A stretch of 64,000 bases of DNA. Origin: an uncultured Bacteroidales bacterium (lineage in GTDB: Bacteria > Bacteroidota > Bacteroidia > Bacteroidales > GCA-2748055). Both the position numbers and the translations under genes were made by a program. A model generated the notes under the pieces. It ran no database searches. It was not told the DNA's origin and saw only the letters and a list, made by a program, of their open reading frames with translations. How positions within the stretch are numbered: position 1 is the first letter of the stretch; every line of letters starts with the position of its first letter. Shown here in pieces: positions 1 to 64,000 of this stretch. The DNA is taken from positions 12,256 through 76,255 of the forward strand of contig CAWBWE010000031.1 of NCBI GenBank assembly GCA_963792395.1, in the 5' to 3' direction.

Positions 1-2
1 AA

Positions 3-932
3 TTGCTTTTTGGAGCTGCCAGCATCAAGATGGAGCAACTTCAGTCCTTTTATGAGATTGAGGAGAAAAACAGCCAGATATTGGAATTGGAACAGGAGAA
101 CGAACTCAATTCTCTGAGAATTCAAAAGCATCGTAGCACCCAGATATTGATGATAATAGGAATTCTATTGGCGGTTTTTATCGCCGTGGTTATTTTCCTT
201 TTCAACAGAAGAATAGAACAGAACAACCTGCAACTTAAAAAGCTAAACATTACTAAGGACAAACTCTTTTCAATTATATCGCATGATTTACGAGGTCCTG
301 TTGGTACGGCACTTGGATTAAGTGAAGTATTGCTGGAGAAAATTGAGGATAAAAATGGATCAGATCTAAAGTTGTATTCTCATTCATTGTACAATAATTT
401 ATGCGAAACGCACGATTTGATGACTAACCTTCTGCAGTGGGCACAAGCTCAATTCAAAGGAATAAAGTCGTCTCCTGAAACATTATCAATGAATCATATG
501 GCGAACATCGCCTTAAAACCGGTTGCCAATAGTGCAGAAAGAAAACATATAAAAATAACTGTCGATATAGACGATAAAATCAGCGTTTGGGCCGATCGAA
601 GCATGCTGACAGCCATACTACGCAACCTGATAAGCAATGCGATAAAATTTTCAAACGAACATGGAACTATTTTGATACATGCGATCCAAAGAAACCGGCG
701 AACAGAGGTGTGCATAGAAGATAATGGTATCGGAATGTCTTCAGAAACCCTGGACAAGCTTTTTTCCCTTCATAGCAATTCAAGTACATTTGGAACAGCC
801 GGGGAGAAGGGAACGGGTCTTGGACTGATTTTGTGTAAGGATTTTGTAGAGATGCAGAAGGGTGAAATATGGGTGGAAAGTACCCCAAATAAAGGTAGTT
901 CGTTCTTTTTCACCATTCCTTTTCGAGATTGA
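3..932 (+). CDS. Sensor histidine kinase, C-terminal portion (5' end cut by window edge)
   Basis: ORF 3..932. It has a coiled-coil-like N-terminal part and one TM segment (ILMIIGILLAVFIAVVIFLF). Motifs: H-box ISHDLRGPV, N-box LRNLISNAIKFS, G1 EDNGIGM, G2 GTGLGL, i.e. HisKA + HATPase_c. No response regulator lies nearby. Confidence 0.9.
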   Translation: MLFGAASIKMEQLQSFYEIEEKNSQILELEQENELNSLRIQKHRSTQILMIIGILLAVFIAVVIFLFNRRIEQNNLQLKKLNITKDKLFSIISHDLRGPVGTALGLSEVLLEKIEDKNGSDLKLYSHSLYNNLCETHDLMTNLLQWAQAQFKGIKSSPETLSMNHMANIALKPVANSAERKHIKITVDIDDKISVWADRSMLTAILRNLISNAIKFSNEHGTILIHAIQRNRRTEVCIEDNGIGMSSETLDKLFSLHSNSSTFGTAGEKGTGLGLILCKDFVEMQKGEIWVESTPNKGSSFFFTIPFRD

Positions 933-1019
933 TTTAAAAAATAATGCCTTCATATTGATTTGCTTAAATGAGTAGTTGCTTCGTTTTATATTGGGAATGA
1001 TTCCCGCACATTCAAAGAC

Positions 1020-1430
1020 ATGGTCACGCAGAAAACAATAACCTTAGCTCCCCTGCCCAGGGGATTTCACCTGATTACAAGGAAGGTGGAAGAAGCTGCA
1101 GGGGAACTGCCGGAAACGGGAATTTTACATGTTCTGATCCAGCACACCTCAGCGGGTCTTACGCTGAATGAAAATGCGGATCCCTCCGTGCGACACGATT
1201 TCGAATCCTTTATGAACCATCTGGTACCGGAGAACCATCCACTCTATTCCCATACTTACGAGGGAGCTGATGATATGCCGGCCCATTTAAAAGCCTCCCT
1301 GATTGGCAGTTCAGTAAGTATCCCCATTACCCACGGAAAACTCAACCTGGGTACCTGGCAGGGGATCTACCTTTGTGAATTCAGGAACCATGGGGGATCG
1401 CGTCGACTGGTGATTTCAATAAGCTCCTGA
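1020..1430 (+). CDS. YjbQ/UPF0047 family protein (secondary thiamine-phosphate synthase-like)
   Basis: 136-aa ORF with full-length resemblance to the YjbQ family (HTSAGLTLNENADPSVRHD, MPAHLKASL, GTWQGIYLCEFR). Confidence 0.85.
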   Translation: MVTQKTITLAPLPRGFHLITRKVEEAAGELPETGILHVLIQHTSAGLTLNENADPSVRHDFESFMNHLVPENHPLYSHTYEGADDMPAHLKASLIGSSVSIPITHGKLNLGTWQGIYLCEFRNHGGSRRLVISISS

Positions 1431-1523
1431 ATCCGACATGGATCTGTTATTCGACCATGTTATAGAATAGCTTCATTCCGTACATATTTTGTATAATTTT
1501 GAGCAACATAAAAGCTGTTGCTC

Positions 1524-3137
1524 ATGAATCGACTGGTATTACTTGGAGATGAAGCTATAGGCCAGGGAGCTCTGGATGCGGGCCTTTCGGGGGTGTATGC
1601 GTACCCGGGTACTCCCTCCACCGAGATCACCGAATTCATACAGAGATCCAGGGAGGCGCGAGAGAGACAGGTGCATGCCCAGTGGTCCGCCAATGAAAAG
1701 ACGGCCATGGAGGCCGGATTGGGCATGTCCTATGCCGGAAAGAGGGCCATGGTATGCATGAAGCATGTGGGACTCAATGTGGCGGCCGATGCCTTTATCA
1801 ACGCCGGAATGACAGGTGTCAACGGAGGATTGTTAGTCGTGGTGGCGGATGATCCCTCCATGCACTCCTCCCAGAACGAACAGGATTCCAGGTTTTACGG
1901 GAAGTTTGCCATGATCCCAATTCTGGAGCCTGCCACCCAGCAGGAAGCTTACCAGATGACCCGCTATGGGTTTGAACTCTCTGAGAAATTCGGACTGCCG
2001 GTTTTGTTGCGGATCACCACACGCCTGGCACATTCCCGTTCGGTGGTGCAACGCTCGGAAATCAGGAAGGAGAATGGCTTGAGACTGCCAACAGATTTAA
2101 AGCAGTTCATCCTGCTTCCGGCCCTGGCCAGGCGCAGGTATAAACTGCTGCTTTCCCTGCAGGAAAAGTTGGAGTTGGATAGTGGTGAATCCGGATTAAA
2201 TCGTTTGGAGCAAGGGGAGGATTCCAGCCTGGGGATTATCGCCTGTGGACTCTCCTATAATTATTATCAGGAGGTGGCCACAGAGGAAGGATTAAAGCAT
2301 CCTCTGCTTAAAATCTCTCAGTACCCGGTGCCTGCAGAGCTTCTGAATGAATTTGTGAAGCAGGTGGACAGGGTGCTGGTTCTGGAAGAGGGGGCTCCTT
2401 TGCTGGAAGAATCGCTTACAGGCATACTTGATAACAACTACCGGATCGGCGGGCGTCTGAACGGTCTGCTCCCTCGGGACGGGGAACTGGATCCCCTGTT
2501 GGTTAAGAAAGCTCTGGACATCCCCACGGCTGCGGTACGTGAGGTCCCTGAAATTGTTAAGAACAGACCACCGGCCCTCTGTAAGGGCTGTGGGCATATC
2601 GACATGTATCAGGCATTGAACGAAGCCCTGGAGCCTTATAGTCCGGGCCGTGTCTTTTCTGATATCGGATGTTATACCCTGGGAGCACTTCCACCGTACA
2701 ATGCCATCAATAGCTGTGTGGATATGGGGGCATCCGTGACCATGGCCAAAGGGGCTTCTGACGCCGGACTGCGTCCTGCAGTGGCCGTCATTGGGGACTC
2801 CACTTTTACGCATTCGGGGATGACGGGATTACTGGATGCAGTGGTGGAACAGACCCCCTTGACTTTAATTATTTCGGATAACTCCACCACCGGGATGACC
2901 GGGGGCCAGAAATCGCACGCCACCAACCGCCTCCTTGAAATATGTCGTGGAATCGGGGTGGAGGAGGAGCATATCAGGGTGATGGATCCTTTAAAAAAGC
3001 ATCACGAAAAGAACCGGGAAATGATTGCTGAGGAGCTGGCATATGAGGGAGTTTCTGTGATTGTTGCCCAGCGGGAGTGTATTCAGACTGCCAGCCGGAG
3101 ACTGAGAAAGGAAAAAAGTAAAAAAGTAGCATCATGA
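1524..3137 (+). CDS. iorA: Indolepyruvate:ferredoxin oxidoreductase, alpha subunit
   Basis: Long ORF; ATG at 1524 is preferred over TTG at 1518. Thiamine-diphosphate enzyme layout with a CKGCGH cysteine motif and a GDSTFTHSGM TPP loop. The stop overlaps the start of the beta-subunit gene (ATGA). Confidence 0.9.
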   Translation: MNRLVLLGDEAIGQGALDAGLSGVYAYPGTPSTEITEFIQRSREARERQVHAQWSANEKTAMEAGLGMSYAGKRAMVCMKHVGLNVAADAFINAGMTGVNGGLLVVVADDPSMHSSQNEQDSRFYGKFAMIPILEPATQQEAYQMTRYGFELSEKFGLPVLLRITTRLAHSRSVVQRSEIRKENGLRLPTDLKQFILLPALARRRYKLLLSLQEKLELDSGESGLNRLEQGEDSSLGIIACGLSYNYYQEVATEEGLKHPLLKISQYPVPAELLNEFVKQVDRVLVLEEGAPLLEESLTGILDNNYRIGGRLNGLLPRDGELDPLLVKKALDIPTAAVREVPEIVKNRPPALCKGCGHIDMYQALNEALEPYSPGRVFSDIGCYTLGALPPYNAINSCVDMGASVTMAKGASDAGLRPAVAVIGDSTFTHSGMTGLLDAVVEQTPLTLIISDNSTTGMTGGQKSHATNRLLEICRGIGVEEEHIRVMDPLKKHHEKNREMIAEELAYEGVSVIVAQRECIQTASRRLRKEKSKKVAS

Positions 3138-3709
3138 AAAGAGATATCATTCTGGCAGGAGTCGGGGGACAGGGGATCCTCTCCATTGCGGCAGTCATTG
3201 GTATGGCAGCTGTTGAATCGGGGCTCTACCTGAAGCAGGCTGAGGTACATGGAATGAGCCAGCGGGGAGGTGCGGTGCAGTCGCACCTGCGGATTTCGGA
3301 TAAACCCATTTCATCTGACCTTATTCCGGTGGGCAGCTGTGACATGATCCTCTCGGTGGAACCCATGGAGGCCCTGCGCTATCTTCCATTTCTGGCTCCG
3401 GAGGGCTGGGTGGTGACCAGTAGCAGGCCCTTTGAGAATATTAAGGATTATCCAACGGAAGCGTCCCTCTTTGAGGAGATACGCAAAGTGCAGAACCATG
3501 TGATCATCGATGCCTATTCCATTGCAAAAGAGATCGGCTCCCAGAAGGTTTCCAACATGGTGATGCTGGGCGCAGCTTCGGACTACCTGGGAATCTCCCA
3601 GGAAAGCCTGGAAGCAGCTTTGAACGCGCTTTTCGGGCGAAAGGGGGAGCTTGTGGTAAAACTCAATATGGACGCTTTGAAGGCCGGAAAACAAGGGGTC
3701 AGGATCTAA
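3134..3709 (+). CDS. iorB: Indolepyruvate:ferredoxin oxidoreductase, beta subunit
   Basis: 191-aa ORF translationally coupled to iorA. N-terminus ILAGVGGQGILS, then GMSQRGGAV, typical of the 2-oxoacid:ferredoxin oxidoreductase gamma-type domain. Confidence 0.9.
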   Translation: MKRDIILAGVGGQGILSIAAVIGMAAVESGLYLKQAEVHGMSQRGGAVQSHLRISDKPISSDLIPVGSCDMILSVEPMEALRYLPFLAPEGWVVTSSRPFENIKDYPTEASLFEEIRKVQNHVIIDAYSIAKEIGSQKVSNMVMLGAASDYLGISQESLEAALNALFGRKGELVVKLNMDALKAGKQGVRI

Positions 3710-3752
3710 AACAATTACTCTCGCCCGGTGTTATAGAATAAATCCGCTTTTT

Positions 3753-5264
3753 ATGTTTACACAGAAAGACCTTCAGCAGATCCGTGCCAAAGGGATCAGA
3801 CTTGATGATATCAATCAGCAAATAAAACATTTCCAGCTTGGGTTTCCACCCGCAGATATCACTATGCCGGCCACGCCCGGCAAGGGTATCATGTTGCTCA
3901 CCGAAGGAGACCAGGAGCATTATAAGAATATCTTCCTGGACAATGGCCCGGACAACCGGATCATCCGCTTTGTTCCTGCATCCGGGGCGGCCTCCCGGAT
4001 GTTCAAGGCCCTCTATAGTGCTTTAGAGGAGTTAGAAGGTAAAGACAGGCAGACCCAGCAGGAATGGATCTCAAAGAATAAGGAGATTGAACGTTTTTTT
4101 AAAAAACTGGAGAGTTACCCTTTTTATGAGGATTTGCCCCGGGAGGAGGAGCCTGCAGGTCTACTTCAGCATTTACTGGGCAGGGAAGGACTCGATTACG
4201 GCAATAAGCCCAAGGGCTTACTGAAATTTCATAAATACAGTGAAAATGACCGGAGGACTGCCTTTGAGGAGCATGTGAGAGAGGCCGTAAAATATTGCGG
4301 AAGCAGGGATGGAATGGTGCGAATGCACCTGACTGTTTCCTCCGATCACCTGGATGGTTTCCAGACCGAGGCGGCACGGGTTTTACCGAAAATCGAAGGA
4401 GAGACCGGAATGAGCTTTGATCTCACCTTCTCCTTTCAGAAGCCGGAAACAGATACCATTGCAGTGGGTCAGGACAATATACCTTTCCGAAAATCTGATG
4501 GTACGCTGCTTTTCCGGCCGGGCGGGCACGGGGCACTGATCCGTAACCTGGATGCACTGGATGGAGATCTGGTATTTGTAAGCAACATCGACAATGTGGC
4601 ACCCGACAGACTGAAAAATCTGAGAGTGAAGCAGAAACAGGTGCTGGGTGGTATTTTACTGGAAATCCGGTCGAAAATCTTTTACTACCTGCAGCAACTG
4701 GATGGAGAAGAGAAGCCCGAAAAAACCCGTCTGGACAGCATGGTTAGCTATCTCCACCAGCGTCTGGGTATCGCCATCCCGGAAATGCTGGAAAGCTGGG
4801 ATGTGAGTGATTTAAAAAAGTGGCTGACAGGAACTATGAACAGACCTATCAGAGTTTGTGGCATGGTAAGGAACGAAGGGGAGCCGGGCGGAGGGCCTTT
4901 TTATGTGCGTTCCGAGTCAGGTGAAGTAAGCCTGCAAATAGTGGAATCCTCACAGGTTGATATGAAGGATCCGGCGAAGGCAGCTCTGGTTCAGGCATCC
5001 ACCCATTTTAATCCGGTGGACCTGGTCTGCAGCCTGCGCGATTACCGGGGAGAGAAATTTAACCTGGGTCGATTCGTGGATCCTAGAACGGGTTTTATTT
5101 CGGAGAAATCGGAGGGAGGAAAAACCCTGAAGGCCCTGGAACTTCCCGGGCTCTGGAACGGATCCATGGCTGGATGGCTCACTCTTTTTGTGGATGTTCC
5201 CGTGGAAACATTTTCCCCGGTGAAAACAGTTTTTGACCTGGTCCGTAAGGAGCACAGGGTCTGA
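3753..5264 (+). CDS. DUF4301-like protein (possible nucleotidyltransferase-like fold)
   Basis: Intact 503-aa ORF. Motifs FVPASGAASRMFK, RPGGHGAL and CGMVRNEGEPGGGPF match my recollection of the Bacteroidetes DUF4301 family. The family call is from memory only. Confidence 0.6.
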   Translation: MFTQKDLQQIRAKGIRLDDINQQIKHFQLGFPPADITMPATPGKGIMLLTEGDQEHYKNIFLDNGPDNRIIRFVPASGAASRMFKALYSALEELEGKDRQTQQEWISKNKEIERFFKKLESYPFYEDLPREEEPAGLLQHLLGREGLDYGNKPKGLLKFHKYSENDRRTAFEEHVREAVKYCGSRDGMVRMHLTVSSDHLDGFQTEAARVLPKIEGETGMSFDLTFSFQKPETDTIAVGQDNIPFRKSDGTLLFRPGGHGALIRNLDALDGDLVFVSNIDNVAPDRLKNLRVKQKQVLGGILLEIRSKIFYYLQQLDGEEKPEKTRLDSMVSYLHQRLGIAIPEMLESWDVSDLKKWLTGTMNRPIRVCGMVRNEGEPGGGPFYVRSESGEVSLQIVESSQVDMKDPAKAALVQASTHFNPVDLVCSLRDYRGEKFNLGRFVDPRTGFISEKSEGGKTLKALELPGLWNGSMAGWLTLFVDVPVETFSPVKTVFDLVRKEHRV

Positions 5265-5281
5265 CTGTTCCATCATGAATA

Positions 5282-5305
5282 AAGCCTGATCCAACTATCA
5301 GGCTT
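5282..5305. terminator. Bidirectional hairpin between convergent genes
   Basis: Perfect 9-bp stem AAGCCTGAT / ATCAGGCTT with the 6-nt loop CCAACT. It lies between the stops of the DUF4301 gene (+) and the PiT gene (-). Confidence 0.5.
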
Positions 5306-5315
5306 CTGATTCTGC

Positions 5316-7571
5316 TTATTCCTGCTCAACAATAACTCCGTTTTTTCCCATGGATTCGTGCAGGTGTGAATGAGCTTTTACCATGTGGACGGTATTGAGG
5401 AAGAGGTTTTTGCTCTCAGAAAGCATCTCCATAAATGTGATACTCACTTTAACCCCTTTCTGTGTTTTCTTAAGGATCTTGATCCGCTGCAGCAGAAGGG
5501 TATTTGCTGTATCGATCAGCATGTCGCGCTGTTTTACCAGTTCAGGGATTTTTTCAAATTGTTTGTCTTTCAGAATCTGAATTAAAAAGCTGAAGAATGC
5601 GTCAGACTTAAGAGTGAAGGCCTGGAATGCTTCAAGTTGCTCCTTATCAATCGCATGATTATTATCCAGGTGATTAAAGGCTGGCAGGATAATATGCATC
5701 ATGGAGTTGCTCATTTCCTTCATATGGTCTACTACCTGAACGTAGTGGTGGCCGCTTATCAGCTCGGTCTCTTCAAAAAGCCTCAGCTTTTCCGGAATGT
5801 TCTCTCTGATTTTGGTAATATCTTTTCCCAGCCGCTTGGCCTGTTTTTTTATTTGTTTCAGGTCCTTGTGTTGTTCCTTCAGCAGGGCCGAATAGGTCTG
5901 ATTAAATATCCTGGAAATCTTGAGAACAGATTCTTTCACTTCATCGTCACAGGTTTTCAGAACGGCGTAAGATGCTGAGGTTAATTCGCTTGCAAAAGAT
6001 TCTTTCTTTTTGGACCTTCTTTTATGAAAGGCATGTGTCCTTAAAAGGATGAAGATGGCCAGAATGATCAGAATCAGGATGACCGGAAGCTTCCCGAAGA
6101 AAATAAGGGAAGCGATCAGGAAGGAGGCCAGAAAGGCGCTAAAGGCGGTAAAGAACCAGCCACCAATCACGGTTAGCACACCGGTGATACGGTACACTGC
6201 ACTCTCCCTGCCCCAGGCACCATCGGCCAGGGAGGTTCCCATGGCCACCATAAAGGTGACATAGGTCGTTGAGAGCGGCAGCCTCAGGGAAGTCCCGATG
6301 GCAATCAGGATACTGGCTACTACCAGGTTCACCGAAGCCCGGACCAGATCAAAGGCCAACTTCTTCTCTTTTTGATCCTGGGTCTTTTCGGCATCAAACC
6401 TTTTCTGTACAAAACTCACCACTTTCGGAGGAGTGATCCTGGCAATTCCATTGCTGGTCTCCATCGCACGTCTCACCAGAAACCTGGCAAGGGAAGAGGA
6501 TGCAAAACGCTCCGAACCTTCTCCCTGGCGGCTCAGATCAATGGTGGTTTCGGTCACCGACCTGGCCTTCTTTGAGAAGCGGAGGGTTAGTACCATGATC
6601 AAGCCGGCTGCAATGAGAAAATAGATGGGGGTATTTACCTTTTCCTGCAGGGCGGTCATCAGGAAACCTGAAGGATCTCCACTCCCGGAGGCCATAAAGG
6701 CTTTAAAGGACTCGTATCCTGCCAGCGGAACCCCGATAAAGTTCACCAGATCGTTCCCGGCAAAGGCCATCGCCAGTGCGAACGTACCCACCAGGACGGT
6801 GATTTTCATGACATTTACGCGGGTAAACATGGTTAATAGCTGGAACAGAAGGGTCCAGGCAACAAAACTGATCAGCAACACCCGGGTGGTGTGTTCCTGG
6901 ATGCTTGCCAGCATTTCCTCCGAGACCAGGGTGGATCCCTTGGCCCCTTTGATCAGGAGGAAAAATAAAATGGCCGTTATGGCAAATCCACCCCATACAC
7001 CGGTCCAGTATTTAAAGGTTTTCTTCACATTGAATGAAAAAGCAAGCCTTACAATCCATTGAATAATCATCCCCACCGTAAATGCTATCACCACCGAGAG
7101 GAAAATCCCCACAATAATCATCACGGAGCTTTCGATGTTGATGTAGTCGCCTACTTTATGAAGTCCGTCTACAGCTCTGCTTACCTTATAGATGGACACA
7201 GCCACAGCTGCCCCCAGTATTTCAAAAACAATGGATACGGTGGTGGAGGTGGGCAGCCCTATGGTATTGAAAAAATCCAGTAGCAGGATATCGGTAAGCA
7301 TCACTGCCAGGAAAATTATCATGATTTCATTGAAGGCGAAAAACTGAGGGTTGAAGATCCCCTTCCGGGCCACCTCCATCATTCCATTGGAGAAGACGGC
7401 TCCAACAAGGACACCGGCGGCAGCAATGGCGAGAATAATCTTAAAAGGAGCAGCTTTGGATCCAATAGCTGAATTAAGAAAGTTAACGGCATCGTTGCTG
7501 ACCCCCACGATCAGATCAGAGATTGCCAGAAGAAAAAGAACAGCAACGATTAGAATGTAATATGCCTCCAT
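5316..7571 (-). CDS. Inorganic phosphate transporter (PiT/PHO4 family) with C-terminal PhoU-like helical region
   Basis: Intact 751-aa ORF with many TM helices. The N-terminal GVSNDAVNFLNSAIGS and internal GNDLVNFIGVP repeats are PiT signatures. The soluble, helical C-terminal ~200 aa resembles PhoU-type repeats. Confidence 0.85.
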   Translation of the reverse strand: MEAYYILIVAVLFLLAISDLIVGVSNDAVNFLNSAIGSKAAPFKIILAIAAAGVLVGAVFSNGMMEVARKGIFNPQFFAFNEIMIIFLAVMLTDILLLDFFNTIGLPTSTTVSIVFEILGAAVAVSIYKVSRAVDGLHKVGDYINIESSVMIIVGIFLSVVIAFTVGMIIQWIVRLAFSFNVKKTFKYWTGVWGGFAITAILFFLLIKGAKGSTLVSEEMLASIQEHTTRVLLISFVAWTLLFQLLTMFTRVNVMKITVLVGTFALAMAFAGNDLVNFIGVPLAGYESFKAFMASGSGDPSGFLMTALQEKVNTPIYFLIAAGLIMVLTLRFSKKARSVTETTIDLSRQGEGSERFASSSLARFLVRRAMETSNGIARITPPKVVSFVQKRFDAEKTQDQKEKKLAFDLVRASVNLVVASILIAIGTSLRLPLSTTYVTFMVAMGTSLADGAWGRESAVYRITGVLTVIGGWFFTAFSAFLASFLIASLIFFGKLPVILILIILAIFILLRTHAFHKRRSKKKESFASELTSASYAVLKTCDDEVKESVLKISRIFNQTYSALLKEQHKDLKQIKKQAKRLGKDITKIRENIPEKLRLFEETELISGHHYVQVVDHMKEMSNSMMHIILPAFNHLDNNHAIDKEQLEAFQAFTLKSDAFFSFLIQILKDKQFEKIPELVKQRDMLIDTANTLLLQRIKILKKTQKGVKVSITFMEMLSESKNLFLNTVHMVKAHSHLHESMGKNGVIVEQE

Positions 7572-7717
7572 GAAAAGTGATTGTTAAACTTTGGGACAAT
7601 TAAAGAGTTAAATTGAAAAAGGTATATGAAATTAATGTTCAGTTCGGGTTAGTTTCTTTAGCAATGTAAAAGTATAAAAAATGCATTAATTTTATTCTTT
7701 TACGGAAAGATGCAGAG

Positions 7718-8500
7718 ATGAAGGAACAATTAAAGGTGAGTCTGGTGCAGGCAGACCTGGTCTGGGAAGATATTGAAGCCAATCTGGATCTGCTGGAAGG
7801 GATGCTGGTAACCCTGGAAAGAGATAAGGACCTGGTGGTATTGCCCGAGACTTTCTCCACAGGGTTTACCATGCATGCGGAGCAATTGGCCGAAGGGGAG
7901 GAGGGTAAGGCGATCCGGTGGCTGCAAAGAATGGCCAGAGAGAAAAACTGTTATTTTTCCGGCAGTATTATTTTCAGGGAAGTTGATGGCCAGATCTTTA
8001 ACCGTCTTTTATGGGTGTCACCGGAAGGGGTCGAAGATTACTATGACAAGCGACATCTCTTCCGCCCGGGCGGGGAAAAGGAGAACTTCAGTCAGGGAAG
8101 AGAGCGCAAAATATTCAGGCTGGGATCCTTCCGGATCCTGCCCCAGATCTGCTACGATCTGCGCTTCCCTGTATTCAGCAGGAACCGGGGGGATTATGAT
8201 TTGATGATCTATGTGGCCAACTGGCCTGCTACCCGTCAACCGGTCTGGGAGATCCTCACCAGGGCCCGGGCCATGGAGAACCAGAGTTACCTTCTGGGCG
8301 CCAACCGGGTGGGCACCGATGGTACGGGAATTCCTTCTAATGGAGGCAGCTGTGCCCTTAATCCCATTGGAGGAGAGATCCTCCGAATGGATGATCAGCC
8401 CGGAATCGGGCACTCAGTTCTGGACCTGGATAAGCTGAGAAATTACAGAGAAAAGTTTCCGGCCTGGAAAGATGCGGATGAGTTTGAACCCGGCTGGTAA
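7718..8500 (+). CDS. Carbon-nitrogen hydrolase (nitrilase superfamily, YafV/omega-amidase-like)
   Basis: 260-aa ORF. The catalytic triad context is Glu in VLPETF, Lys in DKRHLF and Cys in QICYDLRFP. Confidence 0.85.
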   Translation: MKEQLKVSLVQADLVWEDIEANLDLLEGMLVTLERDKDLVVLPETFSTGFTMHAEQLAEGEEGKAIRWLQRMAREKNCYFSGSIIFREVDGQIFNRLLWVSPEGVEDYYDKRHLFRPGGEKENFSQGRERKIFRLGSFRILPQICYDLRFPVFSRNRGDYDLMIYVANWPATRQPVWEILTRARAMENQSYLLGANRVGTDGTGIPSNGGSCALNPIGGEILRMDDQPGIGHSVLDLDKLRNYREKFPAWKDADEFEPGW

Positions 8501-8521
8501 TCCGCCAGGAGCCTGAGTGAT

Positions 8522-9121
8522 CTAACAGCCGCAACCGCAGCCGCCCTGACCCTCATCATTGCAGGAACCCTTGTCACCGCAATTTTCATCCTCGCAGGAA
8601 CCCTGGCCATTGCCTCCGCAGCCACAACCGCCTTCCGCATGAATGTGACCGTGAGATAGCTCCTCTTCGGTAGCACTGCGCACATCGGTCACTTTTCCTT
8701 TAAAAAAGAGATCGTTACCGGCCATGGGATGATTGAAATCCATCTTGACAGCATCGCCCTCGATGGCCATTACCTTTCCGTTCAGGCGTCTTCCTTCTGC
8801 ATCCATCATTGGAACCATGGATCCAATCTTCATCAGGGTTTCATCGATTTTACCATCCACTTCGAATACCGACTGAGGAACGTGCACAATGGCATTCTCC
8901 ACCACGGGTCCGTAAGCATCTTCACTGTGCAGCAGGAACTCAAAACTATCGCCGCTTTTCAGGCCATTCAGGTTCTCCTCAAATTTGGGAAGCAGTCCGC
9001 CTGTTCCAAACAGGAAGGTAAGGGGATTTTCACTGCTCAGTGATTCAACCACTTCACCCTCTTTCGAATCTGCACGAAGTTCATATACGATGGAAACTAC
9101 AGTATTCTTTTCAGCAATCAT
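8522..9121 (-). CDS. slyD: FKBP-type peptidyl-prolyl isomerase SlyD with Cys/Gly/His-rich C-terminal tail
   Basis: Start taken at ATG 9121 (MIAEKNTVVSIVYELR). FKBP plus insert-in-flap layout (FLFGTGGLLPKFE, NHPMAGNDLFFKGKV). The tail reads HGHIHAEGGCGCGGNGQGSCEDENCGDKGSCNDEGQGGCGCGC. Confidence 0.85.
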   Translation of the reverse strand: MIAEKNTVVSIVYELRADSKEGEVVESLSSENPLTFLFGTGGLLPKFEENLNGLKSGDSFEFLLHSEDAYGPVVENAIVHVPQSVFEVDGKIDETLMKIGSMVPMMDAEGRRLNGKVMAIEGDAVKMDFNHPMAGNDLFFKGKVTDVRSATEEELSHGHIHAEGGCGCGGNGQGSCEDENCGDKGSCNDEGQGGCGCGC

Positions 9122-9204
9122 GATCTCATTTTTTTGAAGTTGCAAAGAAAGCAATAATTTCTCTTTATCTAAAAAGAAAAACCGGCTCTTAAAGTATTTT
9201 GCAA

Positions 9205-10482
9205 TTAATTAACACTTTCCTCCTCTCCGGAGTGTGATTCACCAGTAGGAAGCTCACTCTCCGTCGTGTCAGAGACCTCCATTAAAACAATTTCCTGAGG
9301 CCTCTTTTTGTACCTGATTAAAGAGACAGCCATCGTGATGCTGGAAGCCAAAATGACCAGCAGCAGGATTCCCTCATTAAACTGGGCAACTGCCAGATTT
9401 TCGGGGATGGAGTAGAAGAGCAGGATGGTAATCAATCCCCGGGGGGCCATCCAGATATCCGGGTAGATGTTTTTCCGGATTACAAGCCGGAACCAGGCGA
9501 AACGGATGCCATATAGGACCGCCAGGACCAGGATGCTCACCAGCCACACCTCAAAATTTAACAGGCTGGTCAGAATGATGGTAAATCCGAAGATCACAAA
9601 GAAGAAGGTCCGGACCACAAAGGAGGACTCCAGGGTGATCATTTTAAAATTGTCAAAAATGGTGGACATCTGAGTTTCATCCAGGAATACGCGGAGCTTT
9701 CCCGGAAAGAAGATGTTCCGGTTAGAGAGCATCAGTCCGAATACCAGGATAATCAACAGACTGGACAGGTGGAACATTTTACTGATTCCATAGAGGAGTA
9801 TCAGCACAGCAATCAGCAGGAAAAGCTTCAATTCGGTACGGATCTTCTGAAAAAGGAAGATCAGCAAATAGCTGGCCGCCACCGAGACCAGAGCAGTCAG
9901 ACTCAGATTAAGCAATACCTCCAGGCCCATTTCCCCGACACTTTCAGCCTTCATGCTGCTGATCAGGAAGTAGAACAACATGATTCCCAGGATATCCGAG
10001 AAGGTACTCTCATAAACCATAAGTTCACGCTTGTCCTTGGAAAGCGCTGCAACACTGGGGATTATGATGGCAGAACTCATGATGGAAAGGGGTACGGCGT
10101 ATAAGAGGCCGGTGGTCAGATCCACCTTCAGGTAGATGGTCATGATTCCGCCAATGAGCAGGGCAGAAAGGATCAGGGTCACCAGGGAGGTAAAAAAGGC
10201 TTTGGAGATTACTTTTCGTTTGCCTCGTTCCAATTCAAGATCCAGCGAGGCCTCCAGGACGATCATGATCAGTCCGATGGTTCCCAGCACTTCCAGAATG
10301 GGAGTCAGATTGGGAGCCTCCATGCCAATGGCAGAAACCAGTCCCTTCAGGGCTACCCCAAGAACAATGAGCAAAAGCACGCTGGGAATACTGTAGCGGC
10401 TTGCTGCCAGGTTAAAGAGGTAGGAGATAATGATAATCAGTGACCCGACAATAACCAGTCCGTTCGAATCAAAGTGTTCCAT
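9205..10482 (-). CDS. Cation:proton antiporter (Na+/H+ exchanger family)
   Basis: Intact 425-aa polytopic membrane ORF with CPA-type composition and an acidic C-terminal tail. Its start codon overlaps the stop of the upstream small OMP gene (TAATG). Confidence 0.8.
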   Translation of the reverse strand: MEHFDSNGLVIVGSLIIIISYLFNLAASRYSIPSVLLLIVLGVALKGLVSAIGMEAPNLTPILEVLGTIGLIMIVLEASLDLELERGKRKVISKAFFTSLVTLILSALLIGGIMTIYLKVDLTTGLLYAVPLSIMSSAIIIPSVAALSKDKRELMVYESTFSDILGIMLFYFLISSMKAESVGEMGLEVLLNLSLTALVSVAASYLLIFLFQKIRTELKLFLLIAVLILLYGISKMFHLSSLLIILVFGLMLSNRNIFFPGKLRVFLDETQMSTIFDNFKMITLESSFVVRTFFFVIFGFTIILTSLLNFEVWLVSILVLAVLYGIRFAWFRLVIRKNIYPDIWMAPRGLITILLFYSIPENLAVAQFNEGILLLVILASSITMAVSLIRYKKRPQEIVLMEVSDTTESELPTGESHSGEEESVN

Positions 10483-11055
10483 TAGAAATAGGTGTTAAAT
10501 CCGACCCGGAAAACCGGATTGGAGTAGGGTGAAATAGATGGATTCATTGATATCCCAGAGAATGGTGAAAGAGACGGTATTGTAAATGCCTACCCTTTGC
10601 GAGAGTCCGCCTCCCAGCAAGAGTCCCTGGTAAATAAATCTACCCTCGTCTGTATAAGGAGGGACATAGTATTGCTTCTCCAGGCTGAGTCCTTCATACT
10701 CGGTATGTACAAAAAGTTCACTGAAAATTTTTATGGGCAACCACTGTTCCGCATTAGTAATCAGGGAGAAGCGTACAAAACCTTTGAGCCCGTAAGAGTG
10801 CGTCTGATAGGCATAGGGAATGTAGGGTGTTGCTTTTTGTGATTGATACATATAGTGCGGGCCCAGTCCCACTGCCAGGCGATCCACTATGTGGTAACCC
10901 ACCATGGGTGCCAGATCAATATAGGTGGTGGTTCCAAAGGAGAGCCATAGCTCAGGGACCAGGAAGAATTTTCCTTTTCTGCTGGCTGCTTCTTCCTGTG
11001 CCATGGATGTCAAAGTCAGTGCAGCCAGAAGAAGCAGCAGCGTGACTTTTTTCAT
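10482..11055 (-). pseudogene. Small outer-membrane beta-barrel protein, frameshifted near the C-terminus
   Basis: Signal peptide MKKVTLLLLLAALTLTSMAQ followed by alternating beta-strand pattern. The ORF as given ends ...FTLLQSGFPGRI*. The adjacent frame reads PYSNPVFRVGFNTYF*, a classic terminal-Phe barrel end. The shift maps to the GGG run at 10527-10529. Confidence 0.55.
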
Positions 11056-12147
11056 GAACTCTCTTTTTTAGAAAGATATTTCCGGGCACTGATTTTCCCG
11101 CTGAGTAACAGGTCTCCGTTCTGAGCCAGGGCCCTCATTTCATCTTCCCCGGGATAGATGAAAACCGGGGCAATAAAACCCACCCGCTCCTTGATTTCAC
11201 CGGTTAGATCCGGGATTATGAGCAATGCCCCCGGTGATCAGAATGGCATTCACCTCTCCGCCCAGTACCGTGGACATGGCTCCAATCTCCTTGCTGATCT
11301 GATAAGCCATGGCTTTCTGAAGGAGTTTGGCCTGAGGATCACCTTCCCGTGCGGCTCTTTCCACCTTCTGGGCGTCACGGTGTCCGAGATAGGCATAAAG
11401 ACCACCCTCCCCGGTAAGCATTTTCCGGAGCTCGGTCCAGGGCAGCTTCTTTTCAATACAATATCTTGCCAGGGCACCGGCAGGCAGGGTTCCGGACCGT
11501 TCCGGACCGAAGGGCCCCTCTCCATCCAGTGCATTATTTACGTCAATCACCCGGCCCTTCCTGTGAGCTCCAACGGAGATCCCGCTTCCCAGGTGGGCAA
11601 TCACCAGGTTCAATTCCTCGTATTCCATGCCACGGGATTGGGCATAGGTCCGGGCCACGGATTTTTGATTCAAGGCATGGAAGATGGATATTCGCTGAAA
11701 TTCGGGGTGTCCGGAAATGCGAGCCACCTCCTGAAGTTCATCCACCACCACCGGATCGGCAATATAGGCTCCGGCCCTGTGGAAGGTTTGAAGCAAGCGG
11801 TGAGCGATCAATCCCCCCAGATTGCTGGCATGATCGCCCATAACTCCTTTTTCCAGATCTCTGATCATTGCTTTATTCACTTCATAAACTCCGGATTCAA
11901 TGGGGTAGATCAATCCGCCTCTCGCGATAATGATCCCCACACGGTCGAATGGAATGTGGTTGGCTTCCACCTCTGAAAGGACCAGGTTGAGCCTGTATTC
12001 CAGCTGATCGCTTGTTTTACTGAAGGCGTCCAGCTCCCCGCCATCATGGCGGATGGTTTTAAGAAATACCGATTTATTATTCCGGTAGACCGCAATTTTG
12101 GTGGAAGTTGCGCCCGGATTGATTACAAGTATGTAGTTGCTGTCCAT
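11052..12147 (-). pseudogene. buk: Butyrate kinase, one frameshift
   Basis: N-terminal 316 aa (ILVINPGATSTKIAVY ... ITGGIAHN) stop at 11197. The next frame continues PDLTGEIKERVGFIAPVFIYPGEDEMRALAQNG to a stop at 11052. The shift falls at the GGG run 11212-11214. Total length is 365 codons + 1 nt. Confidence 0.9.
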
Positions 12148-12148
12148 A

Positions 12149-13092
12149 TTAAGCCAGTTTTAAGCCCTTTTTCAGCGCTTTCCTCCATTGTTCGGCCGCT
12201 ACCGCAGCCAGAAGGATTGAATCGAATTTTGCCTGCTCAGAATCGGATCTGGAGGTAAGCACAATGGGGGCAGATGCACCCACGATCATGGAGGCCACCT
12301 TGGCCTTGGCAAAAAATACCAGTGATTTGTAGAGAACATTCCCCACTTCAATATCGGGCATTAGCAGCAGATCGGTATCCCCGGCCACATCACTTTTGAT
12401 CTCCTTGTGCTTGGCACTTTCCACAGAAACCGCATTATCAAAGGCCAGCGGTCCATCCACTATACAGTTGAGAATCTGGTCCCGTTGGTTCATTTTGGAA
12501 AGTAGTGCCGCGTCCAGGGTGGCATTCATTTCGGTATTCACCTTTTCAACGGCACCCAGCACGGCCACCTTGGGTCTTACGGATGCCCAGGTTATTCAGA
12601 ACCTTCACCGAATTGTTGAGGATCTGGATCTTTTCAGCCAGATTCGGAGCAATATTCATGGCCACATCGGTCACCGCGATCAGCTTGTGATAGGTTTCCA
12701 CTTCGAAATAGGCAAAATGGGAAAGGAGGTTCCCGGTTCGCAGTCCATAATCTTTATTAAGCACGCAGCTCATCATATCGGAGGTGCCCACCTTTCCTTT
12801 CATCAGGACATCCGCTTTCTCGTCGTGTACCATTTTTACCGAAGTGGTAATGGCTTCCAGGGGATTAGACGCTTCTATAAATTCAAACTTGCTGATATCC
12901 AGGTTCAGGATCTCTGCCATTCCAAAGGTCTTTTCCCGGTCCCCACCAGAATGGGCCGTAATGATCTTTTGCTTGGCTGCATTTACCACTGCATTCAGGG
13001 AGTGGGCATCTTCAGAGGCGGCCAGTACCAGTTTCTTGGGTTTGTGGCTTCTATCCAGTAAGTTCGCGTAACTGAGAAAGTTCTGTCAGCAT
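12149..13092 (-). pseudogene. ptb: Phosphate butyryltransferase, frameshifted (one clear shift near 12550-12575, possibly another in the first ~14 codons)
   Basis: Fragments 12546..12989 (ADVLMKGKVGTSD ... DVAMNIAPNL) and 12149..12568 (AVLGAVEKVNTEM ... APIVLTSRSDS) are the N- and C-terminal halves of a Ptb/Pta-type acyltransferase. Candidate ATG at 13092 is in another frame (MLTELSQLREL...). One nucleotide separates the ptb stop from the buk start. Confidence 0.85.
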
Positions 13093-13122
13093 GTTCTTTT
13101 TTTTATCCAACACAAAGAAAAA

Positions 13123-13148
13123 GAAATACCCGGTGTAAACCGGGTATT
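13123..13148 (-). terminator. Rho-independent terminator downstream of ackA
   Basis: Stem ATACCCGG / CCGGGTAT with loop TGTAAA. On the minus strand it is followed by TTTCTTTTTCTTTG. It lies between the ackA stop (13178) and the ptb start. Confidence 0.6.
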
Positions 13149-13177
13149 CCCTTATGATATTCAACACATTTGTACTC

Positions 13178-14391
13178 TTAGAAACACTTCTCGAGTATCT
13201 TATAGGTATCTGTAGCAATCACCAGCTCTTCATTGGTTCTTACCACCAGGGCAGTCACCCTTGAATCGGGTTTGGAGATGATCTTATCCTCTCCCTTGAC
13301 CCCATGGTTTCCGGGTTCATCAAAATCGAGGCCCAGGTATTCCATGTTCTGGACATATCATGCGCCGGATGTTAAAATCGTTTTCTCCGATACCTCCGGT
13401 AAAGATCACGCAATCGAGCCCGTTCATAATGGCAGCATAGGCCCCGATGAATTTCTTGACCCGGTAGGCATACATGGTCAGGGCCAGGTTGGCACGTTCA
13501 TTCCCCTCATAATAAGCCAGTTCCAGGTCGCGCATATCGGATGAAATCTCCGAGATTCCCATCATGCCGCTGCGCTTGTTGATCATATTGCTGATCCCCT
13601 TCAGACTCAGGTGCTCCTTATCGGCCAGAAAGAGCAGCACCCCGGGATCAATATCCCCGGTACGGGTTCCCATGATCAGTCCATCCACCGGTGTGAATCC
13701 CATGGAGGTATCCATGGATTTTCCATGTTCAATGGCAGTGACCGAAGCGCCGTTGCCCAGGTGACAGCATACCACTTTCATTTCACGGGTATCCCTGCCC
13801 AGGATCTCACTGGTTCTTTTGTACTACATATTTGTGGCTGGTTCCATGATATCCGTATTTCCTGACCCCGTACTTTTCATAGTATTCGCGCGGAATGGCA
13901 TACATGTAGGCATGAGGGGGCATACTCTGGTGAAAGGAGGTGTCAAATACGGCGATCTGGGGGATTCCGGGAAGCAGAGCATCCACGGATATGATGCCTT
14001 TCAGGTTGGCCGGATTGTGCAGGGGAGCCAGATCAATACAGGCTTCAATATCCTGGATTACCTCCTTGGTAATCAGCACACTCTCTTTGTATTTTTCGCC
14101 ACCCTGTACCACACGGTGCCCCACTGCGGCGATCTCTTCTATCTTCTGATCACCCCGTGCTTGGTCATCCACCAGGGCAGCCATAACCAGGTTGATCCCG
14201 GCAGTATGGTCCATGATGGGCTGTGATCTCTTTGTACTTTGTCTTTCCCTTTGGGTTTATGGGAGATCACTGCATCGGTAAAACCTATGCGTTCTACGAT
14301 GCCTTTGGCAATCACTTTCCTCCTTTTCACCCATTTTAAATAGCTGGTACTTAATGGAGGAGCTGCCGCAGTTTAATACTAATATTATCAT
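13178..14391 (-). pseudogene. ackA: Acetate kinase, about 4 frameshifts
   Basis: The pieces, read in order, give an AckA: MIILVLNCGSSSIKYQLFKMGEKEE | KVIAKGIVERIG... | MDHTAGINLV...GYHGTSHKYV | MKVVCCHLGNGASV...FTGGIGEN | MEYLGLDFDEPGNHG...TNEELVIATDTYKILEKCF*. Frame switches lie near 14317 (TTT run 14316-14318), 14225, 13800 and 13350. Confidence 0.9.
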
Positions 14392-14424
14392 GAATTGTTG
14401 TCTGTTAAATTCTTGTAATTCATT

Positions 14425-15442
<1,018 letters not shown>

Positions 15443-15577
15443 TGATTATCAGTAATTTGAGTTTAAATTATGCAAGCAATAAAGTTAATTAAAAAAAGCG
15501 TAGTCCAGATCTTGTTAAACATCTTTTTCAACACTTTCCCTGCGGAGTGGTTATTTAAGGTATAAAACCAGATAACT

Positions 15578-16378
15578 ATGAAAGCAGAGACAATTTTTGA
15601 ACGACTTTGGAAGCAGTACGCAGGGGAAAATCCGCATGTGGGACAGATCCATAATCTTTTTGTAAGCCAGGGTGAACGGGTGGTCAATGACCATGTGGCT
15701 TTTCGGACCTTTGACGATCCCAGGGTCCGGATGGAGGTCATTGCCCGTCCCTTTCTGGACGCAGGCTATCAGCCGGCTGGAGAATATGTTTTTGAAGTGA
15801 AGAAGCTGAGAGCCAGGCATTATGAGTTACCAGGAAATCCTGAATCCCCCCGGGTTTTTATCAGTGAACTGCTTCTGGATGAATTTTCGGAGGAGCTTCA
15901 GAACACCATCCGGACCCACCTGGACAAGGTTCCGGAGGAGCTGCTGACTTCACCGGAGCTGATCTTCCAGGGAAGCATTTTCGATTCCATCTCATTTGAG
16001 GTCTATGAGCGGCTCAGGAAAGAGTCTGAATATGCCGCCTGGATGTATGCTTTTGGTTACAGGGCCAATCACTTTACCGTGAGCATCAATTACCTGGAAA
16101 AATTTTCAGGGATTGAGGAGGTCAACTCCTTTTTGAAGGACCATGGCTTTCCACTGAACAGCTCAGGAGGTGAAGTAAAAGGAACACCCGAGCAACTGCT
16201 GCAGCAGTCCAGTACTCTGGCCGACCAGGTGGAGTTTCATTTTAGCGATGGGAAGAAAGAAATTCCAGGGTGTTACTATGAATTTGCCAGGAGATTTCCG
16301 GATGCCAGGGGTAAGCTTTTCAGCGGATTTATTGCAGGTTCGGCCGATAAGATCTTCGAAAGCACCGACTACAGGTAG
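15578..16378 (+). CDS. DUF1338 domain protein (short member of the HglS/YdcJ 2-oxoadipate dioxygenase/decarboxylase superfamily)
   Basis: Intact 266-aa ORF. ERLWKQY...VVNDHVAFRTF near the N-terminus and the C-terminal YYEFARRF are DUF1338 hallmarks. Confidence 0.8.
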   Translation: MKAETIFERLWKQYAGENPHVGQIHNLFVSQGERVVNDHVAFRTFDDPRVRMEVIARPFLDAGYQPAGEYVFEVKKLRARHYELPGNPESPRVFISELLLDEFSEELQNTIRTHLDKVPEELLTSPELIFQGSIFDSISFEVYERLRKESEYAAWMYAFGYRANHFTVSINYLEKFSGIEEVNSFLKDHGFPLNSSGGEVKGTPEQLLQQSSTLADQVEFHFSDGKKEIPGCYYEFARRFPDARGKLFSGFIAGSADKIFESTDYR

Positions 16379-16507
16379 TGACCGGATTGCAGAATCTGTT
16401 ATATTTGTTGGATTATTAAAAAAACCAATCAAATAGAGCAGGTAAAACTGGATCAGCTTCGTGCCCGGATCGACGGTGAACTCTTTACTGACCGACTGAG
16501 GCTGCTC

Positions 16508-19372
16508 ATGTATGCCACGGATGCTTCTGACTACCGGGAGGTCCCTCAGGCAGTGGTCTATCCGAAACATGAATCGGATATCAAAGAACTGGTCAGATTC
16601 GCCAAGGAGAACCTTATATCCTTGATTCCCAGGACAGCAGGCACATCACTTGCCGGTCAGGTTGTGGGATCCGGAGTGGTGGTGGATATGTCGCGGCACC
16701 TGAATCAGATCCTGGAGATTAATGAAAAGGAGCGATGGGTGAGAGTGCAGCCGGGGGTTATTCTGGATGAGCTGAACCTAGCTCTTCACTCCACAGGATT
16801 ATTTTTCAGTCCGGAGACTTCCACCTCCAACAGAAGTATGATAGGGGGCATGATCGGAAACAACAGCTGTGGGCTTCACTCTCTGGTGTACGGGGCCACC
16901 AGGGATCACACCCTCTCCGTCAGGGCCATCCTGAGCGATGCCTCCATCGCAGAATTTGGCCCCCTGAGTGATGAAGAATTCAATGAAAAACTTGATAAAG
17001 AGGGCCTTGAAGGTCAAATTTACAGGGAGCTGCACTCCATGCTCAGTGACCCGGCCAACCGGAAGGAGATTGTTTCAGGATTTCCCGATCCGGCAGTAGT
17101 GAGGCGCAATACCGGCTATGCCCTGGATGAGTTGATCGATACCCCTCCCTATCGTGGAGACCAGGCCAGGTACGCTGACTTTAACCTCTGTAAATTACTG
17201 GCCGGATCGGAGGGTACCCTGCTTTTTATCAGCGAGGCAAAACTAAATCTGGTCCCCCTTCCTCCACCCTATAAAGCACTGGTTCCCATACATTTTGACT
17301 CTGTGATGGAGGCCATCCGGGGAAACCTGGCCGCCTTGAAGCACAAGCCCTCGGCCGTGGAACTAATGGATAAAACCATCCTGGACTGTACCAGGGAAAA
17401 CCTTACCCAGCGGAAGAATCGCTTCTTTCTGTCAGGCGATCCCGGGGCAGTTTTAATTGTGGAGCTGGTGGACCAGGATGAACCCCTGCTGATGGAGCGG
17501 ATCCAGGCTATGGAGAAGGAGATGAGGGCATTGGGACTGGGGACGCATTTTCCAGTGGTAACAGGGAAGGATATCGGAAAGGTATGGGCCCTCCGTAAGG
17601 CGGGCCTGGGTGTGCTTTCCAATATCCAGGGTGAAGGAAGGCCGGTGTCGGTTATAGAAGATACCAGTGTCCGGGTAGAGCTCTTGGAAGATTACATCAC
17701 TGAATTTAATCAACTTCTTGATAAACATAGTCTTAAATGTGTATATCATGCACATATCTCTGTGGGGGAGCTGCATCTTCGTCCCATACTGAACCTCAAA
17801 GATCCCACTCACGTACAACTGTTCCATGACATTGCCCTGGATACAGCCAGACTGGTCAAAAAGTACAGGGGATCTCTGAGTGGAGAGCACGGGGACGGGA
17901 GGTTGCGAGGTGAGTTTATTCCGCTGATGGTAGGGGAGCGCAATTATGAAATGATCCGGAAGGTGAAGCAGTTGTTTGATCCGGATGGGATATTTAATGT
18001 TGGAAAGATCACGGATACTCCCCCCATGAATACCTTCCTGCGTTATGAGCCGGGTCACCAGTCGCCTCAATTCGACACTTATTTCGACTATTCCAGAGAA
18101 GGCGGATTAATGCAGCTAATTGAAAAATGCAATGGATCAGGCGATTGCAGAAAGACTGAGCTTACCGGAGGAACCATGTGTCCCAGCTATATGGCTACCA
18201 GGGATGAAATGGCAAGCACCCGGGCAAGGGCCAATGTTTTGCGTGAATTGCTCTCCCGGAAAGATCTTAAAAAACCCTTTGATCAGCCCGATATTTATAA
18301 GGTACTGGACCTCTGTCTATCCTGCAAAGCCTGTAAATCGGAATGCCCCTCCAGTGTGGACATGGCAAAGATTAAGGCTGAGTTTTTACAGCACTGGTAT
18401 GAACACCACCGAGTTCCCCTGCGTACCATACTGATAGCGAATATCTCAGAGATAAACAGATTGGGGATGTTCCTGCCCGGCTTGTTCAACTGGTTCGCTA
18501 CAAGCAGGTTGAGCTCCCGTATATTGAAGAAATTACTTGGCTTTGCGACAAACAGGAGCATTCCCACTCTGGGGAGAAGCTCTTTAAGAAGATGGGCCGG
18601 AAAGAATCTGGAAAACATGAACCGTGCTCTTCCTGTGGACGCACCCGAGCTGGTTCTCTATGTGGATGAGTTCACCAATTACAATGACACCGGCCTGGGT
18701 ATTACGAGTATCAGACTTTTTAATCGATTGGGTATCAGAGTTCTAATAATAAAGCATCCGGTGAGCGGACGTACCTATTTATCCAAAGGCTTGCTAAAAA
18801 AAGCCCGACAGCTGGCACGGAAAAATGTGGAGATGCTATCGGGAATTGTGTCCGCGCAGCGCCCCCTGGTTGGCATTGAACCATCTGCGATACTGGGATT
18901 CAGAGATGAATTTCCCGAACTGGTTGGAAAAGATTTGAAGGAACGTGCTGAAGAGCTTTCCAGGCATTGTTTTACCATCGAGGAATACCTGGACCAGGCA
19001 ATGGAAAATGGGAGTCTGGACAGTTCCCGGTTTACAGAAAAAAAGAACAGGATAAAACTGCATGGACATTGTCAGCAAAAGGCAATAGCCAGTACCGATT
19101 CCACTATGCGGGTACTCTCCATTCCTAAGAACTACACGGTGGAGGAGATCCCCTCCGGCTGTTGTGGGATGGCAGGATCCTTTGGATATGAAAAGGAGCA
19201 CTATGATCTCTCTATGAAAGTGGGAGAGCTGGTGTTATTTCCAGCTGTACGTCAGGCAGATACAGCCACTCTCGTGGTGGCACCCGGCACCAGTTGCAGG
19301 CACCAGATCGGAGATGGCACAGGGAGGAAAGCCTTACATCCGGTGGAAGTACTGTATGAGGCATTAAAGTGA
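16508..19372 (+). CDS. FAD-linked oxidase fused to 4Fe-4S and CCG (GlcF/HdrD-like) domains; YdiJ-like D-2-hydroxyacid dehydrogenase
   Basis: Intact 954-aa ORF with an FAD_binding_4 N-terminal domain (PRTAGTSLAGQ). Cysteine clusters CNGSGDCRK...CP and CLSCKACKSECP, with C-terminal CCG motifs (CCGMAGSFG). Homology-like sequence continues upstream of ATG 16508 (see finding). Confidence 0.85.
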   Translation: MYATDASDYREVPQAVVYPKHESDIKELVRFAKENLISLIPRTAGTSLAGQVVGSGVVVDMSRHLNQILEINEKERWVRVQPGVILDELNLALHSTGLFFSPETSTSNRSMIGGMIGNNSCGLHSLVYGATRDHTLSVRAILSDASIAEFGPLSDEEFNEKLDKEGLEGQIYRELHSMLSDPANRKEIVSGFPDPAVVRRNTGYALDELIDTPPYRGDQARYADFNLCKLLAGSEGTLLFISEAKLNLVPLPPPYKALVPIHFDSVMEAIRGNLAALKHKPSAVELMDKTILDCTRENLTQRKNRFFLSGDPGAVLIVELVDQDEPLLMERIQAMEKEMRALGLGTHFPVVTGKDIGKVWALRKAGLGVLSNIQGEGRPVSVIEDTSVRVELLEDYITEFNQLLDKHSLKCVYHAHISVGELHLRPILNLKDPTHVQLFHDIALDTARLVKKYRGSLSGEHGDGRLRGEFIPLMVGERNYEMIRKVKQLFDPDGIFNVGKITDTPPMNTFLRYEPGHQSPQFDTYFDYSREGGLMQLIEKCNGSGDCRKTELTGGTMCPSYMATRDEMASTRARANVLRELLSRKDLKKPFDQPDIYKVLDLCLSCKACKSECPSSVDMAKIKAEFLQHWYEHHRVPLRTILIANISEINRLGMFLPGLFNWFATSRLSSRILKKLLGFATNRSIPTLGRSSLRRWAGKNLENMNRALPVDAPELVLYVDEFTNYNDTGLGITSIRLFNRLGIRVLIIKHPVSGRTYLSKGLLKKARQLARKNVEMLSGIVSAQRPLVGIEPSAILGFRDEFPELVGKDLKERAEELSRHCFTIEEYLDQAMENGSLDSSRFTEKKNRIKLHGHCQQKAIASTDSTMRVLSIPKNYTVEEIPSGCCGMAGSFGYEKEHYDLSMKVGELVLFPAVRQADTATLVVAPGTSCRHQIGDGTGRKALHPVEVLYEALK

Positions 19373-19399
19373 AATAGAAAAATAAAACCAAAGAGTAAT

Positions 19400-20682
19400 A
19401 TGTTGAAAAAACTACCTCTCTGGGCAAAGATCTTTATTGGAATGGGACTGGGAATTCTCTTGGGACTGATTGCGGTCTGGACAGGATGTGAAAGCTTTAC
19501 AAGCGACTGGGTAAAACCCTGGGGAACTATTTTTCTTAAACTGCTAAAACTGATTGCAGTTCCCCTGATATTTGTCTCCCTGGTGAAGGGAATTTCCAGT
19601 CTGACCGATATTACCAAACTTTCCCGGATCGGATACAAAACCATAGTCATCTATATGATTACTACGGTGTTTGCTACAACCGTCGGATTGGCAATGGTAA
19701 ATATTTTTAAGCCAGGTGATGTGTTCCCTGATGATAAGCAGGAGCAGTACAGGGAAAAATTTGGCGGACAGGTGGAAATACGGCAGGAATCGGCCCGCGA
19801 GATAGAAAGACAATCACCACTCTTCATTTCTTCGAAGATATGATCCCGGAGAATTTTTTCAGCGCCGCCGGAGACAACTCCAAGATGCTCCAGATTATTT
19901 TCTTTGCCATTCTCTTCAGTATTGCACTGGTGCTGGTACCCGGAGAGAAGACCCAGGTAGTCAAGGATTTCTTTGATGGTCTGAATGATGTGATTCTGAA
20001 GATTGTGGATCTGATCATGCGATTTGCACCCATCGGGGTATTCGCCCTGATGGCAGCCCTGGTGGTTGATTTCTCCGGAGATGCAGATATTTTCACCGCC
20101 CTGGGCATGTATATGTTAACAGTGATCATGGGACTGTTTCTGCTGATTCTTGGATTATACCCTTTACTGATGCGCATCTTTGCCGGGTATCAGGATACTG
20201 CCAAATTTCTAAAGGCAATCCTGCCGGCCCAACTGGTGGCCTTTACCACCAGTTCCAGTGCGGCCACTTTACCGGTTACAATGAAACAGGTAACCAACGA
20301 ACTGGGTGTGTCCAAACCCATTGCCAATTTTGTTCTGCCGGTAGGAGTGACAATCAATATGGACGGGACCAGTTGTTACCAGGCCATTGCAGCAGTTTTT
20401 ATTGCACAGGTTTTCGGAATTGATCTGACTCTGGTTCAACAACTCACCATTGTACTTACAGCCACGCTGGCCTCTATCGGATCGCCCGGTATTCCCAGCG
20501 GGAGTATTGTTATGCTGATTATTGTGCTGAATTCGGTGGGACTCCCCGTGGAGGGCCTGGCTCTGATCCTGGGCGTAGACAGGCCGCTGGATATGTTGCG
20601 TACTGTGGTTAATATCACCGGCGACTCCACGGTAGCTTCCATCGTGGCCCGTTCTGAGGGGGAATTAACTCAGGAATCCTGA
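19400..20682 (+). pseudogene. Dicarboxylate/amino acid:cation symporter (DAACS, GltP-like), one frameshift
   Basis: ORFs 19400..19843 and 19840..20682 are the N- and C-terminal parts of one DAACS carrier (FLKLLKLIAVPLIFVSL; MLQIIFFAILFSIAL; SSSAATLPVT; NMDGT). The frame switch lies upstream of 19840. Confidence 0.85.
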
Positions 20683-21026
20683 AAAATCCTATATATTAAG
20701 CTGGATGTAGCCCAGCTGATAGTTCACTCAAAACTGTGTATCTGCCTCTAATTCAACACAAAATTAGACGTTTTAAGGCATTTTAAGTCCTTCAGAAGGC
20801 GATATTTCCCCGCATACTGACAGATACTACAGCTTTATTCCACCCATGCACGGCATATGTTGAGTCCAGCACCTGTTCCTTTCAATTCTTCCCTCAGGTG
20901 AAGGGGAGGAGTGTAGAGCTTTTCAAATTGCACGTTCCAGGAATTCCTTTTTTCAACTCTCAGGTATGCCCGAAATAGTAAGTCAGGAAATAAATTTCAG
21001 GCTTGCTTGCTCCATAATATAATAAT

Positions 21027-21135
21027 TCACAAATGTAACCTAATCGCAGATGATTACAATTGTAACATAAGAAAAACAGACTAAATAGAGCCAAAATGCT
21101 GCCTATTTCCAGCCAAAGACATGTTACAAATGTAA
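21027..21135. promoter_or_regulatory. Distal cluster of three TTACA-N2-TGTAA palindromes
   Basis: TCACAAATGTAA at 21027-21038 has 1 arm mismatch. TTACAATTGTAA at 21054-21065 is a perfect 12-bp palindrome. TTACAAATGTAA at 21124-21135 has perfect arms. Confidence 0.45.
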
Positions 21136-21297
21136 ACAAAATAAACACGACTGTTAAATCGTAAGTTATATGGCTTAAACAGCATATAACCAGATATTTA
21201 TGCAAGTTATCATCATTATACTTCAGCTAAATCTCTAAAATTGACTTTAAAAGTGCTTCTAAACTGTAAATAATCGTTATTATAACTTTATAAACCA

Positions 21298-21457
21298 GTA
21301 TTATAATAGCTCTATATGAACTATTACTTCAATATCGTCTAAATGGGAGCTAAATAGCCTGAAAATAGGGCTGAAAGAACTGTTATCAGTATATAAATGA
21401 GGTCCTGAAGGCACTGTTAAGGCCTTATTTCTAGCCATTCTCCGTATTATAATAGCT
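21298..21457. repeat. 14-nt direct repeat GTATTATAATAGCT (two copies)
   Basis: Identical copies at 21298-21311 and 21444-21457 inside the AT-rich non-coding island. Further ATTATAA-like words occur at about 21277 and 21462. Confidence 0.6.
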
Positions 21458-21556
21458 GGATATTATAATAATGAAGAATGCATCTATTATCCAGTAAATT
21501 GGGATCTATACTGCTCAGACCTGTTATAAGTGAATATCCTTATTTTTCAGAATATG

Positions 21557-21615
21557 TTACAAATGTCAATTAACATATGTTACATTTGGCAACAGAATAC
21601 TTGTTACATTTGTAA
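21557..21615 (+). promoter_or_regulatory. Proximal array of three TGTTACA-type sites / candidate promoter-operator of the HTH gene
   Basis: Sites TTACAAATGTCA (21557-21568), TTACATTTGGCA (21580-21591) and TTACATTTGTAA (21604-21615) are spaced 23 and 24 bp apart. The last ends 14 nt before ATG 21630. The last two sites contain TACATTTG, which fits the Bacteroidetes -7 consensus TAnnTTTG. Confidence 0.5.
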
Positions 21616-21629
21616 TCAAACATACAGGC

Positions 21630-22118
21630 ATGAAAGAACGTCTTATTCAGTTATTGGACCTGGAACAGCTCTCCCCTTCTAAATTTGCAGATATCATCGG
21701 GGTTCAGCGAAGCAGTATTTCACACGTACTCTCGGGGCGCAACAAACCGAGCTTTGACTTTCTGCAGAAGACTTTAAAGGCCTTTCCTGGCCTCAACGCC
21801 TCCTGGTTAATGACGGGGGAAGGCAGCATGTATGAACAGATGGGAAGAAAAGTAACGGGCAATCTGTTTGATACACCAGGCGAGCCTGAGGAGCGATCTG
21901 ACGTCCATATTTCAGAAGAATCTGTACAGCCACACGAGGAAAAGCCTTCTCAGGAGGATATAAAAAATGAAGAGATTGCTGAACCTGCTGCCGTAGAGAG
22001 CAAAAGTGAACGCGCTGAAGCTCCGGCGGCAGTCGTTACGCCAGGCAAAAAAAAGATTGTGCAGGTGATGGTGATATACGAGGACGATACCTTCCGGACT
22101 TTTACCCCGGCGAATTAG
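21630..22118 (+). CDS. XRE-family helix-turn-helix protein with acidic/Pro-rich C-terminal half
   Basis: 162-aa ORF. The HTH reads SPSKFADIIGVQRSSISHVLSGRNKPSFDFLQKTLKAFPGLNASWLMTGEGSM, typical of a conserved Bacteroidetes HTH family. Confidence 0.8.
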   Translation: MKERLIQLLDLEQLSPSKFADIIGVQRSSISHVLSGRNKPSFDFLQKTLKAFPGLNASWLMTGEGSMYEQMGRKVTGNLFDTPGEPEERSDVHISEESVQPHEEKPSQEDIKNEEIAEPAAVESKSERAEAPAAVVTPGKKKIVQVMVIYEDDTFRTFTPAN

Positions 22119-22149
22119 AAATCTGTGTATATTTGCATGCAAAAATCGA

Positions 22150-23202
22150 ATGTACCGTTACCTGATCAGACCCTTTCTATTTCTTCTTCCCCCCGAAACT
22201 ATCCACCATTTTTTAATCTCCTTTCTTCGTTTAGTCTTTAAAATCCCGGGCTTCCTTGCCCTGGTAAAGAGCTGTTATCATGTGAAACATCAGGCACTGG
22301 AGACCAATTTCCTTGGATTAAACTTCAGCAATCCCGTAGGACTGGCGGCAGGATTTGATAAGAATGCAAGTGTTTACAAGGAGTTTCAGGCCTTTGGCTT
22401 TTCTTTTATCGAAATCGGTACCGTCACCCCACAGGGACAGGCGGGAAACGAGAAACCACGCAGTTTCAGAATAAAAAAGGACCGGGGACTGATTAACCGG
22501 ATGGGATTTAACAACCATGGAGCGGAGGCAGCAGCAGCCAAATTGGCCCGTAAACGGCCAAAAGGGCTTATTCTGGGCGGAAACATAGGGAAGAACACCC
22601 AAACCCCCAATGAAGAGGCTGTAAGCGATTATGAGGCTGTATTCAACACCATTTACCAGGGTGTGGACTATTTCGTGGTTAATGTGAGTTGTCCAAATAT
22701 TTCAGACCTTCGCAAACTGCAGGACCAGGATTCTCTGGAGCAGATCCTTGGGCGTATCATGGAGCTGCGAGAAATGAAGGAGAAAAAGAAACCCGTTCTG
22801 CTGAAAATCTCTCCCGATCTGAATGAAAAGCAGCTGGATGAGACCCTGGAGATTGTGAATCGTCTGAAGATCGATGGTATTGTGGCCACCAACACCACGG
22901 TGAGCAGAGAAGGATTAAAGACTCCGGCAGAGCAGATACAGGCCATCGGGAAGGGGGGGATGAGTGGAGCGCCCATTACTGTCCGGAGCCTGGAGGTGGT
23001 CCGTTATATTCATCAGAAGAGCCAAGGAAAAATCCCCATCATTGCAGTGGGAGGCATCATGTCTGTCCGGGATGCGATGAATATGCTGGATGCAGGAGCT
23101 TCCCTGATACAACTCTATACAGGCTTTATTTATGAAGGGCCGGGTCTGGCCAGGCGCATCAACCGCGCCATTCTCAAAAGCAGAACCAAGGAATTATCCT
23201 AA
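22150..23202 (+). CDS. pyrD: Dihydroorotate dehydrogenase (quinone), class 2
   Basis: 350-aa ORF with N-terminal membrane-association helices. Motifs GLAAGFDKN, EIGTVTP, NRMGFNN, VNVSCPN and IIAVGGI. Confidence 0.92.
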   Translation: MYRYLIRPFLFLLPPETIHHFLISFLRLVFKIPGFLALVKSCYHVKHQALETNFLGLNFSNPVGLAAGFDKNASVYKEFQAFGFSFIEIGTVTPQGQAGNEKPRSFRIKKDRGLINRMGFNNHGAEAAAAKLARKRPKGLILGGNIGKNTQTPNEEAVSDYEAVFNTIYQGVDYFVVNVSCPNISDLRKLQDQDSLEQILGRIMELREMKEKKKPVLLKISPDLNEKQLDETLEIVNRLKIDGIVATNTTVSREGLKTPAEQIQAIGKGGMSGAPITVRSLEVVRYIHQKSQGKIPIIAVGGIMSVRDAMNMLDAGASLIQLYTGFIYEGPGLARRINRAILKSRTKELS

Positions 23203-24620
23203 TCTATTTTGGGCAGATCGACCCGCCACTCCACCACAGGTTTAGTGCGGCGTGGAATGGATGTGAAATGGGTTTCGGGCCCCACCGACTTCTTTACAAG
23301 CGGGGATACCCCGGTAATCTCCTCAAGTGCTCTGGCCAGCAGGGGATCCTCCAGGCTTCCAAAGGGTTTGGCATATAGCAGGTTATCCTCAATTTCAATG
23401 TCAGGGGCTATCCCACTGACAAAATCTGTAAATCCCTCTGCATTGGAGTATTTGATCACAATGGGCTGCATGGCCCAGTTGTGACGTTTGGGTTCTTCCC
23501 AGTCATCAATCGTGATGGAAGCGTAGCACTTTCCATAGGTACTGGTTCCAATCTGCACCACGTTCATATAGGGATACAGACCAGTCATTAAGGATTCGCT
23601 GGCAGAGGCTGTTCCATCGGTGGTCAGAAAATACACCGAAGATAAATTCAGGTTCAAATCACTCTCTGGCATCCTGACACGGAGCTGAAAGGACTCCAGG
23701 CCATCGGCTTGTCCATCATCATCCAGGTCAGCTCCCGCCCAGTAGTTATTGTACAGGTCGTTCCATACCAGGTCCACGAAAACCTCGTTCTCTTCCATGA
23801 CAGATGCGGGCGCCAGGCTAGCTGCCATGTAGGCAGAGAGATCCAGGCTCCCTCCCGGATTGTAGCGGAGATCCACCACCACATCACTTACACCAGCCGC
23901 TTTAAACTCAGAAAATACTCCATCCAATTCATCCAGCCATTCATCCTGTTCTCCGGCGGTAAACTGGGTGTAGACCAGATAACCGATTTTTTGACCCTGA
24001 TAATCAATTACTTCATCATAAACGACCGGATTTTGATTTAGCTCAATGGCAGTCAGGGGAATCTCTATACCATTGGGAACCATGGTATTACCGTTCCAGT
24101 CGGCAAAGCCAAAGGTGGCTGTAGTCTGGTAGTATAGCGTATAGTAATTATCCGAGGTTAAAATAGTACCGTCGATGGTATATATAATATCGCCGCGTGC
24201 AATGCCGGTTTCAGCTGCAGGGGAGCCGGGTGTTACAAACTCCACAAAACTGACCACCTGGTTTCCACTGTAAATCATTGGATAAGCAGACATTCCGGTA
24301 GCCGTCTCTACTCCATCAAACATGGCGGCAAGTTCCTCGTAATCATCTACGATCCATGAATTTTTATCTCCCTCGTAGAGAAGCTTATTGAAAAAAGCCT
24401 TAGGATCCGGTTCCTCTCTCCAGTCCAAATCCGGGATAAAGGACTCCCACAGGTAGACCTCGTTCATTCCTTCCCAGATCCAGTTGTTCAGGATCAAGGT
24501 CTCTTCCGGAAGTTCATTTCCATTCCCGTTATTCTCTTTCTCACATGCCGGAATCGCGGTAAATAACATGCTGGCTATAACAAGCAAGGCAATGTTCCTT
24601 ATCAGTCGTTTCATTCTCAC
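23199..24620 (-). CDS. S41 family peptidase (lipoprotein, PDZ-containing)
   Basis: 473-aa ORF with a lipoprotein signal (...FTAIPAC). PDZ-like GSPAAETGIARGDIIYTIDG. S41 core DLRYNPGGS and TDGTASASE ... GTSTYGK. Confidence 0.8.
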   Translation of the reverse strand: MRMKRLIRNIALLVIASMLFTAIPACEKENNGNGNELPEETLILNNWIWEGMNEVYLWESFIPDLDWREEPDPKAFFNKLLYEGDKNSWIVDDYEELAAMFDGVETATGMSAYPMIYSGNQVVSFVEFVTPGSPAAETGIARGDIIYTIDGTILTSDNYYTLYYQTTATFGFADWNGNTMVPNGIEIPLTAIELNQNPVVYDEVIDYQGQKIGYLVYTQFTAGEQDEWLDELDGVFSEFKAAGVSDVVVDLRYNPGGSLDLSAYMAASLAPASVMEENEVFVDLVWNDLYNNYWAGADLDDDGQADGLESFQLRVRMPESDLNLNLSSVYFLTTDGTASASESLMTGLYPYMNVVQIGTSTYGKCYASITIDDWEEPKRHNWAMQPIVIKYSNAEGFTDFVSGIAPDIEIEDNLLYAKPFGSLEDPLLARALEEITGVSPLVKKSVGPETHFTSIPRRTKPVVEWRVDLPKID

Positions 24621-24720
24621 AGTTTAAAATACAAAATTAGAAATATCCTTTATCTCTGCCACTGATCTGTCTGAACAAACTTGCCTTTCTTCCGTTCTAT
24701 TTTGAAAAGACCGAATATGC

Positions 24721-25131
24721 ATGGCTGAAAATAAGACAAAACCTACTACAAAAAGTGTTCCGGAATTTCTGAACCAGATTGCAGATCCCAAAAGAAAAGA
24801 AGATTGTTTGGCAATCGCAGAAATAATGGAAAGACTAAGTGGCTCAAAACCAAAGATGTGGGGTGACTCCATCGTGGGTTTTGGGGATTATCGGTATAAA
24901 TATGCCAGTGGCCGGGAGGGAGACTGGTTCCTGGTGGGATTTGCTCCCCGGAAGCAGAACCTGAGCATTTATATCATGGGGTACCTGGAGTTTTATTCCG
25001 ATATCCTGGAAGGTCTTGGGAAATTCAAGCACGGGAAGGGTTGTCTGTATATCAATAAGCTGGAAGATATTGATCTGGATGTACTTGATAATCTGATTAC
25101 TACTTCCATTAAGCGTTTGCAAGCATCTTAA
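24721..25131 (+). CDS. DUF1801 (YdhG-like) domain protein
   Basis: 136-aa ORF. VPEFLNQIADPKRKEDCLAIAEIM...PKMWGDSIVGFG...NLSIYIM fits DUF1801. Confidence 0.75.
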   Translation: MAENKTKPTTKSVPEFLNQIADPKRKEDCLAIAEIMERLSGSKPKMWGDSIVGFGDYRYKYASGREGDWFLVGFAPRKQNLSIYIMGYLEFYSDILEGLGKFKHGKGCLYINKLEDIDLDVLDNLITTSIKRLQAS

Positions 25132-25158
25132 TTTCAATTCATAAATGAACCCTGTCTG

Positions 25159-25908
25159 ATGCGTAGCCTCAAAACGATATTAGTGGTTCTGCTGGTCTGG
25201 GGAATTCCACTCTATGCCCAAAGGAAAGCGGAGCCGGTAAAGGAGCACCAGGGATTCTCTGAACGCATGGAAGAGCGGAGGCAGATGGTTCTGGAGGGTA
25301 TTGAGAACTATCCGCATCACCCGGTTCAGGATCCCGAAGTGCTGGAAGCTATGCGCCGGGTACCCAGGCATCTTTTTGTACCGCAGGAGTACCGGGATTT
25401 GGCCTACAGGAACAGTCCGCTGGTAATAGGGTATGAACAGACGATTTCGCAACCCTTTATCGTGGCTCATATGTCTGAGCTGCTCGAGCTGAAGCCGGAG
25501 CACCGGGTTCTGGAAATTGGTACCGGTTCCGGATACCAGGCTGCGGTCCTGGGTGAACTCTGCAATCACGTATATACCATAGAGATTGTGGCTCCCCTGG
25601 GCAGAAAAGCAGAAAAATTACTGAAGGAGCTCGGGTATGCGCAGGTGCAGGTCAGGATCGGGGATGGGTATAAGGGTTGGCCGGAGGCTGCACCCTTCGA
25701 CCGGATCATTGTGACCTGTGCCCCGGAAAAAATTCCGCAGGCATTGCTGGATCAGCTTGCTCCCGGCGGCCGGATGGTGATCCCGGTGGGTGGACAGCGC
25801 GAGATCCAGTACATGGTGGAAGTTTTCAAGGACAGAAAGGGGCGTGTCACCCGGAAAGAGCACTACCCGGTCCGCTTTGTTCCCATGACCGGAAAATCAG
25901 AAGAATAA
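25159..25908 (+). CDS. pcm: Protein-L-isoaspartate O-methyltransferase with N-terminal signal-like segment
   Basis: 249-aa ORF. Motifs TISQPFIVAHM, VLEIGTGSGYQAAVL, PFDRIIVT and GGRMVIPVG. The N-terminus MRSLKTILVVLLVWGIPLYAQ looks like a signal peptide. Confidence 0.9.
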   Translation: MRSLKTILVVLLVWGIPLYAQRKAEPVKEHQGFSERMEERRQMVLEGIENYPHHPVQDPEVLEAMRRVPRHLFVPQEYRDLAYRNSPLVIGYEQTISQPFIVAHMSELLELKPEHRVLEIGTGSGYQAAVLGELCNHVYTIEIVAPLGRKAEKLLKELGYAQVQVRIGDGYKGWPEAAPFDRIIVTCAPEKIPQALLDQLAPGGRMVIPVGGQREIQYMVEVFKDRKGRVTRKEHYPVRFVPMTGKSEE

Positions 25909-25951
25909 ACTGTAGCTGAAAATTCCCACAGGAAAATTATCTTTGTCTTCT

Positions 25952-27001
25952 ATGATTCTACTTTTGATATATTTGGGCATCGCCCTTTTCTTCTCATTTC
26001 TTTGCTCCATCCTGGAAGCTGCCCTATTAAGCACTTCCAGTATCTATATCAATATGAAGCTGAAGGAGGGGCGAAAGTATGCCCAAAGTTTGGATCACTA
26101 CAAGAAAAATATCGACCTCCCCCTTTCGGCGATTCTTACTCTGAATACTTTTGCCCATACCATTGGCGCTGCGGGAGTGGGCTCCCAGGTCCAGGAACTC
26201 TGGGGGAACGACTATCTGGCCATCGCATCCATCATCCTGACTTTGATTATTCTGATTGGTTCCGAGATTATACCCAAAACCCTGGGAGCACTCTACTGGA
26301 AAGAACTGAGCCGTTTTACGGTACTTGCCCTTCGGATCATGATCTACTCCCCGCTTTATCCTTTTATCCTGCTGACCAATTCTGTTACCCGTCTGCTCCG
26401 AAAAGGGAGGAGCGGCAAATCAGCCATCAGCGAACCCGAGTTCCGGGCCATCACCGACACGGTGATTGAAAACCGGGTGATGGATGCCGAAGAGTCACGC
26501 ATCCTGGAGAATCTGATGCAGTTTCAGAACATTCTGGTAAAGAACATAATGACCCCGCAGGTGGTTATTCATGCTGCAGATGAAAGTACCAGCATAGAAC
26601 AGTTTTACGAAAAAAACCAGGATAGCCCCTTTTCCAGGATTCCCCTTTATCAAAAGGAATTGAATGAGTTTACTGGATTTGTGCTCAGAGACGAGGTGAT
26701 GGAGTCGATCATTGAAAAACGGGGAGGGGAGCCCCTGAAAAGCATAGCCAGGCCCATCACTGCCGTGAATGAAGATACCCCCATCGTCCGCTTATTCAGC
26801 AAGCTGATTGAACGCAGGATCCATATGGCCATCGTAGTGGATGAATACGGGATGGTAAGCGGGCTGGTTACCATGGAGGACCTTTTCGAAACCCTTATCG
26901 GTCTGGAGATTGTGGATGAGATGGACGATGTGGAGGACATGCAGGTGCTGGCCAGGAAGAACTGGGAGACACGTGCCAAGAAGCTGGGCCTGATTAAATA
27001 G
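25952..27001 (+). CDS. CNNM/DUF21 transporter with CBS pair (HlyC/CorC-type, no CorC_HlyC tail)
   Basis: ORF 25943..27001; ATG at 25952 is preferred over TTG at 25943. It has 4 TM helices (DUF21) followed by two CBS-like repeats (IMTPQVVIHAAD...; HMAIVVDEYGMVSGLVTMEDLFETLIG). Confidence 0.85.
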   Translation: MILLLIYLGIALFFSFLCSILEAALLSTSSIYINMKLKEGRKYAQSLDHYKKNIDLPLSAILTLNTFAHTIGAAGVGSQVQELWGNDYLAIASIILTLIILIGSEIIPKTLGALYWKELSRFTVLALRIMIYSPLYPFILLTNSVTRLLRKGRSGKSAISEPEFRAITDTVIENRVMDAEESRILENLMQFQNILVKNIMTPQVVIHAADESTSIEQFYEKNQDSPFSRIPLYQKELNEFTGFVLRDEVMESIIEKRGGEPLKSIARPITAVNEDTPIVRLFSKLIERRIHMAIVVDEYGMVSGLVTMEDLFETLIGLEIVDEMDDVEDMQVLARKNWETRAKKLGLIK

Positions 27002-28691
27002 AAAGCATCCGCAGCATCTCTCTTCTTTTCTTTCTGAATTCCCCGATGTTGATGTCGTAGTGCTCGAAGCCGTATACTGTGGTTCTAACCATTTCCCTGG
27101 CCTTCTCCAGGGAAACGTTCACTGTACATCTTTAGCAGCTCGTAGTCCACAATACCGTCTCGCATGGCCTCCAGGCGAATGGATGGATATATGTTTTTGT
27201 ATGCAGGGTAGCAAATCCAACAATCTCCTCCGGGCAGAATGTTTCCCGAAGAAACAATCATCCCCGAAACATCATCGTATGGGTCTTCGCCTGTTACTAT
27301 TCCGGAGTTCGAGCCCCAGTAATTGAAACCCCAGTGCAGGTAGCCGGGAATGCTCGTATTTGAAGTTCACCCAATGCAGGAGACGGGTTTTGATCAGGGG
27401 CAATTCCACAAAGCGGTTGGCCCACTCTCCCTTGGGAGCCAGGCAGGTGTAGTACCATGCTTCATCGCCCAGGCTTTGGCGATCGGAATAAAAATCCAAT
27501 CCATCTCTTAGGAAATTCATCTGCGGCACCCATACATCGATCATATTCTCCAGCTGGTGGGTATGACAGGCTTCAATAACCACCAAGTCAGGAACCAGCG
27601 ATTTAAGGAATTTGGATATTTCAATGTAAGATTCCACGTTCTCATTAATGGGCTCATCGGCAATGTGTTGAATATATTGCTTCTCCCAGCCATTGGCTTT
27701 GATGTTTTCCACAAATGCAGGTAAAAAGGCAGAGTAGAATTCTTTGGTTTTGGGCTCACGGAGCGAAAAGAGTTCCTTCTCTTTTTCCTCGTCGCCAAAT
27801 ACCGGAACGTATAATCCGAAAGGCCCCAGCCAATCGCCATCCAAACGGCTTCCAAAGTGCCCACCTTCCAGTCGCCCGATCACTCCTTCCTCAATGAACA
27901 GATTCACCATCCGGTTAAAATTCGTAAAATCGAAATCCCACTTCCCATTTTCATGGAAAAATCAGTATGATCGAAGGGCGAAATCATGGCCACATTCTGA
28001 CGATAATCGGCAAGTGTTTTAGCCATAACGCGGGACAACTCCCAATACAACTCACTGTGTTTTTCAACCGCTTCCATGTTATTCAGTAATGCAGCCTGTC
28101 CAGGAAAAACCAGTTAGTCACCCACAGGGATGATTTTTCTATCACAGGTTCAAACACCTCTATTTCAAAGTCTTTGCTGTCTGAAAAAGCAGCCCCGTTT
28201 ATATCTCCGCTTATTGTTACAGCTCCCTTGTAGATACCTGTTTCACAGTCAACAGGTATTTTCACCGACACCCAAAGGGGCTGCGTGTTTCCAAACTTAA
28301 CATCCCGGCTTTCCTCGTATACAATGGGATCGGGAAAATAACCGGACATGGGCGCATAGGTATCGTTTGAGGGATCGGGACTGGCCCGACCCACTTTCAC
28401 AAAACTTACAAAGCCTTTTTTCATATCCGATAAAACGGATTCGCCCTTAGAAGGGGCATCCAAATCCACTTTGAGGTTTTCTATATCTGCATTGGCCCGG
28501 ACCACAAATTGAAAAGAGGCATGTTCTCCCCGAGCCACATCCGCGTGTGCCTCCATAGGGGCAAAATAATTGCTTTCAGGAAATACTTTAGTGAGTGGAT
28601 CCACGGCTTCAAATTGGACCGAAGGTCCTGGCTGGCATCCTGGAAACAAACTACTGGCTATAACGATTAAAGCAAAAATGAATTTATTCAT
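26994..28691 (-). pseudogene. DUF4091 / GH123-like secreted glycoside-hydrolase-family protein, at least 4 frameshifts
   Basis: N-terminal fragment 28083..28691 has a lipoprotein-type signal (SSLFPGC) and beta-sandwich region. Core fragment 27272..27910 contains HIADEPINENV...IDVWVPQMN. The C-terminal pieces IPGYLHWGFNYWG, IRLEAMRDGIVDYELLKMY and LEKAREMVRTTVYGFEHYDINIGEF lie in other frames. The stop at 26994 overlaps the CNNM stop region. Confidence 0.7.
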
Positions 28692-28877
28692 GGACTGTCT
28701 GATTTAAAGGGGTTTACATAAACAAAATTTTCCAGGGGGTGCTTGGAGGATATAGGGCGCATTTTGAATGGTTCGATACTGCAAAATAAGCCATTATCGG
28801 ACAGGAGCCAAAGAAAAAAGGAGACTGGATGATCTCTGGTACCTGTAAGACGGTAAGCATAAGAGTTTAGTAAATTC

Positions 28878-29577
28878 TTACAGTCCCGGATCAGATGGAT
28901 TTGATTCTCTCCGGGATTGATAGTCATTCAGCTTCGCAAACAGTGCTTCAATAATGGTATATACATCGGTCTCGTAAAGGAACTCCTCATTGAAATCGCA
29001 AAAGGCAATAAATCCCGTTAGAGAATCTCCATCCAGGTGGGTGATATCACCAACCAGCTCCCTGTTAAACTTTGAATGTATAACTTGTTCCCTCTTTTTG
29101 AGCTTACTGATTTTTTCCTTGAATTCTTTTTCCCGGTTAATGCCTCCTCCCAAAGTTGTTGTGTAGCCGAATCCATTCAGTTTATCTTTTATGGCTCGTT
29201 CTCTGTCAGCCTCCAGGGCAGCGGCAGCGGATGTTATTTTGAGATACTCTCTCAGTTTAGTTGTTTTGCTTTCAGGTAGATCCAGATGAATCACCTGGTA
29301 TTTAAAAGACTCATAACTTCTGAATCTCCTGATTTCTCGCGCTTATCCTGAATTCTCCGGAATCATTGGATATTGTTCCCATTCTGGTACTCTCATTCCA
29401 GAGATGAACATAGGATAGGGCCAGGCCCAAAGAGTCATCCACAATTTTTCCAGAGATTAACTTATTGCTTGACCCATCTTGCTGACCAGCCAGTCCTGGG
29501 GAGAAAAAAAACAGGAAGGGAAATACGATAATCACCAGTCGAAGCATAAAAGCAGGGCTTTGTTTCCAAAGTTCCAA
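28878..29577 (-). pseudogene. Carboxypeptidase-regulatory-like (CarboxypepD_reg) domain protein, probable single frameshift
   Basis: ORF 29311..29577 has a signal sequence and ISGKIVDDSLGLALSYVHLWNESTRMGTISNDSGEFRI, a CarboxypepD_reg-like domain. It stops at 29311. The frame of ORF 28878..29294 is open upstream (AREIRRFRSYESFKYQVIHLDL), so the two join within about 29313-29342. Confidence 0.5.
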
Positions 29578-29884
29578 ATATTAAATTTACAGGCTTGGCT
29601 TCAAGCCCTTAAAAAGTGTTAATGGATTGGTATATAAATACTAAAGATTGTTAAACCCCCGTCTAAATCTGACCTGTACCATAGATAGGGGTGGTTCCAC
29701 TCAGGTGAACCCTTAGGTATATCTATTATTTATACACTGATATTCAATAACTTGTTAACTAATTATCCTTAAAAAATTTGCATTTGTATGAAACAAAATG
29801 CTATATTAAGTGTCATATATAGTGTATTTAAGTTGGGGGTTCTTGTAGTAAACCTAACCCTTGATTTACTTAAAATATCCTAAA

Positions 29885-31114
29885 ATGAGAGCCAGATTTT
29901 ATTTAGCGAAAAGCTTGATAGACAAAAGGGGAGAGGCACCGATTTATATTAACATCCATCATCGAGGTCATCGTTTAAGATATTATACCGGGGAAAGAAT
30001 CGACCCGGGAGCCTGGGATTCAGTAAACCAGAGGGCTAAAACAAAGGCCGGGGCTTCAAGCCTGTTGAATGAGCTCTTAGAGGTACTGGCTGAAGAACCA
30101 AAAGAGATTGAAAGAGCTGCCAGGATCAGCGGAATTGATTGCACCGTCGAATATTTAAAAGAAGGGCTATCCTATAACAGGTCGACACCCAGGGATTTTA
30201 TTGGGGTATTGGATAAATTCATTCAGGAGGAGGGTTTGCGGAACAGCTGGTCTTCAGAAGCTGAGAAAAAATGGCTGTTCTTCAGGAACAACCTGGCAAG
30301 ATTCGACAAGAAATATAGCCTGGAGTTTGATTCCATAAATGAACGTTTTGCCCGGGTATTTTTTTCTACCATGGGAAAGCATGGCTGGGCGGATGCGGTT
30401 GTAGAAAATCATATCAGCATGACCATCCAGTTTGTCAGGTGGGCGAGAAAAAAGGGCTATCATACCTCAACTGCTTACAGGGACATGAATGTACGTCCAC
30501 CTGCCCAGAAGCCTGAAATCACTGTGCTTAGCCTGACAATTGACGAAATTTCACGGGTGAATCAACTATCATTCAGTAAGAAAGAATCCAGATTTGAAAA
30601 AGCGCGGGATGTGTTCCTGTTTTCCTGTTTGACTGGATTACTTCATTCCGATCTGAAGAATCTACGCCGATCCAGTATTAAGTACAATTACTTGATAATT
30701 ACCTCACAAAAAGCTGAAGAATCCATCCGTGTGCCACTGGTGGATCTGGCACAATCAATACTTGAAAAATATAAGGACTCCGGGGAAATCAATCCCCTTC
30801 CTGTTGTCTCTCAGCAGAAGTACAATGAATACCTGAAAGAAATCGGAAGGCGTGCAGAGTTAAATGATAAAGTTACTCAGATTCAGTATAAAGACCGTGA
30901 AAGGATTGAATCCAGACTACCGAAATGGCAGCTACTAACATCCCATGTAGGGCGCCTTACCTTCGCTTCAATAGCCGTTTATCTCGGTATACCCATGGAG
31001 ACCGTATCCAGGATTACCGACCTTAAAGCGGATGATATTAAGGTTTATTATGACATAAGCGACAGCAAAAAGGAAATTGAAATGCAGAAATTTATTAATC
31101 TGACAATTTCTTAG
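29885..31114 (+). CDS. Tyrosine-type site-specific integrase (Bacteroidetes Arm-DNA-binding + SAM-like + catalytic domain), catalytic residues partly substituted
   Basis: ATG 29885 (MRARFYLAKSLIDKRGEAPIYINIHHRGHRLRYYTG is the Arm domain). The catalytic region reads FSCLTGLLHSDLKNL ... LTSHVGRLTFAS ... ITDLKADDIKVYY. It lies next to the 3' end of tRNA-Lys. Confidence 0.85.
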   Translation: MRARFYLAKSLIDKRGEAPIYINIHHRGHRLRYYTGERIDPGAWDSVNQRAKTKAGASSLLNELLEVLAEEPKEIERAARISGIDCTVEYLKEGLSYNRSTPRDFIGVLDKFIQEEGLRNSWSSEAEKKWLFFRNNLARFDKKYSLEFDSINERFARVFFSTMGKHGWADAVVENHISMTIQFVRWARKKGYHTSTAYRDMNVRPPAQKPEITVLSLTIDEISRVNQLSFSKKESRFEKARDVFLFSCLTGLLHSDLKNLRRSSIKYNYLIITSQKAEESIRVPLVDLAQSILEKYKDSGEINPLPVVSQQKYNEYLKEIGRRAELNDKVTQIQYKDRERIESRLPKWQLLTSHVGRLTFASIAVYLGIPMETVSRITDLKADDIKVYYDISDSKKEIEMQKFINLTIS

Positions 31115-31156
31115 TCATGCGACTGGGAGAGGAATTGGTAAGTAACGATAAACAAA

Positions 31157-31190
31157 AAACCCCGGTCGTCTCTGACCGGGGTTTCTTTTT
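31157..31190 (+). terminator. Rho-independent terminator after the integrase gene
   Basis: Stem AAACCCCGGTC / GACCGGGGTTT with loop GTCTCT, followed by CTTTTT. Confidence 0.75.
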
Positions 31191-31193
31191 GGG

Positions 31194-31269
31194 TGGTGAC
31201 TCAGCTGAGGTTCGAACTCAGGACCCCATCCTTAAAAGGGATGTGCTCTACCAACTGAGCTACTGAGTC
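31194..31269 (-). tRNA. tRNA-Lys (anticodon UUU), CCA encoded
   Basis: The reverse complement folds as a cloverleaf. Acceptor GACTCAG/CTGAGTC, D arm GCTC-AGTTGGTA-GAGC, anticodon arm CATCC-CTTTTAA-GGATG, T arm CTGAG-TTCGAAC-CTCAG, then discriminator A and CCA. Length 76 nt. Confidence 0.93.
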
Positions 31270-31438
31270 ATCCTGTTATCGCTTTAAAAGCGGTTGCAAA
31301 GATAACAACAAATATTTTTTTCTGCAAAAAAGAATATCATCACTTTTCTCGCTTTTGTTGTAATGAATTTCCGGGGTACTTCGTCTTCGGTTTAGAAATC
31401 AACATTATTAATGCATTTATAAACCAAAACAGGAAATC

Positions 31439-31942
31439 ATGAAAAGAGTAGTATTATTTACTCTGGTAGCCCTAGCCTTTCCGGCCTTTATGATGGCACA
31501 GAACAGTGCCGTAGACAAGCTATTTACACAAGTACAAGGGAAAGCAGGGAGTAACCACTGTTAAACATCAGTCCCGAGTTGTTCCAGATGGTGAATGCCA
31601 TGGAAATTGAGGATCTGGAGGATCAGGATCTTCCCCTTGATAAAGTAGCCAGTGTCAAGATCCTGACCATAGAGGATGAGGAAGAGTTTGAGAGTGTCAA
31701 TTTCTACGAGGAGATCAGGAAAGATCTGGATGTAGACGATTTTGCAGAAGTAATGACTGTGGATGATGGTGGAGAAGTAGTCCGCATGTGGATGAAGGCG
31801 AATGAAAAGCCAGTGTGCCGAGTTTCTGCTGATCGTGGGTGGAGACGATAATGTGTTGATCTACATTACCGGAAATTTCAATATGAACGACCTGGAAGGT
31901 CTGGCTGAATCCTTTGATGACGATATCGATATCGATCTATAG
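31439..31942 (+). pseudogene. DUF4252 domain protein, two frameshifts
   Basis: Signal peptide MKRVVLFTLVALAFPAFMMAQNSAVDKLF. The middle piece is ORF 31579..31851. The end EFLLIVGGDDNVLIYITGNFNMNDLEGL returns to the first frame. The layout is typical of DUF4252. Confidence 0.7.
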
Positions 31943-31983
31943 ATTTCATTAACTTAGAAGTTCTTTAAGATTGTTGACACCGT

Positions 31984-32501
31984 ATGAAATCCTCAGAATT
32001 TAAACTGTTGGTAATGCCATACAGTTCCCGGCTGTACCGGATGGCTTTTCGCCTGATGAACAGCCGGGAAGAGGCTGAGGACATTGTTCAGGAAGTTTAT
32101 GTGAAGCTCTGGGGAATGCGAAATGAGCTGCTTAAGTACAACAGCATTGAGGCACTTTGTGTCAGGATCACCCGTAACTTGTGCCTGGATCATCTGAGAC
32201 GAAGAAAAGTGAACCACGATGCCATGAAGGCGGAGCAATCGAAATTGGAAGAGTTTATCCTGAAACGCCTTCGGAGAACCTGGAAAAGAAGGAAAACGCG
32301 GAACTCGTTCATAGGCTTATTTCAGCGCTGCCTGAACCACAGCGGTCGCTGGTCCACCTGAGGCACCTGGAGGGAAAGGAATATGAAGAGATCGCCGAGA
32401 TGGTTAATATGAATGTGAATGCCATCAGAGTGAGTATTTCGAGAGCCAGAAAACAGATGCGTGAAATGCTAGAAAAACAGTATTCGTCATGGAGAGTATA
32501 A
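31984..32501 (+). pseudogene. ECF-type RNA polymerase sigma-70 factor, one frameshift
   Basis: Region 2 lies in ORF 31984..32361 (AEDIVQEVYVKLW ... RITRNLCLDHLRRRK). Region 4 lies in ORF 32181..32501 (LPEPQRSLVHLRHLEGKEYEEIAEMVNMNVNAIRVSISRARKQM). The switch is near 32240-32260. Confidence 0.85.
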
Positions 32502-33062
32502 AGAAGATACGTAAGTTGCTTGACCGGTTTTACCTGGGGGAGACCACCCTGGAGGAGGAGCAGATGCTTGCAGAAGTATTTTTCCTCCAGCCACGGTTCC
32601 GGAAGAGTTGATGGCCGACCGGGACCTGTTCCAGGTCTCTGGAGTCTGCGGGAATGAAACTATACATGGTTCCCGGTGGATCTGAACCAGAAAATCCTGG
32701 CATGCTATTGGACCGGCAGGAAAAAAAGTAACCCGGACCAGGAGAATATCCATATTTTCACTCTCCGGACTGGCAGCCGGACTGCTGGTGGTCATTGCGC
32801 TTTATGTGGGATATTTCAGGGACGGTCAGTCTGACCTGCTGGCTTCCCAGGAGTGACAGATACCTATGAGGATCCCCAGGATGCTTATGAGGAGGCCAAA
32901 AGAACCCTGGCCTATGTTTCGGCAAAACTGAATACAGGAACCAGTGAACTTGAAGCATGTGCAGCAGGTGAGCAAAACCACTCGGATCCTTTGAAGTCGC
33001 TGTCCAAGATCAATAAGGGGAGCAAGGAACTGAGTCTTCTGGGCCAGATTGCAAAGGGTTAG
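32489..33062 (+). pseudogene. Putative anti-sigma / membrane protein of the ECF module, several frameshifts
   Basis: Starts MESIKKIRKLLDRFYLGETTLEEEQML and overlaps the sigma gene stop. A TM-like segment LAAGLLVVIALYVGY and the tail ORF 32853..33062 lie in different frames. The function call rests on position only. Confidence 0.4.
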
Positions 33063-33123
33063 AGAATAGAATTAGAAAGTAAGTAGATAAGTGAAGATAT
33101 AAAGAATAATAAAACTTAATACA

Positions 33124-33644
33124 ATGAAACGGATAATTACTAGGAGGGATGCTGATGATATTGACACTCTTCGCATTCGGACAGAAATCAGCTGTGGACA
33201 AGGTATTTGATAAGTACAGCGGAAAGGAAGGCTATACCACCGTCTACATTTCCAGCTTCATGTTCAACCTGTTGAACAGCCTGGAAACGGACGATCCGGA
33301 TTACAATGAGTTTAAGAAGGCCACCGCCGGAATCTAACTCCATCAAGATTCTGACCCAGGAAGGCGGCAATTCGAAGTCTTTTGGCGCGGAATTGCTGGA
33401 TATGTTGCCCAGGTCGAGTACCAGGAGATGATGGTGGTCAAAGACCAGGAGGAGGAGGTTCTGTTTCTTGCCCGTGAAGCAGGGTGGAAAGATCACTGAA
33501 TTTCTTCTGATCGTCAGTGGTGGGGGCGAGGATGCACTGATTGCTATTCAGGGTGATATTGATCTGGAGAGTATTTCCAGCATTGCTTCCGGACTGGATA
33601 TGCCCGGCTTGGAGAACCTGGAGGATATGGAGGAAATGCCCTAG
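33124..33644 (+). pseudogene. Second DUF4252 domain protein, several frameshifts
   Basis: Pieces in several frames: QKSAVDKVFDKYSGKEGYTTVYISSFMFNLL, YQEMMVVKDQEEEVLFL and ITEFLLIVSGGGEDALIAIQGDIDLESI. It is a paralogue of 31439..31942. Confidence 0.7.
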
Positions 33645-35021
33645 GGAGTATAGTAGAGCATCTTCTCCACCTTGTTATTCTTTAGCCAGTTTTTCAGGAT
33701 TTGCCTGATATCCCTGTTGTCCAGGGCAGGCTGAATGCACTCCAGCATCTCTTCAATGCCCAGGTAGGTTTCATTCACCGACAGGTAGCCATAGCCCATA
33801 TACATCCCTTTTTCAATCCGAACCAGACTTCGTTCATCAGGCTCCCTTCCCTGATCAATGATCAGTACATTTCCCCGATCGAGTTTCAGACTTTCCAGAA
33901 GTGATTCTGCCCTCTTATTATAAGCTGATACAGCTTCTCCCTGTATGCAGGCTCCGTTACACTGGCGGATGGAATGGTGAAAACAGGCTCCGTCGGTCTG
34001 ATAGAGTCCACTCAGCTTCTGGCAAAGCCAGTTCTTCCCCACCATTCTTGGTCAGGGCTTCCCGGGCCTCCTTTTTATTATTAAAACAGGTGACCGGATC
34101 ATCTGGAGTTTCGGATATCTTCTTAAGAGCGAAAGTGATATATCCATATTCATCCTTCCCTGGATAGAGGCCCCAGTAAGAAGTTGTCCGTTTCTGGGCC
34201 CGGTTGTAACGGGGTTTCTGCTCCTTGATTTCATTGGATTCCTTAAGTAGTGCAATTAGCTCACTTCCAGTTAGTTCATAGGATATGGAATGGATGCGTT
34301 GTTTCATCTCCATGGCCCTTTTGGTGCTGGTGTTTCCCAGGTGGGAGAGGACCCTGTGACGGATGTCTTTGCTTTTGCCGATGTAAAGCAATTGCTTTTG
34401 ATCGTCGAAAAAATAGTAGGTTCCGCATTCCTCAGGCAGCTTCCGTATATCTTCGATTGTCAGATGCTCATTCAGGTTCTTATATCTTCCTGACGGATCC
34501 CGGACCAGGGCTGCATCAAACTCCCCGTTCTGCTGATCGCGCAGCAGTTCAAATAATCTTACTGTTGCCAGGGCATCCCCGGCAGCCCGGTGCCTGTCCG
34601 TGATTTCAATTCCCAGGTCCTTGCAGAGTTTACCCAGGCTGTAAGATTTATGTCCGGGAATAATTTTTCTGCTTAGTTTGATGGTGCAGAGGGTGTTGCG
34701 ATCGAAATCGAACCCAAGATTTTTGAACTCACTCTTGATAAAGGAGTAGTCGAATTTCACATTGTGACCTACAATGGTGTGGTTCTCGGTTCGCTCTACA
34801 ATTTCTTTGGCCACCTCGTAGAATCTGGGAGCATTGGCCACCATTTCGTTGGTGATTCCGGTTAGTCCTGTGATGAAATAGGGGATGGATTTTTCAGGAT
34901 TAATCAAGGTACTCCATTCATCCACGACTTTCTTGCCATCGTGAAAGTAGATGGCAATTTCGGTTATTTTTTCTGTTTTCGGACTTCCCCCGGTGGTCTC
35001 AATATCAAGTATGGCATACAT
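33641..35021 (-). pseudogene. DnaQ-like 3'-5' exonuclease fused to GIY-YIG nuclease domain (Cho-like), one frameshift
   Basis: ORF 33957..35021 has Exo motifs (ILDIETTG, GHNVKFDYSF, HRAAGDA) and then GIY-YIG (GTYYFFDDQKQLLYIGKSKDIRHRV). The C-terminal 134 aa continue in ORF 33641..34045. The switch is near 34040. Confidence 0.85.
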
Positions 35022-35490
35022 CGCTCATTCTCCAGCTCCTGACCTGATCTATTCCTGAGGTGGCTCTCCTTTGGTGTTTCTTCTTTAGGGTCTCTTTTTT
35101 TGAGGGTTCCTTTTTAGCGGCAGGTTCCTTTTTAGCGGCAGGTTTTTTCGCGGCAGGTTTTTTAGCAGCGGGTTTTTTTACTTCAGCTTTTGGCTCTTCC
35201 TTCTCTGGTTTAGGCTCCTTAGCAACTGGTTTAGGCTCCTCAGCAACTACTGGTTTAGGCTCCTCAGCAACTGGCTTAGTTACTTCGGCAATTGGTTCAG
35301 CAACCGGTTCTTGTTTAGGTTTTGGTTCAGCTTTTGCTTTGGGAGTCGTTTTTACCTTATCAGTTTCTGAAACGGCCTTTTTGGTTGTGCTCACTACACT
35401 GAATGCACGCTTTCTTTTACGGGGTCTGAGTACTCCGTAACTACCACCGAAGAGTTTCCCCCTGCGGGTTTTTCTATCACCTTTTCCCAT
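35005..35490 (-). CDS. Ribosomal protein THX (bTHX) N-terminal module fused to a ~130-aa Lys/Ala/Pro/Glu-rich histone-H1-like tail
   Basis: The N-terminus MGKGDRKTRRGKLFGGSYGVLRPRKRK closely matches Thermus Thx ([25 protein letters not shown]). The remainder consists of repeats (EEPKPV x2-3, AAKKP x3). The 3' end overlaps the dnaQ-like start by 17 nt. Confidence 0.7.
   Translation of the reverse strand: MGKGDRKTRRGKLFGGSYGVLRPRKRKRAFSVVSTTKKAVSETDKVKTTPKAKAEPKPKQEPVAEPIAEVTKPVAEEPKPVVAEEPKPVAKEPKPEKEEPKAEVKKPAAKKPAAKKPAAKKEPAAKKEPSKKETLKKKHQRRATSGIDQVRSWRMSDVCHT
35105..35290. repeat. Tandem 15-21 nt coding repeats inside the THX-tail gene
   Basis: GGTTCCTTTTTAGCGGCA occurs twice, followed by three GGTTTTTT(C/A)GC(G/A)GC(A/G)-like 15-mers. 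Then come three GGTTTAGGCTCCT(T/C)AGCAACT units. They encode the AAKKP and EEPKPV repeats on the minus strand. Confidence 0.8.
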
Positions 35491-35551
35491 GATTTTTTAG
35501 TTAGAGTTGTAGCGGTGAATATAGTAAAAATTGAGCGGTCCGCCAACCCTT

Positions 35552-36007
35552 TTATTTGGCAGGAATGAATTGGAGGGATACGGAATTCACGCAATGACGG
35601 GTATTTTTTTCTGTAAATCTTTCTCCCAGGAATACGTGCCCCAGGTGTCCTTCACAGTTGGAACAAATAATTTCCGTCCTCAGTCCGTCCGAATCCATTT
35701 TCCGGATAACGGCACCTTCAATCTCATCATCGAAGCTGGGCCAGCCGCAGTGGCTGTCAAATTTATCCCCTGAGCGGTAAAGCGGGGCATTGCAACGTTT
35801 GCAGACATAGACTCCTGTCTCCTTATGATCCACGTATTTACCGGTCCACGGTCTTTCGGTCCCCTTTTCAACAATGACAAACTCCTCAAAATCAGTTAGT
35901 TTATTGTATTCCACGGATTTTTTTATTGTGTTTGAATTCTGAACTTCCTGACCAGCCAATGCTGAAAAGACAGCCAGCATACTACAAACAATGATTAATT
36001 CCTTCAT
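35552..36007 (-). CDS. msrB: Peptide-methionine (R)-S-oxide reductase MsrB with signal peptide
   Basis: 151-aa ORF with zinc-site CxxC pairs ([20 protein letters not shown]) and the catalytic GWPSF motif. The N-terminus [20 protein letters not shown] is signal-like. Confidence 0.9.
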
Positions 36008-36026
36008 CTTTTATCCTCCTGTTCTC

Positions 36027-37571
36027 TTATAACGCTGGGGATGGAGAAGGGTTCAATTCTGTTTCTCTAAAGGTGATAGCCTCGAAAATATAGAGATCTG
36101 CATCTTTCCACTCCTCCCACCCAAGACCTGCCTTTTCCCTGGCACAATGGCTCAGTAACTCTTCAAGGGTCCAATTCTCCTTTGCGGCCTTACCTGGAAG
36201 ATAAAGCCCTGAATGGTCATTTTTCACCAGGTAGATCCCATGTTTGAGAATATCAATCTCATCCTGGCCCAGGATTTTCTTTATGTTGGAGAGAAGGGAG
36301 ATTTCGATGGTAATGTATTCCAGATCAGATGTTTCTACAGGAGCAAACCGATTATCTAGAGTGGCACTTGCAATGGTCATTTCCTGGACCATGGCACTGA
36401 GAGGAATCGGCGGCATAAGATGTTCGATACACCCCCTTAGCTTATTGCCCATATACAGGCTTACCAGAGCAGAGGCAGGCCGTAGCAGGCTGGAAGGGAG
36501 CCCGTCGGCGGGGATCTCCGGGATGCTTTCATCCCGTATATAGGAATCCAGGGTGGACCGTGAGATCCCCAGTAGCATCGCCTGCTCCTCCTCGTTAAGC
36601 TCAAGGTGGGAATCGACTTCGCTTTTCAGACTAGCCGCCAGGGCCCAATATCCAACCACTCGCTGACGGTCTCCAAGAGGCGAATCCCCTGAATTCCGAT
36701 AAAGCAATGATTTGAATTTCAAGTCCTTTGCCTGGTCGGCCATGTAAAGCAGGGTCATGATTGAGCTCCAGTCCCCGCTGGGTGTTGCAAGCCCGCTAAC
36801 CTCTTGCGTGCTAGCATCGCGTAAGACATTGTAAAATCGCTCAGGATTGCCACTTGAAATGGCATCCGCAGTGAGGTGATCGATGCGTTTGGCATCAGTA
36901 TAGGAAGGATAGCGAGAAAAATCGGCACTGATGATAAACAGGTTTTCTGGAGTGAACCAGGGCAGCAGCGCAGTGGCCAGATCCCTGGCCCCCGCCAGGG
37001 ACGAGGATCCCATCACAATAGGGATGATGGGGGGCGTACTCTCGAAATGGTACCGGATGAAGGGTAGCTGCACCTCAATGCCCTGTTCCCGTTCATGAGC
37101 CTCAGGCCGGTACAGGATAGATGAGTGTTCCTTGATCAGACTGGTTGCGAGCTGGTGGTTGACCTTAAGCTCACCTAGTGGAGTGGAGTAACTACCTGCC
37201 AAACAGACTGAGATCCCTTCGAATTGTTCCCTGTGGGAAGTAGTGATAATAAAAATATTTGCATAGGATGTGTTTTTCGGGATCGTCTGATATCCGGAAG
37301 CAGTTACCAATCCGGAATAATCTAGCCCTGCATGTGGGACAATGATGGATTGTACTTTTTCTTTTCCACTGGCAGATTCAACTTCAGGCGCAGCTTGTCT
37401 TGCATCGCTGAAAAGCCTTTCCAAAACGCTGTTTAGGGCTGCCTTTCCGGAAGGGTAGAAGGTGCCGGCAAAAGCTGGCGTTCTTGTTAATCCAGCTTCT
37501 GCCTCCTGAGCTGATAAAAAGCATGGGAAGAATAACAAAACGCTGTATAGGAGGATGAGAGGTCTAGGCAT
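36027..37571 (-). CDS. Memo-like (AmmeMemoRadiSam protein B) fused to AMMECR1 (protein A) domain, with signal peptide
   Basis: Intact 514-aa ORF. The Memo start is AFAGTFYPSG ... IVPHAGLDYSG. The C-terminal AMMECR1 motifs are LRGCIE, DNRFAP and GLYLPG. The N-terminus is MPRPLILLYSVLLFFPCFLSAQ. Confidence 0.8.
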   Translation of the reverse strand: MPRPLILLYSVLLFFPCFLSAQEAEAGLTRTPAFAGTFYPSGKAALNSVLERLFSDARQAAPEVESASGKEKVQSIIVPHAGLDYSGLVTASGYQTIPKNTSYANIFIITTSHREQFEGISVCLAGSYSTPLGELKVNHQLATSLIKEHSSILYRPEAHEREQGIEVQLPFIRYHFESTPPIIPIVMGSSSLAGARDLATALLPWFTPENLFIISADFSRYPSYTDAKRIDHLTADAISSGNPERFYNVLRDASTQEVSGLATPSGDWSSIMTLLYMADQAKDLKFKSLLYRNSGDSPLGDRQRVVGYWALAASLKSEVDSHLELNEEEQAMLLGISRSTLDSYIRDESIPEIPADGLPSSLLRPASALVSLYMGNKLRGCIEHLMPPIPLSAMVQEMTIASATLDNRFAPVETSDLEYITIEISLLSNIKKILGQDEIDILKHGIYLVKNDHSGLYLPGKAAKENWTLEELLSHCAREKAGLGWEEWKDADLYIFEAITFRETELNPSPSPAL

Positions 37572-38028
37572 GTTTTAGGAAATCACGGTATTCCCTGAAG
37601 AAGGCTTCCAGCTTGGTCATATTCTCATACATAAACTGATGGGCCCTGGCCCAGGTTTCCCTGTTATATATATCGACTCCTTCCAGCTGCAGATAGATCC
37701 GGCTCACCGATTTTCCGTTCTCCCGGATATACTCCAGCTCCCAGATTAATTGTGATTCCATGGCCTCCTCCAGCAGTTTTTTAAGAGATTCCAACTTTTC
37801 ATAAAGTTCGATTCGCTTATCCATATTTTTGGTTTCCAGATCGATTCCCACCTGTGCCACTTCGCGGTCCACATGGAACCTCAGGTTAAGCGCTTTCATT
37901 CCTGTTTGTGACAGCATCCAGTTCCCGGGCAGTCCCTTCCTGGCTCGTCTGCCGGCAGAGAGCTGTTTGAAGGAGTCCCAGAACTCCTCTCTCAGTTTTT
38001 TTGCTTCCTCTTTTGAAAACATGGACAT
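37564..38028 (-). CDS. DUF4268-like protein
   Basis: 154-aa ORF. EEAKKLREEFWDSFKQ at the N-terminus matches my recollection of DUF4268. It overlaps the Memo-AMMECR1 start by 8 nt. Confidence 0.55.
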   Translation of the reverse strand: MSMFSKEEAKKLREEFWDSFKQLSAGRRARKGLPGNWMLSQTGMKALNLRFHVDREVAQVGIDLETKNMDKRIELYEKLESLKKLLEEAMESQLIWELEYIRENGKSVSRIYLQLEGVDIYNRETWARAHQFMYENMTKLEAFFREYRDFLKHA

Positions 38029-38081
38029 AACAAATATAATCCATGTATTCCGGTTTCCACGATTAAATCATATATTGGTGC

Positions 38082-39665
38082 ATGCCATATGATTACGACT
38101 ACATCATTGTCGGTTCAGGGTTCGGCGGATCTGTTTCGGCCCTGCGCCTGACGGAGAAAGGGTACCGGGTCCTGGTTATTGAAAAGGGCAAGCGATGGAA
38201 ACCCGAAGAGTTTCCGGAGACCAACTGGAACCTGCGAAAATGGCTCTGGTTACCCCTGATGAGGTTTCGGGGTATCTTTAAAATCACCATCATGCGTCAT
38301 GTTGGAATCCTGAGCGGTGTGGGTGTGGGAGGAGGTTCACTGATGTATGCCAATACCCTGCCGAGTCCCCGGGAAACCTTCTTCAGATCGGGAAGCTGGG
38401 CGGGACCTGGCAGACTGGAAAAAGGAGATGGAACCACATTATGCGGAGGCGGAGAGGATGCTTGGGGCCACAGAAAATCCGGGTTTGTATGATTCAGATG
38501 AAACCCTTCGTGCGCTTGCGGCCAAATTTGGAAAATCGAAAGAATTTCAAGCTACCCGGGTGGCAGTATTTTTTGGGGAACCTGAGGAGGAAGTTCCTGA
38601 TCCTTACTTTAATGGTGAGGGACCCAGGCGAACGGGTTGCAATTTCTGCGGAGGATGCATGACCGGGTGCCGGGTAAATGCAAAGAACACCCTGGATAAG
38701 AATTACCTCTACCTGGCAGAGAAAGCTGGGGCAGAGGTGCTTCCTGAGCAGGAGGTTATCCGGGTAGCCCCCCTGGATGCTCAGAAAAAGGGCATATCAA
38801 AGCCTGGCGAAGCGGGCTATCGGATTGTGATAAAGGAATCTAGCGGGCTTGTCAAACGAAGGAAAGAACTGACAGCCAAAGGAGTGATTCTGGCAGGAGG
38901 GGTTCTGGGAACCGTTAGATTGCTTCTCAATATGAAACGGCGTTACCTGCCCGGCCTCAGTGACCAGGTGGGTGCAGATATCAGGACGAACAATGAGAGC
39001 CTGGCACTGATACACTCGGCGCAGAAGGAGAAAGATTTTTCAAAAGGGGTGGCCATCGGTTCCATATTCCCTCCGGATGCGGATACTCACCATGGAAGCT
39101 GTTCGCTATGGCAGCGGATCGGGATTCTGGAAATTACTTGCGGTCCCGATGACTTATGGTAAAACCGTGGCGGGAAGAATTTTTAAGCTGATCTGGCGCC
39201 TTATAAGCCGGCCCTGCTTCCTGGCTCAGGATCTATTTCAGCAAAGATTTTGCAAAGGAGTCCGTGATATTGCTCTTTATGCAGCACCTGGACAGCACCC
39301 TGAGGCTAAAGCGCGGCATGGTGCATCTGCGAAGTGTGCTTTCTTCCGGCCCGGCTCCCTCGGCTTTTATGCCACTGGCCAAGCAGCTGGCCGACTCCAC
39401 TTCGGAGGAGGTGGATGGAATCCCCTTTGTTATGGTTTCTGAAGCCATCCTGGGAACTCCTCTGACGGCACATATCCTGGGAGGATGTGTAATTGGCAAG
39501 GATGATGCAGAAGGGGTGATTGACCGGGATCACCGGGTATTCGGTTATCAGAATCTATATGTGTGCGACGGGAGCGCCATTTCGGCCAATCCGGGGGTGA
39601 ATCCTTCCCTGACCATTACAGCCATGACCGAACGGGCCATGTCAAAAATACCAGTAAACAAATAG
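38082..39665 (+). pseudogene. GMC family oxidoreductase (cholesterol-oxidase-like), at least 3 frameshifts
   Basis: N-terminal FAD fold [32 protein letters not shown]. Middle piece is ORF 38347..39162 (CNFCGGCMTGC, GVILAGGVLGT). The C-terminal ORF 39264..39665 has HILGGCVIG ... NLYVCDGSAISANPGVNPSLTI. Confidence 0.85.
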
Positions 39666-39702
39666 TTTTGTATATTGCTTCTTAATCAAATGGTAGTGCA
39701 TA

Positions 39703-40167
39703 ATGATGAATGAACGTAAGCACCAGGCCTGGAACTTCTGGTCAGCATTTGTTTTTTTGGGCGCGGTGGTGCTTGTTGGTTATTTCCTGAAGAGGAAAGG
39801 TGTAGATATACGGAACCTCACCCTGAAAGAGGCGATTGTGATTATTCTTGCTTCCTATCGGATGACAAGGATTCTGGTATTCGAAAAAATATTAAAACAC
39901 TTCCGGGATGCACTGAAAAGAAGGGAAAACCTTTACGTCATCGGCACGATTCACTCCATGGTGACCTGTCCATGGTGCGCCGGCGTGTGGATCACCCTGA
40001 TTATGATATTATTCTATTTTCTGGTGCCCTTTGGAGATCTGCTGGTATATGTACTTGCCCTAGCCGGATTGGCCTCCATGATGATACTTGTCTCCAATCT
40101 GCTCCATATGTATACGGAGCGCAGACAACGAATACACCAGAAGGAGAAGTATCCTGATCACCTCTAG
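39703..40167 (+). CDS. DUF1360 domain membrane protein
   Basis: 154-aa ORF with 3-4 TM helices. The motif CPWCAGVWITL after ASYRMTRIL is typical of DUF1360. Confidence 0.7.
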   Translation: MMNERKHQAWNFWSAFVFLGAVVLVGYFLKRKGVDIRNLTLKEAIVIILASYRMTRILVFEKILKHFRDALKRRENLYVIGTIHSMVTCPWCAGVWITLIMILFYFLVPFGDLLVYVLALAGLASMMILVSNLLHMYTERRQRIHQKEKYPDHL

Positions 40168-40198
40168 TTAGACATAGCACAAAGAAGACAGCTGCATC

Positions 40199-41103
40199 TC
40201 AGAGAAAAAAGAGGGCTACTCCCGCGATGGAGACCATGGCCCCGATAATCTCAATGACCTTAATTCGTTCCTTATTAAATAGAATGGCCGGTGGAATAAT
40301 CATCACGGGGGTGAGAGCCATCAGGGTGGCGGCAACGCCCGTATCGGTGTGCTGGACAGCCAGCAGGGAGAAACTGACTCCCAGGAAGGGACCGGTAAAG
40401 GAACCCAGGGTCATAAATTTCATAGCTTTCAGATCTTTAAGTGCCCCCAGCAGGTGGCCCCATCGTTTAAAGAGGGTAATCACCAGGGAGAAGCCGATAA
40501 CCCCGGCCATAATGCGGATCTGGGTGGCTTCAAAGGCGTTCATGTCCTGCATCCCCTTCTTACTGAGCACCAGTCCGGCAGCCTGACCAACGGCCCCACC
40601 CAAGGCTAGCAGGCTGCCCAGTAAGAGCGGCCCTATTTTGAGCCTTTTTCCGAAACTTCCCTTTTCAGATCCAGTTTCGTAGAAATCACCAGGACGATTC
40701 CAAGCAGGGTGATCCCCATACCCAGAAACTCCATACCGGAAAGCACTTCACCCAGGGTGATCCAGCCAATCAGGGCTGTGATGGGGGGGACCAGGGCCAT
40801 GATCAGCATGGAGATACGTGCCCCGATAAGGATAAAGGCCCGGAATAGAAAGAGGTCACCCAGAACAAAACCTACCACCCCTGAAAGGACCAGCCAGAAC
40901 CACTGGTAGGCGGTGGCATCCGGAAGGAAACCATCGTTGAATAGGGCGTTGTAGAGGGCGAGAAAGATCAGGCCCATCACCAGCCGGATCAGGTTCAGTG
41001 AGAGTGCACCCACCCGCTTTCCGGCCGATTCAAAGGCCATGGCAGTTACTGTCCAGCAGGCAGCCGTTATAAGGGCTGCTATCTCACCGAGGTATTGTTG
41101 CAA
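40199..41103 (-). pseudogene. EamA/DMT family transporter, one frameshift
   Basis: ORFs 40633..41103 and 40199..40603 are the two EamA halves of one ~300-aa carrier. The switch is near 40605-40650. Confidence 0.8.
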
Positions 41104-41152
41104 GGTTTCTCCGCTTTAAAAAGCGCAAAGATAAGCATTCGGAGCTATCAGC

Positions 41153-41206
41153 CTATTCATACCTCAGGGCCTCCACCGGATTCCTTCGGGCAGGGAGAAG
41201 CCAGGA
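41153..41206 (-). pseudogene. 17-codon relic of the C-terminus of an FtsX/MacB-type permease
   Basis: The minus strand reads (stop) SWLLPARRNPVEALRYE*. This is the signature end of the FtsX permeases at 43245..45679 (...NPVKSLRYE*) and 46738..49118 (...NPVSCLRYE*). No upstream body of the gene is present. Confidence 0.6.
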
Positions 41207-41249
41207 TTAAAGTATCGCGTTTAACAATTTCGAAATAAATTCTTGAGGG

Positions 41250-41420
41250 TCAAGGTGTATGCTTCTTTGGTTTAACAATAAGTTCGGTGGCACACTCCGG
41301 ACAGGTATAAATCTCGCAACCCGTGCATGCAAAGCAATTGCTACAGGTGCGGTAGGAAAGGTCGCGCTCAATGGAGGTGCCGCAATTATGGCAAAGAATT
41401 ATCTTAATCAGTTTGTCCAT
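41250..41420 (-). CDS. Small (56 aa) Cys-rich zinc-ribbon-like protein, hypothetical
   Basis: Not in the ORF track because it is under 60 aa. It reads MDKLIKIILCHNCGTSIERDLSYRTCSNCFACTGCEIYTCPECATELIVKPKKHTP*. Eight Cys form four CxxC pairs. The palindrome GTTACGTAAC lies 14 nt upstream of the ATG. Confidence 0.4.
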   Translation of the reverse strand: MDKLIKIILCHNCGTSIERDLSYRTCSNCFACTGCEIYTCPECATELIVKPKKHTP

Positions 41421-41533
41421 TGAGAAGGATGATTGTTACGTAACTCGTTTGTTACACCATCTAATTCCTAACAACTCCGACTTTTATCTACCTGCTATTG
41501 CTGTATTTTACGATCAGATGTATCGTGCAGAGC

Positions 41534-43144
41534 TCATTGTACATCTTCAAGTACCGTTTCCATTTTTCCCTTTGAGTAGGTGGTGAGGAATTCCAGGGCC
41601 TTTTCTGGATTCTTTCTCATAGAGTGCCAGTGCTTCTTTGTCCACATGATCACGTTCTGAAAACAGCTGTTCCTCATAGGGATCCCTTACCTCCCAGAGA
41701 TCCTTGACTGCCTCCTGCCATTTCAGGTAGAGCAGGTTATCCACAAAATCGATGGCCCAGCAGGCCGATTTGTTGCTGTAGGTGGTGGGATCGAAATTCT
41801 TGTAGCATTCGGCAGTCTCCTGGGTACCGGCATAGATGGGCACATAGGGACTGGTATAGGCATTGTCCAGGAAGACCCAGTAGATGCCTCCGATGGGATC
41901 GGGAAGCCAGCCCCTGAGCTGGGCAATCATCCCGTAAAATCCCTGTGGACGTGCCACATTCCTGCGGTTGTTGATATCCAGGAGCTCGCGCATATCCTTG
42001 CTGGGGAAGGGGGTGGCCAGGGGACTCTTTTTTATTCCTCCTTTGCCATCGGGTACATACCAGTCGTAATCTTCTGTTTTATCGTAGATGGTTCCTTCAA
42101 AGGTGGATCGCTGAAAGGCCATCACATCCTGGATGGAGATCTTCATTTCGGGTTTCACCGAAGTGGGATAGAGGGAGATGGGCTCCACATACTGAATATA
42201 CTGGTTGTATCCCAGCATATGGCCGTCTTCCAGCATGCGTTTCGGGCCAGTCGGCATAAGAAGGCGCATAGGTGCTGTAAAAGAGCCACATACGATTGGT
42301 GGCCCACTCCCGCAATATGGGAGCATAGACCTCCTGCCAGGATAAAGGGCTTGCTCCCTTCGGGATCGATACCAGCCCTTATCAATGGCAAACTGCTTGT
42401 AATTGGAAGAAACAAGAAAAGTCTCCGGATCGTTTTCATCCACCTCCTTGATGATACTCCAGTTGGCGACCACCAGGGCATGGTCGTCCGGTACCCGCTG
42501 AGCCACCCAGATGGCACCCGGTTCCCCGCTTTCAGGATCCCAGTCCGATCCCACACTGAATACTTCAATGATCCAGATCTCCTCCGTATCTCCAATCACC
42601 AGGGTTTCTGATTCACCGACACAGGAGGGAAGGAAACCATATGTGCTCATTAAGCTGGCCAATAAATGCCGTGGCCTCACGGGCAGAGGTATAGCGCTGC
42701 AGGGCAAAGGCCTGTGCCTGTTCCACGGTCATGATCTGCTTGCAGACAGCCATATCCACCTTAATTCCTCGCGCTGACTGGTGGTGCTCTCAGCAATGGC
42801 CAGCTGGTGCTCATTCATATGAGGATAGGCCGAATGGAAATAGGTATAGGTATTCTCCACCTGGGGATATGTCCCAATCACATCCCCAAAATCGTCCAGG
42901 GGCCTGTGGATATCCTGGATTCCCCAGTATACAGGGGCCATTGCTCCCTTTTTAAAGGTCTGTCCATGGACCACCCGGATGCGGCTGTCTGGCCCCGCAG
43001 TCGGTATGTGAAATTATGACCGAACCGTCGGCACGATGCTTTTTTGCCAACGGCAATGATGGTACAGGGAAATAGCTCTGTGGCAGCCAGGAGCATGGCC
43101 GCGATCAGTGTTAAATTCTTTAAAGAAACCGGTTTACTTATCAT
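41534..43144 (-). pseudogene. C69 family dipeptidase, at least 5 frameshifts
   Basis: A signal peptide precedes the nucleophile Cys (LFPCTIIAVGKKAS). The main body is ORF 41547..42707 with an out-of-frame stretch near 42240-42360. The true C-terminus EKALEFLTTYSKGKMETVLEDVQ* lies in another frame. The last switch is at the TTTT run 41601-41604. Confidence 0.85.
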
Positions 43145-43244
43145 CTTTTCCGGTGAATTTGTTTAAATTGAAACCCAATTTAGGAAACATTCCTGAATTA
43201 CCACTTACCCTGCGAAAGATAGCCCGTTGTCAATTTGAGCTGTC

Positions 43245-45679
43245 ATGATAAAAAATTACCTGCTTATTGCATTTCGCAATGCCTGGAGAAACAAGGCTTA
43301 CACCCTGATTAACCTGCTTGGCCTGGCCATTGGTATTAGCAGTTCCATCATGATCCTGCTTTTTGTGCTGGATGAGCTGAGTTATGACAGGCACAATGAG
43401 CATTTCAGGGATATATACCGGATCTGTATCAAGGGAAAGATCCAGGGCAATGAGGTGGAAGCCGCCCTCTCCAATGCTCCCATGGGGGCCACCCTAAAAT
43501 CTGATTTTCCTGAAGTAGAGGAGTTTACCAGGCTTTTTACCTTTGATGGTGATCCCATGGTCAAGTACGAAGAAAAGGTATTTATCGAGGAGAATTTCTA
43601 TTATGCCGATTCCACTTTTTTCAATGTTTTTACTGCTCCGGTGATCTTATGGGAACCCGGAGGATATGCTAAACAGGCCCAATACGGTGGTACTTACCGA
43701 AGAGATGGCCCGGAAATACTTTGGAACTGAGGATCCGGTGGGGAAGCTGCTTACAGGTGGGACAGGAGGAGGAGAATTTCGAGGTCACCGGTGTGGTAAA
43801 GGATTTCCGGAGAATTCACATTTTCGATTTAACATGCTGGGATCCATGACCTCCATTTACCTGGCCGATGTGACTCAGTGGCTGGGAAACAACAACTATA
43901 CCTATATTCGGCTACAGAAGGACTTCGATCCTGTTCAACTTGGAGCTAAAGTTCCCGGATCTGATTGCACAGCATATGGGCACTGAGCTGGAGGAGATCC
44001 TTGGCATGACCATGGAGGAGTTTTTTGCTGCAGGCAATACCTACGGATATTTTCTGCGAGCCACTGAAGGATATTCATTTGAAGTCGGATCTTCAGTTCG
44101 AAATCAATCCGGGAGGAAGCCGCTCCTCGGTCATCATCTTCTCCGTCATTGCACTGTTTCCTGATCCTGATCGCCTCCATCAATTTTATGAACCTGGCCA
44201 CAGCCAGTGCTTCCAAAAGAGCCACCGAAGTGGGTATCCGGAAAGTGGCCGGAGCTGAGAAGAATCGTCTTATGCTGGCAGTTTATTGCGGAGTCTTTCC
44301 TGATCACTGTATTGGCACTGATCCTGGCCGTGGTTCTGGTGGAACTGTTTCTGCCCGGATTTAACGAATCTGGCGGGGAAGGGACTTACACTGGAGTTCT
44401 CTGGGTACACTTCGTCTGCTATTGGCCTGCTGGTCATCGGGCTTTTTGTGGGCTTTGTCTCGGGTAGTTATCCTGCTTTTTTTCTTTCCTCCTTCAAACC
44501 GGTGGATGTACTTAAAAGCGGGGCCATGCGTGGGAGCCAGGGGGGCAACACTTCGAAGGATCCTGGTGACCTTTCAGTTTGTGGTCACCATTGTGCTGTT
44601 TATCTGCACCATGGTGGTAAACCGGCAGATGAAATATTTGCGGGACAAGGACCTGGGATTTAATAAGGAGAACCTGGTGGTTATTGACCGGGTCTATGTG
44701 CTGGAGGAGCAGATGGAGCCTTTCGGCAGGAATTGTTGAAGAATCCGTCCATTCTTCATGTGTCACCTGTTCCAGTGCTGTTCCGGGCGGATTGATCGGG
44801 GATAATGCCTATCTCCCGGAAGGGGCCTCCACCAATGAGACCCATGCCATCAATAATCATTTGGGCCGATTGGTTCTTTCAGGAACCTATGATCTGGAGA
44901 TGGTGGAAGGAAGATGGTTTGAGGAGGGAAATCCCACGGACTCTTTTGCCTTGATTATCAGTGAGTCTGCTGTCCAAGGCCCTGAGTTTTGAGGATCCCC
45001 TGAATAAGCGACTTGTATACCCAGTTCGGAGAAAACACAGATGATCCGCATCAGATTATCGGGGTGGTCAAGGATTTTCATTTTCAATCGCTTCACCAGG
45101 AGATCAGGCCCCTGATTATCCAGTTTAATGCGGTAGAACAATTACCAGATGTCTGTAAGGATCAGTGGCACGAACACGGGAACAACACTGGAGTATATCG
45201 AGAAAGTATGGAACTCTTTCAGGGAACAGCAACCCATTCATATGACTTTTCTGGAGGAGGAACTGGCAGCACTGTATAACAATGAAGAGAAGACCGCAAC
45301 CATTTTTAATCATCTTCTCGGTACTGGCCATCTTTATTGCAGCCCTGGGGCTTGCTGGGACTGGCCTCTTTCAGTGCCGCTCAGCGAACCAAGGAGGTGG
45401 GCATCCGTAAAGCTATGGGAGCCTCCATAGCCAGCGTTCTCCTGGCTCTTTCCAGGGAGTATATCTGGCTGATCCTGTTGGCCACCACTGGCTGCCTGGC
45501 CCCTGGGTTATTTTTTTATGAAGGACTGGTTGCAGGATTATCCACTGCGGATTGGCCTCGATCCGGCAGTCTTTATTATCAGCTCCCTGATGGCCTTTGT
45601 TATTGCGGCGATAACGGTACTTCTGCGGGTCTACCAGTCTGCCTCCACCAATCCGGTTAAATCTCTACGCTATGAATAA
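43245..45679 (+). pseudogene. FtsX-like ABC transporter permease (about 810 aa, MacB_PCD + FtsX x2), at least 11 frame switches
   Basis: N-terminus MIKNYLLIAFRNAWRNKAYTLINLLGLAIGISS. Internal piece ATEVGIRKVAGA. The end is ...YQSASTNPVKSLRYE*. The coding path hops through about 12 ORF-track fragments in all three frames. Confidence 0.85.
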
Positions 45680-46734
45680 AAACTATGAGAAGCTGGCCAA
45701 TGAGCTGGATCGGATCCCCAATGGCTTTCCGAGAACCAGGAGCGGCGTGGAACTGAAATTGCTGGCCAGGCTCTTTACTCCCGAAGATGCAGCACTGGCA
45801 TCCACATTGAGCATGGAACCGAAATCGTTGAATGAGATTGCCGACAGAAAACAGTATGGAAGAGGCGGAGGCCAAATCAATGCTGATTAGCATGGTGAAG
45901 CGTGGCCTGATTGATCTGAAGCGGGAAGAGGGCAGGGGCTTTGTGTTTCACCTGATCCCTTTTGTGGTGGGCTTTTATGAACGCCAGAATGCAAAAATTG
46001 ATAAGGAGTTTGCCACAGCTCTTTGAGCAATATTACCAGGAAGCTTTTCATCAAACCATGCTTGCTCAGCCCTCCGTTCACCGGATCATACCCCTGGAGA
46101 AGGCCATTCCGGTGGATATTGATGTGATGCCCTACGAAAAGGCCTCCACCTACCTGGACCAGGCCCAATCGTGGGGAGTGCTGGATTGCATCTGCAGGGT
46201 GCAGAAAAAGCTGATTGGACAGGGCTGTACCACACGGTCAGGAATTGCCTGGTTTTTTCTCCCAAGCCGGATGCCTTTCAAAAATCCGAGGAGATCGAAT
46301 CCCTGAGCAGGGAAGAGGCCCTGGAGATCCTGGCTGAAGCGGACAGGGAAGGACTGGTGCATTCCGTTAATAATGCTCAGACAGAGGTCTACTACGTATG
46401 TAACTGCTGCACCTGTTCCTGCGGAGTTCTTCGGGGAATGGTGGAGTATGGAAGTGAGAATTCCATTGCCCGCTCGGATTTTTATGCGGTAGTGGAAAAG
46501 GAGCTATGTACGGCTTGTGAAGCCTGCCTGGATCGCTGTGCCTTTAATGCCATGCCCATGGTGGATGGCATTTGTGAGGTGGACCGGATTGCCTGTTACG
46601 GGTGCGGACTTTGCATCAATTCATGCGAGACTGAGGCGCTATCACTGGTACAGAAGAGTCCTGAAGAGCTAGCCCCGCCACCGGTGGATGAAAAGGCCTG
46701 GAGAAGGATTCGTGCAGCATCTCGAAAAACCTAA
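45672..46734 (+). pseudogene. 4Fe-4S dicluster domain protein with N-terminal winged-helix-like region, about 3 frameshifts
   Basis: Pieces 45672.., 45832.., 45962.. and 46171..46734. The Cys-rich C-terminal part reads CNCCTCSCGVL, CTACEACLDRC and CYGCGLCINSC. The start ATG overlaps the stop region of the upstream permease. Confidence 0.65.
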
Positions 46735-46737
46735 GAT

Positions 46738-49118
46738 ATGTTCAGAAATTACCTTCTGGTTACCCTTCGAAACCTTTATAAAAACAAGATTTATGCACTG
46801 ATCAATATCCTGGGCCTTGGACTGGCACTGGCCATATGCATTGTAGCCTATTTCAATCACATGTTTGGTTATGATTTTGATCGCTACCATGAAAACTTTG
46901 AAGAGATATACAGAATCACTTCCAACCGCCAAATGCAGGACCGGGATCAGGAGTTCGGGCTTGTACCTGCTCCTCTGGGCCCTGCAATAAAAAAGGATTT
47001 CCCGGCAGTTACCAAGGCTGCCAGAGTGATGCGCTCCTATTCACCGGTAAAGGTGGGGATAGATAATTTCAACCGGCAGGTATCATATGTGGATCCGGAC
47101 TTCCTGGATATTTTCACTTTTCACCTGATTTCAGGAAACAAACAGGCTATCCTGGATCCCAACAATGTTTTGATCTCGGAGGAAATGGCCACTGCTCTTT
47201 ATGGAAAAGAAGAGGCAATAGGTCAGGCGATTACTATATATAACGATGATAACCAAGAGTTTACTTACACAGTAGGGGCGGTGTTTGAGGATCTGCCCCA
47301 GAATTCCAGCTTTCGAATTGATATCCTGACCCATCTGGAGAACTTCCTGACCATGTGGAACGTTCAGGATGTGAACTGGCAGCAATTTGCACGATTGTTA
47401 TTTCTTCAGATACCTGAACCGGATGCCCTTCAACTGGTGAATGACGGGCTTGAAACAATATGTCCCGGTACAAAACGAGGCCAATGAAAGCTTTACCATC
47501 ACTGGATTTAATATTGTTCCGCTGAAAGAGGTGAACAAGAGATCGAGGGATACCTGGAGCAACGGCCTCTATCCTGGATTGCATCCGGCAGCTGTTCTGG
47601 CGCCTTTGATGATGGCCCTGACCATGCTGCTGATTGCCAGCTTTAATTTTGCCAATACGGCCATTGCTTCAGCAGGCAAGCGGCTGATGGAGATCGGGAT
47701 CCGGAAAATGGTGGGCGGAGAAAGAAAACAGCTTCTTATCCAGTTTCTTATTGAAAACTACATCATCTGTTTCCTGGCCCTTCTGGTTGGTATTGCCGGA
47801 GCCACCATACTGGTTCCGGCCTACGGAAGCATGTGGGAGTATATGACTCTTACGCTCTCGTTTTCCCAGTATCCCAGTTTCTGGGTTTTTCTGGTCGTAC
47901 TTCTTCTGCTTACAGGTTTTGTGGCCGGGTGCTTATCCTGCACTTATACATCAGTTCCTTCAGGCCTCTGAAAATTCTGCAGTCGAGGACCAGGCTTGGG
48001 AAGGGGGGACCACTTGCAAAGGGCTTGCTGGGATTCCAGTTTACTATTTCGGTACTTTCCATTGTCTCTGGAGTGATCTTTTCTATGAATGCCGTGTACC
48101 AGGAGAACGTGGATCTGGGTTATGCCCGCAAAGAGCTGATGGTCGTCCCGATCCATGCTCAGAGCATTATCACCTCCTACTACGATGCGGTCACGCAGCA
48201 TCCAAAGATTATCGAAGCAGCAGGGACACAGGAGCATATCGGATTTGGTTGGTACAGGCGTAGCATTGAGGATGAGGATCAGGAACTGGAAGTGAATGTA
48301 ATGGATGTGGGACCAGGGTATTTGCAAACCATGGGCCTGACCTTATTGGATGGGAGATTGTTTGATGCTGAGCAGGTTGGAGGCGGACCGGGGTGTTTCC
48401 ATTGTGGTAAATCAGATGATGGTTGATGCTTTTGGCTGGGAAAATCCAGTGGGCAGGCAGGTTCGCATGAATGACACGATTATGTATGAGGTGACCGGGG
48501 TGGTCAAGGACTTTTTTATGCAAGGAATGTGGGCAAAGATTGAACCAATGCTTTTGAAACTATCCATGGAGGATCAGTATTACAGTTTGGCGGTAAGAGC
48601 AAAGCAGGAGGATCTGCCCGAGGTCCTGGAATTTCTCCGTGAAACCTGGGTCACAATTGATCCCAAATTATCCATTTGAGGGGATGTACCAGGAGGATAC
48701 CCTGGAAGAAGAAAAAGCCATTAATCGCAGCATTAAGCAATTGTATATTTTTCTGGCCATTGTGGCTACTATTCTCTCCATGATTGGCCTCTATACCCTG
48801 ATCTCCCTGAGTATTCTGAACCGAACCAAGGAGATTGGGATCAGGAAGGTCATGGGCTCGCCGATCCCTCGCATCTGGTTGGTTCTGAGCAAAGGTTTCC
48901 TGATCAACCTGGCCATTTCCAGTGTGCTTGGTTGTGTGGGCGGCTACTATTTGTCCCTGATGATGCTGGACAGCATCTGGGATTACTGGCTGGATTTTAA
49001 TGCATGGATCTACGTATACTCTGTATTGATCATCCTGATGGCAACCATCTTAACCATTACCGGCAAGGTATATCAGGCTGCACTGCAGAATCCTGTCTCT
49101 TGTTTGAGGTATGAATAA
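46738..49118 (+). pseudogene. Second FtsX-like ABC transporter permease (about 790 aa), at least 5 frame switches
   Basis: N-terminus MFRNYLLVTLRNLYKNKIYALINILGLGLALA. Internal pieces MEIGIRKMVGGE and TKEIGIRKVMGS. The end is ...ALQNPVSCLRYE*. Confidence 0.85.
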
Positions 49119-49160
49119 AAACCCAGATTTCCCTGTCAAATGGACTCTGGGTTTTGCTTT
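49118..49160 (+). terminator. Rho-independent terminator after the second FtsX gene
   Basis: 10-bp stem AAAACCCAGA / TCTGGGTTTT with an 18-nt loop, followed by GCTTT. Confidence 0.6.
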
Positions 49161-49377
49161 ATACCGTTAAACCATCCATAGCCGCCAGCCGTAGCGGAGA
49201 AGAAACCTACCTGGTGGAACGAGATAATCATCTAAAAACCATAACACCAGGCGGGTCATATAGGGGATCGGGGGTGAAATGTCCCGGAGGCTGAAAGACC
49301 TGGGAATGTCCATTAGTGAGGTGGATCCGGTGATGGATCCGGAGTCATTTAAATTGTACCCCGCTCAGAGGATGTGC

Positions 49378-49872
49378 CTAGTTGAGTACAGTAATCCAGA
49401 TGGGGATAAAAACTGCCACCATTATAGCAATCATCGCCTGCTGGTAATAATTGGTAACAAACAAACCCGTAAGGACCAGCAGGTCATCTTGATCATCATA
49501 TTCAATGCTCCCTTTAGAGGATCCTCCAGCAAACTTCATCAGGATGCCCTTATCATTATAAAAGCTCCATTTGGTTTGCCATCCATTGTCGTACTTCCAG
49601 CTAACAGAACGATCTGCAAAGCGGATGGTTGCTTTACTCATCATGGAATTATAGGAGATTTTCCCGATCTCAACTCCCTTTTCTGCATCAATAATAGTGG
49701 TCTCTTGCTTAAACAGACCTTTTGTTCTGAACTGGTATTTCTTTTCACGGATGCCGCCTTCTGAAATTTGCTTGAAGGAAGAGCTCTTTAGGTAACCGAT
49801 GGACTCTTCGCCCGAAAAGATATGGCATGTTGTTGAAAATACACCTCGTTTCCAGTTGAGAATTGAATTCAT
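49378..49872 (-). CDS. Hypothetical protein with C-terminal TM helices
   Basis: Intact 164-aa ORF with protein-like composition (WKYDNGWQTKWSFYNDKG) and a hydrophobic C-terminus. I recognise no family. It is preferred over the overlapping + strand ORF. Confidence 0.5.
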   Translation of the reverse strand: MNSILNWKRGVFSTTCHIFSGEESIGYLKSSSFKQISEGGIREKKYQFRTKGLFKQETTIIDAEKGVEIGKISYNSMMSKATIRFADRSVSWKYDNGWQTKWSFYNDKGILMKFAGGSSKGSIEYDDQDDLLVLTGLFVTNYYQQAMIAIMVAVFIPIWITVLN

Positions 49873-49950
49873 TTGGAATCTGTTTTTCCTTAAAAGTAAT
49901 TTATTTCTTCTTTATCTCTATTTTTGGTTTGTATGTTAAAACCCGAAACC

Positions 49951-51708
49951 ATGAGATTTTACCTGCTTATCAGCCTTGTTGGCGTTTTTTTCCTGGCATC
50001 CTGTTCCAAAAGTGAGGAGCAGGAGCACCCCAATGTAATTGTGATTCTGACCGATGACCAGGGCTGGGGGGATCTGGGGGTCCACGGAAACAGCAATATA
50101 TCCACCCCCAATATTGATGAGCTTTCGGCGGCGGGTGCTTCCCTGGAGAATTTCTATGTATGCGCGGTTTGTTCTCCCACCAGGGCAGAGTTTCTGACCG
50201 GACGCTACCATTTCCGCGGGGGCGTTTACAGTACCGGTGGGGGTGGAGAGCGGCTGGATATGGATGAGACCACCATCGCTGAGTTGTTCAGGGCGGCAGG
50301 TTACAGGACTGCTGCCTATGGCAAATGGCACAACGGGATGCAATATCCCTACCATCCCAACGGAAGGGGGTTTGAGGATTATTACGGGTTCTGTTCCGGG
50401 CACTGGGGAAACTATCATTCGCCCATGCTGGAGCATAACGGACAAATAGTCCGGGGGAATGGGTTTATCATTGATGATTTTACCGATCATGGTCTGGCCT
50501 TTATGGAGGAAAATGCCGGTAGCCCTTTCTTTCTGTATCTCCCCTACAATACCCCCCATACACCCTTTCAGGCTCCTGCAGAGTACTGGGAACGTTACAG
50601 GGAAAAGCCCATACACATGTGGTCAGAATCTCAGGATGAAGATATCAATGACACTCGGGCAGCTTTGGCCATGTGTGAGAACATCGACTGGAACGTGGGA
50701 CGGATCGTGGAAAAAACCCGGGAACTGGGGATCGATGACAATACCATCATCATCTACTTCTGTGATAATGGGCCCAACCGCTGGCGCTGGAACGGCGGCA
50801 TGAAAGGGAGAAAGGGCTCGATGGATGAAGGGGGAGTACGTTCCCCCCTGTTTATTAAATGGCCGGAAAAAATTAATGCAGGAAAAAAGATAGAACGCCT
50901 GGTCTCCGTAATCGACCTGCTGCCCACCCTGAGTGAAATGTGTGGCATCCCATATGAAACCAATCATCCTCTGGATGGGATCAGTGTAAAAGAAAGCCTG
51001 TTGGAAGAAGGATCCAAGTGGGAGGATCGCTATCTGTTGAACTACTGGGGAGGCCGGATGAGTATCCGGAGTCAGAAGTACAGGCTTGGATACCAGGGAG
51101 GCTTATATGATATGGAGACGGACAGGGGCCAGAAAACCGACCTTGGTGAGGAGCTTCCAGAGCTAAAGGAGGAAATGGAACAGCTTGCCGGAAGCTATCG
51201 GCTACAAATAGAGGAAGAGCTACCCAAAGAGGATCCCCGTCCCTTCTACCTGGGCCACCCTGCCCTGAAGTACACCCAGATCCCTGCCAGGGACGGCACG
51301 GAACATGGCCAGATCAAGCGGTCCAACCGCTACCCCAACTGCTCTTTCTTTACCAACTGGGTCAGCCAGGAAGACAGCATTAGCTGGCAGGTGGAAGTTC
51401 CCGAAGAAGGAAGTTTTAAAGTTTCGCTCTACTACACCTGTCCCGAAGGGGATGAAGGCTCTGCCATTCAGCTTTCGGTGGGAGAGAGCCTGTTGCAATC
51501 CAGAATCACGGAGGCCTTTGATCCGCCCCTGAGAGGTATGGAAGAGGACCTTACACCCAGAATAGAATCTTATGTCAAGGACTGGAAGGAGATGGATATG
51601 GGAACCATTGTATTGGAAGAGGGGACCTTTACAATGACTCTGAAAGCACTGGACATGCCCGGCAAGAGTGTGATGGACTTCCGCCTTTTCCTTTTCGAGC
51701 GGCTCTAG
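49951..51708 (+). CDS. Sulfatase (formylglycine-dependent arylsulfatase family) with C-terminal beta-sandwich-like domain
   Basis: ATG 49951 gives the lipoprotein signal MRFYLLISLVGVFFLASC. Motifs: LTDDQGWGD, the formylglycine motif CSPTRAEFLTGR, and GKWH. Confidence 0.9.
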   Translation: MRFYLLISLVGVFFLASCSKSEEQEHPNVIVILTDDQGWGDLGVHGNSNISTPNIDELSAAGASLENFYVCAVCSPTRAEFLTGRYHFRGGVYSTGGGGERLDMDETTIAELFRAAGYRTAAYGKWHNGMQYPYHPNGRGFEDYYGFCSGHWGNYHSPMLEHNGQIVRGNGFIIDDFTDHGLAFMEENAGSPFFLYLPYNTPHTPFQAPAEYWERYREKPIHMWSESQDEDINDTRAALAMCENIDWNVGRIVEKTRELGIDDNTIIIYFCDNGPNRWRWNGGMKGRKGSMDEGGVRSPLFIKWPEKINAGKKIERLVSVIDLLPTLSEMCGIPYETNHPLDGISVKESLLEEGSKWEDRYLLNYWGGRMSIRSQKYRLGYQGGLYDMETDRGQKTDLGEELPELKEEMEQLAGSYRLQIEEELPKEDPRPFYLGHPALKYTQIPARDGTEHGQIKRSNRYPNCSFFTNWVSQEDSISWQVEVPEEGSFKVSLYYTCPEGDEGSAIQLSVGESLLQSRITEAFDPPLRGMEEDLTPRIESYVKDWKEMDMGTIVLEEGTFTMTLKALDMPGKSVMDFRLFLFERL

Positions 51709-51829
51709 ACAGGTTCAAATCTTACCGGCAGCGGAATTAAGATCCGCATGCAAGTTTTTCTTATTTCAATTTGTTTTTGTCCCTAAACTTCATATATTCG
51801 CCTAACCGGTTTAGCAAACTAATCCCAAG

Positions 51830-52849
51830 GTGCAGAAACTTACCTTACAAGACATAGCAAGCCAACTGAACATTTCAAAAGCAACAATATCCATTGTTCT
51901 AAACGGCCATGGGGATGAGAAGCGTGTCAGTAAGGAAACTCAGCAAAGGATTATTCAATTTGCAAAGGAAAATAAGTATCAGGCTAACCACCTGGCCAGA
52001 GGCCTGAGTTTGGGCAGGAGTGATACAATTGGCCTGGTCGTGCCCAATATTGGAGATAGTTATTTTGCAAGAATTGCCAGAAGGATTGAGCATAAGGCCA
52101 GGCTATCCGGATATAATGTGGTTTTTAGCAGCACCGGGGAAAGCAGGGAAAGGGAGTCCGAGCTGATTTCGTCTATGTTAAGCAGAGGCGTGGATGGGCT
52201 GATCATAGCTTCTTCGCAAAAGAACCAGGAGGATATTTCCGAACTTAAAGAAAGCAAATTCCCATTTGTTTTGATTGATCGTTGTTATCCAGACCTTGAA
52301 ACAAATTTTGTTGGTGAAGATAATGAAGGGGGGGCTTATCGGGCTACGAATCAGCTGGTGAAAACGGGGAGGAAGCGAATTGGCTTTGTAACGATTAAAA
52401 TAGGCCTGGAGGCTATGCATCGTCGTTTGGCCGGTTATCAGCTTTCCATGAAGCAAAATGGATTGTCCATCGAAGACAAATGGATCCGTGAATTGGATTA
52501 TGAGTATGCAGAATCTGATATGCATTTACATATCAAATCCCTGGTGCAGTCTCCTTCCAGTATTGAAGGTATTGTATTTGCAACCCACTTTTTGGCTGCC
52601 TCCGGAATAAGAGCATTGAAGGAAGAAAATGTTCGGGTACCAGAGGATGTGGCCCTGGTTAGTTTTGGGCAGATGAATGCCTTTGACATAACTGATCCTC
52701 CAATAACTTCCATAATTCAACCCGTGGACGAATTAGGAGACAGAGCCGTTGAAATCCTGCTTGACAATCTGAATGGAGAAATTTCAGATAACAGGCGTGT
52801 AATTTTAGATAACAAATTAGAAATCAGGAAATCCTGCGGAACACTTTAA
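51830..52849 (+). CDS. LacI family transcriptional regulator
   Basis: 339-aa ORF with a GTG start. The HTH is LQDIASQLNISKATISIVLNG, followed by a periplasmic-binding-protein-like sugar domain. Confidence 0.9.
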   Translation: MQKLTLQDIASQLNISKATISIVLNGHGDEKRVSKETQQRIIQFAKENKYQANHLARGLSLGRSDTIGLVVPNIGDSYFARIARRIEHKARLSGYNVVFSSTGESRERESELISSMLSRGVDGLIIASSQKNQEDISELKESKFPFVLIDRCYPDLETNFVGEDNEGGAYRATNQLVKTGRKRIGFVTIKIGLEAMHRRLAGYQLSMKQNGLSIEDKWIRELDYEYAESDMHLHIKSLVQSPSSIEGIVFATHFLAASGIRALKEENVRVPEDVALVSFGQMNAFDITDPPITSIIQPVDELGDRAVEILLDNLNGEISDNRRVILDNKLEIRKSCGTL

Positions 52850-52853
52850 GGTT

Positions 52854-53905
52854 ATGTTTCAACCAGATTATACCAACATACTGATGGTGCTGAACAATCA
52901 GCGCCCTACCTATTTGCCACTTTACGAGCACCATATTGACGCGCCTTTTATTTCAAAGATGCTGGGTGAAGATCTTTCATCGAAAGGGCTGAACAGCAGT
53001 GAATTAGAAGACTACTACCGTAAGATAATCGGCTTTTGGAAGGACATGACCTATGATGCCTTCGATTTCGAAGCTGCCATTTGTGATATTTTACCCGGGC
53101 ACGGGGCTATTATGGGAGGAATGGAAGGACCTGTTCAAACCCGGGAAGACTTTGACAGTTACCCCTGGGAAGATATTCCCCGCATTTTTAAGGAAGCATA
53201 CATTCCCCATTTTGAAGCTATCCGCAAAGCCTTACCCCCGGGAATGAAAGCTTTTGGTGGGTGTGGCTATGGTATTTTTGAAGCAAGTCAGGATCTGGTG
53301 GGTTACGAACCACTTTGTATGATGCAATGTATGGATCCTGAGCTCTTTGAGGACCTGTTTGTAAGGATCGGTGATCTGTGGTGCGAACTGTGGTCCTGGC
53401 TCATAGCGAATTATTCAGACCTATTTGTTTTTTACCGCATGGGTGATGATCTTAGGACACAAAACATCTACGCTGCTCGATCCTGAGATCATAAAAACTC
53501 ACATTCTTCCCCAGTACCAGCGGGTTATTGATTTAGTGCATCAATTCAGGCAAAAAATTCCTGCTTCATTCCTGCGGTAAGATTTTCCCTCTTATGGAAG
53601 ATATTATCAAGCTGGGCATTGATGCCAAACACTCCAACGAAGACCAGATTGCCCCCTTTAGGGTGTGGATCGAAAAGTATTCTGAACGAATCGGCCTCTT
53701 TGGCGGATTTGACATGAATGAACTGATATTGAACGATTATGATTACGTCTTTGAAAAGGTAAGGCGGGAAGGAACTGAATTCCGTGCCATGGCAAAGGGA
53801 TACGGACTTGGATCCGGGAATTCCATTCCCGATTACATGGAAGTGGATGGATTCATGGCCATGGTGGAAGCCGTTAAAGCAATACGCTTAGATGAAAAAA
53901 CATGA
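52854..53905 (+). pseudogene. URO-D (uroporphyrinogen decarboxylase/MtaA-like) family protein #1, about 2 frameshifts
   Basis: ORF 52854..53486 plus ORF 53594..53905. A bridging piece (HKTSTLLDPEIIKTHILPQYQRVIDLV ... FLLHSCGKIF) lies in other frames. The TIM-barrel URO-D pattern includes the MGDDLG and HSCG motifs. Confidence 0.7.
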
Positions 53906-53910
53906 TTAAA

Positions 53911-56106
53911 ATGAAAAAACGAAGAATTTTATTACTGGCCTTATTCTCCTTCGCTTTTACAAATCAGGAATTGGCAGCACAGCCAGCGTTTAGTCCTGCC
54001 GATCCGGAGTATTACGCCATGGACAGGGAACACATATAATTTCGAAGATTATCATGTCTTCCTGTTCAATTACCGGGGTTTTGTAAGTCCCCGCCAGTTC
54101 AGCATAACCCAGTTTACCCATGTGCAATTTCTTCCCATAGCGGCAGAAATGTATAATTTCAATCTGAACTTTTATGATAAGGGTACCGGAAGGCTTATTG
54201 AAGATGATGTTCCCGTACGATGGAAATCATGGATAGACGACGGGGATAGTTTTGATCCGCTGGGATCTAACTTCAGGCATAATTCGCCCTGGATCATGGT
54301 CACCCAGGATGAAAGCTGGAGGCCCAATCTGGCACATCGTAAGGGGACTTTTCATAAGGAGAAAGATAAAAAGTGGGTGAGTTTTTCCGCAGAAAGCTGG
54401 ACCAGTGTTGCCTACGACGGATGATGAAGTTTTTATTAAGCTAAAGCTTCACAACAGAAACAGCAAGAATCTGGATCTTACCATCATTCCCAACCAGGTG
54501 GCAGATGAAATCATCTGCCAGTTTAAAGAAGGGGATACACAGGCAAGACTCAATCGATGCTTTCACCATTGGAAGTGAAGTGGCCCATGCCAGAGTCTCT
54601 TCTAACATAGAAACTATTTCTGATAAGGGTTTTGAAGTGAGCATTGCTCCCGGAGAAACAGCGATTTACTGGTTTGCAGTAAAATTCTATCAACCTGAAA
54701 ACGGCGCTCCTGATATCGTTCAGCAGGATATTAAGGAACGGATGGAGGATGCTGAAGCGACCACGAGAGAAAAGCTGGCCTGGGCATACAATCAACTGCC
54801 AAAATTCAGCAGCACCAACAAACAACTGGAGCTGTACTATTACCGTTGTATGCTATACCATGCTCATGAGCCGCTATGAAAATCCCAAATTATATCTCCG
54901 ATGTATTCTGGGCAGTAGGCATGTGGCCCTATACCATTAGCTGGGATAATTCCTATTCCTCCGATATACTTGCCATGCTGGAACCGGAAAGTCTGAAAGG
55001 AGCCATCCTCACAGATTTTGAACATGTGAAAATGAAAAGAACCTATGTGGGATGGAACGGTGCCTACTGGGATAACCTCTACATCCAGGAACCTTTTGCA
55101 CTTCAGATCATGATTGAAGCCTATTTGAGGCACACCAATGATTATTCCATATTTGAAGAAAAAGCAGCAGGCGCGACTGTTTGGGAATGGATGCAGCGCT
55201 GGGTAGACGAACTACAAAGCAACTATACCAATGATCTGGGTTTGATAGATGTGGGCTACAATACGGAAAAAATCATTGAAATACGAACAGACGGGTATAA
55301 CCATGCGGTGCCCATTACCAATGCCCTTACCATCGACCTGCTTTACCAGATGGCGGAATGGGCCAAAAAGAAGGGTGAAAGCAAAATTGGCTGAAACATA
55401 CACTGCTGATGCAGATAATTAAAAAACCTGGTAAATACGAATCTCTGGAACGAAGAAAAAGGATGGTTCGATAACCTTTATCCCGATGGCACCAAAGGTA
55501 CCATCTGGACCTATCATCTCTTCGACCTGCTGGATTCCGATCATTTAACGGACAATCAGCTTATCCGCCTGGTGGGACATATACAGGAAGGTGAATTCCT
55601 TGGGAAATATGGACTGTACTCGATTGCACGAAGAGATACGGTACATTGGGATCTGATTGATTCAGACTGGGGTGGGGGAGGCCAGTATGCCGGTATGCCG
55701 GGTCGTATTTCACGCTATTTGTATCAAAGAGGATTTGCAGGAAAAGGTTGGGATATCTTGAAAAGGCATATCAGGTATATGGACTACTTCCCCTATCTGC
55801 CGCAAAATCCATGGACCGACACACCGGAGCAGGACCTGAGTTCCATGTCCCTGGAGATCTCAGCAGGAGCAGGTATGGAGGCCATTATTTTCGGGACTTT
55901 TGGAGTGAAAATGGAAGAAGATAAATTGACCATCAAAGCCTTATAATCACGAAGATATTGGAGAAGCAAGCCTCAAGGATATCAGGTATAAAGACAGGGT
56001 ATTTGGTATTCAATTAGCTCGAAAGACCTTCTCAGTTTATGAAGGTGATAAGTTGATTGCTACCAGGTTTTACGGCGAATCAGTAACCATTGAGAGTGAG
56101 CGATGA
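53911..56106 (+). pseudogene. Secreted protein of unknown family, possibly an (alpha/alpha)6-barrel glycoside-hydrolase-like enzyme; at least 7 frameshifts
   Basis: Signal peptide MKKRRILLLALFSFAFTNQELAAQ. Fragments are 54122.., 54505.., 54876..55394, 55572..55946 and a tail ending ESER* at 56106. The GH-like guess rests on composition and context only (DWGGGGQYAGMPGRI, GKYGLYSIARRD). Confidence 0.4.
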
Positions 56107-57317
56107 CAGGTCTTGACGAAAAATTCAGAGCTCTTGAGACAGAGAATGCTCCCGGTCAGGAGGTACGGCAGGAGACTGGTAATCTTAATTCCTTGATGCG
56201 GGGTGAAAAACTGGAGGGGATCCCGGTTGACTTTTCTCACGGGGATGTGGATGCATTTCCGCCAACGCCCGGATCATCAGAGGCATGGAAAGATGGATTT
56301 GAAATAGGCGGGCAACAGGCTTACACGGAGTATCGCGGTGCATATCAGATCCGCGAAGGACTGGCTGAGCGCCTGGGCACATTTACAGGCAAACCTGTTT
56401 CAGCGGGCAGCGAATTGATTATTACACCCGGAACTCAGGGGGCCTTGTTTCTGGCACTTGGCGCAACAGTAACCACAGGGACAAAAGTTGCTGTGCTTGA
56501 GCCGGACTATTTCGCCAACCGCAAGCTTGTGAAGTTCTTCGGTGGAGAATTAGTACCCATTGCGCTGCACTACCAGGGAACTCCATCTGACAATGGTCCC
56601 GATCTGAATCGACTCGAGGCTGCCTTTAAAAGCGGCACAGAGGTCCTTGTCTTTTCGACGCCCAACAATCCCACAGGTCTGGTGTATTCAGGCAGCTCAA
56701 TCCAGGCGATTTCAGAACTCGCAGCAAAGCATCATGTGACCGTAATTGTGGATCAGCTCTATTCCAGGATGCTGTATAGCGGTGAAGTGTATACGCATCT
56801 CAGGGGCTGTGCGATTCAGCCGGAAAATCTTATCACCATCATGGGACCATCAAAGACAGAGTCTCTCAGTGGATTTCGTCTGGGTGCTGCATTTGGTACT
56901 TCCGGCTTGATTGATCGAATGGAACGGCTTCAGGCCATCGTTTCTTTGCGGGCAGCAGGCTACAATCAAAAAGTGCTGGACACCTGGTTTGCGGAACCTT
57001 CAGGATGGGTGGAAAATCGCATTCGTGAACATGAAGCCATACGAGACGAGTTACTGGGAATTTTCAGAGCTGCAGGTTTTCCATGCTCCACTCCCCAGGC
57101 CGGAAGTTATCTTTTCCCTCAACTGCCGCCACTTGATATTGATCCTCATTCATTTGTTCAGCTGCTTCGGCACCAGGCAGGTGTAACCCTTACACCGGGA
57201 ACAGAATTCGCCCCAGGATTTGGGGACAGTATCCGCTTAAATTTCTCTCAGGATCGCATCGCTGCAGCTGCTGCAGCCGGTCGGATTGTAAAAATGGTAA
57301 GTCTCTATGGGAAATGA
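56103..57317 (+). CDS. Class I/II pyridoxal-phosphate-dependent aminotransferase
   Basis: Intact 404-aa ORF. Motifs NPTGLVYS and the PLP-lysine motif GPSKTESLSGFRLG. ATGA overlaps occur at both ends. Confidence 0.85.
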   Translation: MTGLDEKFRALETENAPGQEVRQETGNLNSLMRGEKLEGIPVDFSHGDVDAFPPTPGSSEAWKDGFEIGGQQAYTEYRGAYQIREGLAERLGTFTGKPVSAGSELIITPGTQGALFLALGATVTTGTKVAVLEPDYFANRKLVKFFGGELVPIALHYQGTPSDNGPDLNRLEAAFKSGTEVLVFSTPNNPTGLVYSGSSIQAISELAAKHHVTVIVDQLYSRMLYSGEVYTHLRGCAIQPENLITIMGPSKTESLSGFRLGAAFGTSGLIDRMERLQAIVSLRAAGYNQKVLDTWFAEPSGWVENRIREHEAIRDELLGIFRAAGFPCSTPQAGSYLFPQLPPLDIDPHSFVQLLRHQAGVTLTPGTEFAPGFGDSIRLNFSQDRIAAAAAAGRIVKMVSLYGK

Positions 57318-57772
57318 GCACTTCCATCCAAAGGAATAAAATGAACAAACTAAACAACAAACTCATAGAAGAATACAGGCATTCAAAAGAAGGCTATAAT
57401 CCCTATTTGATCGGACCCAAATGGCAGGTGGCACAACTTAACTTTCAGCCAGACCTGGCACCCGATGCCATTAAAAAGGTTGATATCCACCATCAAACGG
57501 ATGAAACCTTCCTCTTAATGGCCGGACAGGCTGTTTTGATTGCGGCGGAGATTCAGCAGAACAGACTAGCCTTTGAAGTAAGAGAGATGAAGCCAAAGGT
57601 CTTATATAATATTCCCAAAGGGTGCTGGCACAACATTGCTCTTTCCCCTGATGCAGAAGTTTCAATTACAGAAGATGCCAATACACATTTAGGTGATTAT
57701 GAGTTTCATTATTTAAATGAGAAAGAACAAAAGGAGCTTTACAAACTCATCGAATCTGTCTGGAAAAAATAA
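57314..57772 (+). CDS. Small cupin-like protein, hypothetical
   Basis: 152-aa ORF (or 142 aa from the ATG at 57341). A beta-rich core with HHQTDETFLLMAGQAVL ... IPKGCWHNI resembles a cupin metal-site layout. The family is not recognised with certainty. Confidence 0.45.
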   Translation: MSTSIQRNKMNKLNNKLIEEYRHSKEGYNPYLIGPKWQVAQLNFQPDLAPDAIKKVDIHHQTDETFLLMAGQAVLIAAEIQQNRLAFEVREMKPKVLYNIPKGCWHNIALSPDAEVSITEDANTHLGDYEFHYLNEKEQKELYKLIESVWKK

Positions 57773-57784
57773 ATCTGATATACC

Positions 57785-58847
57785 ATGAAACCACGAGAAC
57801 GTTTTTTAACGGCTTTGAATGGGGGGATCCCCGATAGAGTTCCCATTTGCGAACATCTGTTCAGCAGAAAATTACTTCAGGAACAACTGGGATATACTAC
57901 CGTATTATATGATGGTGAAGCCCAGGCTAAACTGGCCGCCAAACTGGGGATCGATTGCATCTGGACACCCATCAATGGCTTCTGCGGAATAGAGGAAATC
58001 CCTCACGAGGAGAATGAAATTTACAAAGATGAATGGGGCGTTACCTACAAAAAAAATGGCTGGCCCATCATTGCCCAGATTGATACGCCCATAAAAACCA
58101 GGGAAGACTGGGAGAAGTATAAGTTGCCGGAGGTACAGGCACCCTACAGGCTCAAAATACTAAAGGATACCTTAAAGGCAAATGAGGCAGACCTGGCAGT
58201 CGTACTGGGTTTGCTGGGACCATTTACCATGATGACCTGGTATTTTATGGATTTTCCGGACTTCTCCATGGCGCTCTTTACGGATCCTGAACTGGTACAT
58301 GCTATGGTGGATGCATTTGTGGATTGGAACCTGGAAGTGGCTAAACTGGCCATGGACACGGGTGGTGTCGATGCTTTCCAGATTTCGGATGACTGGGGAG
58401 GATCAACTGGCCTGTTGATATCACCGGAACACTTCGGTGAATTTTTCATAAAACCATTTGAAAAACTGGTCCAGGGACTGAAGGATCTGGGAGCTCCTGT
58501 AATTATGCACAACGATGGCCAGATATGGGATGTTCTGGACGATCTGGTTGCTACAGGGATTCAGGGCTTCCACCCGGTGGAAAAAGCGGCCGGGATGGAT
58601 CTGAAAATCGTGAAAGAAAGGTACGAAGGGAAAACTGTGCCCGGTGGGCAATGTGAATAATAAGACCACCATGGTTACCGGCACTCCCGAAGAAGTTAGA
58701 GCTGAAGTAAAGGAATGCCTTGAAATTGCAGCTCCGGGAGGTGGATATATCATGTCCACAGACCATAGCCTTCACGATGATATCCCATCCGAAAACGTAC
58801 ATGCTTTGATAGAGACCACGCATAAATTCGGAACATATCCTTTATAA
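57785..58847 (+). pseudogene. URO-D family protein #2, one frameshift
   Basis: ORF 57785..58660 (RERFLTALNGGIPDRVPI ... ISDDWG ... IMHNDG) plus ORF 58644..58847 (GNVNNKTTMVTGTPEEVRAEVKECL ... GGGYIMSTDHSL). The switch is near 58630. Confidence 0.75.
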
Positions 58848-58855
58848 TTCCCCTT

Positions 58856-60014
58856 ATGAACTCTAAAGAACGATTTATAGCTGCCTTCGAACATCGCCCC
58901 ACAGACCGACTGCCTGTGACCACCCATCATCTGATGCCTTCGTTCCTGAATAATTACATGGATGGTGCTTCTAATATGGAATTCTTTGAGCAGTTCGGAC
59001 TGGATCCCATTGACTGGCAAATGGCCTATACATTCGATCCCAAACGAGGTGAGTATTTCGATCCCGCACACACCGAGATGGGTTTCCTGGAAGCAAGACG
59101 GGTCATTTCGGATAACTGGAGTAATACAGCTGGAAAAACTGGAAGGCTATGATTATCCCACGCAGCGTTTCAATATTGTTACACCGGAAAAAACGCTGTC
59201 CATGATCCTGCAATCCAACGAACATACCACCTGGGTAAAAGAGCACCTGCTGAAGGAAAAAGCGGATATCGACATTATTGCCAAGTATATGAGCTATCCT
59301 TTGTGTGATGTGGATCAAATTAATAAACAGGCTGATGAGCTAAGGGATAGCGCATTACTGCGTGGACACATCATGGCATTTGAAGGATTCGGACAACCCG
59401 GATGCTGGCAGGACGCAGCCTGTTTGTTTGGCATTGAGCCGCTGATTATGGCGACATTCGAGGATCCTCAGTGGGTTCATGCTTTCCTGAAAATACTTTA
59501 TGAACGGAAGAAAGTTTATGTGGATTCACTTAAAGGAGCCAGATATGACATCCTTGAACTGGGAGGCGGGGATGCTTCCACCACCGTCATCTCCCCGGAT
59601 ATCTTTGATGATTTTGTGGCTCCCTACGATAGCGCCCTGATCGAAGCGGCGCATCATGCCGGACAACGAATCAGCTACCATACCTGCGGTGGAATGATGC
59701 CCATTCTGGAAAATATTGCGGCCATGAAACCCGATGCCATGGAAACCTTCACCCCGGCAGGAATGGGTGCCGATGTGGACCTGGCAGAAGCAAAAAGAAG
59801 AATCGGGGACAAAGTGTGTATGATCGGGGGCTTTGACCAGTTTCATTTTTTAAAGGATTGCACAGAAAAAGAAACCCGTGCTGAAGTGAGACGCTGTTTT
59901 GAGGCTGCGGGTCAGGACGGTGGTTTTATCCTCTCCCCCTCAGATCACTTTTTTGATGCTGATCTGAACCTTATCCATGCTTTTGCCGACGAAGGCCGTA
60001 AATGTGACTACTAA
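58856..60014 (+). pseudogene. URO-D family protein #3, one frameshift
   Basis: ORF 58856..59152 (KERFIAAFEHRPTDRLPV) plus ORF 58962..60014 (ELGGGDAS ... YHTCGGM ... GGFILSPSDH). The switch is near 59110-59125. Confidence 0.75.
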
Positions 60015-60025
60015 AAAACAGAAAT

Positions 60026-63000
60026 ATGATGAAGCAAATCTTAGTTATTTCACTCTTAGTATTAAGTACTGCACTGGCAGGACAGAAGAATCACAAGAAT
60101 TACCTGCAGGGATTCGATAAAGAAATATCCGGACTGAGTTTTGGATATCATTCAGCTCTACCCGATGTAAATGTTTCCCTGCTAATGAGAGGGCAGGCAG
60201 ATTATGAAGCGATTAGCTGGATGACTGAGATTGTTCCGGCAGATTATAAGGAGAAGGAGGTAGCATTTATCTGGCTGTTTAATATGGGAGTCTCCAACGA
60301 TCCCGCAAATTTCATTCTCAGTCTCAACGGGGAACCTTATTTGAGCTTCAAGAATTTAAAGGAAGCGGAATCTCGGAATTAGAGAAATCGAAGGAAAAAA
60401 CGGCTCTGTTCTTACACTTAACGCGACCATGCTTGATGCCAATAGCGATCAGATGGGATTCGCGAGTTTAAAAATCCCCAAAAAGCATCTTACTCCGGGA
60501 AAACCGGCACTTATTGAAATATCCTCTGATACAGAAGAGAATGATGCCTGGTATATGACCGCTAAAAGCGGAATCAGGCAAAGCATAGAGGTGTACCAAA
60601 ACCATGTTGTACTTAAAGAGGAAGGAAAGCTTTATAATTCGGTAAGTGTCGATTTTATTCACATTGGTGATGAGGTGCAAACCACTGTTTCAATCAATGA
60701 TGCAAAAGAAAGTATTCTGCTAAGCCCGGGTTATAATAAACTGGAGCTCCTAATTCCCAAGCTTGAAGAAGAAACTCAAGTTACCGTGAAGATTAAAACC
60801 GAAGGAGAAAAAGAGCAAAGCGTTCCGCTTACAATCAAACCGGTTAAAGAATGGGAAATCTACATGGTTCAGCATACCCATACCGACATCGGTTATACCC
60901 GGCCCCAATCTGAAATACTGCCTGAACATCTGAGGTATATTGATCATGCCCTTGATTTCTGTGATCAGACAGATGATTATCCCGATGCAGCAAAATTCCG
61001 ATGGACCTGTGAAACATCATGGTCTGTCAGGGAATACCTGAGAAGCAGGCCGCAGGAGCAGATCGATCGCCTGTTGAAACGAGTAAAAGAAGGCAGAATA
61101 GAGGTAACAGGTATGTTCCTCAATTATTCTGAGATCATTGATGAACCTGCCCTGGCTGCCCAGACAAAAACCCTGCGAATGATCCAGAATAAGGGATTTG
61201 ATGTGAAATCCATTATGCAGAACGATGTGAATGGGATTGCCTGGTGCCTGGTCGATTACTACAATACGACCGATGTAAAATATCTGAATATGGGAATTCA
61301 TGCGCACCGGGCCAGGAGACCTTTTGACAAGCCGACGACCTTCTGGTGGCAAAGTCCATCAGGGAATCGCTTACTGGCATACAGAAGTGAACACTATATG
61401 CATGGAAATGCAGTGGGCCTGACCTCCGGTAAACTGGTTGTCCTGAGAAACAACCTGTCAAAATACTTAAATACCCTGGAAGAAAAGAATTACCCCTATG
61501 ATAGAGTAGCTTTTCAATTTTCAGGTTACGTCACCGATAATTCGCCTCCTTCCACAAAGGCCTGCGATATTATTAAGGAATGGAATGAAACCTATGAATG
61601 GCCAAAACTCAGAAGTGCCCTTGCCAGGGATTTCCTGATTTTCATTGATGAACAGCATTCAGATGAAATTCCGGTTCATGAAGTGGCCTGGCCCGACTGG
61701 TGGACCGATGGGGTAGGATCTGCAGCCAATGAGACCAAAGAAGTCCGTAAAGCTCATGTAAATATTTCTTCCACCTCCGGCCTGCTTGCCATGGCAAAAT
61801 TGGCCGGAAAAGAGATTCCGGCAGAGATCCATGGTGAGATTGAGAAGGTTTATGATAACCTCTTATTCTACGATGAACATACGCATGGTGCTTCAGAGAG
61901 CATCCGGGATCCTCTTGCGCAAAATACCATAAATCAGTGGGGCATGAAATCATCCTATGCCTGGGAAGCCGCTAAATTATCAACCGTTGTGGAAGAAAAA
62001 GCCATGGCCATATTTGAATCTGCTCTGCCAAAAACAGATAAAGCAAGCATTGCCATCTTCAATACCCTGAACTGGACTCGCTCCGGGATGCATAACATAT
62101 TTCTCTCCCATGAAGAAACTAAAGGAGGAGATTTTGTGATTGTTGATGCTGAGGGCAGGGAGATTCCCATGCAGAAATATCAACAGAGGACTGAAGGGGC
62201 TTACTATGGCCTGTGGGTGAATGATATTCCTGCCATGGGTTATCAAGACATTCAGCATTATTCCCGGTCAAAGCAACAAAGCGGAAACTATTGATATTGG
62301 CAGATCCCTTGAAAACGCCTATTACAAAATTGATATAGATGAGAGCAGGGGCGTAGTTTCAAGCATTTTTGATAAAGAATTGCAGATTGAACTGGTGGAC
62401 CCCCTGGATACGCTAAGCCTTGGTAATTTCATTTACGAGCAGTTGGGTAACCGTCATGAAATGGAGAGGTTAACGGGATCACGCAGAGATACGGTTTATA
62501 AACCCCTGAATCTGAAACGGAGCCTGATGACGGATGTTAAACTGGTCAGAACACAATCCGGGGCCATCTATAACAGTCTGTTCCTGAATGGAGGTATGCC
62601 CGTTTGTACCGATAGCAGGGGCGTGGATATTGAAGTTCGGTTATATCACTTTTCGAAAAAGATAGAATTGCATTATTCCATCCATAAACTGGAGGTCACA
62701 GATCCGGAGGCTGTCTATATTAGTTTTCCTTTCAGGCTTGAAGCAGGCAAACTTGCCTTTGAAGCACAGGGCGGTGTGGTATACCCGGGTAAAAATCAGC
62801 TGGAAGGAAGTTCTTCCGACTGGAATACCATCCAGAATTTTGCTTCTGTTCGTAATGATGAATCGCAAATCGTTTTTGTAAGCAGCGAAATACCCCTGGT
62901 TCAGTTTGGTGACCTGAATTTGGGTCGCTACTATTATCGACTGAATCCAAAGACTAACCATATTTTCTCCTGGGTATTGAATAACTACTGGGTAACGAAT

Positions 63001-63423
63001 TTTAAAGCAAGTCAGAAAGGTCAGCTGCAGTGGACCTATAGCATTACATCTTCCGATGATAATTCAGACCTTTTTGCAACCCGCTATGGATGGGGTGAAC
63101 GAGTCGGATTTAAATCCAGGGTCATGTTGCCATCAAGCAAGGCCACTGACAGTCAGCTTGTATCAAAAAGCTTCCTCGGACTTGAAGCCGAAAATCTTTT
63201 ACTGGTGAATGCTTCTGTCTCCATGGATAATTCCGGAATTATTCTTCATCTGCGTGAGCTGGAAGGTGATCACGCTATCCTTGATATCCGGAAACTGAAA
63301 GAAGAAACCGGGGCAACTTCTATTCATGAGGTCAGCATTTTAGAAGAAGAAATCGCTGAGCTTACTTCTCCTATATTGATTGAGCATTATGAAACAAAAT
63401 TCATCCTTCTGAAGATTAAATAA
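60026..63423 (+). pseudogene. GH38-like glycoside hydrolase (alpha-mannosidase family), about 1130 aa, two frameshifts
   Basis: Signal peptide MMKQILVISLLVLSTALAGQ. The GH38 N-domain start is YMVQHTHTDIGYT, with the pattern ...MQNDVNG... The three fragments join near 60360-60375 and 62235-62250. Confidence 0.65.
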
Positions 63424-63432
63424 TAAATTAAG

Positions 63433-64000
63433 ATGAAGAACCAGCAAACCAACAATTCCTATCTCCTGTTTATTGCCTTAACTGCCGCCCTGGGTGGGTT
63501 TCTGTTCGGGTACGATACCGCCGTAATATCCGGGACCATCAGTTTCGTGAAAGCAAAGTTTGCACTTGATGCCGTTATGGAAGGTTGGTTTGTCAGTTCT
63601 GCCCTGGTGGGATGTATTGCCGGAGTATCTATTGCAGGTGAATTGTCCGACAGATTGGGCAGAAAGTGGGCCCTGATCGCCTCAGGCCTGTTATTCTCCA
63701 TATCTGCTCTGGGTTGTGCGATATCGGCATCGCATGCCGAATTAATCATATTCAGACTTCTTGGAGGTGTTGGTGTAGGCGTGGCTTCCATGTTGTCACC
63801 ACTTTACATTTCTGAGGTTAGCCCGGCAAAAATAAGGGGCAGAATGGTGGCTCTGTATCAATTTGCAATCACCGTAGGAATTCTATTTGCCTACTTCTCC
63901 AATGCCTGGCTACTAAAGAACAGTTCAGGCCTTGAACTTCAAAATGAATTGCTGCACAAGGTATTCTGCTGAGGAAGTCTGGAGGGCAATGTTTGGGTCT
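63433..64000 (+). pseudogene. Sugar porter family MFS transporter (3' end beyond window), frameshift near 63965
   Basis: Motifs GGFLFGYDTAVISG, GELSDRLGRK and PLYISEVSPAKIRGRMV. An in-frame stop occurs at 63970-63972. The next frame continues AEEVWRAMFGS, the conserved E-x-WR motif. Confidence 0.85.

Follow-up and report, generated by a model that had tools for sequence, protein, structure and literature searches.

A single-copy bTHX gene with a long, repeat-built C-terminal tail typical of its lineage in an uncultured Bacteroidales bacterium

The ribosomal protein bTHX and its chloroplast form bTHXc lie buried in h41/h42 of the small subunit head, and a 20-aa C-terminal extension of the chloroplast protein contacts uS13c (PMC5737520). 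The extension at the C-terminus of bTHXc has also been described to contact uS7c, in a 2026 preprint which limits ubiquitous occurrence of bTHX to Thermales and Bacteroidetes, and calls the extension of the chloroplast protein 'absent from bacteria' (bioRxiv 10.64898/2026.07.03.736309). In another study, homologues of bThx were said to occur in Thermus only (10.1101/755876). Here, we focused our attention on a predicted bTHX gene of an uncultured Bacteroidales bacterium, which lies in the window, i.e., the whole stretch of 64,000 nt that was analyzed, and in which the ribosomal peptide is followed by a long tail. Positions are those of the window, unless another contig or locus is named.

The original prediction, made from the letters of the window, had read the N-terminal ~27 residues of this gene as a near-complete Thx, and profile searches uphold that reading. 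The core scored 46.8 bits with NCBIfam TIGR04560 (cut-off 26), covering profile positions 1-25 of 26, and 37.6 bits with Pfam PF17070 (cut-off 29.7), covering 27/27 profile positions. The best PDB match of the open reading frame (ORF) was Thermus thermophilus Thx, with residues 1-27 aligned to residues 1-27 from the initiator Met and 19/27 identical; plant bTHXm and bTHXc came next in the ranking, with weak matches (E 0.012-0.06) restricted to the core, and no Bacteroidota THX chain was found in this PDB search. When 16 same-genus proteins were aligned, 18 core columns were invariant, and the genome holds one THX match. With a score above both cut-offs, a full-length alignment to the Thermus protein and a single-copy orthologous locus, the gene is assigned as the single-copy orthologue of the 30S ribosomal protein bTHX. 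Other NCBIfam matches (GltJ, TonB, DnaX, SepH and others; E 0.003-0.9) lay far under their cut-offs and were rejected as low-complexity matches.

The upstream neighbour of THX in the window is msrB (PF01641), and the gene order msrB - THX - dnaQ/GIY-YIG is kept across the genus, including two species with a THX of 50-51 aa. Upstream of msrB, a 514-aa fusion of a Memo-like (PF01875) and an AMMECR1 (PF01871) domain is encoded on the minus strand (36027-37571), and it adjoins msrB in several relatives. Approximately 30 nt 5' of the THX start codon, 17/17 same-genus loci share the block TTG..TTTTT(a/c)(c/t)TAT(a/c)TT(c/g)A; it coincides with a promoter-like site (Table 1), and we infer a promoter role for this conserved block. 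The consensus scan found no intrinsic-terminator-like site between THX and the dnaQ/GIY-YIG gene.

Table 1. Features of the bTHX gene and of its 5' spacer in the window.
Feature	Position	Strand	Basis or remark
Promoter-like block TTGGCG-17 nt-TATATT, in the 61-nt msrB-THX spacer	35518..35546	(-)	Consensus scan
Whole THX ORF	35005..35490	(-)	161 aa as assembled
bTHX core module, residues 1-27 (MGKGD..RRGK..G.YG..RPRK)	35410..35490	(-)	Profile matches, Thermus identity, genus alignment
Conserved linker, residues 28-55; motif (R)xFSVVSTTKK and PKxK stretch	35326..35409	(-)	Genus alignment, charge blocks
Mildly acidic Pro/Glu/Val/Ala repeat block, residues 56-103; EEPKPV-type units; holds the 21/24-nt array	35182..35325	(-)	Tandem Repeats Finder, charge blocks
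Basic KKPAA / KKEPA repeat block, residues 104-134; holds the 15/18-nt array	35089..35181	(-)	Tandem Repeats Finder, alignment, charge blocks
Two apparent single-base deletions, between 35087/35086 and between 35068/35067	35067..35087	(-)	DNA alignment with two same-genus loci as reference (L003 and L007), three-frame translation; positions carry a few nt of alignment ambiguity
Out-of-frame read-through (..KKKHQRRATSGIDQVRSWRMSDVCHT)	35005..35086	(-)	End common to no relative
TAG, probable true stop	35049-35051	(-)	Column common to the window, L003 and L007; off the assembled frame

The tail is composed of 23% K, 14% A, 14% P and 13% E, and Tandem Repeats Finder detected two tandem arrays in its DNA, one with a period of 21/24 nt and approximately 3 copies (35205-35279), and one with a period of 15/18 nt and 3-4 copies (35105-35178), in agreement with the expectation of a long K/A/P/E repeat tail encoded by tandem DNA repeats, which here encode part of it. 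In the genus alignment, the linker reads xFSVVSTTKK, followed by EKPKA..PKPK.EP. The position of the acidic block is occupied in relatives by 5-10 copies of other units, and both unit and copy number vary by species (e.g., 9 x EEPKAEV in L004, ~10 x EEAPKA in L011 and 6 x EEVKPVA in L002). The basic block is the best-conserved part of the tail within the genus, with the consensus KPAAKKPAAKK, and the C-terminal end in the alignment is short and acidic (..KEEPPQE, ..PKEEA or ..EEKE). Net charge by block is +11 (residues 1-28), +3 (29-55), -3 (56-103) and about +9 (104-135); the whole tail carries approximately +9, half of it being acidic or neutral. Length differences in the tail are all frame-preserving across the genus, and the order of the blocks is kept. 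As had been suspected, tail length clearly varies from species to species as repeats expand or contract, in the genus orthologues as well as in the species representatives described below. Regarding repeat polymorphism within a species, no same-species sequences were found, as the best database protein was 83% identical over 40% of the query. In public metagenome-assembled genomes (MAGs), an N run, read as X, lies inside the THX tail of L006 / L027 and of L061, which suggests that the array of repeats is collapsed or gapped when short reads are assembled, and that tail lengths in databases may be underestimates.

AlphaFold2, run with the genus alignment, modelled a sole helix at residues 9-15, within the blocks where pLDDT was highest (69-77); beyond residue 15 no secondary structure was modelled, and pLDDT in the tail was 50-57, consistent with an intrinsically disordered tail. 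An unstructured model, low complexity and copy-number variation that keeps the frame are found together here, as in a disordered repeat extension of a ribosomal protein. Compared to L003, the closest relative, the tail has pN 0.137 and pS 0.324, and the core pN 0.016 and pS 0.051, while against more distant relatives the tail has pN 0.17-0.28 with pS saturating at 0.73-0.87, all of these values coming from protein-guided alignments of low-complexity repeats, which bias pN downward. Read with that bias, pN lower than pS in the tail indicates probable constraint at the protein level. An antisense ORF of 126 aa on the plus strand (GFFAAGFLAAG.., 35060..35440) carries no signal of THX or another family, and it was rejected as a real gene because relatives conserve the sense frame; this shadow ORF is open because the complement of AAR/GCN/CCN/GAR codons is stop-free.

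The end of the tail requires separate consideration. From approximately residue 135, the assembled protein (..KKKHQRRATSGIDQ..) is unlike any relative, with ~27 residues affected, and the window's other two frames contain ..KKRDPKEETPKE.. and ..KGEPPQE followed by a stop, which are pieces of the L003-type end, ..KKETGKEDTPKEEPPQE and a stop. Two 1-nt deletions relative to same-genus loci would make the assembled frame miss the conserved TAG (Table 1). If these two bases are restored, the gene has 444 nt and encodes about 147 aa, its end reads ..PKxEPPQE, compared to ..PKEEPPQE in the L003 protein, and 27 nt separate its stop from the dnaQ-like ATG (35019-35021), the corresponding spacer in L003 being 29 nt long. 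The caution expressed in the original prediction, that the frame and end of the tail were uncertain, including ~25 aa overlapping dnaQ, was thus justified: the last ~27 residues and the dnaQ overlap are probably an assembly frameshift artefact, rather than real mutations. The genome, a MAG from long reads, comprises 4.19 Mb in 31 contigs with a marker-gene completeness of 67.5%, most relatives being 91-100% complete. The gene downstream of THX (33641-35021, minus strand) encodes a DnaQ-type 3'-5' exonuclease (PF00929) fused to a GIY-YIG domain (PF01541), and is split into overlapping ORFs of 354 aa and 134 aa; a frameshift is placed near 34035 because close relatives align to residues 1-329 only. 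The broken frames of dnaQ/GIY-YIG and of the bS16 tail described below are further evidence of an assembly that, judged from its reading frames, is indel-prone.

Matches to the protein query were obtained in 19 of 24 same-genus genomes. All complete same-genus orthologues (17/17) are single open frames with the THX motif and a tail, and range from 50 to 177 aa, while a THX gene cut by a contig end exceeds 190 aa. Neither an early stop after the core nor a separate downstream gene for the tail was found in these 17 complete orthologues, so that the proposed THX-tail fusion stands, and comparison of the frames indicates that the in-frame joining of the THX module to the tail is real. The shortest genes are those of L018 and L019 (locus positions about 1447-1599 and 1501-1650), which lie in the msrB-THX-dnaQ locus and finish in a short Gly-rich stretch (..SSGGGNEDQ and ..SPGGGKEK, respectively). 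The long tail was either lost or never expanded in these two species, and since only a THX of 50-51 aa is present, it would be dispensable at least there.

To place these lengths in a broader context, THX was located in even samples of the order and of the phylum, with lengths in both taken as stop-to-stop open frames around the THX match. In the order sample of 251 genomes, 112 had THX, with a median open frame of 108 aa; 66/113 THX frames were at least 100 aa long and 23 at least 150 aa, with a maximum of 275 aa. In the phylum sample of 301 genomes, mostly from other orders, THX was found in 59, with a median of 48 aa, and only 3 THX frames were at least 100 aa long, one of them from this genome. 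Among species representatives, 66/78 complete THX genes were at least 100 aa long, the longest having 256 aa; these 78 genes were found with a tail-inclusive genus alignment, whose ranking favours tails. Tails from different families in the order have a common composition (K 14-40%, plus A, E, P, V or T) and no common sequence, the types being unalignable between families (e.g., KEVKEVKE, TTAKKTTAKK and EEPKAEV). The unusualness of the tail implied in the original prediction was therefore not confirmed: most THX proteins of the order have a long tail, and the gene belongs, as an unexceptional case, to a long-tailed bTHX variant typical of its lineage. In the protein database, many PF17070 proteins have 89-178 aa, several of which are titled 'ribosomal small subunit protein bTHX' by JGI. 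No description of a long tail on a bacterial THX was found in the literature searched full-text for bTHX; hence, the Bacteroidales THX tail is visible in databases, but apparently undescribed in papers.

A scan of the whole genome (4.19 Mb) returned only 3 K/A/P/E-rich ORFs, namely THX, the bS16 tail and an IF-2-like N-terminal region, and with just three qualifying ORFs a genome-wide habit of K/A/P/E tails was rejected. The bS16 gene, which is followed by rimM, lies outside the window on contig C9 (about 92580-94880, minus strand), and it has a long C-terminal extension ending in (EEPKAEEAPK)n and KKKEKK; its frame is broken in the assembly, as is the end of THX. The remaining one, also outside the window, is a K/A/P/E-rich open frame of 977 aa on contig C14 (plus strand, start at about 84.5 kb), which looks like IF-2 by its size and N-terminal low complexity.

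Based on these results, we consider it likely that the gene encodes a bTHX orthologue with a disordered, lineage-typical tail of ~120 residues, which grows and shrinks by repeat slippage, that its true length is about 147 aa, and that the assembled end is wrong. To judge from its Thermus and plant homologues (bTHX and bTHXc, respectively), the core (residues 1-27) would be buried among h41/h42 of the 16S rRNA, in the uppermost part of the 30S head. The tail, of ~120 residues as judged from its reading frame, would be translated as four blocks, i.e., linker, acidic repeats, basic repeats and a short acidic end, and slippage of 15-24-nt repeats would lengthen or shorten it between species while maintaining frame, composition and block order. 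It may leave the core pocket and project from the head into the solvent as a flexible polyampholyte, in which the basic KKPAA block could, to go by its composition, interact electrostatically and non-specifically with rRNA, mRNA or adjacent proteins of the head, and the acidic/proline block may serve as an extended spacer.

Whether such a tail has a function of its own can be argued in both directions. It may be a neutral passenger, in the sense that a solvent-facing C-terminus tolerates slippage-prone repeats and selection acts only against stops and harmful composition, without the tail having any function. Dispensability and mostly slippage-driven change are argued because of the nearly tail-less same-genus orthologues and the absence of sequence conservation between families: two nearly tail-less proteins stand within a single genus whose complete genes span 50-177 aa, with more than 190 aa in the contig-cut gene, tails of different families of the order cannot be aligned, and bTHX has been placed with those ribosomal proteins that are least essential (bioRxiv 10.1101/755876). 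However, the order-wide persistence of the tail, its conserved block order and pN below pS argue for some function; long tails are the majority across the entire order (median open frame 108 aa), the block order and the KPAAKK block are retained genus-wide, tail pN is lower than pS, and the occurrence of only three such ORFs in the genome speaks against genome-wide compositional drift. Weighing both sets of observations, we hold a purely neutral tail to be possible, though doubtful. A more ambitious proposal gives the order-wide tail a function in translation, as an appendage of the 30S head: a disordered arm with patterned charges, in which selection would maintain composition and block order, not sequence. 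This proposal seems to us rather unlikely. If it were true, mRNA/tRNA capture, modulation of the B1 bridges via uS13/uS7, or ribosome hibernation/clustering would be possible roles. Translation initiation in Bacteroidales proceeds largely without Shine-Dalgarno pairing.

A second role of THX off the ribosome, as a nucleoid-associated DNA-binding protein similar to H1, Hc1 or AlgP, was also weighed, as the original prediction had compared the tail with these proteins. The KKPAA/AAKKP repeats are indeed similar to the tails with which H1, Hc and AlgP bind DNA, and compositional matches exist, both of them weak: PF07382 (HC2) scored 16.7 bits on the ORF, and the N-terminal tails of histone H2B appeared in the PDB search with E 0.1-0.5. 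The former is far under its cut-off of 40, and Pfam revealed neither a linker-histone globular H1/H5 domain nor an HU domain in the ORF. A specific kinship was accordingly not borne out, and the H1/Hc likeness is, as far as these comparisons reach, one of composition and not of homology. Moreover, half of the tail is acidic or neutral, with a net charge of only ~+9 overall, the THX core is a dedicated rRNA-buried peptide, and the bS16 of the same genome has a similar E/P/K/A tail, which points to a ribosomal context; altogether, a nucleoid function is very unlikely. Finally, the long ORF could in principle be an artefact in which indels joined a short THX gene to downstream sequence, given that the assembly is prone to indels and the last ~27 residues are probably such an artefact. 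Nevertheless, the THX-plus-tail frame is present in 17/17 complete same-genus orthologues from independent assemblies, and in dozens of other species sequenced with short or long reads, which makes this explanation extremely improbable. The reading we favour remains that of a bTHX orthologue carrying a lineage-typical disordered tail.

For the window, the value of these results is mainly one of annotation: the gene is bTHX, its true end is probably the TAG at 35049-35051, and the overlap with dnaQ is probably artefactual. At a broader level, the literature searched treats bTHX as a peptide of ~27 aa, whereas the majority form in this order is 4-10 times that size and has a charged tail predicted to be disordered, and our sampling contradicts 'absent from bacteria' for a C-terminal extension of THX. 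This points to a modest, testable gap in ribosome biology, which is a property of the whole lineage and not of this locus.

Among the described systems, Thermus thermophilus Thx (PF17070, TIGR04560; PDB 1FJG chain V) matches residues 1-27 of the protein described here over its full length, and both presumably bind at the same place in the 30S head (h41/h42); however, the Thermus protein is the 26-27-aa core alone, while the ORF reported here adds ~120 putatively disordered C-terminal residues. Plant bTHXc (PSRP4) and bTHXm are alike in combining a THX core with extra sequence, and the bTHXc extension of ~20 aa, which reaches uS13c/uS7c, is the only structurally seen precedent for a C-terminal extension of THX, but it is short and takes an ordered form on the ribosome, and its sequence is unrelated to that of the tail found here. 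The tails of histone H1, chlamydial Hc1/Hc2 and Pseudomonas AlgP share a KKPAA-type repeat composition with the basic block, whereas the THX tail sits on a ribosomal peptide, is half acidic or neutral and has no detectable homology to them. The bS16 tail of this same genome is likewise a repeat-built, seemingly disordered appendage on a 30S protein, though on a different protein and at a different ribosomal site, and any common function would be conjectural. The closest likeness is with the long-tailed bTHX of other uncultured Bacteroidales (113-165 aa, annotated by pipeline), which have the same architecture and composition and, within the genus, the same locus; only the repeat unit and copy number differ, the copy in the window being in addition frame-shifted at its end.
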